From contig OZ287077.1 of assembly GCA_965645245.1 (NCBI GenBank), positions 372,001 to 436,000 on the forward strand: 64,000 nt of DNA, given 5' to 3'. The first letter of the stretch is position 1, and every line of letters starts with the position of its first letter. Below the pieces are notes generated by a model that was not told the DNA's origin, searched no databases, and was given only the letters and a program-made list of their open reading frames with translations. Shown piece by piece: positions 1 through 64,000 of the stretch. The stretch is from Massalongia carnosa. Taxonomy: Eukaryota. The position numbers were made by a program, and so were the translations under genes.

Positions 1-33
1 TTCTCTCCTCCCTACCTGATATACCATTTAACT
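1..33 (+). repeat. End of an LTR (partial, runs off window start)
   Basis: Exact reverse complement of 23413-23445, the LTR end that abuts a PBS. Confidence 0.6.
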
Positions 34-71
34 CAGTAACTACTTTTTTGCTCAGTAGGACTAATTGCGTT

Positions 72-223
72 TACGCCGCGCAACGGGTTGGGTTTTCGCC
101 ACAAATTTGCTTTTTCGCTACGGGGTTTTTCTTTCAAAACTCAACCCGGACACCATAAATCATAGGGTTCGCCACAAACGGGTTTGGTTTTCAGTAGAGA
201 AACCTGACCCGTTTCGCGGCGTA
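72..223. mobile_element. hAT-family MITE, 152 bp
   Basis: TIRs TACGCCGCG(C/A)AACGGGT; 8-bp TSD ATTGCGTT at 64-71 and 224-231. Confidence 0.9.
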
Positions 224-682
224 ATTGCGTTAGTTATAGAAGGTTCGGTGACGCGATTTTGATATACGCTCCAACAATAATGATAAAGAGAAAAGAAAAA
301 CTCGAAAGATCGAACTCGTCTCTATAAAGCAATTCTTCTCTAGTCTACATGCAGTAAGGTTGCGAAAGAGTTTTCCGCGTTATCTTGTGACTCCCGTTAT
401 AGGGTGGAGCGGTGATACTCTAAATTCAAATTGCTAGCGGTTCGGGAGTTGGTTCTTTTCGGCTCATACTCGGTAAAGGTAGCGGGGAAGTCAGGTGACA
501 GTCTTTCTTTTAGCTTAGTTATAGATGATTCTTTTCCTTTTGGAGCAAGCATGGTCGTAGCAATAGCTACACAACACATAGCATCTACGCCGCGGAATGG
601 GATGGGTTGGGTTCGGGTTGGGTTATTTTTGGGTTGGGTTGGGTTCGGGTTGGGTTTTCATTGGGTTACCCAAATCACATGC

Positions 683-896
683 TTAGTAATAGACCTTGAC
701 TTATCAACGTGGCGATCGGCGTTAGTATCTTATGTATTCTCAACTATACCATCTACTTACCATTAGGCATACTCTTCCTGGTGGTTGGTTTTCTTATCGC
801 ACCAGTTCTGGCACCTGGTCCGGGTATTCTGTCGAGTGTTCGGTTTGGAATTCGCGCAGGTTTGCGCGTACGCTTGCGTGGAGTCTTCGGTGCCAT
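683..896 (-). CDS. Putative ~50-aa Lys/Arg/Pro-rich microprotein inside hAT left end (2 exons)
   Basis: ATG at 896; MAPKTPRKRTRKPARIPNRTLDRIPGPGARTGAIRKPTTRKSMPN, then GTAAGT...TACTAAC...AG intron (760-700) and VKVYY*. Confidence 0.4.
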
Positions 897-1530
897 ATCT
901 AAAAGCAAACAGGCAAGCAGACAGGTTATCAGTGGTCGCGCGTGGCAACTAGGTTAGGTTGGGTATGGTTAGGTTCAGTATGACTAGGTTTGGTTGGCTA
1001 GTTTAGGTGGAATATGTATGCATGCGTTGGATTTGACTAAGTGTTTAGAACGTAAACGTAGTTATTAATGCTTTATCGCAACATAATCTAGTCAATGAAG
1101 TTACATTCCTACAGCTACATTCCTACTGTTATATCCTATATATACATTCCTATATATACAATCCTCGTCATTCGCAACAATGAGCAGCTCGCAGATGATA
1201 GATTCAGAGATATACGATCTTCAAGTTGTGGGCAAACCCACCAGATGCTACGCATATGTGGCCGAGAAGAGCGAGGAATTTATGGAATGGTGGCGAAGTA
1301 CGAGATGGCATTTTGCTAATGAAGAGAAGAGTAGAAAGGCGATGAAGAAGATCGATTGGGGATCGACCAAAAGAAAGGCAGCGGAATGGAAAGAGTTTCA
1401 GGAAGGCGCCACTGTGGGCGATGGTAATCCCAAATGTCACGGAATCGCTTCGCACCCTCCCGCTTGTCCTGATCGGGTTAGTATTTAACAGGGCCCATTG
1501 CTGTCATCCATCGTGCTCAGGCGTTCTTCT

Positions 1531-4500
1531 TGTTGAAGTGAATTGTTGATCACTATAGTGCATGTACGAATATTTAGAAGGAATAGTTTTGATTAATTCT
1601 ATCGTGGGTGCTTTTGAGCACCCACATCGGCTAAACTACCCTAGGCCCATTCCGGCCAAGCAGTCACCAACTGCCTGACACTTGTCCGTTAGGCTAATGT
1701 TTAGCGTAACATCAACACTCCCACTCAGGCATGGTGTCTGCCTTGGTTGATGCTATTCAGAAATTGCCCTGCCCTACCTCATGCCCATCATGGCCCTAAA
1801 GGCCTGGAACCTTGCTGGTGGTAGCGGCTTTGTCATCCCATCTGCTATCATTTCATTCGTTGAAATGTATGTGATGATTATCTTTCGGTCTAGTACAACT
1901 TCCCTTATCCAATGATGTCGTACGTCAATATGCTTTGTTCGTTTATGGAACTCTGGGTTAGCGGTAAGGTCAATCGCCCCCTTGTTGTCTGCTCGGAGGT
2001 CTGCTGGTTGGTCAGGTCGTCTGTGCCCGAGGGCCTCGAGGAAGCGAGAGCACCATAAGGCCTCCTTCCCTGCTTCAGTGATCGCCATATACTCAGCTTC
2101 GCATGAAGACAGAGCGACGGTCGGTTGTTGTTTTGATTGGTGAGAAATTGGACAGCCCGAAAGCATCCAAACGTACCCACCGGTCGACTTTCTTCCATCT
2201 ACGGTCCCCGCCCAATCAGAGTCAGTGTATCCGATTAGTTCATCCGGAGAGTCAGCCGAAAATGTCAGTCCTATGGTCAGTGTCCCTGCTAAATAGCGGA
2301 AGATTTGTTTGACTAGCTGTATGTGGGTGGGTCCGGGGTTTCTGCAATAGCGGCTGAGGACTCCCACAGAATAAGAGATGTCGGGTCGGGTGTGGACTGC
2401 TGGCCACATCAGTGACCCAATTGCTGACTGATACCAGGCCACAGTGGCTTTGTCCGCCACCTGTTTTGAGGGTAGAAGGGAGCTTGCTACTCCCGGATCC
2501 ATTGGTATGGAGGATTGCTTGCAGTCGGTCATTCCGAAACGGTCCAGAACCTTTTTGAGGTAGGTTGTTTGACGAAGGATTATTGTTTTTCCAACGTCAA
2601 CGTCAATTTCCATTCCTAAATAGTGAGAGACGTCACCCAGGTTCGTCATTTTGAACCGATCAGATAGTTGTTTATGTATGAACTCGAGGCGGGCTATGTC
2701 TGCCCCAAAGAGTAGTAGGTCGTCCACATATATCGCTATGAATTGCTTCTTGTCATCAGAAACAAACACTCCATGATCAAGTTCCAAGCGATGAAATCCT
2801 AGTTTCTTCAGGAAATCAACAAGGGTCTGGTACCACACTTGTGGTGATTGTTTCAGTCCATAAAGTGCTTTGATAAGCTTACAAACTAGGTGCGGTGTCG
2901 GGTTGAATAAATGAGGTTGTTCGACAAATATCAGTTCATCCAGATATCCATAGAGAAAAGCGGTCACAACATCCATATGACGAATGGTAAATCCACGTTT
3001 AACTCCTACACCCATCATGGCCTTATATGACATGGGCTTGACTACTGCAGCGAAGGTGTCGATGTAGTCTAGACCTTCTTCCTGCTTGTAGCCATGAACC
3101 ACCCATCGTGCTTTGTATTTTAGGATATTTCCATGTCGATCCTTTTTCAGTTTGAACACCCACCGTCCGGTGATTACCCGTCGGTCTTTTGGTGCTTCGG
3201 TCAACTCCCACGTGCCATTTTCGGTATGAGATTCAATTTCGGCCTTCATGGCCTCCATCCATTTGGGCCAATCAGGCCTAGCCATAGCCTCTTTGAGCGA
3301 GAAGGGTTCGTCTGGCCCTTCATTATCAATGTTGTTTGCAAGCATGGTTAGTGCCTTCATCATATGTATGTGGGATTTTGCCACGTTTTTGCTAGTGAAG
3401 TTAGTTCGTTTCGGTAGCCTACCTGGTCCATAAAAAATTTCATCAGGATATTGTGCTCGTTTGACTGGTGCCCGCTTGGACCTTCTCAATGGAACATGGT
3501 CAGAGGTGGAAGAATTGTGGCCTTCCGAGGCCTCGGGGGTCTCGGGGTCGGTGGCCTCGGCCTCGTGGTTGGTGGCCTCGGGGTCGTGGGTCAGACTATC
3601 ATAGGGACTATCATAATTTCCCCCTCCATAATTTTCTTCGACATTTCTCCCTTCTGGCCTTGTTTGTTGTGAATCTCCCACTGAATTTTGGTGTGAATGT
3701 TCCGTGTTTGGAGGAGAATCGGGGGGTGTAGGTAGGTGAGGTTTATTTGACCGAGGGGTGTAATAGTCCTCGGGTTTGTTATTTCCCTCGTCGTCAAAAT
3801 CGTCTGGATTTCCGAACTGATCATCGTCTGTTTGTGCCCATTCGTCATCAACAAGCTCGTTTGATCTGTAGGCTTTCCGGTCAAATAGGTTCTTTTCATC
3901 AATAGTTACGTCTCTAGTAACATGAACTTTGCCTGTGCAGGGGTCATATATCCGGTACTGATTGGTGCCTTCATAGCCCACATGGATGCCCTGCCAGGAC
4001 CGTTCGTCTAGCTTCTTTCGCTTTTCCTTGGGAATATGAACCCAAGCGCGTGCACCCAACACTCTTAGATGACCGAGGTTAGGCTTTTTGTTGTTTAGTT
4101 TCTCATATGGTGTCACCCCGTCCGTGTTAGGACTTCTGTTCTTCAGATAACACACTGCTTTGATGATTTCAGGCCATAGGCCCTTCGGTAATTTCATCGC
4201 TGATAAGATGGACCGAACTGAACTCATCAGAGTATAATTCAGTCGCTCGGCCTTTCCATTTTGCTCGGGTGTGTATGGGGCACTGCATTTCCATCTGATG
4301 TGTTGTTTCTTAAGATAGTCCTGAAAGGCTTCATTGTCATATTCACCTCCCCCATCCGAATGGAGTGCTCCCATCTGCATGCCAGTTTCCTGAGACGTCC
4401 ATTCGATATATTCCTTTGCCTTCTCAAAGGCCTGGCTCTTTAGCTTCATTGGATAAACATGGTACGTTCCAGTGGCATCGTCTTTGAAAGATATGTAGTA

Positions 4501-6636
4501 TTGTAACCCGTTTCTGGAGGCCGGGTATGGGCCTCCCAAATCACTATGGACCTCTTCCAGGAATTTTGAAGCTCGGGGCATGGGAGTTCGTGACGGCTTA
4601 CGTTGCTGTCTACCCTTCATGCATGGCCCACAAATTTCCTCTGGGACCGGCCCTTTCACCTCAATTCCTTCAGCTATTTTCGGAAGTTTTAGGATGTTTC
4701 GATAACCAAGGTGGCCCATTCTTTGATGCCAAATTTCAATGGTTGGTTTGATTGCATTCACTACTGGTTTAGTGTTTGCGAAGTTCGTCATGGCCTCCGA
4801 GGTTTTAATTCGAAGCACATATTGTCGATTGATAACGTCAGCTAGTCCGTGGATTTTGTTCTCATGAATTAATTGGGTAGGAACATCCGTACGTCTCAGG
4901 AACACCTCAACACCTTTCATTGCAAGGGGAACGGTGCTCAGTAAGTTGTGGCCTAGGGCAGGTGCCCAGCTTACATCTTTTACTGTCAGGACATTTATTG
5001 ATCCGTCTTCCTGGACCATGTTTAGGACTACGTCACCATACCCGAAGGCAGGAAGAACTTGCCCCGAGCCCGTTTGGAACTCATGGTAGTACTCAGTGTA
5101 GGTGGTAAAAAAGCCTCGGTTTGAGAAGAAATGGTCGGTGGCCCCAGAGTCTATGATTACGTAGGGGTTTGGTTTTGGAATGACTGCGGCCACTGACTTA
5201 CACGTCAAATGAATGGCCCCCATTCCTTTCTTCTCTTCGACCTCATTGGTCGGTGTGATCGGTATGATCTTTCTGATAAAGCAAGATAGCCCTTTGGTGG
5301 TTGCCTCTGGGGTGGTCGCCTCACTTTCCTGGTTCGTCTTGTTCTTTTTACAGAACTTCTTGATGTGGCCACGTTTACCACACCCATTACACTCCGCTTT
5401 GTCCATCCAGCAATCACCTTTTCCATGCGTTTTCTTGCACCTGGTGCAGACATATGTGTCTTTGCTGTCGGAAGTGTTATTGGAGTTGGAGTTGGAGTTC
5501 TCCCCCGGCTTTTTCTTTTTACCGGAGTCCCCACCTTTCTTTCCTTTCTGCGTGTAGTTCGCGGTTGCTTTGTCCTGATTGGCTAGTCGTAACTCTTCAT
5601 CCTCCAAGGCCTTTGCTAGGACCTCGAGTGTTGGAAGTTCTGCTTTCTCCCTCGACTCATGGCTGAGGATGGCCAGGTAGGACTTGAACTGAGTGTCTAA
5701 TGAATTTAGGGTATGAATTATGACCGCCTCGTCCATGGTTATTTTTAGGTCACTTATTTCAGAATTAATGTCCCTAATTTTACTGATGAACTCGGCCACG
5801 TTCTTGCAGTCCCGTTGGTGGATGGAGTGCAACTTTCCGAGTGTATTCCATTTTGATGCCCAATTTTGTAACGTGTATCGCGATTGTAGGTGGTCCCATA
5901 GCTCTTTTGGAGTCCATCTAGCGAGTGTGTTTTTGGATAGGAATTCTTTCTGGACGGTCTCGGTGCACATTCGCCCAATTTTTGCTACCGTACGGCGCGA
6001 GTCATCGTTGAAGTCTTTGATTTTTAGGGACCGCTGGTAAATTCGTTCGGCCCTTTCTTCATCATCATTTGTGGTCGCTACCAATGTTGGAGGTGGAATA
6101 GCCGTTCCTAGAACATGGTCCCATAGCTTAGCTTCCTCCAACGCAAAAGACATGTCGCGAGTCCATTGCTTGTAATTGGTTGAACCGGTCAGCTTTTTAA
6201 AGCTATAATCATACTTTGCATCAGATCCCATGGCTGCGGTACTGAAATATGATTGGTTCGGTCGGGTCTGGTCGATCTGGTGCGTCTGCACCGTTTGGTG
6301 GGGGGTCGAAGCAAAAGTTGACTGGCTGGTCGACTATTTGCTTGTTTGGGGTCGCAGGAACGCTGACTGGTTGGTCAGTTACCTGATTAGAATATATTCG
6401 TAGTGACTATGTAATTGTAATGCAGGTACCCATCCGGGTTCTCATAACCTGTTGAAGTGAATTGTTGATCACTATAGTGCATGTACGAATATTTAGAAGG
6501 AATAGTTTTGATTAATTCTATCGTGGGTGCTTTTGAGCACCCACATCGGCTAAACTACCCTAGGCCCATTCCGGCCAAGCAGTCACCAACTGCCTGACAC
6601 TTGTCCGTTAGGCTAATGTTTAGCGTAACATCAACA
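1531..6636 (-). mobile_element. Intact Ty1/Copia LTR retrotransposon (Copia-1)
   Basis: Identical 187-bp LTRs (1531-1717, 6450-6636), TG...CA, TSD CTTCT, PBS GGTTATGAG, PPT GAGTGGGAG, single gag-pol ORF. Confidence 0.97.
1774..6231 (-). CDS. Copia Gag-Pol polyprotein (Gag with CCHC knuckle, PR, IN, RT, RNase H)
   Basis: First ATG at 6231 within the 1505-aa ORF; motifs CNGCGKRGHIKKFC, IIDSGATDH, WHQRMGH, SDGGGEY, GKAER, YVDD, ADGMTK in Copia order. Confidence 0.95.
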   Translation of the reverse strand: MGSDAKYDYSFKKLTGSTNYKQWTRDMSFALEEAKLWDHVLGTAIPPPTLVATTNDDEERAERIYQRSLKIKDFNDDSRRTVAKIGRMCTETVQKEFLSKNTLARWTPKELWDHLQSRYTLQNWASKWNTLGKLHSIHQRDCKNVAEFISKIRDINSEISDLKITMDEAVIIHTLNSLDTQFKSYLAILSHESREKAELPTLEVLAKALEDEELRLANQDKATANYTQKGKKGGDSGKKKKPGENSNSNSNNTSDSKDTYVCTRCKKTHGKGDCWMDKAECNGCGKRGHIKKFCKKNKTNQESEATTPEATTKGLSCFIRKIIPITPTNEVEEKKGMGAIHLTCKSVAAVIPKPNPYVIIDSGATDHFFSNRGFFTTYTEYYHEFQTGSGQVLPAFGYGDVVLNMVQEDGSINVLTVKDVSWAPALGHNLLSTVPLAMKGVEVFLRRTDVPTQLIHENKIHGLADVINRQYVLRIKTSEAMTNFANTKPVVNAIKPTIEIWHQRMGHLGYRNILKLPKIAEGIEVKGPVPEEICGPCMKGRQQRKPSRTPMPRASKFLEEVHSDLGGPYPASRNGLQYYISFKDDATGTYHVYPMKLKSQAFEKAKEYIEWTSQETGMQMGALHSDGGGEYDNEAFQDYLKKQHIRWKCSAPYTPEQNGKAERLNYTLMSSVRSILSAMKLPKGLWPEIIKAVCYLKNRSPNTDGVTPYEKLNNKKPNLGHLRVLGARAWVHIPKEKRKKLDERSWQGIHVGYEGTNQYRIYDPCTGKVHVTRDVTIDEKNLFDRKAYRSNELVDDEWAQTDDDQFGNPDDFDDEGNNKPEDYYTPRSNKPHLPTPPDSPPNTEHSHQNSVGDSQQTRPEGRNVEENYGGGNYDSPYDSLTHDPEATNHEAEATDPETPEASEGHNSSTSDHVPLRRSKRAPVKRAQYPDEIFYGPGRLPKRTNFTSKNVAKSHIHMMKALTMLANNIDNEGPDEPFSLKEAMARPDWPKWMEAMKAEIESHTENGTWELTEAPKDRRVITGRWVFKLKKDRHGNILKYKARWVVHGYKQEEGLDYIDTFAAVVKPMSYKAMMGVGVKRGFTIRHMDVVTAFLYGYLDELIFVEQPHLFNPTPHLVCKLIKALYGLKQSPQVWYQTLVDFLKKLGFHRLELDHGVFVSDDKKQFIAIYVDDLLLFGADIARLEFIHKQLSDRFKMTNLGDVSHYLGMEIDVDVGKTIILRQTTYLKKVLDRFGMTDCKQSSIPMDPGVASSLLPSKQVADKATVAWYQSAIGSLMWPAVHTRPDISYSVGVLSRYCRNPGPTHIQLVKQIFRYLAGTLTIGLTFSADSPDELIGYTDSDWAGTVDGRKSTGGYVWMLSGCPISHQSKQQPTVALSSCEAEYMAITEAGKEALWCSRFLEALGHRRPDQPADLRADNKGAIDLTANPEFHKRTKHIDVRHHWIREVVLDRKIIITYISTNEMIADGMTKPLPPARFQAFRAMMGMR

Positions 6637-7695
6637 CTTCTGCCGCCCTCAGCGCACTCTCAATCTCCTACAATCCGCATCCAATCTCAACGTCTCCACT
6701 ATCCAGGCTTATGACTGAGAGTGCTTCAGCACAGATAAAGGCGGGATAGGTCAAAGCAATCATGTTAAGGAAATTAGTACAGGAACAGAGACGGGGCAAG
6801 TCGAGAATAGGAGAGTTGAAAGCCATGGCTATAAAGTCTATGTGGTTTCCCAGGTGTTTAGAGCTCTTCATCGGACGTCTTGTGTATTATTCTCTACTTC
6901 TAGTTTTAGCATATCTAGATATCCGTTCTGCAAGATAGAGTCTTGTATCTCTCCAGCCCTCCCCTGACACCAAAATAATCTGCTCGCGATGCTCCCTAGT
7001 CTTGAATCATCCCTCACTGGGCTCCGGAAATAACAGCATGACTAATCACATAAATTCCGAGTCCTGAAAGGAATGAAGCAACTTTCCTTAAAGGTTGGAT
7101 ATCGTGCCGAAGTATGACTACCACAATGACTACCACATTACGTGCTTTGCTAATCAATATTAGATTGAAGCAAAAAGACAAGAGACCTTAACTCTCAACG
7201 GGCGTAGACTAAAAAAGGATGATTTCACGCCTCAATTGCTTCGTATGATTGTTGCTCTTGGGCTACCGTTACGAAGTGTCGCCAATGTCGAATTGCAAAG
7301 AGCGTTTAACTGTCTGCTCGATAATGTACAGTTTCCTTCACAATCGACAATCAAGAATCGCTTGATGACCCGAAGTCAAGAGATTATTCCGCTTTTGCTC
7401 GAGAGGCTACCTAGGGGTAGTTCAAAGGTCTCTCTGGCTTTGGATTGTTGGTCGTCATTTAATCGTCAAAGTTATCTGGCCATCAATGCTTACTCGTATT
7501 CACCCCCATTTGCAACACATCCCCATTTGCAACACACCCCCATTTGCAACACGCTAGTTAGTAAGCACCCCACCAAAATCCGAAAAACCTTTACCTTTCA
7601 GCTTCGCATGCCACCAAAATTGCTAGTAATTGCAAGCCAACTGATGAAGTCGGTTCGGAATAATCTGAACATTTATTGACCTTAAATATAACCCA

Positions 7696-7957
7696 ATGGC
7701 TGCATCAAAAGAACTGGAATTGAGCTTTGTATGTACGTTTAAACCTCATCTTTTCACTCCCACTTTCCAGCTGTCTGACAGCAGCAGACTGTCCTAATAA
7801 CTTTCCCTTGACCAATCGATGTCCTCTAATCAACGAGGTCTTCCAGTTTGAGCTTCGAAAAAGCGATACTGTTGATCAAGAAGGCGTTGCTTGTGTTGGA
7901 TCGGAGGGAATTTTTAGGATAGGTCCTGAAGTCCCATCAACATCATTTGACAGATAA
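7696..7957 (+). CDS. Putative 68-aa accessory ORF in pogo 3' region (2 exons)
   Basis: ATG 7696, GTACGT...CTGAC...CAG intron 7733-7787, spliced frame open to TAA 7957. Confidence 0.25.
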
Positions 7958-8059
7958 ACTCAGGGCAAATGAACTTGTGAAAGGACTATTTATACGTACA
8001 GAGACTTTTTATTGGCTAGGAGGAGGAGGATCATGCGTACGAGGCGAGTTTCTAGTTCT

Positions 8060-9904
8060 TTAATCAAGCCTTTGCGACGGCTTTATTGTCCTACCACTTC
8101 GACTGATGCGCATTTCTTTCATTCTATTCGCCTCCGGCCCAATCATGAAAGTCTTTTTTGGCAATGAATTTCCTCTTGATCGCTTCTTGATAGGACTGGG
8201 CGAGAGAAGTATGATTGAACCCGAAGGCGGAGGAAGCATCGGAGGCCTTTGAAGAGCTTTCTTGATGGGACTGCGTTGTTTTGACTCCATGAATAAATCG
8301 GGACTGAGTTTGTTGAAAGATTTCACCAAAAGATTGAACTCTTTGGTCATTTGTTTATCAATCTTTTCCTTTTCTTTGCTAGCTAGCTTTTGCTCTCGTT
8401 CCTCGAGAACCTCCGAATTCATGATTCTAGCAGTACCATAATGTCCCTTCGCTCGATTTGCTCTTTCGTGTTTACGACGAGCAGCTACAAGAAGTTCTTC
8501 GTTTGTAATCCTGAGAAGATGACTGCTTGCCAACGCGGATTTGCAGGCCTTTCCAAGCTTGTCGAGAATCAATTGATTTGAGTCATTGTCAGTCAATTGC
8601 TCCATCAAAGTATTGACTTGATCAGCATTTGCTGGAGTAAATGCCACTGAAATAGAGACATCATTTGAACTCGTGACTGTCATTTTCGGAGGCGTAGAAG
8701 GATGAGGTGGACTAGGAAGTTTTTGAAGAACTATAGCAGGATTGAATGGAAACAACCCACTTTTGGACCAGGCATGCTGAATATTTTGAGTGGATAAAGC
8801 TCTGTTTCGAGCCTTTTGATAAAGAAGCAGAAAGTCTGCTTTATCAATTGAATAACCAACTCCTAGTCTAGTATACTTCTCCAGTTCCACCCGATAGGCT
8901 GTAGACAATGGATGAAAAACACCAACGTCTAAAGGCTGAAGCATGTCCGTTGAATGAGAAGGAAGACATAAAAGAATGATGTCTTTTTCCTTACAAAACT
9001 GAATCGCTTCTGAAGTAAGATGAGAAGCATGTCCATCGAGAATAAGAAGACGATAGCGACCTTTTAAACGGCTTCGTGTTTCCGGTTCAAAACACTGCTT
9101 TAACCAATCCAGACCGATTTCATTGTTTGTCCATCCATTCTCACTCAGAGCAATGTGACCACCTTCTTTGATAAATGAACGCCAGGCCTTTTGCTGTTGT
9201 TTACCTTTGAAAATAACCCATGGTTTAAGAACCGCTCCATCAGCAGATACACATTCGATCAGAGAAACCCATTCTCTATTACCGCATTGAGTCAATAATG
9301 CTGGTCGATCATGCTTAGAGCAAATTACTCTGAGCTTGCCCACTAGTCCCATAGCAAATCCTTTTTCATCCATATTGTAGCAGTCCTCCTCATTGAATTT
9401 GTATTGATTAAAATTCTTTGCGTACAGCTGAAACCATTGATTGAGCATTTCCGCATTATGCATTAAAGCTCTTTCCTTGTCCAATGCCTGACAAAACACA
9501 GTATCCAACTCTTTATGACGGGATAAAAATTTGCTCACCCAATTGATACCCAAATCGTTGCGATCGTCTCGCTTTATCAGCATTTCTAACGCCATAAAGC
9601 GAAGTTGTGTTACACGAGGAGGCCAGCCCCATGCCTCCATTTGTATTGTCCAGTCCACGAGAGCGGATTCCTCCTCCGGAAGTAATCGCTGCTGCAATAG
9701 AGCAGCTTCTTTATGAGTTTTCGTTTCTGCAAGTCGTCTAGTAAGGGTGGAATGAATGATACCATGCTTACGGGCGATTTTTCGAACGGATGGCTTGTCT
9801 TCGAAAGCTTTGGGACCGGCTTCCCAGTCATTAAATGATTCTCTATAAGCAGCAATAGCAAGCTGAATGCGCTCCTCTTTGGGCAGTTCGTCTGCTGAGT
9901 TCAT
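8060..9904 (-). CDS. Fot1/pogo DD35D transposase, intact, 614 aa
   Basis: N-terminal HTH/CENP-B-like region; NMDEKG, LILDGHASH, QPLDVG with 35 residues between the second and third D. Confidence 0.95.
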   Translation of the reverse strand: MNSADELPKEERIQLAIAAYRESFNDWEAGPKAFEDKPSVRKIARKHGIIHSTLTRRLAETKTHKEAALLQQRLLPEEESALVDWTIQMEAWGWPPRVTQLRFMALEMLIKRDDRNDLGINWVSKFLSRHKELDTVFCQALDKERALMHNAEMLNQWFQLYAKNFNQYKFNEEDCYNMDEKGFAMGLVGKLRVICSKHDRPALLTQCGNREWVSLIECVSADGAVLKPWVIFKGKQQQKAWRSFIKEGGHIALSENGWTNNEIGLDWLKQCFEPETRSRLKGRYRLLILDGHASHLTSEAIQFCKEKDIILLCLPSHSTDMLQPLDVGVFHPLSTAYRVELEKYTRLGVGYSIDKADFLLLYQKARNRALSTQNIQHAWSKSGLFPFNPAIVLQKLPSPPHPSTPPKMTVTSSNDVSISVAFTPANADQVNTLMEQLTDNDSNQLILDKLGKACKSALASSHLLRITNEELLVAARRKHERANRAKGHYGTARIMNSEVLEEREQKLASKEKEKIDKQMTKEFNLLVKSFNKLSPDLFMESKQRSPIKKALQRPPMLPPPSGSIILLSPSPIKKRSRGNSLPKKTFMIGPEANRMKEMRISRSGRTIKPSQRLD

Positions 9905-9922
9905 AATGAATTAATTGAGTTG

Positions 9923-10410
9923 TGTCACGGACAAGGTGCAGATAGGGAGATATGCAAGAGTTACTATTAGAAAGCTAGGTCTAGGGATAGTATACAAGAC
10001 GTCCGACGAAGAGCTCCAAACACCTGAGAAACCACATAGGTTTTATAGCCATGGCTTCCAACTCCCCTATTCTTGACTTGCCCTCATCTCTGTTCGTTCT
10101 AATTTCCTAACCATGATCGCTTTGACCTGTTCCGCCTTTCTCCATGCCGAAGCAATCTCTCTCTGCTGGGCAATCCCAGTCGTAGGCTTGGATAGTGGAG
10201 ACGTTGAGATTGGATTCGGGATGTAGGAGTTTGGGAGTGCACTGAAGGCAGCGGAAGAAGGTCTGAACACATGGGGTGAGGTTTTCAGGATAGTTCGGAA
10301 TAACGAGCCACGGTTCTATTCAACATGCAGGGCAGGTTTCACGGCAAGAGAGCCTGTTAAATACTAACCCGATCAGGAAACGTGGGAGGGTGCGAGGTAA
10401 TTCCATGACA
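9923..10410. mobile_element. Solo LTR B (488 bp, same family as LTR A)
   Basis: TGTCA...TGACA, TSD AGTTG. Confidence 0.9.
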
Positions 10411-12921
10411 AGTTGACAATGCAGATAGAAGAGGGAGAAATGAAAAAAATTTGATATACCGGAGTTAGCGGACTTTAATGCGGGTGCTTACTAACTAGCG
10501 TGTTGCAAATGGGGGTGTGTTGCAAATGGGGGTGAATACGAGTACTTCATTGACGATAAATGGAATTATCACGAAGTGCTTCTTGCCTTCGAACGCGTCG
10601 AAGGCTCACACACGGGAATAAAACTTGCTGAAGTATTGAACAGAGTTTTAATTAGACATTCTATTGAAGATCGTGTTTTGGCATTAACCACGGACAGTGC
10701 ATCTTATAACACAACGATGGTAGATGAGTTGCGACGAATGATACGAAGCAATCGAGCCTTGGCACTTCTACACACTGATGCTAATGAGATACAGCGAGTG
10801 CCTTGTTTATCGCATGTAATTCAACTTGCCGTTAAACAGCTACTTGGGTGTATTCACATTAATCCCAAAAATGCCGATTTCAAAACTAGCTGGGATGATA
10901 AGCAAGATAGACTGGATTTCGAAAACCCGACACCTGGAGTTCCCCTTACGCTAGCTAAGGCAAGATTTATTTTGTGGTAGTCGTTGTGGTAGTCGTTCTA
11001 AATTTCGATTAGGTTCGAGCATTAGCTGTTTACATTAACAGTAGCAATTTACGTAAGGAGAACTTCTACGCTGTTCAACGAGCATTGAATGACGAAGAGA
11101 GACGCACTGGAAACTCGGTCAGCGGTACAGTACTTAACCTTTTTCAAGATATAAATACTCGATGGGACTCCACATGTCACATGTTAATTCGAGCGCTCCA
11201 GTTGCGACAAGCGCTGAATAGATATCATGATAAACATGAAGCCGAGTATTTGAGATTGCTCGACGTGGAATGGTCACAGATAGAATATCTTATCGATTTA
11301 AACGAAGCTATTCTGCGTCTTCACAAAGATGATTGGTCAATCAAAGCAAGCGACCATTCATCAGGTGTTCGAGATCTACAGTAAGCTGTTCGATCATCTG
11401 GATCAAGCTCGCGCAAGATTATCTCGTAAGCGAGTATCGTGGAAACGTGCGCTATTGAGTGGCATCGAGGCGGCTGCAACGAAATTACGTCAATACTATT
11501 CTAAAACTCAGGGGTCATTAGGTTATCTATATGGAAAGGCGGCATTGCTATCTCCCAATAAGAAGGACCTAATTTTCAAGGGTCCCAATTGGGATGCGCC
11601 CTATGGGGAAAGTCGATGGGAAGATCAATATTGGCAATCTCTGGAAGCGGAATTCGATATCTACGAGAATTCTCAAACCTCACAAGTACGCGGGCGTAAT
11701 GTCGCGGTCATTCGAGACTTGAATAATCTGGATCTTCTTCTGAGTACGAATAATGCTACTCCGCTCGCTCTAGATGACGAGTTCAACTGCTATCGTCAGC
11801 GAGGTAGGTTAACTGATACAATAAATCAGGTCCTTTCTCATTGTGTTCAACTTATTTACAATACACAGCGATGCATGATCGTTCGGGTCCTATTCTACAA
11901 CAGTGGAAAGATCTCGAGCCGGAATTTCCACAAATGAGTATGGTTGCCAGGGACATCCTTGCTGTACCAGCAGCTGGCGTTGGATGTGAGCGCGTTTTTA
12001 GCGTTGCGGGAGCCCTTTACGATCATCGCAAGAATTTTCATCCGGATACATTCTCCGCGATGATGATGGTTCGTTTCTACGATCAGAAGGAGAATGCAGA
12101 TGCAAGTTTACACGTAGATTTGGAAGAAGAAGAAAGCATGAGTCTTGAGGATTTGACTAATGAGATGCAAAGGCGACATGAAGACCTAACACAAGTTTTT
12201 CAGAAGGTCTACATTAGTGATGAAGAAGACGATAACAATGACGAGGACCAGTTAACGCAGATCGGGTCATCGCAGGTTGAGCAGGTCTCAGCGCGAGATG
12301 TAAGCATCGAGTCACTTACTTTTCGTGTCTTCTTGAGCTAATTATTCTACAGAAAAGTAAGAAACGAACTTTCAATAACAGAAACTCCATTTCCGAGCAA
12401 CGCGATAGGAATAAGAGGATTGCAACGCGCACAAGAAGGGGTAGGCTTCCATCAAGCGAGGAGGTGAAAGAGGGTATGATAGAGGAGGGTGTGGTGGATG
12501 AGGTGGAGGAGGAGGAGGAGGAAGAGGGTATAGTGGATGAGGTGGAGGAGGAGGAGGAGGAGGAGGGTGTGGTGAAGGATGAGGTAGAGGAGGGGGGTGG
12601 AGAGGGTGGGGGTGACAAGAAGGTGGAGAGTAAAGGAAGAGATGGCGAGAGACTTTCTTTACGAGTTTTGAATAGGAAGCGATGAATGGGCGACATACTT
12701 CGATATTCGATAGAAGATAGCATATGAATTTGTGATAGTCTTTATGGTAGTTCGACGTCAACGAAATAAATGTTTTATCTATAATCTACATTTTACTTTG
12801 TGATAGTCATTAAAATAAATCTACAATGATTGAAAATCCTAACTCATGTGATAAATATTGCATTCGTGTTTTGTGGTAGTCATGCTAGTAGTCATCATTT
12901 ACACTCGCATATTTTTTCTGT

Positions 12922-12996
12922 GGGTACTGATATATGGACACCCTATCCGCTACCTAGAGTCTAGGTAGCGGATGGGGTGTCCATATATCAGTACCC
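12922..12996. mobile_element. 75-bp fold-back mini element
   Basis: 37-bp arms with 1 mismatch around a 1-nt centre; flanked by 8-bp direct repeat TTTTCTGT. Confidence 0.75.
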
Positions 12997-13531
12997 TTTT
13001 CTGTTGGGTAACCCAACGATAACCCAACCCAACCCAAAACCCATTGGGTTGGGTTCTCATTTTAATAACCCAACCCAACCCAACCCATTCCGCGGCGTAA
13101 TAGCATCAACACATACAGTTCAAAGGCACGAGGCACGAGGCATATAGTGATTAGTCTAGCTATTGTTTATATTCTATAGTTCTGTTCTTCTCTTGTTTGT
13201 TTATTCTCTTGCACTCCTAGCAGTAGTGGACCACGCACACCACCCAGTTCATCCTTCCACACCGTCAGCTGGCCAGCAGGTTCACCTACGGTTTCCGTAG
13301 ATGCTAGATTAGGCTTAATTCTTAAAGACAAAGATAGAATCGTGATATCGTTTACGATTGATTTTATTATTATTTTTTCCTTGTCGAACGTCTTATTAAT
13401 CTAATTAAATTGTAAAAAGATGCGTTTTAATTATCTTAATTATCTCCTTAACCTCGCATCGTGACATTTAATATAATAAGATTTAAAGTTATTTAATCGA
13501 TATTCAATTTTAGTTGTATAAATGTTGAATA

Positions 13532-13702
13532 TATAACGGTTCGACCAAGCGTGGTGCGGACGGCAGGATCTACAGCGAACATAGCAGGAGTCCCAGTTAT
13601 AGTAGAATAGAGCTTAGTCTGCGGACTAAGTATTGTGCCTTTTGGTCGGGAAGAACAGGTGGCGCAATGGTAGAAATCTATTTACTATCTCGCTTCGTCA
13701 CA
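13532..13702. mobile_element. Solo LTR C (171 bp)
   Basis: TSD GAATA; near-identical to 22232-22402; terminal TG mutated to TA. Confidence 0.88.
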
Positions 13703-13720
13703 GAATAGGTATATGACTAT

Positions 13721-14001
13721 TGTTATGATCCACCTAGAGACAAGTCATAGGGACGCTAGAAATAAATACAATAAAGATGAGGAAGGAAAAAGACAATTGA
13801 CAACCCGAACCTGCCCCTATATATCCACTATTACGCTAGTACCCATGTGGTATAGTCGCGATAGAATCTTCTCGTGACTGCAGGAACAAATCGAAGGTGC
13901 GGGAACGAAATCGAAAGTTCCTGCGTGTTCCATCTACGGTTTGCCCTAGTCGGTGCCGAATTCATCCGAGTGCCGAGGTCGTGCCGAGTAGAATCTTGAC
14001 A
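13721..14001. mobile_element. Solo LTR E (281 bp)
   Basis: TGTTA...TGACA, TSD ACTAT; second copy at 25680-26959. Confidence 0.88.
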
Positions 14002-14592
14002 ACTATGGCTATATGGCTATGATAAAAATGGTATGTATGACCGTGATATTAAGGATGAAGAGTGCTGTTCAGCAGTCTTTTGTCACGGTTCAACCACATC
14101 CAAGGCCAATCGAAGGAAAGTACGGCATCTGCCGGCGTACTAACCGCTTCCGTTACTCAACCATTATAGCAATCATAGGGCAATCAACGGAGGTCTAAAA
14201 GGACTGAAAGGGACGCATTGGAACGACCTTCTAAAGCAAATACAAATGGATGTGTTGAAATAGGTATATGACTATGGCTATATGGCTATGTAATAATAAA
14301 GGTATGTATGACCGTGATGTTAAGGATGAAGAGTTGCTATGCAGCAATCTTTTCCTATTACTGGTCACCCTTCTAAGCGAGGTGATCTTATCTTATCTTG
14401 GGACTAAGCCTAATGCGGCATCTACGGTTTCCGTAGATCATCTGTCAATCTAGGGCAGCCGTAGGTGCTATGTTCATTGAATTGATAGGTGTTCATTGTG
14501 CTGGTTGGAATTGGATATTCAACACCCCCCCTCAAGTCCTACCAGTACTTGTTTCCATCGTAGATTCAACCGTGATTGAACTTCTTAACCTC

Positions 14593-17500
14593 TCATGTCT
14601 GTTTGTCCATGTTGAGCTGTCTCATAAAGGAGAAGAACTTGACGTGCGTAAGGGGTTTTGTCAGTCCATCTGCAAACATGTCTTCGGTCGGAACATAGGT
14701 GAGGTCGATTCTTCCTTCTAGCACCTCGTTTCGTATGAAGTGGTGCTGAATGTCGATATGCTTGGTCCTGGAGTGTAATATGGGATTATTGGCCAGTGCT
14801 ATGGCGCTTTGGTTGTCGCCTTTCAATGCAATTGTGCCTTCTCCTCTTAACACGTTTATTGTCGGGGATCCGTCATCAGAAGTCATCAATCCGAGTTCAG
14901 TCATCAGTAAACGTAGCCATGTAGCCTCCTTTGCTGCTAAGGTGAGTGCCATATACTCTGCTTCGGTTGATGACAATGCGACGGTCGTTTGTCTTTTGGA
15001 ACACCAGCTTATTGGTCCATTGTTCAGCATGAACACATAACCCGAGGTGGATTTTCGCTGCTCTTTGTCTCCGGCCCAGTCAGAGTCAGAATATCCTTGT
15101 ATACATAAATCTCCCCCACCGAAGGTGATGCCTCTATTCTTGGTACCGCTAAGGTATCTGAGAATGTGTTTGGCCGCTTCCATATGTGTTTTGCCTGGAT
15201 TCTTTGCATGGCGACTGACTACGGACGTTGTGAAAGCTATGTCTGGCCTGGTTTCTATCATTGCGAACATGATGGATCCAACCATGGTTTGATATTGCTT
15301 TATGTCCTTGTCGGAGGCCTGAGATTCATTGATGAAGAGACAGCCTTCTCGCATGGGAGTGTTTGTTGTCTTTGCGGTTTGCATATGGAATCTTTCCAAT
15401 ACCTTCTTGATATAGGCTGGTTGAGATAGCTTTATGGTTTTGTTGACTCGATCTCGTTCGACTTTGAGGCCTAAATAGTAGCTGATTGGTCCCATGTCTA
15501 CCATCTTGAAAGCTAGCTTGAGCTGTTTCTTGACTTCGGTGATCATCGGGGAACCTTTTGGGCCTATGATGTTCAAATCGTCAACGAAAGAGGTAACAAT
15601 GGGTCCTTTTATCCCTTGAGATGTGGCGAAGATGCTATGATCTGCGTGGAGTTTCTCCAGTCCTAATTTGCTCAATAGAAAAGCTGATAGTCGTTCATAC
15701 CAGAGACGCGGAGACTGTTTCAAACCGTACAGGGCTTTATTCAGCCTGCACACCATGCCAGCTGTGTCATATCCTTTCGGCATGTGGACATAGATGAGTT
15801 GATCGATGAGACCGTTCAGAAAAGCTGTCACTATATCCAGTTGCTCGATGTCCAGATCATGATGGGCAGCTAGCGCGAATAGCAAGCGAAAAGCCATTGG
15901 TTTGACCACAGATGCAAAGTTTTGATCGAAATCTACTCCGTATTGTTGTAGATATCCTTTGACAACCCATCTGGCTTTAAAGCGAACGATCTTTCCATTT
16001 ACGTCCCGTTTCAGCTTGAATACCCATTTGCCACTCAAGACTATATGTCCGGGTTCCGTGGACTCGGTGGATAATGTATCCCAGGTGTTGTTCTCCAGCA
16101 GACTTTTGATCTCCTCATCCATTGCCAGACTCCATTCGTTTGCGTATTTGGAGTTCATTGCTTGATGATATGTTTGTGGCTCAGCTGTGTCTGACTGAAT
16201 GAACGCATCGTAGTCGTTCAGGTATGCTGCTCCCTCTATTTCCAGTTCTTTGGCCAGAAGTATGAGTGGGTCTTCTTCGTCTCTATCTGCCAGTGTGGGG
16301 ATGTGTTCTGGTTCACTTAATGCCTCATTTGACAGGAGACTCAGCACTTGTGCGACATGGGCGTGTTTTCTGGGTCTACCTCGTCCACGTTTGGGGATTT
16401 CACTTATCTTGGAATTCAACTCTGGTTGGTCTTTTGAAGGAGTGGGACTGATTTCGAGTGTGGTATCTTTTTCGTTTTGAATCATTATGGAATCGTACGT
16501 GGGTAGATCGGTCCCATCTTTGAATGTGGCGTCTTCATGAATCCGTAAGTCCTTGACCCTGATGACCTTGTAGTCTTTTTCCATAAAGACGCGATAGATG
16601 GTGCTTCCGTCATATCCACACAGGATTCCTTTCTGAGCCCTCGGAGAAAATTTAGCAGCCTTGCTGTTTAGTCCTTTTCGCTCTTCTTCGTGAATCAACG
16701 CATAGACTGTGGATCCGAGAATTCTCAGGTGATCCAGCTTAGGTGACTTCCTTCTCGAAGATCTCATACGGGGTTTTACCTGCCAAGGCGTTGGTTGGTC
16801 TGACGTTCTTGGTGTGAACCATGGCTAGAACTACTTCTGCCCACAAGTAATCGGGAATGTCTCCGGCAATGACACTGCATCTTGTCATGTCCATGATGGT
16901 TCTGCCCATTCGTTCCGCGACTCCGTTTTCTTCTTGAGAGTATGGAGCAGCTGGTTCAAACGTTATGCCTTGTTCCAGGAACCAAACGTCTGACTTGTGA
17001 CTGCGAAGCTCCGTACCGAAGTCAGTGCGAAAACTACTTATGGGTTTAGCCTTTCCAGATTTGTTTTGGGCCATGCTGTAGTACGTCAACAAGTGATCAA
17101 ACCATTCACTCTTCTTGTGTCCGGTATAGACATGAGTGTATCTGCTAGCATCACAGGTGAAAGTGAAGAAGTAAAGTTCTTCAAGAAGTCCTGCTGGCTT
17201 GATTGGTCCCACTAGGTCAGAGTTTATCTTTTGAAAGAGCTCTGTGGCCCTCTCTTGCTGTGTTCGGTTGTATATCTTTTTGGCTTTTCCCATTTCGCAT
17301 GCATGGCAAAACCAACCTTGGTTGATATCGTCATCGTACGTTATGTCTAGCGTTTTCAAATATTTTCGACACGTCGGAATGTTGAGATGACCAAGCCTTG
17401 CATGCCATGTAGTGAGTTTTGATTTGACAGATATTTGACAGATAGTGACGTCCAGTCCTTGATAGGTGTCCTCGTCCACTTTGCTCAAATGCATCCTCAT

Positions 17501-18847
17501 ATCCTGGGGTGTCAACGGTCTGTAGCATGAAGTTGTTGTCAACTCTCGGTACGTGCCCTATGACTTTTGCAGTGGATCCCATGAACAGTCTCCAGTTTGA
17601 ATTGTCATAGAAGATATCGTGTTAATTCAGCATTCCCAAACTCACAAGGTTCACCGGACATTGAGGAATGTAGAGAACATTGTTAAGAATCAGTATCGAC
17701 GAGGGTAAGCCGTCCTCCAAGATCAATGTCTTATGAATGGTTCCTCTTCCTGGCGACGTTCCTGTGGACGTTGACCCTGCTAGATCAGTGGAGTAGCTCG
17801 TATAGTCAGTGAACGAGTATCTGTGGTTGCATAGGTGCATATCTGCAGCGCTGTCCAATAACCACGAGTTCTTGTTCAGATCCGTCATGGTCATGACTTT
17901 TTGCAGTCTTGTGGCCATGACCTGTGTGAGTCAACTACTCACCGTTGGAATGTTGGGTGATGTATGAGGTAGTCCGCCTTCGTTTCTGACGAGGTAGTCT
18001 TTTGTTTCTTTGCTCTTCCGGATTCGAGCGAACTTCTATGTCTTTTTAGCTGTGGAAACTTCTACCAACAGTTATCTGGCCAATGACGAGTGTTCTTTCT
18101 CTCGACACATTCAGAGAAGGTGCAGGTCCCAAATGGGGCTCGACCTCTCGAGTCAGGTGTGCTGATATGAAGTGCCTTGGTGTTTTTCATGTTGACAGAA
18201 TAAGCAACAATGGTCTTCATTGCTTCCGACAGGTTTGTGGTTTCGTGTGTCCAATCTCGTCGAAGTTGGGCTATCAATGGGGAATAGACGTCTGTGGTGT
18301 TACCCAGCATCATTCCCTGAAGCATGAACTCCACGGTATGCACATCCACTTTGGCCTTGTCGTCCAGCATTCCTTTAATTTTGTTTAAAGCGCTCTCGTA
18401 CTCTGCACAGTATAGGCTGGTGGTCTCGAAGTCAGTCATCTTCTTAGAACTAACCTTCAGAATGATGTCGCTGATGCTCATTGGTGCTATATCTTGGAAT
18501 CTATCCTTCAGGATTTTCCACATTTCTGCCGCATTCTTGTTGTCGATGAGGCTGTAATGGCACTCCGCAACTAATCCGTGAATGATTCCTATAGCCTTGG
18601 TCATCTCGGCCTTCTGTCTATTCTTCTCGTCACGCAGCTCTTTTACCAAGATGCTGACAGAAAGACCTTTGGCGTCGAAGCCTGCTTGTATTAAACCTTC
18701 CTTGATGGTTTCAGCGGTGATTTCTGATTGATTCTCTAGAATGGCTCATTCGCAGTTATTCTTGAGCAGAATGCCCTTCGTATAGCTTGCCCATGCCGAA
18801 TATCTTTCGGCCTTCTCCAAAAGATGTGACGTATCTATGATAGACAT
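14593..18847 (-). pseudogene. Copia-2 gag-pol with stops and frameshifts
   Basis: ATG 18847; WLLDSAAD, WHARLGH, NGVAER, FVDD, ADGLTK motifs spread over four ORFs; in-frame stops near 18747 and 18062. Confidence 0.9.
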
Positions 18848-19344
18848 AATGGGAGAATGGGGAGCAATTGAACAAGGCGAGAAACTTGTATAAGCAGTGA
18901 CTGAAAGAATGTGGATCTGTGACCTTTCTTATAGACAAGGAAAAGACTGTCCCTCCTTAGCCAGTGTCCACTCTGATGTCTCAACAGAGAAACCTGTTTG
19001 CTTAACATGCTTGTTTGCCATGATGAGAATTTCAACTTAGGCTTTTTCAAGGGTCCAATTGACCAAAATGAAATTGAGCGCAGGGTTCTTCCAATTTGAT
19101 TTAACCGGCCTTGGGCCGATTAAATAATAAGAGGCAACTGCCGCACAATCTCACCTAGTGCCTTAATGAGGCATAATTGCCAAAAAGAAAGGTCTTTGTG
19201 CCTTCGATCAATGAGTTTACTAAGCTCTTTGATGTCCGATGGATTTTGTATTTTTGCGTGTCCAGAATTCAATCGCGGTTGAAACTGACGCTTTGATGAT
19301 ATTTGTACCAATGGGGCGCTCAGGCCCAGCAATATACTTTTTTG

Positions 19345-19878
19345 CCATCGAGCTTAGCAAGGTCTTTGGTGTCCGAGGACTTGGTTGCCTTCGACCATCG
19401 AGCTTAGCAAGCTCTTTGGTGTCCGAGGACTTGGTTGCCTTCGACCATCGAGCTTAGCAAGCTCTTTGGTGTCCGAGGACTTGGTTGCCTTCGACCATCG
19501 AGCTTAGCAAGCTCTTTGGTGTCCGAGGACTTGATTGCCTTCGACCATCGAGCTTAGCAAGCTCTTTGGTGTCCGAGGACTTGGTTGCCTTCGACCATCG
19601 AGCTTAGCAAGGTCTTTGGTGTCCGAGGACTTGGTTGCCTTCGACCATCGAGCTTAGCAAGCTCTTTGGTGTCCGAGGACTTGATTGCCTTCGACCATCG
19701 AGCTTAGCAAGCTCTTTGGTGTCCGAGGACTTGATTGCCTTCGACCATCGAGCTTAGCAAGCTCTTTGGTGTCCGAGGACTTGATTGCCTTCGACCATCG
19801 AGCTTAGCAAGCTCTTTGGTGTCCGAGGACTTGGGTGCCTTCGACCATCGAGCTTAGCAAGCTCTTTGGTGTCCGAGG
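19345..19878. repeat. Tandem array, ~10.7 x 50 bp, in Copia-2 5' leader
   Basis: Unit CCATCGAGCTTAGCAAGCTCTTTGGTGTCCGAGGACTTGGTTGCCTTCGA; AGCTTAGCAA recurs exactly every 50 nt from 19351 to 19851. Confidence 0.97.
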
Positions 19879-20672
19879 GCTTCGGTGTAGTACGATCAAT
19901 GTGTTCATGCTCTTTCTAACACGCAATTTTTGTGCTTCTGACAAGAAATCGCTGTGTACAGAGTGTACAGAAGAGAGAACTGATTGATGTGATTTGAGGG
20001 ATCGTTCCTAAAGACACAGAAAAATTTTAGTCATGTGTCTACGATTCATTGAATAGGAACGATGCTTAGCTGATTGCACTGCGATGCTGCGGATTAAAAG
20101 TTTCGATTCGTTTTAAATCGATAGCACCCTTCCGGGCTCATAACCTGTTGAAATAGGTATATGACTATGGCTATATGGCTATGTAATAATAAAGGTATGT
20201 ATGACCGTGATGTTAAGGATGAAGAGTTGCTATGCAGCAATCTTTTCCTATTACTGGTCACCCTTCTAAGCGAGGTGATCTTATCTTATCTTGGGACTAA
20301 GCCTAATGCGGCATCTACGGTTTCCGTAGATCATCTGTCAATCTAGGGCAGCCGTAGGTGCTATGTTCATTGAATTGATAGGTGTTCATTGTGCTGGTAG
20401 GAATTGGATATTCAACAGGATGAAAGGGACAAAGGGCAGAAAGACTGTTTGACTAAACTGTTCACTTATTGATAAAGACAAAAGCAGCTGGATCGGGCCA
20501 AGCGATTATCTATATAGACTCCTAGAGAGGCACGCGGGTGAAAAAAAAAGCGCAAGGTGAGCCGAAATTCCCCCACCAAAACTTACCCTTTTCTTCCCTT
20601 TTTTCTTCCCCATCTTCTTCCCCATTCAATATTTCAATTCGTATGACCATTGAAATTCTATATACATTCTAT

Positions 20673-22122
20673 TCAATAGCCTGTCATCGCCCCCTCAGCC
20701 CTAATTACCTCTTCGACTCGTTTGGGCATTGATCGAACTCTTTCATTGATGAATTCCTGCGTCACCCGTTCCCATCCATCCCTAATCAGCTGCTTCAAGC
20801 TGACATCGTCCCAATGAGGATACTTTCGAATTTGCTGATTCGCTGGCTGCCAGCAATTTTCTATAAGGGACAAATCAGGTGATGAGGCAAAATTGAAATA
20901 ATGCTCTAAATGATGATCTTCCTTCCATTTCTTGACGGAATTTCGTGTCTTGCCCGTGCCATGACCAGAGTCTCCATTGTCATGGAGTGACTGAGCACCT
21001 GCCAGTTAGTTCATTGAATCAACCTCAACCTTAGCTGCTTGAACAAAGCACTAGCCGGCTAGCCGATCCGAAAGGAACTAAGCTTAATCCGGTTCAGTCA
21101 GGGCAAAGGTAAGTGTTCCGACTGTCAATAGTGTCATGGCGATAGTTCATGCCAGGGACTTGGGGGAAATTGGATCAACGGCTGGATTGGGACTAGTTCC
21201 GTTCGCCAGAGTCTTATACTCGCCCACGTTGGATTTCTGTTTCTTTTCTCCTTGTCGAACGTCTTGTCCATCTAGCTAGACAATCAAGTAATACGTTTGC
21301 ACCATCTGAATTTCTACCTGACCTCGCACCGTGACATCTATCTTCTTCAAGTACGAAGTCATCCCCACGCTCCAGCTAGGGCTTGACGACGGGGTCAAGA
21401 ACGGATTTAATATACACCTGATGAGTCATTTTACCATTGCTGTTGCCCGGCACGTCATAAAAGATAATATCCGACTTGAAATTGTAGCCAATTGCAGCCC
21501 AGCAATGTTTTCGTTTTCGATCTTTTTCAGGAGGCGGGTCACGATGCTGTAAGTAATCCCAACGATATCGTGTTCCGGGCTGACGAATGATGCGTAACTG
21601 TCCTTCCGGCCCATATCCAAAATGAATCTCATCACTAAATCGTACGCGATCCAATTGCTCCGGTTTGGTCAGAATCATGTGAGCAAATTCGACCCGTCTT
21701 TCCATAGGTGGGTCGGCCAGCTATCCCTTGACGCAGGCCAGACATTTCTCATAGTTTAGAGCAGCCGACATAAAATTGTGCATTGTACGACCGACAACGT
21801 CGGCCCCAATCTCCATAGCCAATTGTTCCCATGTGTATCGTTTTCCTTCCAACTGTGGCCCCTTATCTTGTAGAATCTTATCTGCCTCCTGTATTTGTGC
21901 TTCCGTGACTTTTGATTTGCGACCGCGTGTCTCAACGAGCGTTGAATGATGTCTTCTTCTAGAAGATGCTCCGTTTCGAATGATCTTATAGCCCTGTCTC
22001 TCGCTTCGAATGCCAAGATGCTGAAAAATCTCTCGAGGATCGATAGAAATGACTTTTGCAAGAAGAAATTCATAAGCTCCCTGCACCTTGGCCTTTTGAG
22101 GTGTATCGTAGTGGGATGGCAT
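20673..22122 (-). pseudogene. Tc1-like DD38E transposase, two TAG stops and a solo-LTR insertion
   Basis: Reconstructed RFSDEIHF ... VLEEDGDSGHG ... SSPDLSLIENCW ... SMPKRVEEVIRAEGAMTGY*. Confidence 0.88.
20978..21336. mobile_element. Solo LTR H (359 bp)
   Basis: TGTCA...TGACA, TSD TCCAT/TCTAT; removing it restores EEDGDSGHG. Confidence 0.85.
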
Positions 22123-22231
22123 TTGAAATGTTGAATGAGGAAGAAGATGGGGAAGATAAAGGGGAAGAAAAGGGGTAAGTTTTGGTGGGGGAGTTTCGGC
22201 TCACCTTGCCCTTTTTTTTTCACCCGCGTGA

Positions 22232-22402
22232 TGTAACGGTTCGACCATGCGTGGTGCGGACGGCAGGACCTACAGCGAACATAGCAAGAGTCCCAGTTAT
22301 AGAAGAATAGAGCTTGGACTGCGGACTAAGTATTGTGCCTTTTGGTCGGGAAGGACAGGTGGCGCAATGGTAGAAATCTATTCACTATCTCGCTTCGTCA
22401 CA
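22232..22402. mobile_element. Solo LTR C copy 2
   Basis: TGTAAC...GTCACA, TSD CGTGA. Confidence 0.9.
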
Positions 22403-23656
22403 CGTGAGAGGGCACCTTTTGCTTGTTTCCTTTCTGCATCTTTGATATTTTCTAGTGCATAGCTTCCCAGTAAATAGTCAATTCCATATCCTGGTTGAAC
22501 CGTCACATCTTTGTCCTATAACTGGTCTGTGCTCCCTCATGCGAGTTGTCCTCTCTTTGCACCTTTCATCCCATCCCTTATGGCGGCAGGACAACTACTC
22601 CTCCATTCGGGTTGTACTTCCTTCATGGTGGCAGGGCATCTGCTTCCCCATTCGAGTTGTATCCTCGGCATCCTGCGGATGCCTTCTTCTATCTCCTTTA
22701 TGGTATCCTTCCTCCATGATGGCAGTATACCTGCTCCCTCATGTCGGTTGTCCTCGGTACCCTGCGGGAACCTCCTTCCATTCCCCTATCTCCCCCACGG
22801 CATTCGGCGAAACGGCAACCGAGAGGAATAAGAACATCGAGGTAATGTGTAGGCGAAGGTCGTAATTAAAAGGAAAGAAGTCAGGAATTGAGATCAATTG
22901 GGTGGTGGGTGGGTTAATAAACGAGTGAACCACGAGGTTATGACTGTTTGATGAAGGGACGTCGGTAGTAGTGACTAAGAAGCCAGTAGCCGGCGTTTAG
23001 AAAAGAAATCGATCCGGAGGCCTTCATAAAGACCAATCGATAATTGAGTTCGAAAGGCAGCCTTTTGAGGACTGTATCGAGTTTGAATAGCGACAAGGCG
23101 GTTGTTAGGTTCAACTGTGTGTCGCTGGATTGTCGAGTGGAGATTTGGATTGGCGACCTCTCATCGTCGCCGATTTGGCTTGTTTGTCTTCCGCTAAAGA
23201 CACGTATCGAGCTGCCGTTTTCACCTGATTTGTCTCCTGACCCTCAAGAGACTCGTAATCAGTTGCCGAAGTGCTAATTCTCCCTTACCAAAAGGGACCG
23301 TAAAAAGCTGCCGGAATTCAGAGTAATCACGCGCTCTGACCACGGACACGCACACATCTCCCTTTATCCATGCCTACAAGGGGAAGCCTCATGCTAACCC
23401 GGGCTCATAACCAGTTAAATGGTATATCAGGTAGGGAGGAGAGAAGACTGCACGAAGGTGTGTTCTATTGAGATCTGTCTACACGACTATTATATACTGC
23501 CTAGCGCGCTAAGGCTCGTAGGGCTACACTACACCCGTAAAGGGGTTGGAGGATAATTTACAGTCCCGTGCCAAAAGCCTGCGGCCCAACCCGTAATTTT
23601 CGTGATTTCGCGTTTTCAACTCATCAACCCCCTATCTTCCACCTCCTCATTTCACC

Positions 23657-24742
23657 ATGCTTCGTGCTTCTTTGACCCCCATAAGTGGTACTCGGCCTCG
23701 TAACACTGAATTGACGCCATATCAACGTGGTATGATTGTTGAGGCTCAGGCATTGAGGCACACACCGACCAAGATTAGGAAGACTCTTAATTTCAATAAA
23801 TTGACCGTGCAGAGCACCATTCAGAAGCACTCAATTCGCAACGACGGCGTGTCTAAATCACGTTCTGGACGGCCTGAAGTGCTGTCAGAACGCGATCGAC
23901 GTTATATTATCAAGCATGCACGAATCAATCCACGAATCACTTATGCACAAATCAAACTAGAAGTAGGGCTCGGCTGCAGTCGTATGACTATTTATCGGGC
24001 ACTCAAACTGTATGGTTTAACCAACTGGGTGGCTAAAAAACGACCTTTATTGACGCCTGAGGTGGCCAAGAAACGATTGGATTGGTACTTGCTGCGGCGT
24101 GAGTGGACTTTTGAGCAGTGGTCAAGAGTTATATGGTCAGATGAGTGCTCGGTGGAAAAGGGGTCAGGAAAACAGCGTCAGTGGGTATTCAGATTGCCGA
24201 AAGAAAAACGGAATAAAGAGATGATACAACCTATCCCCAAAGGCAAAGGAGTCAGTGTCATGGTCTGGGCAGCTTTTTGGGGAGATGACAGGTCAGATCT
24301 TTACAAATTGGCTCGTGATTTTGCTGCGAAGAAGATGGGGTACTCGGCGAACTCATATATGGAATTATTGAACGATAATCTGCTTGGAATTTGGCAACCG
24401 GGCCTCATTTTCATGCAGGATAACGCACCTATACATAAGGCTAAAAAGGTGATGGAATGGTTCAATGAGAACAGCATAGAGGTCATCGATTGGCCCCCCT
24501 ATACACCTGATTTAAATCCCATCGAGCACGTTTGGTATGTGCTCAAAAAGCTCGTCTATCAAGTCAACCCGAACATAGATTTGGTGATCGGCAGTGATGA
24601 AACAGTTCGTGAGGTACTTTGGAAAGCGTTAGAAGAAGCATGGACGTTGATAGATGTGAAAATGATGAGGAGGTTAATAGAAAGCATGAATAGGAGGATA
24701 AAAGCGTGTATAGCGTCGGAAGGATGGTATACTAAATATTAA
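23657..24742 (+). CDS. Tc1 DD34E transposase, intact, 361 aa
   Basis: RSGRP HTH linker, WSDE, MQDNAPIH-x-PDLNPIE with 34-residue spacing. Confidence 0.93.
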   Translation: MLRASLTPISGTRPRNTELTPYQRGMIVEAQALRHTPTKIRKTLNFNKLTVQSTIQKHSIRNDGVSKSRSGRPEVLSERDRRYIIKHARINPRITYAQIKLEVGLGCSRMTIYRALKLYGLTNWVAKKRPLLTPEVAKKRLDWYLLRREWTFEQWSRVIWSDECSVEKGSGKQRQWVFRLPKEKRNKEMIQPIPKGKGVSVMVWAAFWGDDRSDLYKLARDFAAKKMGYSANSYMELLNDNLLGIWQPGLIFMQDNAPIHKAKKVMEWFNENSIEVIDWPPYTPDLNPIEHVWYVLKKLVYQVNPNIDLVIGSDETVREVLWKALEEAWTLIDVKMMRRLIESMNRRIKACIASEGWYTKY

Positions 24743-24780
24743 AAATCAAGTTTTGGGGGAATTCTTGTTTAGTATGTATG

Positions 24781-25054
24781 TGTTGAAATAGGTGTATGAC
24801 TATGGCTATATGGCTATGTAATAATAAAGGTATGTATGACGTTGATTTTGGGGATGAAGAGTTGCTAGGCAGCAATCTTTTCCTACTACTGGTCACCCCC
24901 TTCTAAGCGAGGTGATCTTATCTTATCTTGGGACTAAGCCTAATGCGGCATCTACGGTTTCCGTAGATGATCTGTCCATCTAGGGCAGCCGTAGGTGCTA
25001 TGTTCATCGTACTGATAGGTGTTTATTGTACTGGTAGGAATTGGATATTCAACA
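24781..25054. mobile_element. Solo LTR D (Copia-2 family, 274 bp)
   Basis: Similar to 14253-14524; TSD GTATG. Confidence 0.92.
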
Positions 25055-25221
25055 GTATGTAATCATTATGTAAAGTTTCAAGACATTTCAGCAATCGTGA
25101 CGTGGTTGATTGTTGATTGAATAGAATGATTAAAATGTTGGTAGGGTGCGGGGCCGCAGACTTTAGGCCTAGTAGTGTAACATATTCAACAATAAATCAA
25201 TCGTCATAAAACAATGTTAAA

Positions 25222-25644
25222 TAAATCGCGCAACGAGTTAAATTAAACCCGTCTAATTATTCAACTCGTGAGATTTAAGTCCGATTCTAGTTTTTTATCT
25301 GAGTTTTCTGATGAAATCGTTTAATTCGATTAGTTTTTTTTTTGCCAATTAAATATAAAATTTCGATAAAAATATAACGTTTAAAACGAAAAATTAATTT
25401 TTGACTTATCAATATTTCTTAAAGACTATATTTCAGAGTTTTCAAAATTTTCAAATATCTTTAAAACGTTTAAAAAACACGCTTAAAATTGATATAATGA
25501 ATCAACTGAGTCGAACGAATCAAACGGGTTAACCCGGGAACGGTTCCCCGATTCAACTGGTTAAGCTCCACAGGTTTCCCAATTCGTTATCGGGTCGAGT
25601 TCTACTAGTCAAAATCCGACCCAACTTGAGCCTTTGCGCGATAT
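25222..25644 (-). mobile_element. Degenerate AT-shifted copy of the 436-bp hAT MITE
   Basis: Aligns in inverted orientation to 27342-27777; TIR remnants CGCGCAACGAGTT / TTGCGCG; TSD not recoverable. Confidence 0.7.
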
Positions 25645-25679
25645 AAAGATAGATAATTATTGTCACGGTTCATCCAGGA

Positions 25680-26959
25680 TGTTATGATCTACCTAGATGT
25701 AATGGGCTACGAGACCAGTAAGCTTATCACGAGCGACACTGATCTCGAAAGGGGAAATGCTCAGCGTGAGAGGAGGAAGATAGCTACTACGTGCTAGTCT
25801 CCGAGAGTATACGTGATCCAAAGAACTAATGGATGTGGAAGTGCTTAGACCAAGAGATCTCGTCCGAGACCCAAACGTAGGTTGTTCATAGAATAAAGAC
25901 TAATTGCTAACGAATACTACAAGATTCGTTCTGATATTTATCCTACTCACCCCAAGCCTATAGCCTTGGGAGCCTTGGAACCTTAGGAGCCTTGCAAGCC
26001 TTGGGAGCCTTACGAGCCTTACAGCCTTGCAATCCACATCCGACTTTATCGCATTACATCCAACTATCCCTCAGGATCCATCCACGAACTCGGCGTTCGC
26101 TAGATCATCTAGTAAGCCTCGAGCAGCCTTATAGATCTTCCCTTGCAAGGTAGAACAGTTCTACCTCCGGCTAAATCCCTCACTACATGCCTCAGGCTAT
26201 GTAGCTTCATTTCGCCGTCACCACTACCTAGTGATGGAAGGTTACCTCCGACTGAATACCTCGCTACACTGCGGACCTGCCTCTAGACACAGGATCTAGA
26301 CAACGAGGTCATGTAGGTTCATTCAGCCGACATCACTACCAACGTAGTAATAAAGGTTGAAGCTGAAGTTTACACCGGGGAGCCTAGCTCAAGCTGCGTC
26401 CAGCGAGCCGTGCCTCCTGCTACCTCTCTTGATCCATCAAGAGATCCAGTAGCTCCGAGTAGGCCAGTAGATCCCATATAGAGTTCCTTGGCGTCTCCAC
26501 AGGAGTCCGCCTTACACTCCATGGCAATCTACCACCATGGCCTCGACAGGTGTTTGATCTGTAAGTAGTCAAGAACGTGATAATAATAACTCCGAGGTTT
26601 CGGGGCAAGATGGCAGTGTGTCAGCCTCGACGGCTTATGCGACTTCGTACTACGGCATGGTCCACGCTAGTTAATCCCGCAACCGCCATAGGCGATCACG
26701 TATCCCTCTAGCGCCATCCGTATTACACTAGAGACAACTCATAGGGACACTAGAAACGAATACAATAAAGATAAAGAAGAAAAAGCCAATCGACATCCCG
26801 AACCTGTCCCTATATATCCTCTACTGCGCTAGTATCCATGTGGTATAGTCGCGGTAAAATCTTCTCGTGACTGCAGGAACAAAATCGAAGGTGCAGGCAT
26901 CTACGGTTTGTTGCCGAATATATCCGAGTGCCGAGGTCGTGCCGAGTAGAATCGTGACA
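25680..26959. mobile_element. Solo LTR E copy 2, split by LTR F
   Basis: TSD CAGGA; similar to 13721-14001. Confidence 0.88.
25698..26727. mobile_element. Long solo LTR F (1030 bp)
   Basis: TGTAAT...ATTACA, TSD CTAGA; internal ~9-bp GAGCCTT repeats at 25961-26030. Confidence 0.82.
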
Positions 26960-27341
26960 CAGGATATGAAATTGAGTATCTACTGGGAAGCTATATACAG
27001 AAAGGAAACAAGCAAAGAGTGCCCTCTCTAGGAGTCTATATAGATAATCGCTTGGCCTGATCTAGCTGCTTGTGTCTTCATAAATTAGTGAACAGTATAG
27101 TCAAATAGTCTTTCTCTCCTTTGTCTCTTTCTTCTATTTGTGATTGCTTTAGAGGGTCGTTCCGATGCGTCTCTTTTAATCCTTTCAGACCTCCGTTGAT
27201 TACCCCTATAATTGCTTGATAGTGACCGACCACCTAAGGTTTCCGTTGATAGAAATTTGGTTTAGTGTCCCGGAGCTTCGGTCCCTATGACCGTCTAATC
27301 TACCGTTAAAAGGGATAAGTTACTGAAGCGGTTAGTGCGCC

Positions 27342-27777
27342 TACGCCGCGCAACGGGTCGGGTTGGTTCGGGTTTTGACTAGTCGAGCCCGACCCGCTAT
27401 CGGGTTAGGGAACCTGTAGGGCTCAACTAGATAGGTTGGGGAACTATTCCCGGGTTAACCCGTTTGACCCGTTTGACCAGGTGAATCTTTTATGCCAATT
27501 TAAACCATGTTTTTTAAACGTTTTAAACATATTTGAAAATTCTGAAAAGTAGCCATCAAGAAAAGATAATTAGTAAGCAAATTTTTTATCACTTTAAACG
27601 TCATATTTTCGTCGAATTTTCATATTTAATTTGCAGAAAAAACTGTCCGGGTTGAACTGTTTAACCCGGAAACCTGCATATAAAACCCGAACCCGTCGGG
27701 CCGGGTTCGAGGTAGTCCAATCCAATCCGAAAACCCGACCCAAACCCGACGGGTTGGGTAACCCGTTGCGCGGCGTA
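27342..27777. mobile_element. hAT-family MITE, 436 bp
   Basis: TIR TACGCCGCGCAACGGGT; 8-bp TSD AGTGCGCC. Confidence 0.92.
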
Positions 27778-27861
27778 AGTGCGCCGGCAGATGCGCCTTC
27801 GGTCGATGTTGTTGAACCGTGACAATTATAGATTTAATTTTAACGGTAAAAGTACTAGGTT

Positions 27862-28012
27862 TACGTCGCGTAACGGGTTAGATTTGAAATGGTTAAACCT
27901 AATCCGAAGGTAACGAAATCTATAATTTTTGGTCTGCGGGTTGGGTTTTAAAGTTAAAACCCGATGACAAATCGCTTTTTTTGCCCGAAAACCCAACCCA
28001 TTGCACGGCTTA
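27862..28012 (-). mobile_element. Degenerate copy of the 152-bp hAT MITE
   Basis: Reverse complement aligns along 72-223; TIRs TACGTCGCGTAACGGGT / TAAGCCGTGCAATGGGT. Confidence 0.7.
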
Positions 28013-28623
28013 ATCGGGTTTTTATAAAATTTCTATTTCGATTTAGTTTTTTAAAAGATGCTAAGTATGATTCGATATAAATTCGACCCGTGCATGATTT
28101 GAAAATCTGCTGTGATAAATATGATCGAGAGAAAACCGTCTCCCACAAATATGCGAAAAATCGTGTGTGTAATTGATTGAGGCTTAGGTTGCAGAAGGAA
28201 TCAGAATCCTTCTCACTCGCAGCCAGTCTAGCTACATTAGACTTAGTTCGATCCTTCTGCTTCCTGTGCATTGTAGACGTACCTATCGGTACACATCATT
28301 CCCCGAATTTGTTGAAGGTTTCCTTACGGACTTAGTTTTGTCGCTAGCGCCGAAGAGATCGATTGGGTGACGAAAAAGCCGGCAACTTCCTATCTGTGTA
28401 GATTTTAAACTTCTGCAGTCAGACGGCTATCAAACTGCCCGTTTCAACTAGACTACTTTGCTGCAGTCAGACGACTATGGTGCGCATTTTGAAATGGCTG
28501 CCGTAAGACGGCTGTACTGAGCCGCCCGAAGTTTCAAGGCGGCCGGGGTGCGGGCTATTATATCACCCTCCTGAGGTTACAAAGTGGTGACGAATACTTG
28601 TAATTCCTTAGAATATCGCCATC

Positions 28624-29891
28624 ATGTCTCATGTGAAGGTGTTATTTGGAACTTACTGGTTTGGCTCATTGCCTACCGAGACTAGTCACGAATTCCTCGA
28701 TCTCCTCAAGGTTCACAACGTAAAGGACCTTGATACTGCCTACCAATATGTAAGGAATTGTGCGTATTCGTAAAAGAGAACAGGAGCTGACTTTGTGCAC
28801 CACAGACAGGGAGTGAGAAGGCTCTTGGAGAGCTAGGCGCAAGCTCAACCTTCACCATTCATACGAAAGCCCCTGGATTCGCAAAAGATTCAGGGACAAA
28901 AGCATCGATATTGGCAGCTGCGAAGCAGAGTTTCGAGGATCTAGGCCTCACGAGCGTAAGACGTTTCTGACACTTGGACCAACCTAGAAGCCTGCTGACG
29001 TCCTCGGTAAAGGTCGAAACTTATTTCGTTCACTCTCCAGACCCCGACACTCCAATTGAAGAGACGGTCGATGCTATGCAACTGGTCTTTACGTCGGGCA
29101 AGTTCAAGCACGTAGGTTATATATAGCTAGTGCAATTTGGTACAATAACCAGCTCTGAAACTTACCTGTCATAAAGTTCGGACTTTCGAATTTTATGCCG
29201 GAGGATGTCAGGAGGGTATACGATTATGCAAAGTCAAAAGGGTACGTGCTGCCGACGGTCTTCCAGGGAAACTATAATCCCGTTGCTCGTCATCATGAGA
29301 AGACACTTTTTCCACTCCTCCGCGAACTCGAAATCGCCTTCTATGCGTATTCTCCCCTCGCTGGCGGGTTTCTCGTGAAAGACGCCCACACACTCAAGAC
29401 AGGTAGTGTTCAGGGCCGCTGGGATCCTGGAACACCGCTCGGAAAGGCATATAATGATATATACACCAAACCGTCGCTGCTCGAGGCATTGTCTGAGTGG
29501 GAAGCGATTGCCAATGAAGCTCGTGTGTCTAAGGCTGTGTTGGCCTATCGATGGGTGATGTACAACTCGAAGTTGAGCGTTGAGCATGGCGACGGTATTA
29601 TCGTGCGTATTCTCGGAGCCCATACGCTCGCTTACTCACCCAATCCCGAGTCTTGAAAGATGTCCGCAGAGTAGACACTCCAAAAACATGATTCAAGGCT
29701 TAAGATTCCCTCTTAACATAGATGCTAACTCCGAAATTTATACGTAGATTGGAGCAACTCGAATATCACAGCTAGAAGAGACGCTGAGGTCGATCACGGA
29801 TGGGCCGTTAGACGAGAGTATTTCGAAGAGGATTGACAAGGTGTGGGAGGTTGTGAAAGACGAGGCACCTATTGATAATTACCACATGTGA
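28624..29891 (+). CDS. Aldo-keto reductase, AKR7/aflatoxin B1 aldehyde reductase-like (5 exons)
   Basis: Spliced LDTAYQY...SE...HTKAP...VHSPD...FGLSNF...FQGNYNP...AYSPLAGGFL...GDGIIIGA; D/Y/K/H catalytic residues present; four GT-AG introns. Confidence 0.9.
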
Positions 29892-30399
29892 GCGTTTGCC
29901 TTGTGACTTACTAGTCGAATACACGTAGGACAGGCCATTTATAAAGTTTGCTTTTTGCCTTCCCGTGTCTCTCAAGGAACGTAGCCAGCAAGTGGCAATG
30001 TTGTGGAACATAAAAAAAAGCTCGGAGAGCATACATTCGAGCTTATCAGCTTTTTCACCAGTCACGCGAGGATTACTCACTGCGGCTGTTCATACTCATG
30101 ACGCTGTACCAAATCTCATCAGTTATGTCGTACATCATTCCGTGATTCTCGGTGCCTCCTATGCCGGCATTGTTAGCCATAATATATATGAAATATAAAT
30201 TCATTTTGTAGATAGAGTAACATGATTGTCATTGAAGGTGTGGATTATATGTAAGCTATCAAGTAATTATATAATAGTCACATTACAGACACTTCGGCGA
30301 GCTTTTTTATAAGAAGTCAGCCTGTTCACTAAATTTCGGTTCTCAAAGGTCACTTCGGTCCTCGCGATAAAATCATCGAAGATAAGTACTTGATTAATA

Positions 30400-30509
30400 T
30401 GTTGAAATAGGTATATAACTATGGCTATATGGCTATGTAATAATAAAGGTATGTATATAACCGTGATGTTAAGGATGAAGAGTTGCTAGGCAGCAATCTT
30501 TTCCTATTA
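30400..30509. mobile_element. Partial LTR D, cut by a pogo insertion
   Basis: Matches the first ~110 bp of 14253-14524; ends at TA. Confidence 0.8.
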
Positions 30510-30582
30510 GAAGATTTCCCGAGGAAATGCCGCACCCGACGAAATGCCGCATCTTCTCACTTTCCAACCATTACTTTCAAAC

Positions 30583-32546
30583 ATGAATAAATCCACCCTC
30601 AACGCTCGTATCGAGCTCGCAATTGCTGATCTGAATCAGCAAGATCAGCCTAACCTCAGGGGATAGCTAAAAGGTTTTGCCTAGTCGAAAGTACCCTCCG
30701 GAGGCGCTGGAAAGGCCAGACGGTGTCCCAAATGGCAGCCGCGTCAAAATACAAGCAACGACTTACCTTGGCCCAGGAAGAGGCCTTAATTCAGCAAATC
30801 AATCGCCTTGTCGATCGTGGACTGCCCCCAACCGCCAGAATTGTACGAAACCTAGCGGAGGAGGTGATAGGAGGGCCTGTAGGGAAGAACTGGACAGGGG
30901 ATTTTGTCCGCCGATACAAGGATAGGCTTAAAAGTCTTTATCTTCGAAATATGGATAGCAAGCGTATAAAATCCGAGTATCCGCCTTTATTTAAGCAATT
31001 CTACGATTTGGTAACGTGTTAACTACCCACTCCTATTTGTTGAATATTAATTATGATCGAAAATAACTAATGTTTCTATTAGCTAATCGCCGGTGTCGAA
31101 AAATACAATATCACGGGGGAAAACCTTTACAATTGGGACGAAAAGGGCTTTGTGATTGGCCAAGCAAGCGCCACGCAACGTATCATGTCGCTAGAGGCCC
31201 TTGAATCAGGGCGGATCACACATGCAAGCCAGGACGGGAATAGGGAGTTTATCAGCCTCCTTGCTTGTATCGGGGCCGACGGAACCGCTTTACCTCCTGC
31301 CTTGATCTATAAAGGCGACTCTGGCATACTCCAGGATACATGGGTTGAGGATGTAAATCCTAATGACGAGGCGTTTTTTGCAGTATCGGCGAAAGGATGG
31401 AGTTGTGATATCCTTGGCCTGAATTGGCTAGAGCAAGTTTTTCAGCGTTATACGAAGCAAAAGGCTAGAAATAGAAGACGTTTACTGATAGTAGACGGTC
31501 ATTCTAGCCACGTGAATCTTAAGTTTATCGATAAATGCGATAACTTACGTATTCTTCTCCTGATTCTACCTTCGCACTCTACGCATCGTTTACAGCCTCT
31601 GGACGTTTCTCTATTCGCGCCGTTAGCAACGTTCTATACCAATGGGCTGAATAGACTAATGTTCGATAGTCTAGGCATGATAAACATGTCAAAAAGAGCC
31701 TTTTGGAGCGTTTTCTTCCCTGCATGGCAGCAGGCATTTTCGGAGGAAAAAATTACTTCTGCCTTCGAAAAAACCGGTATTTGGCCTTACAATCCGAGCC
31801 TTATACTAAATGTTATCACAACACAGATAATCGAGGCTCCTTCTCAGTCGCCAAAAACACCAAGACAAGCCGTGCTATTCGCCGTACGCAGCGAGCGTAC
31901 GATATTGCGCCTACAAAGTTATTACTAGCAAAGATCTTCCGGGCTAACGAACGCCTTGCTGCCCAGGACTCTATCAACAAACACGTGATCAAAGGGCTCT
32001 GCAATACCCTTCAGGACGAAAAGAAGAGGAGGAAGAGAGGTAAACGGCTTAATTTAGTTGGGGAAGAGGACTCAAGCCCTCAATTCTTTAGTCCTAGGCG
32101 AGTACAGGCTGCCAGGGAATTTCAAGCAGCAAAAGAGGAAGAAGAAGCACAACGCCAGCTAGATATTAGCGAGAAGCGACGACAAGCTACTGCTAAAAGG
32201 TTACAGAAAGAAGAGGAGAAGCTAGAAAAGGTAGCAATCGCTCTAGAGAAGCGGCGATTGACTGCAGTGTTAGATGAGACAGCCATCCTATGTGCCGTGC
32301 CAGACGGCAACATAACGGCTTGGGAATAACGTCTCAAGTGATCCGTACACGGCTAGGTAATGAGGTGGTACGGCAGGGAGATTCAAGGCAAACCTGCCCT
32401 GCCGCTGTGCCTGCTCTCTATCTTATTCATCTCTCATCTATCTAGCTATATAAACATAGTAGATAGCCACCTAGATAGAATAATCAATCCTTCCCACACA
32501 TACTATTACCTACCTATTTAACTCAACATGCAGAAGCAAAGGTAGC
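30583..32546 (+). pseudogene. Fot1/pogo transposase pseudogene with one intron (31011-31082)
   Basis: MNKSTLNARIELAIADL..., YNWDEKGF, LIVDGHSSH, LQPLDVSLF; frameshifts near 30660 and 31862; LTR insertion at 32268. Confidence 0.88.
32268..32528. mobile_element. Solo LTR I (261 bp)
   Basis: TGTTAG...TCAACA, TSD TGCAG. Confidence 0.85.
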
Positions 32547-32595
32547 TGTTGCGAATGCCAAGCCAGCTAGATCATATCTGACGTAATATGCGAAT

Positions 32596-33976
32596 TGTTG
32601 GAATACTCGCTTAGCCCCATTAGTTCTAGCTCAGCCCTGCAGGCTGCCATGACTGCTATAAGCAGTCACCTCCGTAGTAATTTCAACATTATGCCGTCAA
32701 CTGTTTATTTAACAGGTTATGAGCCCGGGTTTGTGCTTTGCGCCCCTCCGACGGCATCCTTCATGCATAGACTACGTACTATCATGTCGTATCAAGAAGA
32801 TGATGAGGTGAAAGTTCAGACGTGGAAAGCGCGAAAACGAAGCGGAAACGACATCGAAAGGGATGAGAAACGAAGCGGAAACGAAGCGGAAACGTCATCA
32901 AAAGTGGTGTACGTACGAAACGTGCTGAGGAGGACATCTACAACGGGCGGTGCCTCGAAGACTTCACATCTTGCATTACTGGTCAGATCAGCAAGGGGAG
33001 ATAAAAGCCCTGCGATCAGGCCACCAACGTCAATGGTCTGCGGGAAAATGTCTAACAGAGACATCGAGAAAAGCCCTGCTCAGGCCATCAATAAAACACG
33101 TCCATAGTACTCTTCCCATCCACCCATACACTCACAAAAGCTACGTCTCGAGATGTGGTTATTGGTTTAATGTGTCACGAAATCAGGTCGAGGGCAAGGG
33201 CAAAGGCAAGGTGGGTTGATGGTCAAGCTTATTGATTGAGTCTATAGCTATGAATCTAGGCTAGGCTAGGTTGGCTATTCAAGACGTTCGACAAAGAATC
33301 AGAACTTCCATGATTCGACTTCTTTCTTATATCTTTGTCCTCCCATATTCATCTTTCTAGGGTGGCGGCGAATGATGTCTAGTCAGTGCGATGATGAATG
33401 AGGGGCATTATAGCGGCAATAAGCACGATGGGGTCAGCGAGGAGACGGGAGATGTCAAACATCAATGCGAAGCTATTAGACATGATAATAGTCGAAAGAC
33501 GGGAATAAATCATCAATGCGAGGCTGATTAATGATCAGTAATCGGCGAATTCGAAGAATGATATGAGGGTCCCGAAGGCATGGCACGACGTCCGTGAGTA
33601 GTCATCAGATCAAGGCACGTGATAGAGGCACGTGGTGAGGTCGAAGGCATTTCATGACATAATGAGGCTACAAAGCAGGACAACAAAAGACATAAGAAAG
33701 AACTACGTGCTTAGGGAAAATGGAGTCAGAGGGAGCTAGATTCGTTCCGCAAGGGGAGCGAATCGGACACAGCTGGATGAATCACTTCGCAAGGGGAGTG
33801 ATAAAAGCTGGATAGTTCAATTTTGGAGGCGAAAGGGGAGCCACGCTCGAAGGGGAGTGTTGGAATACTCGCTTAGCCCCATTAGTTCTAGCTCAGCCCT
33901 GCAGGCTGCCATGACTGCTATAAGCAGTCACCTCCGTAGTAGTTTGAACATTATGCCGTCAACTGTTTATTTAACA
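32596..33976 (+). mobile_element. TRIM-like non-autonomous LTR element (~889 bp net)
   Basis: 119-bp LTRs 32596-32714 and 33858-33976 (2 mismatches), TSD CGAAT, PBS GGTTATGAGCCC, PPT GAAGGGGAG, no recognisable coding domain. Confidence 0.9.
33173..33659. mobile_element. Solo LTR K (487 bp) inside the TRIM
   Basis: TGTCA...TGACA, TSD TAATG. Confidence 0.87.
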
Positions 33977-34516
33977 CGAATGCCCTCGCGTATTTTACTG
34001 ATATGGGAATAGTTACATCTGAGAATTTCTGGTATCTTCGATGCTTAGAAATTCAGGTCTATAGACGTTCGAGTAGAATCTCGAATATTCTATGATCAAG
34101 ATGTATATAACATCACTCCTACGCATACATAGCTAGGTGATGGTTTGCTATACAAGACGTCGGACAAGGAGTCAACTATCTAATTAACTTGTCCTTCCTT
34201 TTATATTTGTCTCGAACCCCTTTGCATGAAGATTCGATCAGTGTTCATCTCCCCCTATTAGGAGACGTACGGCATGAAGGTTTGACGAGGTGTTTGACGA
34301 TAAAAGGTGGAGATGAGGTTCTCCTGTCGCTTTGATGGTGATGGTACAGCTTTGACCTGAAGCCGTTGAGAGGGGTCTAAACTCGATTTAGTTAATGAGA
34401 TTCTGACTAAGCTGAATAGAGGAACGGGAGCTTTCATCTGCGGGATTGATTCTAGATCGGGTTGGTTCGATTTCATGACAATAACAAAATCCGTTGATTA
34501 AATAAAGATTTGATAC

Positions 34517-37500
34517 TGTTAGTAGCACTAGTAGATAGAACGGGCTGTGGGCACGACTAGAGGCTATTAAGGCCTTCGTCACTGTTAGGCACGGGACGTC
34601 TAGCCAGCCACGTGAGCCCGAAAAGGGGCACACGTCTATATAGCCCATGCTCGCTACTAGCTAATAGAACAACTTTACCATCCAACTCAAGCACTAACGT
34701 AGTCATACATCTGGTGCCACGAGTTGGGGTAAACCCACACTGATCAGTTTAGCTATTCAGATCAGAATACCCCAATCATTAAAACCTGAAAACCTCGCTA
34801 TCGCTGACGATGGCAGGTTCTCCGAGCGTTGCTCCGAGCGCCGAAAACGCGATCGAGTCAACCGAGTCAACAAATCCCTTTCCCAATGGCATCGATCCGG
34901 AGACGGCCGATGCCGAGACAATCAAGAAATATGTTAAATATCACTTCCAAAGATACGCAGACAATGACTACGAGGACTACTATCTATGGAATATCGTCCA
35001 GGGAAACTTCGAGCACTTCAAAGAGGAGCATTTCAACAAATTCGATCGAGACACCTGGGAACTCGTAAAGGCCTACTGCTATCAACACGGCATTTGGATC
35101 GATCACAACTACGGGCCAGGCAGGACTCGCGCATCCTTCATGAGAAAGGCTATCAACACGGAATGGGAACTGGACTGGACTCTCGAACAAATTAAATGGG
35201 TTCAAGGACGATATAAACATCTATCCGAGAAAACCCTCGACCGAAAGCGAGAACTCATGAGCATCATCGAGTCGGATAACCTAAATCTCATCGCTGCAAA
35301 CTCGCGAGGTCTATCTGCGGATCCGAGAACACAATCGTACCAGGATACCAGACTCCAGACCCCATTGCATCAGTCTGCATCACCAAATCCGTATATACCT
35401 CAGGCACCCCTCGCGTCGCAGTCCCCACAATTTACTCAGCAGATCTCGCAACAACTACCTCCGAGTCAATCATCGCATCAAACACCTCATCATCAATTTC
35501 AGGAGAACTCGACCAATCAATACGCCAAGGAATTGACTCTGCTAGAGAAAATCTACAAGGATAACGACAAGTTTAGTGGCACGGGCGACAACTTCGGTTT
35601 CAAACTCACCATATTCCTCGACAAATGCAGGCGAGTCGGACTACCTCATATCGCGTTCATTCATGGAGCCTCGATTATGCTTTCCGGTCAGGCATTGACT
35701 CATTACTATGCAAATCGAGGTTCCGCCGCGTCGTTTGATGATTTCTGTCAAAACATGAAGACATTTTTTGAAGGGCCCGAGTGGGAACGCTACAATCTGG
35801 CAAAGTGGCAAACCATCTCCCTGAACGATGTTATCTCGGCCAACCCCTCGCTGTCGACAACCGAGTGTCTCAGAAAGCTATGCACCGAGCTGGACACGAT
35901 ACAACGAGGCATCAACACGGCATATCACGGGTCAATTCATCTGCGAGAAAACATCATTCGGGCCTGTAGGGGTCACCCAGCACTCGCGGCCGGTTTAACA
36001 AATCCACCACAGGACACACCAGGATTGGTCAATAACCTCTATGCCTCAATCGTCACTTATGAAGCGGTGCATAAGTCCGCGCAGGGGAGCTATCTAGGCG
36101 AGAATGAGGACGATGAGGAGTCTTTCTTCACCGATCGGCAGTATCGCCGAGGCGGTTTCAACCCTCGCTCTCGCGGCGGACAACGTTTCAACCGATCAAG
36201 TTATTCATCTCGAAACCAGTCTCGAAACCCGTCTCGTGGCCCAATGCGTCAAAAAGCTGCTTCGTATGCGATGAAGAAGGATGCTGGTCAACGAACCACT
36301 CATCGAAAGAACAGGAGGACTCCAAGAAGCGCTGGGGAGATAGGCATCCCAAGTACAAAAATCGCTCAGGCTATGAACGCAATCTTCGTCAATACATCGC
36401 TAATTATGAAGGCGATGATGAAGATGAAGACGAAATAGCTCACTTTTTCGGAGACCTGTCCATCGAGGCAAAAGACCCTTCTCTTGATGCAGAGGTCGCT
36501 ACCGAGATGTTTCATACCTCGATTGGCACCCTTCATGCAGTTGAGTCTATTAATGCGATCAACATGCTGACCAATAAGGCCTTCGAACATCGCATAACTT
36601 GGTCAGACAATACCATCGCCCCCGTCTCAGTGCCCTACAGTTTTATCACGTCAACCGACACTCGCTACGACGAGTCCGAGTTTAAAGGGCTACTGATCGA
36701 TTCCGGTGCTGCAACTCGGTCAACCGGTGGCATTGGGCAGCTAAAGGCCTTGCAGAAGATCATCTCGATAAAACTCGACGAGACAACGGCTGGGTCAGCA
36801 AATTTCGTCTTTGGCATCGGTAGTACGTCTTCAATCGGCACGGTCAACCTGAATACCCCCATAGGAAGAATCGTCTTTCATATCGTACGAGTCAATACGC
36901 CGTTTCTCCTCTGCCTCGCCGACATGGACAAGCTAGGTGCCTTCTTCAATAACCTAACCAATCAAGTTGTTCAGGCCCAACATACTCATCCTGTGATTTG
37001 CCGGTATGGTCATGCGTTTCTTTTATGGTGCACATCCGCATATGCCCTCGCGATTGAATCATTCTCGGAAAATCCATGCTTCTTAACTACCACCGAGCTC
37101 CGCCGACTACATCGTCGCTTCGGGCACCCATCAGTCTCGCGCCTACATCGGATTCTCGAGCGATCAGGTCATGATGTCGACCTTCGAGCCCTAGAATACC
37201 TCGTTAAATATTGCCACCATTGTCAGAAGCACGGAAAGTCGCCAGGCAGGTTCGGTTTTACCATAAAAGATGACGTCGAGTTTAATTACCACATTGTCGT
37301 CGATATTCTTTACATAGAAGGCAAGGCGGTGCTGCAGTTAGTCGACGAGGCAACTCGATTTCAAGCAGGACGGTGGCTGAAGGACATTTCGGCCAGACAT
37401 GTATGGGATCAGCTACGGGCATGTTGGATCGATACCTATCTCGGCCGATGCAGGCAAACAGTTCATGGCCAGGGAATTCCGACAATATGCTACAAACATG

Positions 37501-40160
37501 GGAATCATTGTCAAAAACGTCCCCGTCGAAGCGCATCACTCCATCGGTCTAGTTGAACGCTATCATGGACCACTTCGTCGAGCATATAGCATCATAACTG
37601 CCGAAATTCCCGGAATCGAGCCCGAGTTGGCCCTACAAATGGCATTCAAGGCACTCAACGACTCGGTAGGACCGAATGGTCTAGTTCCGACGTTGCTTGT
37701 GTTCGGTGCCTACCCGAGAATGACTGAAATGGATGCTCCCTCGCCTACAATCACCCAACGCACGATAGCCATGAGATTCCGTTCCACCTCGTTGAAACCG
37801 TACTACGACCTTGCTGCTGATGGCATGAAGGATACAAATAAAGATGAAAAAGATGACGAAAGCGCAGGAGACGCCGACGTTGGTGCAGGACGTATAGATG
37901 ATGGTACAGGAGATGCCTTATCTATTAATCCTCGCACCTCGGGACATGTTCCCTCGATCGATGCAGGAGATGAGGATACGGGTGCAGGAGACACCCCTCC
38001 TACGAATCCCCTCGTCTCGGGAATCATTGCCCCGACTGCCTCACCTTCATCAGCACCATCAGCACCAGTCAAACGTGGCCGTGGAAGACCCAGAAAGCAT
38101 CCCGAACATGTCAATTTCACTACGCCTTTCAACATCTGCTTCGTCATCGATACTCCTGAAGATAATGATGACGACATCTCGAAATTACCCTAATTCACCT
38201 CATCGAGGCAAAAGGAAGTCGCCGGACTTCTAGAAAAAGGTGTATTCAAACTCGTAAATTCTGAAGACGTTCCAGATGACGCACGCGTTTTCAACTCGAG
38301 GTTTGTTGACGAAATAAAGAATCCTGGCACCGATAAGGCTTTCGAGAAATCACGTCTGGTCGTACAGGCCTACAATGACCTCAATAAAGACCTCGTTCTG
38401 ACACAGTCACCGACAATTCAACGAGTCAGTTAACGTCTTATCATCTGCCTCACAGCAACATTTCAAAACGAGTCAACAAAGCTATACCTTCGCGACGTCA
38501 CTCAGGCATACGTTCAATCAAATTCCGAGTTGAATCGTGACTTTTATATCCGCCCGCCTCATGAACTCACCGCGATGATGGGAGCTCCATCCAACTGCAT
38601 CCTGAAAGTCATAAAACCTCTCTATGGCGTCCCGGAAGCAGGCAATCATTGGTTCGCCACGTATCATGCCCATCATACTAGAAAACTCGGCATGACCGAG
38701 TCAACCTACGATCCATGCCTACTCTACAAATCCGAGCCTTTTGGCATCGTTGGCCTACAAACTGACGACACCCTTATGCTAGCAAGCGACACCTTTTCGG
38801 CCGAAGAAGAAGATGCTATCAAGAAGGCTAAGATCATGACTAAAGAGCGCACTCATCTCATCCTCGAAACCCCAATCAAGTTCAATGGCACCATGATCCG
38901 ACTCGCCCCGAGCAGAGACATCATGTTGAGCCAGGAAACTCGTGTTGGAGGCATCTCGCTGGTTAAGAATCATGACGCCTCGACAACTAGCTCGCGAGGC
39001 ATCGTTCGAGAAAAGTTGTCTTCGAGAGAGCAATATGTGGCCCAACGAGCTAGAGGTGCATACACAGCTTCCATCTGTCAGCCCGAGGCCTCTTTCGATC
39101 TATCTTATGCCGCTCAGTCAACAAAGTTCTCCTCAGATGATATCAATGCCCTAAACAAGCGACTTAAGTGGCAATTAGACAATCAATCCCGAGGGCTGAA
39201 ATACGTCAAACTCGATCGAAACAGCCTTCAGTTGGTCGTTTTCACCGATTCATCCTTTGCCAACAACCGAGACCTCTCATCACAAATCGGTTATGTCATA
39301 TGCCTTGCTGACTCGACTGACAAAGCCAACGTCATTCATTGGTCATCAATTAAGTGTAAAAGGGTGACGCGGAGTGTCTTGGCCGCCGAGCTATATGGCA
39401 TGGCACATGGGTTCGATATCGGGGCCGTCATAAAGGCAACCCTTAGCAAACTTCTCGGAACCGACATTCCACTGATTCTCTGCACGGATTCAAAATCGCT
39501 ATATGACTGCTTAGTAAAACTCGGGACGACCCAAGAGAAACGCTTAATGATTGATGTCATGAGTCTCCGTCAGTCATACGAGAGACGTGAGGTGACCGAG
39601 GTGAAATGGATCATGGCCACAACAACCCCGCCGACTCCATGACCAAGACAAAGGCATCCTCGGCCCTCAAAACGGTGATTGATATTAATCGCATCAACCT
39701 AGATACGACCGAGTGGGTAGAACGAGCATCAGGCTGTAGGGCGGCGATAAAATGGCAGGGTGATGATGTTCAATGAACCTGAGGCCGCGCTATGTCAGTT
39801 GCGAGTTGGGTTGAGTGAGACGCTATATGAGGCCTCACACAGGCAAGCAAAGCCGGGCGTAGGGGGATAGCAGGCATAGATGCAACCCGGCATCGAGGCA
39901 TAGAGGGGGTTTATTTCGTTTTTCTAAGTGGTTCCAGTGTTAGTAGCACTAGTAGATAGAACGGGCTGTGGGCACGACTAGAGGCTATTAAGGCCTTCGT
40001 CACTGTTAGGCACGGGACGCCTAGCCAGCCACGTGACCCTGAAAAGGGGCACACGCCTATATAGCCCATGCTCGCTACTAGCTAATAGAACAACTTTACC
40101 ATCCAACTCAAGCACTGACGTAGTCATACGTCTGGTGCCACGAGTTGGGGTAAACCCACA
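34517..40160 (+). mobile_element. GalEa-clade Copia retrotransposon, degraded
   Basis: 223-bp LTRs 34517-34739 and 39938-40160 (~6 mismatches), TSD GATAC, palindromic CTGATCAGT in place of a tRNA PBS. Confidence 0.9.
34810..39777 (+). pseudogene. GalEa-type gag-pol with frameshifts, deletions and TAA stops (3' end approximate)
   Basis: [62 protein letters not shown] motifs. Confidence 0.88.
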
Positions 40161-41401
40161 GATACGATCCTGATTCCAATTTCAAAAAAGTAAATAAGAA
40201 AGACGAAAGACATTGTCGCGTCAGAGACGCTGCTGAACATGTTGAAAATCAGATCATCGAGAAAACGACTCGATCTGTCCCCAATTTAAAGAAAAAAAGC
40301 TTAACATTACAAGAATTATTGAACTAAACTTCGACTCCGAATCGAGAAAAAGCTTAATTCTTGGTCAAAATCGCGATCAAGAACGTTTTAACAAAAATGT
40401 CATTTGTGAATTTGATAACGCTGAAATGAAGACAATAAAAATATCTGCAAAACCCTTGCCGCGGCCAGATTGAGTCCGAAAGCAGAGCAGAATATCAGTC
40501 GTTACCAAGCTCAAAGGTTCCTTCGACGGATTTACGCCCTCTCCCATCACCTAGCTACTGTGTTTCTGGCAGCGAGTGGAGGCGTTAGCTCATAGGTAAC
40601 ATGTCCTTGGGTCTCTGAAAGGCTTCTTTTCGTAACAGGTGCGTCCCGATACTACAACGTCGTTGGATAAGGCGTTAGGCACAGCTATATATATTTCTAT
40701 TTTGGTCAGCCAACCAAAATACATCGAAACAAATAATTTCTACAGACGAATGCTCGAGAGATTGTTGTAGGGGCATGCATAACTTTTTACATACCCATGC
40801 AGAACGTCCAGCGCAACAAATTTTTATGGATTAGCTCGTCTCCGAAATAGAAGTGGATGTTATGATCCATGGCTAGGAATATGCAGGCTAAAATCCGAGA
40901 TATTGAGAATAAATATTCTATAGCTATGTATGGCACGAGGTGGGGATGATTAGGATGGGTGAAGAGAAAGATTCTAGAGTTTTTGGGAGAACTCCTTGGT
41001 TGCGCTTGTTTCTTATAGCACCTTTTGTCCTTGATATCCTATGTGAACTCAAACCCTGGAATGCTCGATCGTAGAGAACTTGTCTTTGCTAAGTCTGTGG
41101 GTTCTCGCTGAGTGTTATGCCCTTTTCAAAGTCTAGCTTCAACCCCTGGCGCTGTTACAGCTTCTTCCTGAGTTCCCGCTTCTGATGGCAATCTCTCACG
41201 ATATGGCATTCTTCGTTGCAGGTTCACACCAGAGAAGAAATGAAAAACCTGCTGGCTTTTTAGGTCGTGGGATAGGCTGTAAAGCGTAAAGTAGCACAGG
41301 TTGCAAAGGTTATTACTTCCGGAGGAAATTGGATTTAACCATATCCATGATATTCGTAAGGGCATATCGGATTACTTTCTCAGCTCATGGCTGCTCTTTC
41401 A

Positions 41402-42478
41402 TCAGAATTTCAACAGCCAAGCATCGCCCAGCCTCTCGTTTGATTCCCCCAAGCCTCCTTGGACTAAAATATCATTACCGACGCCTTCAGCGGCGAACCA
41501 CCCTCTGGCTACTGGGTAGTTCTCGTCCTTTGGCACCTGCACATTGCTCCAACTCTTGGATTTCAGATCAAATACCCAGATGTCATCCAGCATTTTCCCG
41601 GCACCCTGATGTCCCAGAGTGCTTGGATCACACTCTCCAAATAGTGTAACAAGCGACGGCACTTGGTTGATATTGAGAGGAATCAGAGCTCCTACGCTTC
41701 TGGGTTGAGGGCCTGTTCGGCTATCTGGAGTGTAAACGTGGGTGGTCCAAGAGTTTGATTCGGGTTTGTAAATATCAAGGCTTCCGCCCCGTTCCCTTTC
41801 CCCATCAAAACCATTCATTCTATACAACAAGCCCCCGGAATAGGCCATCGAGGTGCCTCCTCTTGCCGGGTCAGGCGCTGGCGTGAGTTCTGTCCATGCT
41901 CGTCTTGAGACGCTAAAAGACCAGATATCGGACAGTCTTCCCTTGGCAGCACAGCCAGCATGTACGTAGATTATGTCTTTGCCATCGTTCGCAAGCACAT
42001 GATAGCTCCTTGCTTGAGGGTATGGTTGTGTAGTATCGAGCGGGCCCAGACGATGCCAGCCTGATACCGATGGATCAAATACCCACAACGAACCTTCCTC
42101 CTCAACGGGGGTCATAGCTACGCCTCCACGGCCAGAGAACATGTAGAGTTTGCCGCCAAGGGTGGTTGATGCAGCCCCGACTCGAGAGGAGGGCGACTTT
42201 GAAGAAGCGGATAGAGTTGTTACGAGTTCGCTCTGGGAAGCATCTACGAACGATGATGTTGTTAGTTAAACCACCCACGACTCCATGATGTCTAGGGTCT
42301 GCGCAACGACACCTTTTGCGATATCAACGACATAGACATCGTTCTCGCGGGGTTCTCTTGGACGAAGCTCCCCCCCAAAGATATATGCTTTGCCACGAAT
42401 CACTGCAGCAATCTGGGAAGAGCGCTGCAATGTTTCCGAGACAACGATTTTGTACCATCGAGCTGAGACTTGGGCCAT
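41402..42478 (-). CDS. Kelch-repeat beta-propeller, nitrile-specifier-protein-like (2 exons)
   Basis: QRSSQ...YIFGGELRPREP; SPRVGAA...LYMFSGRGG; ARSYH...VHAGC; ARGG...MNGFDG; PRSV...LFGECDPSTLGHQGAGKM; ARGWF...VQGG; intron ~42313-42244. Confidence 0.88.
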
Positions 42479-42665
42479 TGATGAGGCAATGAAGATTTAA
42501 GCCTCTTTCGATAGTATAAATATGCTTGGTAGATTTATGGTCAGAATCCCTTCTTCTGATTAATCATCTTCATTTATCAACTTGGATCTGAGTCTAGTAC
42601 TAACCTAAAAGGATACAGCTAAATCAAATTCAGTAGTAGTACGGAGTAGAAAACTGGCTTAGTTC

Positions 42666-42939
42666 ACCACATTTACCTTTTTTGCACCACACACCTTTTG
42701 CATTAGCGCTAAAAGCGGCCGCTAAATTAACTTCATGACTTAATAATCTCAAAATCAAAAATCTGCTGCGACAGTGATTCTGATAACGAAGTAAATTTTT
42801 AAGTTTCGAAATAATACGCAGTTAAATTTATAACTACATGAATTGATGATACTGAAATTTTTGAGACAATTAGACAAAGATTGGCTTTTTTAACTAATCT
42901 TTTAGTTTCAACGCTGGTGCAAAAGGGGATGAACACGAG
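42666..42939. mobile_element. Degenerate pogo-derived MITE
   Basis: Right end reverse complement CTCGTGTTCATCCCCTTTTGCACC resembles the pogo TIR at 7493; left end has two CCTTTTGCA repeats; AT-rich core. Confidence 0.5.
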
Positions 42940-43082
42940 CAAGATATTCGCAGTGACACTTATGACGTCACCGAGCAGCGGTACCAGTGGTTAGTACGGA
43001 GAAACTAACCGAGTATGGAGGTACTCTGTAACCATAGGCAGATAGACCCTGTCACAACTCACTGTCCGGCGAATCAGTGTCC

Positions 43083-44921
43083 ATGGCGTTGCAAGGTACT
43101 TTGCTCTCAGCTAATCATAGCCCAGAAAACATACTCTTGGTGGGCTCAGGGGTATCATCGACTCGATCTTCAACGGACTCTTACGAGAGCCAAAGTTTTG
43201 AGTTGTTAAATACACCCCAGCAAGATACAGCACGAGAACTAAAACCTTGCCTTTATATCTCGCATTTCCTTTCCACCTGCAACTCTCGAGCCTTTGAATT
43301 TGGGGCAGTACTTTTCCTAGCCACTATATTCTCTGATACACTGCTTCCTTCGTCCCTTTACGCTTTGATCCGAGCTGCATCGGCCATTGTCCTATCTCCT
43401 GCTGTGGGTCATTATATAGACGTTGGAAATCGGCTTCAAGTGATAAGGGCTTCAATTGGCAAGTGATCCGAACGATTTTGATTTTTTTGGAGCATTTGTC
43501 GGCCTGAGAGTTGCAACTAATGGGCTTTCATCAACATAGTTGGGCAGCGTACTGCCGTGGCGACATCATGCGCTGCATTTTGGTTTCTGTTGCAAGTTGA
43601 TGTTAGTACAACAGCGTTCAAGCCGGTTCTTCTTTCCATCTTGATTTTACTGGGATGTATTGAAAAGCTATGTTTCGTTATGAACCTAATAGCTGTTGAG
43701 CGGGATTGGGTGAGACATGTCTTCTTTCGTTTAGTAGACTGGAGTGATTCTTTTGCAGGTTGTCATCATTGCGGGCAATAGCGAGTCCCACCTCCAAGGT
43801 GAGCCTGTTGCTTTCCCATCTATGTACGTCTATTACTTTTGCATTGATCCCTGACTCAAGGGTATTTTTGACTAGCTATGAATTCGCAGATGCGCCGCAT
43901 CGACCTTTTTTGCAAGCTGATTGGGCCATTGGCCATTTCGCTGGTTGATGGCTTTTCGACCCAGGCGGCCATAGTAATGACCTTGGGATTTAATACCATA
44001 TCAGTTATCGTCGAGTATTATGCGATTGCCAAGGTGCTTCCCCGCCAATGCATCCTCGATGGTTCTTCTAATTATCAGCCCAGGTTTATCGATTAGTACC
44101 CGCGCTTCAAAGCAGTCACCAGCAATCGAACTTTACCGAGCCGCATCCGAGACCTCAGGATCGGCATTCCTGGCCAAGGTATTTGATTTTCTGGGCCAAA
44201 TCTATCAAAAGACAACTCTCTCGTTACTTCTGTCATCTAGGGTTCCTCCCGTCATTGACCTTATCCATGCTTTACTTCACTGTTATGTCATTTGGGGGAC
44301 AAATGGTCACTTATCTTTTATCGGTCGGGTATAACTCAACTTGGATTGGCATTATCCGATCGCTATCTGTAGTGTTCGAGGTTTCCGCAACATGGATAGC
44401 TCCAGTTTTAATGACAAAGCTCGGTTCAACCAGGGCAGGGTTTTGGTTTCTATCCTGGCAGATGGTCTGCGTGGCGGTAGCGGTAGGCTTTTTCTGGGGA
44501 GCTTATACGCCCACTCTTGCTTCGACAGGCTTGGTTGGAGGAGTCATCATGAGTCGCGTTGGCCTATGGGGGTTTGACCTGTGTGTACAGAGCATTATTC
44601 AACAGGTAAGCAATCCTGGATGAACAGAGCTTGATATTTTCCACATAGGGACTTTCCTTGTTAACCTCGAATGGTAACCATCAGGAAGTAGAGGCCGAAT
44701 ACCGAGGCTCTTTTTCGTCATTGGAGGCGTCTTTCCAAAACCTTTTTGAACTCTGCTCCTTTGCATCTACGATACTTTTCTCGAAGCCGATCCAGTTTCG
44801 ATACCCTGTGTTAATGAGTTCTATCGTTGTCTTCGTAGCGGGGTCCATATACGCAGGGTATGTCCAAAAAAGAAGAGGACACCTTTGGCACATGAGCGAG
44901 CTTTATAAGATACTTGGTTGA
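43083..44921 (+). CDS. Ferroportin (FPN1/IREG, SLC40) family transporter, multi-exon; start uncertain
   Basis: LYISHFLSTCNSRAFEF, IAVERDW, MNSQMRRIDLFCKLIGP, LYFTVMSFGG, SRVGLWGFDLCVQSIIQ, EASFQNLFE; GT-AG introns between ORF pieces. Confidence 0.92.
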
Positions 44922-46698
44922 ATTGGGAGGAAGGCTGCCTTTTGTACAAAGAAGACTATCGATAGGTTGACCGCAAATAAAAAAAGGGTTTTGATTAACC
45001 CATAACTGAGATGCTAGAATAGGCCTTGAAAACACTTGTTTGAGGATCTGTTCTGTTCATTCGTCCCAAAAGGAAGTAAAAACTGTTGTGCGACGAAAGG
45101 GTGTTAACAGTGGGTCGCTCGGGGCCATGCATCAGGTAGAATAAGAGTTAAGAGTAATTTGGCTAGGGCGAAAGGTAATGCCGGGACCGAGTCGAGACAG
45201 GCCGTGGACAGCCGATGGAGGGGGAGGCAAGGGGGAGGCAAGGAGGGGAGAAAGAGGGCATAAATAGGTGGGCCTTTTGGCACTCTTCTCCCCTCATCAT
45301 CATCATTAATTCATTCGGACTTCGGGCAACAAACGGTCTTTTCCCACCCACCCCTCCTTGACCCAGCCGCATAGGTAGAAGGAGTTTCTTTCCCAAAGCC
45401 ATTAACTACAAGAGGGGCCCCTCAGCAAAACTGAGCGTTAGCCGGGCAGCAGCGAGGGGAAAGTTGCCCAATCATAGATAGAAATTATATATACAGTAAT
45501 CAGCCGACACGATGGAGCCCGCGAATTACAATGATGATAATCGTTACGTGAAAACACAACAACTATCACCTCTTTCGTCCAGTTATCTTCACTTCAATTA
45601 ACGTTTGGTTTGATTCCAACCCTTTCAGACCCTTTCAGGCCACCAAACCATTCCTTATCACTTGACGGCTAGTCGGACTTGGCGTGTCGTTTCGATCAAC
45701 GACAGCAAACGTACGCATTATCTTGGCAACGTCCTCCGCGGCTCGGCTGGTCTCCGAGGAACTTTCTATGCTATTCCAAATCAGGCAGTTGACGGGTTCA
45801 AAGACGCTGTCAAAGAGAAACATACGCTTGAACCATCATTCAGCGGACGCAGAAATTGATGGTGGAGCGATGCTAACTTAACACAGTGCATCGTAATCTC
45901 TGAAAGGAAGCCTCATATGGAATTCGAGTAGGTATCTGGGACGCTGTTAAGCATGTGTATTTCTGGACGAAGTGGTTACGGTCGCGAATTGTGGTAATTG
46001 AGCATGCGCATGCGCATGCGACTTTAATTTTTCACTTCAAGCAGGGTCCACTCCGTTCCTCCATGCTTCTAGTTAGGCAAACACGGCAAAATTACACGGA
46101 ATGCGATGTTGTAGCAAAACAAACACCAATTATGCAGGCACGAACGTGGCATGGCAACTAGGTTAGTCCATGAAAAAATGGTTCTCACAGCTTGCATGGG
46201 AGCTTCTGCTTCGACAGGCTTTCAAACTTTCCAATTCCTCGTGAAGTTTCCAGAATACCTTCGAGAAGAGTGACGCTCCTCTCTGTGACCTGACAGCGTC
46301 TTTACTTTCGACTTTCGAAATCCTCATTCTGGGTGGCTTCTGGTGGCAGATTAACATTGTGGAGGCAAACATAGCCCAGCTTTACTAGGTATGCATAAAC
46401 CTAGCCTGGATTCAAGACATGGGAACCGTTTCTTATACACAATGATGGGTGTTCTCCCGTGGTCACGGTCGGAAACATCCCGTCAGAAGATCTGGAGAAA
46501 CGTTTCAGGTGGAAATGCGGCTCGGATTTGCGTTGTCGAGCCCTTCAGCGCGGAAGCATGAACTCGCCAATGCCTGTATAAACATAAGATGCGACCCCTA
46601 CGTGTTTCAACTCTCGTCGACTTTGCCAGTGCTTTGCGAGCGGTCTTATTGCCCTTCAATAGCCCTGTGCCACCACTCTTCTTCGATCAATCATCAAG

Positions 46699-49231
46699 AT
46701 GCACTCCCTGTATTTTTTGGTTGCTCTTTGGGGATCCGTGACCCTATCGATTCCGCTCCAAAAACGTGATGGATTCGGCGGTGGCGGTGGCGGTGACGGT
46801 GGCGGAGGAGGAAGTAACTTCTTCTCGGACGGGGGATCTTCCGCTTTATCTCTCGGCGGGGGATCGATGGGTCCAATAGACACGTCGAGCAGTCCCAGCT
46901 TCGCTCTACCACCCACCAACTCAAACAGCGAAATCTCCATGTCGCCCGAAAGCAACCACATCAGCGATATCCAGGCAATCTCCGATTCTGGTCTTAACGC
47001 CGGTGCTGGCGCGGCTACTATTACACCTGCCACCACTCCAAATCCAGGTGCTGCTCCCGCTACTCCTGGGAAAGCCTCTCCGCCCGTTGCTCCTGGGACA
47101 GCCTCTCCGCCTGTTACTCCTGAGACAGTCTCTCTGCCCGCTGCTCCTGGGATAGCCTCTTCACCGGTTACTCCTGGGACAGCCTCTCCACCTGTTACTC
47201 CTGGGATAGTCTCTCCGCCCGTTACACCAGATCCCGGCACCAGTCCCGGTACTTCAGGTGCAAGCACTGCTTCTCATGGTGTTCAAGTTGCCACTGATTC
47301 ACTCGGTCCTGGTTCGCTCGCAAATTTGGGACTTAGCCCCTCTCCTGGCAGCACCACGCCGAATCCTGGGACTATAACCTCCGGGGATTCCACTAGCACC
47401 GGTCCAAACACGAATAATATTGCAGCTACCTTTCATACTCCCCTCGATTTGACTCCTGTAGGAGGCAAGACTCCCGATACTACTAGCAAAAACACCGACG
47501 CTATAGCAGACAAAAATTCTGGTGCTGGCGCCGGCCCGGATACTGGTAAAATCGCAGATACTACAGGCACTCAACTCAGTGTAGCCGACTCCGGAGTTTT
47601 AACCCCTGGTGGTACCACCAACTCTGGAGGTACTGGAAGTGCAGCTGCTTCTGGCGATGAGACTGGAGGTGGGACTTCTAACGCGGGTGGTAATTCTGGT
47701 ACCTCTGGAAATTCTGATACTACAGGTACTTCAGGCAGTCGTGGTGGCAGCGCCAGCTCCATTGGCAACGTCGGGACTACGGAGAGCCCCGTCGATCTGT
47801 CGAAATTAGATGGTGAACCATATTTCAAAGAACTTGCCACCAAAATAGCACAAGGGGATCAGACCCAGCTAGCCGGTGACTTGCAAAATAACATGTTCGA
47901 AGGCAAAACGATAGATGAGATTACTGCACAACTGCCACCCGATGCCTTAAAATCTGTACAGTCTGTAGCTGCCGCCAATGAAAATTCAAACCTGGGTGAA
48001 CAGAGAGCTGGTGCGCAACGGTACCGACTACAGGGCTACAAGGCGCCGTCGGCTGGAGACCAAGTCTTAGCAAACTCCGCGTTAACGGCCGGCAATGTTC
48101 TTGCCCAATGGATATCACGGAAGATCAACCCTCCATACAATCCTTATGCCTATGCCCATGAGGCCCCAGCTACCGTCACTGTCGTAAGGGTGTATAACAC
48201 GGCGGTCCCAAACGGGGTTGTTGCCGCGAACTACCCCGGCTACTACACCACCAGAAGAACAATCTATCCCTCCCCTACAGTGCTTGCGAAGACGGAGAAC
48301 CCTTCCAATTCAGTTGCAGGTGGTGGAGATAATCCTTCAGGGTCCCTAGGAACGCCGTCACAGGTCATACTCACCCGTCGACCGGCGAAGAAACTGACAC
48401 GGCGACCCAGGCTACGAAGTAAACACAGCACATCAGGATCTTTCACAGAAACTTCCACTTCAACCCCCTGGGAAGCTTATCCCCAAACAAAGACCACATC
48501 CTTATCGCACTCAACGGCTTCTACGCTTCCACCGCTTCATCCGTATATACAACCCTCTACTTCAACCTCAAGTTCAATTCCAACTTCGACACCTCAACCA
48601 AATATAGATACGTCTGCTCCTGGGACCATGCCCGCCTCTGGGGGTAATCCCACTCCTGGTACCAATCCTGACCCTGGAACGGGTCCGGCTCCTGTGATCG
48701 ATCCCGCTACTGGGACTGGTCCTGCTGTTGGTATCACACCCGCCCCTGGAGCTTCAGTTGTACCTGTAGACCCCGCTGCCGTAGTCACTCCTACTCCGGT
48801 CACGGGTACAGTCACGCCTTGCCTAAGCACAGCTGCAAACCCGGTAAACTGTGATCCCAGGTTTACTGGAAAAATCTGCGATCTGAATTGTCTCTATCCC
48901 GCGAATAATCTGGGCGTATCAGCTGCCTGTCGAACATCCGGTTGCCAAATAGGAGTAAGGCTTTCCCCGCTACATCGGCGATGCAAATGATATGTTCCAA
49001 AGCTAACTAATTGCTTAGATTGCCGATTCAACGGTGAATTATCAAATACCGGAGGGCGATTCAGCGGGGGCGTTCAGCCCGAACCTAGGGGTTATTCCGG
49101 GAGACGATATTGGGCCCTGCAGGGATTTTCACGCCGTCAATTTTTGTCTCAAATCCACTGGCGCATCCCTTCAAAATACTAATTCCGACAACATCTCCAG
49201 AAGGGGACGGTTATCGAGGAGGTTTAGATAG
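46699..49231 (+). CDS. Large secreted Gly/Ser/Thr/Pro-rich protein with 8-Cys C-terminal region (2 exons)
   Basis: Signal-peptide-like N-terminus followed by KR; 9-aa ASPPVTPGT repeats; intron 48955-49018 (GTAAGG...GCTAAC...TAG) joins in frame to the 49034-49231 ORF. Confidence 0.82.
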
Positions 49232-51851
49232 GGCTGGAGTTTGATGAAGCGGCATTGTGGCCTTAGGGAGTTTATTTTTGAATTGCATATTACTGGAGCG
49301 TTGGGTTTTTACTCTATGTATATAGCTCTGGACCCGATCGTGACGAGTTGGTCCTAATCGCTTTGATGAGTAGCTATGGTAAATACGATTTTAATTATTA
49401 AATTTCTAGGCAAAAGATTTTTCGGTCTTTATCAGTCTCGAGAATGAGCTTCGCTGATTCCACTCCTGTTACGATTCTGCAATGCTTTTTGGATTCAAGC
49501 TTTTCAGCATACGGAGAGAAATCTATTTTCCAGATTCCATCCACAGCACCGTTGGTAGTAGACTCTAGGTTATGGCAAACACCATCTTACAACAGTATAC
49601 GAATTATAGGGAGATTTCCATTCTTAGAAAAAATCGGTTGATGACCTCGTTCGTAACATCAAGCATACCTACTGTTCCTAAATGACATTGACGTTGTGGC
49701 GAAGAAAGACAAGGGGACTCCCACCATCCCCTTCAAGAAGATCTACGCTTGAAGCGTTTCTTCCATTCATCCTGCCACTGAGTAGTAGGAGAAAGAGCAT
49801 AATCTACCTCTGTATCAGTGTTTCAATGAACAGACGGAAGGTGCAAAGCCTCGTATGAATCCCTGGTATTATTCAAAATATATCAAAAAGTATTGAGAGT
49901 ATAAAAACCAAAAATTGCGGTTAGTCCCGGTAAGGGTCGCACCCACGGCATTCTTGGAAAGCTTTAGTTACATACTCTACAGCAGACTAACAATCAGGCG
50001 TGAGAATCACAGCTTACCGCATAGAGATTCTTATGCCGTTCTGTCTTGCTCCAGACACCGAAATGTCGACTGATCCAAGCCGTGAATCCAGAACCCAGAT
50101 CCCGCCTACCTATAGTACGAGTAGTCATGAACAGAAATGTTGTGAGCCGGCTGTAGGACGGGGCGGTTTGCAGGCAGAGACCGCCACGAGGACAAGGCTA
50201 CACGAGGAGCAGCTAGACGGCCCCCAGCGTTATGTATCCAGGAAAATAATGCGTGGTGGACTTGCTCACCACCAAAAGAAGCTGAAATGTGTTGATGAGC
50301 CGATCCTCTACCAAGTTAGGTTGCGTCTTTCCTTTAGAGTGCAGCATCAAAGCACAAGTCCCTCGGATTATTTTCCCTTTTTTCACCTTGCTGCCCCTCT
50401 CGCCTTCCACGCGTCTTTTGAAGGCTTCTTGGCGGCATGGCAGGGAGCGCACAGTCTTTTGTCTGTGGGACTGCTCCCGTCTCTCTTGCCGCCAGTAGCT
50501 CGCCAAGCAAACTGGGCACGCACGCACGGTACGAACGTGTCCATGCGCTGCTCCGTTTCTTGTTTGTTGAGCTAAGGCAGGCATCAACTCCAAATGATCT
50601 CTTGGTTTGGCGTTGGTCTGTAAAATCCAGGAATGTACGGAGTACGAAGTAGTTGTATTCCGTTCATTGAGTTAGCCTCTATCATTCGTCACCTTCTCTC
50701 CCTTCCCTTCAAGTGGCTGTGATCTATGGGTCCTAGCGGCATGGTTTTATTCCCTACAACCTGCGTTCTACCGCATACAAAATGCTCCTCGACTTGTTCT
50801 ATGCTTGGTTATCTTCTACCTAGTTGCGTGCATACTTGTTTCACGACCAGCATTCTAAAAATTATGAGCAGTCAGAATTTTCACCCAAGCTTTTTTATGT
50901 AGAACCTGATCCGGGGCTGATTTTCATTCTATCGACATCGTGACCAGATGAACCATTTCTAACTTAACACCTATAGCAATAATTGACCCCAAACCAATCT
51001 TAAAATTAAAGCAACCAACTCTCCCATCTCAACCTGGTACCCTCTCCAACCATTCCACTTCCCCGCCCCATCGAAGAATCTCCCAAGTTACTCTTCTCCT
51101 CGCCCCCGAAATATAAATCTCCCAAACCACACCATTACGTTCATCATTTCGTTAACTCATCCTCCCTCATCCAGGGCCACCCCCCCCTTTCCCTTTCCCG
51201 GCACATATGTATTTGTATTATCCACTCACTTCTATCTACCTTTGTCCTGTTATCCAATCCATCCATCACACGCTTCGTTCCCGTGCCTTGTTTCGCTTTC
51301 TTCACCTCGCGGTATTCAGATATGGTTTGGAAACTTTAGGAATAGGGATAGATGGATAAACGACTTGAACGCGGGAAGAAACACGGAAGAAATATGGAAT
51401 GGAAGGGAAAGAAACATGATGGAGAAGAAGAAGGTACGAAACAAACCGAAGGAAAAGAAGTGACTATCCCATCACATCACATCACATCCCATCCCGCTCT
51501 GCTCTGCTCTGTTCTGCTCTGCCCCTGTCTGTCTATTCTGCCTAACTATTTATACTCAAATATCCAGTCCTCTGTATCTGTATCCCAAATGAATATGCTA
51601 GATATGTAGATAAGAGAAACGGGGTGGTAGATAGCCAGCACCGTCATTCATTCATTTGTTCATTCATTGATCCGTTCATCCATTCAGCTACCTACCTACC
51701 TACTTACCTATCTATCAATCTCCTAGGGCATTGCCCATTCTACTTACTGTAAGCCCAATAAACACCTTTACCACTCCTCTCGCATTCCACAGCCTCCTCC
51801 CAACTTCTCTCTATTGTAACAACGATAACAACAGCTGCAGAACTCCCCTTC

Positions 51852-53030
51852 CTACCCCCCCTCCCCCCCCACTTCCGTCACGCCCAGAACCCGTCCCACA
51901 GCCGCCCTTGCCACCCTCCTCCACGCGCTCCCCCCTTTCCTGGCCCTGGTAGGCCCTTTCCGTTCCGCGCGCTGGCCACTTGCGCTGCGCTGATAGAGGC
52001 TCCACACGTCCGCTCCCGCCGCGCTTGTTGTGGCGTGGACGTGATCATCCGGGTGGGGGAGGTCGATGGTGGGGTAAGAGAGGGCATGTCGGGGATGGGG
52101 GAATGGGGAAAATGAGGGGTGGTAATCGGAAGGGGAGCGGGAGGAGAGGAAGGGAAATATGGCGATGTGGGTGGGCCTTGAGCGGTGGGTGGAGGTGTGT
52201 TCGGCCGCTATGTCTTTGCCTCTAGGTACTGGCGCCAGGGTCGCTAATGGGGTCGAGTGCCAGGACTCCGTCACCTGGCGTTGTGGTGTGGGTGTGAATG
52301 CCTGGCCTTCATCGATGGATGGGCTTGTCTGCAAAGGGGTTCGGCGATAGAGTATAGCCTGCGTTGGCCTCGCCAGGGTCGGCCATGTGGCACTTTCCCC
52401 CGCCGTCGGGCTGGGATCCACCACTATGTCCAAATCTTTAAGCTCACCAGCGCGGTGATCGCTACCTCTTCTTCCGGTTCTTTCCCGACTGACGCTTCTT
52501 GCTCGCTCCCTCTCTTCTGGGCCTCTTGCCGCATTTCGCTTCCGCGTTTCGCTCCTCTCGCGTCCACCCTTCTCTCTCCACCAATCCATCCATGCCTCCA
52601 GCCTCCTTCTCTTCTCCCTCCAACCGCGCCGAACCCCCCAAGCCGCCACCGCGCTGCCCACTGCGCCGGAAAACCCAATCACTCCGACCAGCAGCGTGAC
52701 CGCTCTCGGAGGACTGCCTGTCGACAGCAGCACAATCGAGCCGGTCACGAGGAGGCTGCACCCGTAAAAGACCCCAAGCAGGACCAACAGAAGGTGACGA
52801 TGGCGCCGCGACAAATTGCGATGAAGGGAGAGAAACAGAGAGAGCGATGTAGGTGCGTCGGTCGAAGATGGTGGTGCAGGAGCGGGGCTACTGACGATGC
52901 TAGGAGGCAGATAGGAGGCAGACAAGCGTTGGGGAGGACGCGCAAGGCGAGATCGTGCCTGATAGTCCGACATATGGTTCTGTGTGTTGGTGGCGATTGG
53001 GAAGGAGGGGTACGGTGGAGAGAGTGCCAT
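51852..53030 (-). CDS. Hypothetical 392-aa protein with two hydrophobic segments
   Basis: ATG-initiated long ORF, two TM-like stretches followed by a basic tail; no family recognised. Confidence 0.55.
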   Translation of the reverse strand: MALSPPYPSFPIATNTQNHMSDYQARSRLARPPQRLSASYLPPSIVSSPAPAPPSSTDAPTSLSLFLSLHRNLSRRHRHLLLVLLGVFYGCSLLVTGSIVLLSTGSPPRAVTLLVGVIGFSGAVGSAVAAWGVRRGWREKRRRLEAWMDWWREKGGRERSETRKRNAARGPEERERARSVSRERTGRRGSDHRAGELKDLDIVVDPSPTAGESATWPTLARPTQAILYRRTPLQTSPSIDEGQAFTPTPQRQVTESWHSTPLATLAPVPRGKDIAAEHTSTHRSRPTHIAIFPFLSSRSPSDYHPSFSPFPHPRHALSYPTIDLPHPDDHVHATTSAAGADVWSLYQRSASGQRAERKGPTRARKGGSAWRRVARAAVGRVLGVTEVGGEGG

Positions 53031-53689
53031 CAGTTGATTAAAATGTGACTTCTTGGTTCAGAACAGGTCTGCTAAAAAAAATTGAGAGGACTATAGATGA
53101 CCTTCTTATGACTGAGCCGAGAAGGGAGGTTCTCAAGTGAAGATGGATCGAGAACACAGCGGTTTGGTATTGCACTGAGTGCTATCTGCATGTGCAATCT
53201 CAATATTAACTTCAACAAGGCAAGGCGATGAATCAGGCAAGAAATGATACATATGAGCCGAGTGAAAAAACAGCTTGCTCATGATGAAGTGAAAGAAACG
53301 GGATTATGAATTTTCTCCACATCAAGAACCACATCACGACTATCCAACGCTAACACGCGTTGGGAGTCTGACAAAGTGTTGAAATCTTGATGTATCAAGC
53401 AACGAGGAACTAGATGGAGGAGCTACACGAGTTTCCAAAAGAATGTGTCAGGTTACCGAGATAGACATGACAAGCAGCACAAACGCTCAATTATCCAAGA
53501 GACAATGAAGACTCTAGAAGATTGAATTATTCCGTAGAAAGTAGTGAAATGTCAGATACCATCCACACCGGGTACCATGTTCACAAGTGGTGTATCTAAT
53601 GAACCGTTTGATATGCTAGTCAAAGCACGTAAAAATAGGGGAAAGCGCTCTCGTTGACAGGTCTCCCCCTAAATGGGTCTCTTCAACAT

Positions 53690-55398
53690 TCACCCAGGGA
53701 TCAAAGCCACCTTCGTTCCATTGAAACTTGCGCATGTAATGTTCAGGTACTCCACCCATGGTTCGGGATCTCGACTCTCGACGACTTTAAATTCTTGCAT
53801 GAGACGGACTGTGGCATAACTCGCCTCTGTGAGGGCGAATTGTTCTGGTAGGGGGTTAGTTTCCGTACTAGAATCACCTCAATCGGTCAACTCAGGAACA
53901 TGATAGGCACTTACGACCAATACAGATTCTCGGGCCCCTTGATTCATTATTAGTCAATCAACCCCTTATCATAACAAGACCGTGAATTGCTTACCCGTTA
54001 AAAGGCAGGTATTCCCACCCCGGCCGCAATGTCTCCCACCTTTCCGGCTTGAACTCCTCGGCGTCTTCCCCATAAAAATCCTTGCGTCTGTGCATGGCGT
54101 ATACGGAGTAGAAACACAACGTCTCTTTGGGCACAAAAAGCGGCGACATTCCGTCAGGGCCGCCGCCACGAGGAAGGATCGTATCGGCAATGGCCATGCG
54201 GCTGTTGGCCGGGACTACGGGATGGAGCCGTAACGCTAGTTTCATGTCAGCTGTGGATGTCTAACGAGGCGCGAGACGTCACACATTCGTTCAAAAGTGC
54301 CCTTAGGTACTTCATGTCTTTGATTTGCTCATAGGTTGGTAACTCCCCGCCAAGATCATCAACCTCGACCCGAAGCTTCTCCCAGATGTCGGGCCTTTTG
54401 GCAAGCACAAACCAAACATTGCTCAACAAACCTGCCGTCGTATCGCGTCCCGCCAGCAGGATGTTCAACAGCTCATCTCGAATCCGTTTGGGGTCATCAG
54501 TCACCTTGGCCAACTCATGTAGAAAGATGTAGCGTTCGCCTTCGTCTTTATCCTGATTCTGGGTTTTCCGATAGTCTAGGCCCTGCTGAACATAGCGGTC
54601 GGCAAAAGCATGGACGTACTTGATATCTTGCTGGAATTGGGGTCGCGGAAGCATGGCGGAGAAGCCCAAAGACCGCACTTCTTGCCCCACGACTTCCTGC
54701 GAGCGATTGAAAGCCGCCGCAAATAGAGAATCGGATTTCTTGGAAATTCCAGGAGCCAAGCTGCCGACGGATTCGCCAAACAAGAATTCGGTGGCCGAGT
54801 CGATGGTTAATCGGAAGAAGAGTTCCTGCAGATCTACGGTCGAGCCATCGCGAGGAATAGCCTGAAGCAAATGATCTACATGCACTTCCAGCGCCTTCAG
54901 GTTACCGACCTGACCCCGGTTGAAGTTTGGTCTCATAAGATCCCGGGACTGCTGCCAGGCTGGCCCGTCGCTGGTAAAAATGCCATGGCCCAGCAGCGGA
55001 ATGAAGGCACTCTTCCTTTGATCCGGTAAGTTCCAATCCTTGAAGTTCGTGGCCAAGACGGCTTTTAAATTCTCAGGATCGATCGTCATGATCGTTTTGC
55101 TAAACATCATTTTGGTTGATATGGTGTTCCCGAACTTTGCATAGCGTTGTGTCAAAACCTCCAGTAAAGCACGCTTTTGGTACGCCTGAAGATTCTCCCT
55201 TAAAAACTTCAATGCCACCACCTTGCTAGCGAAGGTATCCAGCTCTGGCACCGATCTCGGCGGTTGACAGCCATGCTCTTGGATCATACGCCGGCGTGAG
55301 GCGCCGATTGTCCACTGCCACCGTAGGTAGTAAATACCGTAGAGAATGATCGACACAACAGCCAGGTGGGAGACGCTTGGTAACGGAATCACAGCCAT
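53690..55398 (-). CDS. Cytochrome P450, CYP52 clan (alkane/fatty-acid hydroxylase-like), 4 exons
   Basis: [28 protein letters not shown], spliced ESLR, PERW, FNGGPRICIG heme motif; stop at 53690. Confidence 0.93.
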
Positions 55399-56159
55399 GA
55401 CGGGGGATACGATCGATAATGTACACCTACAATTCTAGAATATTCAGGATTTGCGATACTGGTAAGAATTAAGAATGAGAGATAGATCCGAGGATTCTGG
55501 AGATTTTGTAGTATGGGGTATTGAGTTACGCGGGGGGCGTATAGTATGCAAAATATAAATACGTAAGGTACAAGGTACTGTATATATATTGGGTTTTGGG
55601 GTGGGTGGTTGGGTTTTCACTGAGCAGGCATCACCACGAACCTTCTAGCCATTACTGATCAAACTTCCGAGCTGTCCGTGATGTCCAACGGTGATACAGT
55701 CTAGACCGAACTTCCTAATATTGCATCCTCAGCTCTTGTGGAGGTTGCGGATCAACGTCTACAGAGGTTGTGATACACTGAGAGGGAAAGGGAGAGGAGG
55801 AGGCTGTGTCATAGAGTTTCTTGGTCATCGCGCTAACTATGTTGAGTGTGACGGCACGAGGAGGAAGGAGCGCGGAGTGCGGAGTAACCGAAACCCCGAG
55901 CGTAACTCTTGGTCAGAATGCCTATTTTCCTCATCACGTGTTTCGTTATACCTCGGCACGAGAAATCGTATGAGCCGAGGCTCGTTCTCTCCCCTCCCCA
56001 AAACCCTACGGTGTATCGTGATGCTGGTTAGAAGAACAACATCCATGACGTCCAACGATAAATATACCGTCCAAGGAGGCACCTAACCTAGGCAACCACA
56101 TCACCACATCACCACCACCCCCACCCCTCCCCCAAGAAAAAATTCATTACATGTCAGTC

Positions 56160-57536
56160 TCAAATATCATAACCCCACCCCCCGGCCATTCGCGAGTCCC
56201 TAAGAACATCGCTGGCTCCACGTAGCAACCCAACCGCCGCCTCCATAAGTCCACCCGCGCCAGCCACCGTGAACTGTGGTCCAATTTCCCGCGCTCGTTC
56301 GACGTGTCTCTGCTGCGCTGCTCGTGCGGAATCTTTGTCGGACCCGTGAAGCATCCCCTGTCTTCGATCTTCTGCAGCCCTAACAATAGCCCCGCGCCAT
56401 TCCTCAACCCAAGCCATCTCGCTCATGGTCGCAAGCCTGACATCAGAACCCCCGGCCGCAATCCAGTGGTCAGGCCGCTTGCCGTGGTGTATCAGTTCGG
56501 GGATTTCCTCATCCGCATCGGGCCATCTCCCATCCGCACCTTGGAAGATCTTACAGGGCCAATCGACAGTAATAACTTCCCAATGTCGCGTCATCAGCCA
56601 GAGCAGCGGCCACGTGATGATCCAGAGCTGAAGAATCACGCAGGCCCACCAAATGTATCGGTTGGTGCGATAACGATTGATTGGGTGGTTGGACATGAGT
56701 ATCGTAGCTCGATCTCCAACAGGGAATGTTACACTAATGCTGCCACGATAACTGGTGCTGCGTAGCACTCCCGTCAAGGCATTGATCAGATATGTATCAT
56801 CGCGATTGATAACTTGGCGGGATATAGTAAAACTGAAAGATGGCGATTTGGTCAGCTTTACAGAGTACTCGAGCTAGCGTTGCTTGGTTCAATCGTACGT
56901 TTTCAGGCTTGTGCTTGAGGCACAGAAGCGATGACACCACTCTTGCAGTGAGGGTGTGTAGCATGTGCTTTGTGAATCCGCCTTAAAGCCTGTGGCGATG
57001 GATCGAGTTCTGCCGCCTCGATATGCCTTCGTGCTGTTCTCGACAACTCTAATCCTGCGCCATGGGGAAGCAAGTAAATCAGCCGCCGACACCGTGATAT
57101 CAAAATCTGTGACTGTCTCCGTCTCGTTTTTGTTGTCCCGTCGCCTCGTCACAGTGTGCGTCCCCATCATCCGAACAGTAGGGCTAGGCATCAGCCGTGC
57201 CTCGGAGGCTACAAAGTCTTGTAGAAGATTTGGATCAGAAGTAATCGAGTGAGATAGCACCGTCTTGACAGAGCCTTTGGCGTCTCTGTGGGACTTTTGG
57301 CTGTTGATATCATTGTTGATGGAGACATTGCGATAAAATACTCGTTGCACTAAATGGTCTTCCAGTTGTGTGGCAGGTCCTGCAGCGCTGTCTGTGTACG
57401 CCGGAGGGTTATCATCTCCATATAGGTCCTGCTCAAGTAGTGGAATAGCGTTTGAGAAAGAGTTGATGCCGCCCAATTCCGCATTGTCGGTGTTCACAAT
57501 CAAGGGAGCTCCCTTGACTTCGTTTGCTCGGCCCAT
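56160..57536 (-). CDS. Conserved fungal hypothetical membrane protein (2 exons)
   Basis: PPAY, GTHT...DFDITV, LQEWCHRFCAS, intron GTACGA...CTGAC...CAG, YRGSISVTF, hydrophobic LQLWIITWPLLWLMT, GGWG. Confidence 0.8.
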
Positions 57537-59538
57537 GGTCAAACAAAACCTAACCACCTTAACCTCACACGACAAGGAACTGTACGAGCTAGATTGGGGT
57601 TCTCAGATGATGGATAACGCGACTTTCGTCGATCTATGATATATCAATCCAGAACGAGTTTCGAACAAGGCGGTATTGCGGCGTTGATTGAGTTGCAAGA
57701 GGCTGGGCGGCGGGAGCGGGGGAACTTGCGCAGTTGAACATCTTCTGGTACTTCTAGCAATTCTCGTGTGCTCATAAAGAACGCTTTAAGGTCAATCAAA
57801 CTTATTCATGATAGGTCAAGAAAAAGAAAGCTTCAGGAAGACCATAAGTACATTCAAGTTCTCGGTTTTTTTGGGCACGTAAGGTATCGGCCTAGTTTTA
57901 AATAGGATTTTGCTATCTCTACATCCCCCTGCTCGTCCATCTCAAACGGTTGATACAGTCAATTTACAAGAGAACCCGATTGGTCTTCGATCTCTATATA
58001 TTTTCTTCGTTAGCCAAAAGAGCGAGGTGAATAATTCCATTTTCTCCTCTTCTCACATGGAAGTATGCTGCCTTAGGTGTCCCAGAATTTCTCGATATCT
58101 TTAATGTTCAGGGCCTAGCAAGCTTCTTCCCTAAATCACCGTTGAAGCAAATGGTCATCGCGTTCTAAGCTGTTGCCCCGTTGCTAATGAACTTTAGCTA
58201 TTCGTCACCTTTCAGTATGTCAAATCATTCCATAAGTCAATGCAGAAGCTAGAATATACCAACTGCGATATAGTTAGCATATCTCTAAGTATTCTCTATT
58301 ACCCCGTTCAGCATTTAAAAGCACTAAAGTAACCCAATGAGGAGATTGGGGATTTATGATACACTGCGTCATGGGTGTCATCTACTCTAATCACGACAAT
58401 TCGTCTTATGCCAACGTGGCTCACAGCACATAACTAATCTGGATCTCATATCTCATCCTCGCTCCTCAACATGCATTATATCTTTCATGATTTTTCTGGT
58501 TTCGCCCGCGCAGCTTGCTTCATGAACATTGGCTACGCCTACATGATTTAGCAAATACCAAACCACTACTCCGTATGACTCGAGTGTTAGCCAACAGCCC
58601 ATTGGCCCTGTTTGCTTGAGTTTACGATAAACTCTACAAATGGACCGAGGCGTATCCTTGGGCAGATGATGGCATTTCGTCCGGGTATCCATATGTACTG
58701 GGCGTCTAAGGCTCGGTGAACAGCCAGCGTACGGATATTTTACGAAACTACCAAAGACACCACGATTGGCCATATTCTGTACAGAATCGGCGGTTCCTCT
58801 GCAAGTGAAGCTAGGATGGGCATATTTCCTGTACGAGTCATCGAGTGTGCCAAAGAAGTGAGAGGAAGTAAGAACCTGTGACTTAGGACGTAACAACAGA
58901 GGCGGCAGCTATTGCTGCTTGGGAAACGCCTGAGAAATCATAAATATTCGAGAAAAATGTTGGCAAGGGAGGCGAAGCATATGGCGTTGCAGAACGGATA
59001 TCTGGGAGGTCTGAGAGCCTGGCTGTAGAGAGTAAACAGAGGGAATTGTGGATGAGTTGGTGGCCCTTCGAAAAACATTCTGGTTAAGATAGTGAAAACA
59101 GAAAGATCCACACAGATCGATTTAGGACCGAGATAATGGCTGGAGTATTTGGTCAGGGTGGCTGGATCGGTAGTACAGAGCAGCTAGAAGGCGCAAGTTG
59201 ATGTCTTAGAGAAGGAAGTCTAATCACGGCCGTTTTCGAGAATCTGGTCTCTCCACGGACCAATACCCTACAAACGACATGGCTTTACTTGAACATATGT
59301 CAAACTGGAATGCCAGTCGCTACAGCCAATAACAAGGTGGAACCTCTACGTGGCTTGGTACCCGTGCTTGATCTTGTCACACCTTTCAAGGCTTTGTAGC
59401 TCCATCCATTGTCAAACGTCCTATCATGGCCCAGGGACATCATGTTCTGGGTGAGGAACACACACCAATTAGCTAAGAAGTGAAACACCAGACACTTTGA
59501 ACCTACACGAGGTATAAACTTTTATGTTACGCTATTGG

Positions 59539-60033
59539 CGTCCGCTAGCCAGACATGCCATACACGAAGTTTCTATCATTGTTTGTCTACCCCACTATTA
59601 TAAAAAACAATGGCCTTCACCACGTTCATCATGTTCGTTTACCTCGTTCTCGCCGTTCCTCTCTTTCTTCACATCTCGATTCATCATTAGCGGCTTTCTA
59701 GAAAGTCGTTGATTGATTCGTATCATCTTTCGAAACAGCAAGTTGGAGCGATAAGATGAAGACTTTGTTCACTGTTTTTCCCGAAGCCAGTCGAATCTAA
59801 ATCCGAAAGAAGACGAAGACAAGGAAATGAACGAGGACTTCATTTACTACTGTTGTATGATTAGTAAGATGAATGAAGACCTTTGTTTGCTACTACTACA
59901 TGATTCGTGGGGTGAAATGATGAGGTAAACAATGACCGAAAAGTTCGTGTATATCGCTTGATTCCGTCGTGGTGTTCCTTGGTCTGGTTAATTAGCAAGA
60001 GCCTCGCGGGCGGCATGTCTTGGCTAGCGGACG
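59539..60033. mobile_element. MITE-like element, ~495 bp
   Basis: Terminal inverted repeat CGTCCGCTAGCC(A)AGACATGCC; noncoding interior; TSD ambiguous. Confidence 0.6.
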
Positions 60034-61255
60034 GTGGCATGAACGTCTTAGCCTCGAACCTACATATTTTAAAGCATCTTGATCATTGATGCATTAGGCT
60101 TGCTGGGACATCGGTTCTGCACCCCGCGGTTTAACATATTTACACATATCTGTACTACTGAACGATGGCATGGGGAGCAAAATTTGGAGAATCTCCTATT
60201 TTTCACAGCTTTCTGTCCTCGTAATCTTAGAGAGACAGAAAACTGATACAGTCGAGTAGCCAAACCCTTTAGCTGAGATCAGAAGCCCAGTCTTGACTGT
60301 CTACGATAGATTCTGGAAACGTTTGTCCTTGATACTCTGTTGGCCATTACAGAGCAGTCTTACAACTTCCCCCGAAATCAATCGCATAAATACAGAGTAC
60401 CGAAGATATAGACCTTATAGCCAAGCAGCCTTTGGCTAACCTACTATGTACTGGGAATGCACCGTTCCGATGCAGTGCATGCCGGCACTAGCGATGCAAA
60501 ATATGGAAATGGGAATTCGTCTAACTTACTCTGTGGATAATCTGCAGGTTTTACCTCTGTACGGAGTATAGAGGTAGTATGGACATTATGCGATTGATGA
60601 CAAACTATGGGCAACACAGCCTGTCTTGTTTCAACAGCAATTCTTTACATTACTGAACGACCTTTTTTTGTCGACCTGTTCTGCAGACTGCCACCGACTG
60701 CTATCTGGCAAATCGCTGAGTTGCAAGCCTCGTTCACTGTTACTCGAGCACATCTGCGTTTGTTATATTTTTCCGTTTCGCTTCCTTCCATGAAATCTTA
60801 TAACTGTTACGGTTTTGACTCAATTAGCTGATGGTTGCAGCTTATCCTGCATAACTTTTCTATCCCTGTCCAGTCCTTAATCACACCTACACCACTGCGT
60901 GTCTCCATTGCGCCCTAGTGATTTCGATCAATGCAATACGCTGGGGTTTTTCAAACCCGAGGCTTTACTCCATAGTAATCGAAAGGATCTTCATCGTAAT
61001 GGTGGCCGCCATGCCCTTCAAAGAGGCATTGTCACATCAGAAAAACAAGGTCTGTCCTGTTCAGAGAGGGTTTAGATTCGCCTAGCAGACTCTATATTAC
61101 TGCTTGAAATCCACAGCTTTTATCTACAGCCTTTGTCACCTATTTTCTTGCGATCAGATCCACTCTTCTATTCAATGCAGAGGTTGATCGTACGAGAAGT
61201 GCAAACACTCCACAAACCGAGGAGCCGGCTCGTTTTCTATCGACCATAATCTGAA

Positions 61256-62684
61256 ATGGCTTCGGCGTTCATAGGAAAGCCGCCCGCTACCCAGGATGAT
61301 TATTGGATCATCAAAGGAATGCTGCGTATGGTCTTTGGGCCTGGCGTCCCGCTGGATCCAAATAAAGGGTTTCCCCTTTTATTGCAACGTCCAGCCAACA
61401 ACCACTACCAGAGTCGAGGCACAAGATTGCTCATTGGGTTCTCCTTTGCCATTGTGTTGATCATTCTTGTCACGGGTACCCGTCTTTGGCTTCGATTCTC
61501 TCGCCGAGAACTGCGATGGGGACCCGACGACTTCGTAATTGTTCCGGGAGTGGTGAGTTTGAAGAGTGAAGGAGAAAATACATCAGCTGTTGACCCACGT
61601 ACAGATCGGAGTCTTAGCATGGTTCTCCTGCCTCATGGCCATGGTAACATATGCCGGACTTGGAAAGCATTACTACGATATAACGTATCGTGAAGCATAC
61701 TGGTCGGTTTTGGTAAGATATAGCTAGCGAGCGCCGAAACGGTGATTCCTGGCTAACGTGGCTTGTTGTTTCGCAGCTAGGCGCGGTGGATCAAACCCTC
61801 TTCTGGGTAAGCTTGGGCTTGATCAAGATATCAATCACGCTTTTCAATCGACGACTCACCGGCGCAACTTCGGAGTCTTGGATTATGTTTCATACCGTTT
61901 TTTTCGTTCTTCTCATTTGCTATATTGTGGCCGCTCTATTCGTCAACCTTTTTAGATGCCGGCCACCGGCCGCACATTACAGCCTCATTGCAGCTGGCCA
62001 ACCCTCGACTATCCCTCACTGTTTGAGTGAAAGAGCTATTTCTCTCCCTTTGAGTGTTGTACATATCATCTTTGATTTCGCCCTTCTTTCCGTGCCCATC
62101 ATCGTCTTGATCAAGGTCCAGATGAGTTTTGCCAAGAAAGTGCGGCTAATGTTTCTCTTTTCCGTTGGATCGGTCTCGTGCATTGGGAGTGTGATGAGGC
62201 AGATATCGAGTGACAAAAGTGTGTTGGACATTACCTGTACGTCATGCCAGACGGCTTTTGGAGGGAGGGGGGTTTCAGCAGTCAAGCTAAGACCAGTCTC
62301 ATAGGGGAGCTTCCGATACAGATTTCGTGGAGCATTATCGACATATTCTTCGCCACCATCACAGCGTCGTTGCCGGTTCTCAACACGCTCCTGCCCAAGC
62401 AGCCGGTGGTCGAATCGTATAGCTTCCCATCGTTTGTTGTCAAAGAGAGTGCTTTAACCTCCCGTGAGAGCGCCAAAGCCGAGAGCGCACAGACTGACTC
62501 AACGCACGGCTCGGACCAAACGGAGCTGATATATCAACCTGCGGACGGCTTCCCCTCCAAGGAGAGGGTGCCCACAAAATTGCCATGGGAGGAATGGAAA
62601 GACCCTGCAACATTGGCTCAAGATCCGAAACCCACGCATCGAGATAAACTCTACACGATGAACACCAGCGAGACTCCGGTATGA
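61256..62684 (+). CDS. PTH11-like (fungal rhodopsin-domain) integral membrane protein without CFEM, 4 exons
   Basis: TRLWLR...GPDDFVI, GLGKH, LIKISITLFNRRL, DFALLSVP, KKVRLMFLF, ASLP; introns 61553-61604, 61713-61776, 62237-62304. Confidence 0.9.
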
Positions 62685-63952
62685 GTTGCTACCGGCTCAT
62701 TCGATGCGTCGAGGAATAAAAGGTACGAGCGCTCGTCCATTCGGTATGCCTGCGCTTCTCCAAATTCCCATCATTGTTTAGACTACAGGGTTTTATTATA
62801 TATATACTCACCAAAAGCTCATCCGTCTCTGCATGTGGTTCCCCAACTCCCATGTAACATCCTCCCAAACCCACCACCACCACCACCGTCGCTTAAGAGT
62901 GAAAAGTTCCGCATATCTCGAGGGTGGAGGAGGGGGGTATTTAGCTATATACGTATAACCACCCCCGTAGCATACAACGCAAAGAACCATGTATCTGCAA
63001 CACCTAGTTAGTTACTATTATTTCCCCCTTTCATCTCTCGACCTCGCACTTTTTATGTACATGAAACCCTTGCATATCCAGTTTTGGCAGTTTCCCTGCC
63101 CCTTTTTCAAACCCCCTCAGTATCCCCAAAGTTAAACGGAGCATTCTGTAGTTATGCTCTAAGTACAGAGTAAATGAGTTTAATCTTCAAGTCCCGTGAC
63201 CCGACCGCATTCCCTCCTTCGGAACTAGTTAGTAACATTGCCGTCGTTGATTGCGTCATTCATCCCCGGCCTTTCCCAATGATGATGATGATGATGATGA
63301 TGACGTATGTACATAACCAAATTACGAAAGCAAAGGGGCATGGCGGGATCAACCATGACCCCGCACCTCCTCAACATTTGCCCCCCTCCATTAAATAATA
63401 AACCCCTTGGCTAATAGACGTTTCTATGAGATAACGCTCCGCTTCTATTTCCCAGACCGAAATATTCTCTATTTTTTAAGAAAAAAAATAAAAATAAAAT
63501 ACCGAATAACTACATACCTTCCCTACCTTGGTTAAGTACCACGCGCCCGCGCCCAGCCCAGCCCAGCAAAGCAAAGCAAATAGAACATAAAAGAACGGTT
63601 TAATTTGAACAGGTAGTCATCGATCGTCAGGAAGGATTTTCGGGAAGGAACTTCTGCGACGGACTCTGATTGAGGACTGAAGACTAAAGGTATGGATGGA
63701 AGAGTGATTCTTTTTATAAGAGGGTTTGAGATCTGTTTTTTTTTTTTCGGAAAGAAGATCCCCTTATACTTCCATCTCACCTAATTACCTGACTGACTAA
63801 CTCCCATCCCCCCGATTCCCTCCCCCGATCCCTCCCACAACCCAAATCAAACAAGCTAGCTAATCCCGTTTCCCAAACCAGCCAAACCCACCACCAACCT
63901 CCAAACCCCAACCCGCGAACCCGCAAACCTACTTTAAAAAAAATATAAAAAA

Positions 63953-64000
63953 ATGTCCGCACCCAACGCCGGCCGACAATCGCCCGACCCGGAGCACCAG
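63953..64000 (+). CDS. 5' end of a small conserved Pezizomycotina hypothetical protein (partial)
   Basis: AAAATG context; MSAPNAGRQSPDPEHQ resembles the N-terminus of a small fungal hypothetical family (recalled, not searched). Confidence 0.6.
   Translation, partial: MSAPNAGRQSPDPEHQ

What the first reader, a model, noticed from the sequence alone, without database searches (positions are those of the whole stretch)
20526..22411. Tc1-like DD38E transposon with CAC termini and a 5-bp TSD instead of TA
Seen: ~108-bp TIRs starting CACGCGGGTG, with the ATG directly after one TIR. Left flank is CCTAG-AGAGG; right flank after removing LTR C is AGAGG-GCACC. The paralogous LTR G supplies the empty site CCTAGAGAGGGCAC, so exactly AGAGG was duplicated and no TA is involved. 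The reconstructed enzyme has Tc1/IS630-type motifs (FSDE; EEDGDSGHG; SPDLSLIENCW) with 38 residues between D and E. Known: IS630-Tc1-mariner elements characteristically duplicate TA, whereas CAC ends with 5-bp TSDs typify Transib/RAG, whose transposase looks different. Inference: a fungal Tc1-related lineage with altered target stagger and no TA requirement. I cannot confirm it is undescribed.
Basis: partly seen in the sequence, partly recalled or inferred. Interest (0 to 1): 0.8.

Follow-up and report, generated by a model that had tools for sequence, protein, structure and literature searches.

The report
Fungal Tc1 transposons duplicating five bases
A widespread group of fungal jumping genes has the enzyme of the Tc1/Sleeping Beauty family, yet it inserts into GC-rich sites and copies five bases instead of the TA pair that normally marks that family, which offers a natural test of how these enzymes set the spacing of their cuts.

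Summary
Confirmed, and much wider than one insertion. The window element (20531-22230, CAC...GTG ends, 107/108-bp TIRs, broken DD38E transposase) duplicated AGAGG. In its own genome, 51 of 67 copies from four subfamilies have a perfect 5-bp TSD (0.29 expected by chance), and none is TA-flanked. So do 15 of 25 further copies and 22 of 39 metagenome relatives (41-57% identity). All three sets show the same target palindrome, TAN^CCWGG-NTA.

The enzyme is ITm/Tc1-type: Pfam DDE_3, and the fold matches Sleeping Beauty (Z 20.5) and Mos1. The 5-bp members lie in one clade (100/100). A related family in the same genome keeps a 2-bp, mostly TA, duplication, so the 5-bp stagger looks derived.

CAC ends also occur on TA-flanked elements. 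TA is still preferred, just outside the duplication.

Ten paper searches found no description; Repbase and Dfam could not be checked. The scan once noted a single similar insertion in another genome (e1-7639546). New variant of a known kind.

The parts
20526..20530 (+). Left target-site duplication AGAGG; preceded by CC-TAG, which fits the clade's TAN^ target consensus
20531..20637 (+). TIR at the 3' end of the gene, 107 bp, starting CACGCGGGTGAAAA
20673..22122 (-). Tc1-type DD38E transposase gene (364 aa in intact copies). In this copy it is broken by two premature stops, a 9-bp deletion near 21665 and an LTR inserted at the second catalytic aspartate
20978..21336 (.). 359-bp solo LTR (TG...CA) inserted into the transposase gene; its own TSD is TCCAT (20973-20977) / TCTAT (21337-21341)
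22123..22230 (-). TIR at the 5' end of the gene, 108 bp, directly followed by the ATG
22232..22402 (+). 171-bp solo LTR inserted at the element's right junction; its TSD is CGTGA (22227-22231 / 22403-22407)
22407..22411 (+). Right target-site duplication AGAGG (seen once the solo LTR and one CGTGA are set aside)
27023..27027 (-). Single AGAGG in the paralogous LTR: the empty-site reference CCTAG-AGAGG-GCAC

Best explanation
This is a dead, LTR-interrupted copy of a ~1.3-kb cut-and-paste DNA transposon. It belongs to a distinct clade of ITm/Tc1-type transposases, widespread in filamentous ascomycetes. SHOWN: one ORF between TIRs; ITm fold; termini C(A/T)C or CAA; a variable 5-bp GC-rich TSD; a conserved target palindrome of about 11 bp, TAN^CCWGG-NTA; recent amplification in this genome. 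INFERRED from Tc1/mariner chemistry: the enzyme binds its TIRs as a dimer, excises the element and joins the two 3' ends to opposite target strands; gap repair then makes the TSD. INFERRED: in this clade the two active sites attack phosphates 5 nt apart instead of 2, so the target is bent and read differently: a soft C/G core with a central A/T, plus a TA just outside each cut. INFERRED, weaker: the change arose once, from a 2-bp ancestor, within fungi. Candidate determinants are the small residues at the Sleeping Beauty P247/K248 positions (S267/G268), a clade-specific V-P-x-N-x-N-G-K loop (227-234) and replacement of the W of WPxxSPDL (YFN, 290-292). The longer D-E spacer is not sufficient.
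For: TSD counts: 51 of 67 (expected 0.29); by subfamily A 12/20, B 18/24, C 17/17, D 4/7 (which includes one spurious mixed pair in B); 15 of 25 further own-genome copies and 22 of 39 metagenome loci, none TA-flanked. The target profile recurs in all three sets: T at -3 0.59-0.60, A at -2 0.57-0.68, C at TSD position 1 0.51-0.61, central A/T 38/51, 12/15, 18/22. Controls: an impala-like family in the same genome is TA-flanked in 17 of 18; cyanobacterial IS630 loci read TA|TAGC. Enzyme: DDE_3 is the only Pfam hit; SB100X is the only PDB sequence hit; the model (pLDDT 84.5) matches SB Z 20.5 (rmsd 3.2, 201 aligned), Metnase 19.3 and Mos1 19.1, against 10.2 for the next row. Tree: all 20 verified 5-bp rows lie in one 39-row clade, 100/100; it groups with fungal sisters (97/97) and then with the 2-bp family L302 (95/86). 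L302-family ends are preceded by TA in 19 of 29; its 7 paired copies give TA/TA 3, TT/TT 2, CA/TA 1, interrupted 1, and no 5-bp TSD. Subfamily C copies are 99.8% identical and most have open frames.
Against: 16 of 67, 10 of 25 and 17 of 39 called elements lack a perfect 5-bp TSD. Some are one-mismatch, nested insertions, swapped flanks (L350/L351) or mis-called inner repeats, but not all were explained. 14 of 80 own loci, and 34 of 80 metagenome and 11 of 42 extra own loci, gave no callable ends. A few copies share a site in paralogous repeats (L068/L077), so not all are independent. No transposition was observed; the link between enzyme and TSD is correlative. The TSD of the closest sister lineages (Zymoseptoria, Xylona, Pseudogymnoascus proteins) is unknown, and they share several candidate residues, so no determinant is pinned. 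Deep nodes are unresolved: the AU test did not reject placing the clade with IS630 (p 0.08). Polarity rests on one 2-bp relative plus the outgroups.
Confidence: 0.88

Rival explanations
1. The elements are moved in trans by an unrelated 5-bp-TSD enzyme (Transib/RAG-like or an integrase) that recognises the CAC ends, and the Tc1-like ORF is a passenger.
For: CAC termini with a GC-rich 5-bp TSD are the Transib/RAG pattern (recalled; PMC1131882 seen only as a search listing). The host enzyme repertoire was not surveyed.
Against: The single ORF fills the element. The TSD length and target profile follow the transposase clade across 41-100% identity and across TIR changes to CAA and CTC. The catalytic triad is conserved and young subfamilies keep open frames. 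Muszewska et al. report Transib absent from fungi (PMC5751038).
Confidence: 0.03
2. The 5-bp duplication is an artefact of boundary placement or of nesting in LTRs; the true TSD is TA or shorter.
For: The window copy sits in an LTR and is hit by two LTRs that make 5-bp TSDs themselves.
Against: TIR complementarity stops exactly at CAC/GTG. The duplicated 5-mers differ between copies (39 distinct among 51). Only length 5 is enriched; 0 of 67 are TA-flanked. The empty site has one AGAGG. The same kind of end-anchored count gives TA for the control family in 17 of 18.
Confidence: 0.01
3. The group is real but is a deep, separate ITm branch (a superfamily-level sister, like Zator or Sailor) rather than a lineage derived within fungal Tc1; 5 bp need not be the derived state.
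For: Long stem (0.53); basal nodes open; the AU test cannot reject grouping with IS630 (p 0.08); no HTH_Tnp_Tc3_2 hit for P0001, whereas the neighbouring TA element has one.
Against: The free tree nests it among fungal Tc1-like proteins with 97/97 and 95/86 support. It shares the CxxC-type motifs and the GGGTGACA TIR motif with the 2-bp L302 family. No close prokaryotic or viral relative was found: best prokaryotic hit 28%, IS630-like hits 25-33% over long segments.
Confidence: 0.2

Closest known systems
[quoted passage not shown]
   Same: About 1.3 kb, one ORF between TIRs; DDE_3 domain; FSDE, DxDxxH and SPDLxPIE motifs; GRK linker; bipartite helical N-terminus; catalytic fold Z 20.5.
   Different: 5-bp variable GC-rich TSD instead of TA; target TAN^CCWGG-NTA; D-E spacing mostly 37-41; KHGGG and WP motifs replaced (motif names recalled); 23% identity to SB in the structural alignment.
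Mos1 mariner (PDB 5hoo, 3hos)
   Same: Same fold over the DNA-binding and catalytic parts (Foldseek E about 1e-10; VIA Z 18.9-19.1).
   Different: Mos1 is DD34D and bends the target 147 degrees at TA (PMC8934666); a 5-nt stagger needs another geometry.
DD38E/Intruder
   Same: Same D-E count as this subfamily.
   Different: Intruder is reported only in animals (PMC7731502) and listed among TA-duplicating families (PMC8533490). The spacing varies within this clade. No Intruder sequence was compared directly.
Transib/RAG
   Same: CAC termini and a 5-bp GC-rich TSD (recalled).
   Different: 364-aa ITm enzyme with only 38 residues between D2 and E; no RAG1 Pfam hit; Transib is reported absent from fungi. 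Convergence.
Other fungal or atypical ITm groups: Sagan, Sailor, Dici, Trem, DTT_Birute
   Same: ITm-type transposases found in fungi.
   Different: Sagan TA with a long D-E insertion; Sailor TATA, DD78-111E; Dici TA, DD34E; TremA-F TA (TremH, 525 aa, has no defined target site); DTT_Birute reported as TA/CTCGTG with a 343-aa ORF, sequence not available to test.

Membership tests
ITm group (IS630-Tc1-mariner) | ITm-type DDE/D catalytic domain and fold | tested here: met
   PF13358 42.2 bits over cut-off 28.6; SB100X sequence hit E 3.5e-10; SB/Mos1/Metnase Z 19-20.5
ITm group (IS630-Tc1-mariner) | Single transposase ORF between TIRs, about 1.3 kb | tested here: met
   Most copies are 1.25-1.5 kb with one 362-364-aa ORF in intact subfamily-A copies
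ITm group (IS630-Tc1-mariner) | TA target-site duplication (stated in PMC7325037, PMC8533490, PMC13469147) | tested here: not met
   0 of 67, 0 of 25 and 0 of 39 TA-flanked; 5-bp TSD in 51, 15 and 22
DD34E/Tc1 family (strict) | 34 residues between D2 and E | tested here: not met
   38 in P0001; 37-41 in 17 of 20 verified members
DD34E/Tc1 family (strict) | Phylogenetic nesting among Tc1 transposases | tested here: inconclusive
   Nested in the free tree, but AU p 0.08 for grouping with IS630; reference rows were mostly unnamed database proteins
DD34E/Tc1 family (strict) | Paired-like HTH DNA-binding domain | tested here: inconclusive
   No PF01498 hit for P0001, though several homologs carry one; the model has two helical subdomains; Tc3 DNA-binding domain Z 5.0 only
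IS630 (prokaryotic) | NF033545 above cut-off; prokaryotic host; TA TSD | tested here: not met
   47.6 bits against cut-off 100; no close prokaryotic relatives
DD38E/Intruder | Monophyly with animal IT elements; TA TSD | tested here: not met
   The TSD is 5 bp, not TA. Monophyly itself was not tested: no IT sequence was available
Transib/RAG | CAC termini and 5-bp TSD (recalled) | tested here: met
Transib/RAG | RAG1-core-like transposase with a large insertion between D2 and E (recalled) | tested here: not met
   Only 38 residues between D2 and E; 364 aa; no PF12940 hit at E<=0.1
Transib/RAG | Structural match to Transib/RAG1 | tested here: inconclusive
   The best rows are SB, Metnase and Mos1; these lists cannot exclude other families
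Sagan | TA TSD and long D-E insertion (PMC3164196) | tested here: not met
An existing Repbase/Dfam family | Catalogued consensus with a 5-bp TSD | not testable with these tools
   No TE library is held; the FASTA supplements of PMC7325037 could not be read

The most novel reading that the evidence does not exclude
An undescribed, widespread ascomycete ITm family that switched from a 2-nt TA stagger to a 5-nt stagger on a TAN^CCWGG-NTA palindrome while keeping the Tc1 fold. With a 2-bp relative and very young copies in the same genome, it would be a natural pair for finding which residues set TSD length in a DDE transposase. It would also be a convergent arrival at the Transib/RAG end-and-target pattern.
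Probability: 0.55. Interest if true: 0.8.

Novelty: new variant of a known kind. Interest (0 to 1): 0.7.

Why it matters
TA duplication is treated as the hallmark of the ITm group, including in a 2026 fungal paper. A large clade that breaks it shows that TSD length can change within one transposase fold.

1. A structural question becomes testable. What sets the stagger can be probed by comparing or swapping loops between 5-bp enzymes and their 2-bp relatives.
2. Annotation is affected. Tools that call Tc1/mariner by TA, or read CAC ends as CACTA or Transib, would miss or misfile these elements (inference). Some of their proteins are annotated 'HMG box protein'.
3. It is a possible tool. A compact transposase preferring GC-rich sites could complement TA-targeting vectors; subfamily C looks recently active (99.8% identity, 17 of 17 perfect TSDs).

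Tried and rejected
IDEAS REJECTED
- That the longer D-E spacer (DD38E, insertion after DxDxxH) causes the 5-bp stagger: not sufficient, because the 2-bp L302 family has the insertion and is DD41E.
- CAC ends as a marker: rejected (L213 is TA|CAC).
- Sagan: rejected.

SEARCHES THAT GAVE NO SUPPORT
- Prokaryotic or viral origin: no plasmid hit, only weak IS630-type hits in GTDB, none in IMG/VR.
- Transib/RAG1 was not among the listed rows of either fold search; this does not exclude it.
- DNA for the closest sister lineages: own-genome searches with P0251, P0218 and P0295 found none above 41% identity; the viral scan gave one weak 32% hit. Their TSD stays unknown.
- AU test of clade + IS630: inconclusive.
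- Expression: no RNA holder listed. The read laying could not separate orthologous from paralogous empty sites.

LITERATURE
- Ten searches found no Tc1/ITm element with a 5-bp TSD.
- Five clade motifs and six accession or name terms were absent from the six readable supplements of PMC7325037; its three FASTA files were unreadable.
- PMC4112212, PMC5481204 and PMC1131882 were seen as listings only.

COUNTING CAVEATS
- The automatic end finder sometimes picked inner repeats (e.g. L122, L123, L157), so those counts are lower bounds.
- No complex prediction or ESM Atlas search was run.
Full report
OBSERVATION. The element runs from 20531 to 22230. Its TIRs are 107 and 108 bp, both start CACGCGGGTG, and the ATG follows one of them directly. 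The left flank is CCTAG-AGAGG. A 171-bp solo LTR (22232-22402, TSD CGTGA) sits at the right junction; beyond it the sequence reads AGAGG-GCACC. A paralogous LTR in the window has the empty site with one AGAGG. Contigs from 4 of 4 public runs laid on the region join 20524 to 22406, skipping 1881 nt, which equals element + LTR + two 5-bp duplications; they may come from paralogous LTRs. The window's gene is dead: a 359-bp solo LTR at the second catalytic aspartate, two stops and a 9-bp deletion.

GENOME-WIDE TEST. The 52-Mb genome holds more than 20 near-full copies of this subfamily and sister subfamilies at 75-78% and 55% protein identity. Of 80 loci examined, 14 gave no pair of ends; the rest gave 67 elements. 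Of these, 51 have an exact 5-bp TSD (0.29 expected from mismatched flank pairs), 3 have one mismatch, 13 do not match, none is TA-flanked and none has a 6-10-bp duplication. By subfamily: A 12/20, B 18/24, C 17/17, D 4/7, with one spurious pair in B. Median copy identity among the first 7-9 copies is 98.2, 99.1, 99.8 and 98.7%. Of 42 further loci, 6 were set aside as the sister family, 11 had no callable ends, and 15 of 25 had a perfect 5-bp TSD. Some misses are explained: the window copy, nested insertions, and one pair with reciprocally swapped flanks (L350/L351). Others are not. As a control, the neighbouring impala-like family is TA-flanked in 17 of 18 copies with both ends, out of 19 loci.

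BREADTH. A protein search gave 389 homologs at E<=1e-10; the named ones are from Bimuria, Clathrospora, Pyrenophora, Botrytis, Rutstroemia and Colletotrichum, and Trichodelitschia among the more distant ones. Of 80 metagenome loci fetched, 7 were duplicates and 34 had no callable ends; 22 of the remaining 39 (41-57% identity) have an exact 5-bp TSD (0.18 expected) and none is TA-flanked. Called termini are CAC 22, CAA 10 and CTC 7. No close relative was found in plasmids, GTDB genomes or viral contigs.

TARGET. The symmetrised profile is 5'-TAN^CCWGG-NTA-3'. T at -3 is 0.60, 0.60 and 0.59 and A at -2 is 0.62, 0.57 and 0.68 in the three sets; C is almost absent at -2; the central base is A/T in 38/51, 12/15 and 18/22. 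The TSDs are 65% GC against 46% in flanks; TA lies at -3/-2 or +2/+3 in 30 of 51 sites against a background of 0.057 per position. TA is therefore still favoured, but outside the duplicated bases. Subfamilies C and D have hit the same site in paralogous repeats (L063, L094), which fits sequence-directed targeting.

ENZYME. The intact copy P0001 (364 aa) hits only DDE_3 in Pfam, IS630 below cut-off in NCBIfam and only SB100X in the PDB. The model (pLDDT 84.5) matches Mos1, SB and SETMAR first, with Z 20.5, 19.3 and 19.1 against 10.2 for the next row. In a 90-row tree of the catalytic domain (LG+G4, 226 columns; 23 intended rows dropped because no whole domain could be cut out), all 20 verified 5-bp rows fall in one 39-row clade at 100/100. 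It groups with fungal proteins of unknown TSD (97/97) and then with the L302 family (95/86); deeper nodes are open. An AU test did not reject joining the clade to IS630 (p 0.08), so nesting inside Tc1 is likely but not shown.

POLARITY. The L302 family (27-28% identity, DD41E, ends CAAGGTTGGGTGAC) is preceded by TA at 19 of 29 ends, AA 4, TT 3, CA 2, TG 1. Its 7 paired copies give TA/TA 3, TT/TT 2, CA/TA 1 and one interrupted; none has a 5-bp TSD. It is a 2-bp family with relaxed TA preference that already has the longer D-E spacer, so the spacer alone does not set the stagger. D-E spacing in the verified 5-bp rows is 38 (7), 37 (7), 41 (2), 39 (1), plus 3 damaged.

MECHANISM. From Tc1/mariner chemistry (established knowledge), TSD length equals the distance between the two strand-transfer sites on the target. 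Mos1 bends its target 147 degrees at TA, and SB residues H187, P247 and K248 are modelled to contact target DNA and alter site choice when mutated (PMC8934666). In the SB alignment (D244 numbering recalled), P247/K248 correspond to S267/G268, fixed in 20/20 and 19/20 of the 5-bp rows. Columns conserved in the 5-bp rows and absent or rare in the 2-bp, sister and Tc1 rows include P175, R207, V227-P228-x-N230-x-N232, E262, Y290-F291 and Q307; N292 replaces the W found in 21 of 22 Tc1 rows. I infer a rebuilt target-binding face that holds the active sites 5 nt apart and reads flanking TA steps. Which residues matter is untested, and the closest sisters share some of them.

COMPARISON AND NOVELTY. 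It works like a Tc1 transposon but fails the ITm defining feature of TA duplication, so it is filed as a variant, not an ordinary member. It is not Transib: that likeness is in ends and TSD only (recalled), and Transib is reported absent from fungi (PMC5751038, passages). Sagan (PMC3164196, passages), Intruder (PMC7731502, passages), Sailor (PMC8533490, passages), Dici (PMC13469147, passages and section 12), TremA-F (PMC2836289, passages) and the Epichloe Tc1 MITEs (PMC3227409, passages) are all TA or TATA. DTT_Birute (PMC7174668, passages) is reported with TA and could not be tested. For PMC7325037 I saw passages, section 5, part 1 of 19 of the tree supplement and term searches of six supplements; none of the clade motifs or accessions appeared, but its FASTA files were unreadable and may bear on this. 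Passages of PMC10085805, PMC11544213, PMC2817418, PMC8773270 and PMC5915480 held nothing on such an element. Ten searches found no description. The library lacks most subscription journals and Repbase/Dfam, and from recall other non-TA exceptions exist (Tc4, Zator), so a catalogue entry remains possible. An earlier scan note (e1-7639546) saw one such insertion in another genome; it is not independent support.

VERDICT. Real, clade-wide and well supported (0.88). New variant of a known kind; probability about 0.55 that it is undescribed; interest 0.7.

Noticed in passing
L302, L325, L326, L332, L364-L393 (e.g. G000:C2:2262190-2263523): A Tc1-like DD41E family (ends CAAGGTTGGGTGAC) with a 2-bp TSD and relaxed specificity: 19 of 29 ends preceded by TA, 7 by TT/AA; two of seven pairs duplicate TT. 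It is related to the 5-bp clade.
   Followed up: partly
L350/L351 (G000:C12:908185-922118): Two inverted copies about 11 kb apart have reciprocally swapped 5-bp flanks (GCTAT/CCTGT), as expected from an inversion by recombination between them.
   Followed up: partly
L063 and L094; L068 and L077; L344, L345, L348: The same target site in paralogous repeats is occupied by different subfamilies (L063, L094) or by the same one on different contigs; hotspots, or copies carried by a larger replicating element.
   Followed up: no
window 23561-24781: An ordinary TA-flanked, impala-like DD34E Tc1 element, cut at its 3' end near 24781 where an LTR copy begins; about 40 copies in the genome; used as the control.
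   Followed up: yes
window 14253-20417: An LTR retrotransposon with two identical 272-nt LTRs, apparently inserted in the same older LTR that holds the finding; it carries a 50-bp tandem array at about 19245-19900.
   Followed up: no
L205-L214: Larger TIR elements (2.5-3.6 kb or more) with DDE_3 domains in short frames, possibly split by introns; one is TA-flanked with CAC ends.
   Followed up: no
P0062, P0086, P0406-P0409: Clade transposases are annotated as 'HMG box protein' in Pyrenophora tritici-repentis and Rutstroemia; P0062 lies on 14 contigs.
   Followed up: partly
P0153, P0176, P0184, P0189, P0216: Clade homologs with altered catalytic residues or long extensions; possibly decayed or domesticated copies.
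   Followed up: no
L221, L222 (bacterial MAG contigs): Two transposases on bacterial MAG contigs group with eukaryotic Tc1-like rows in the tree; possibly binning contamination.
   Followed up: no
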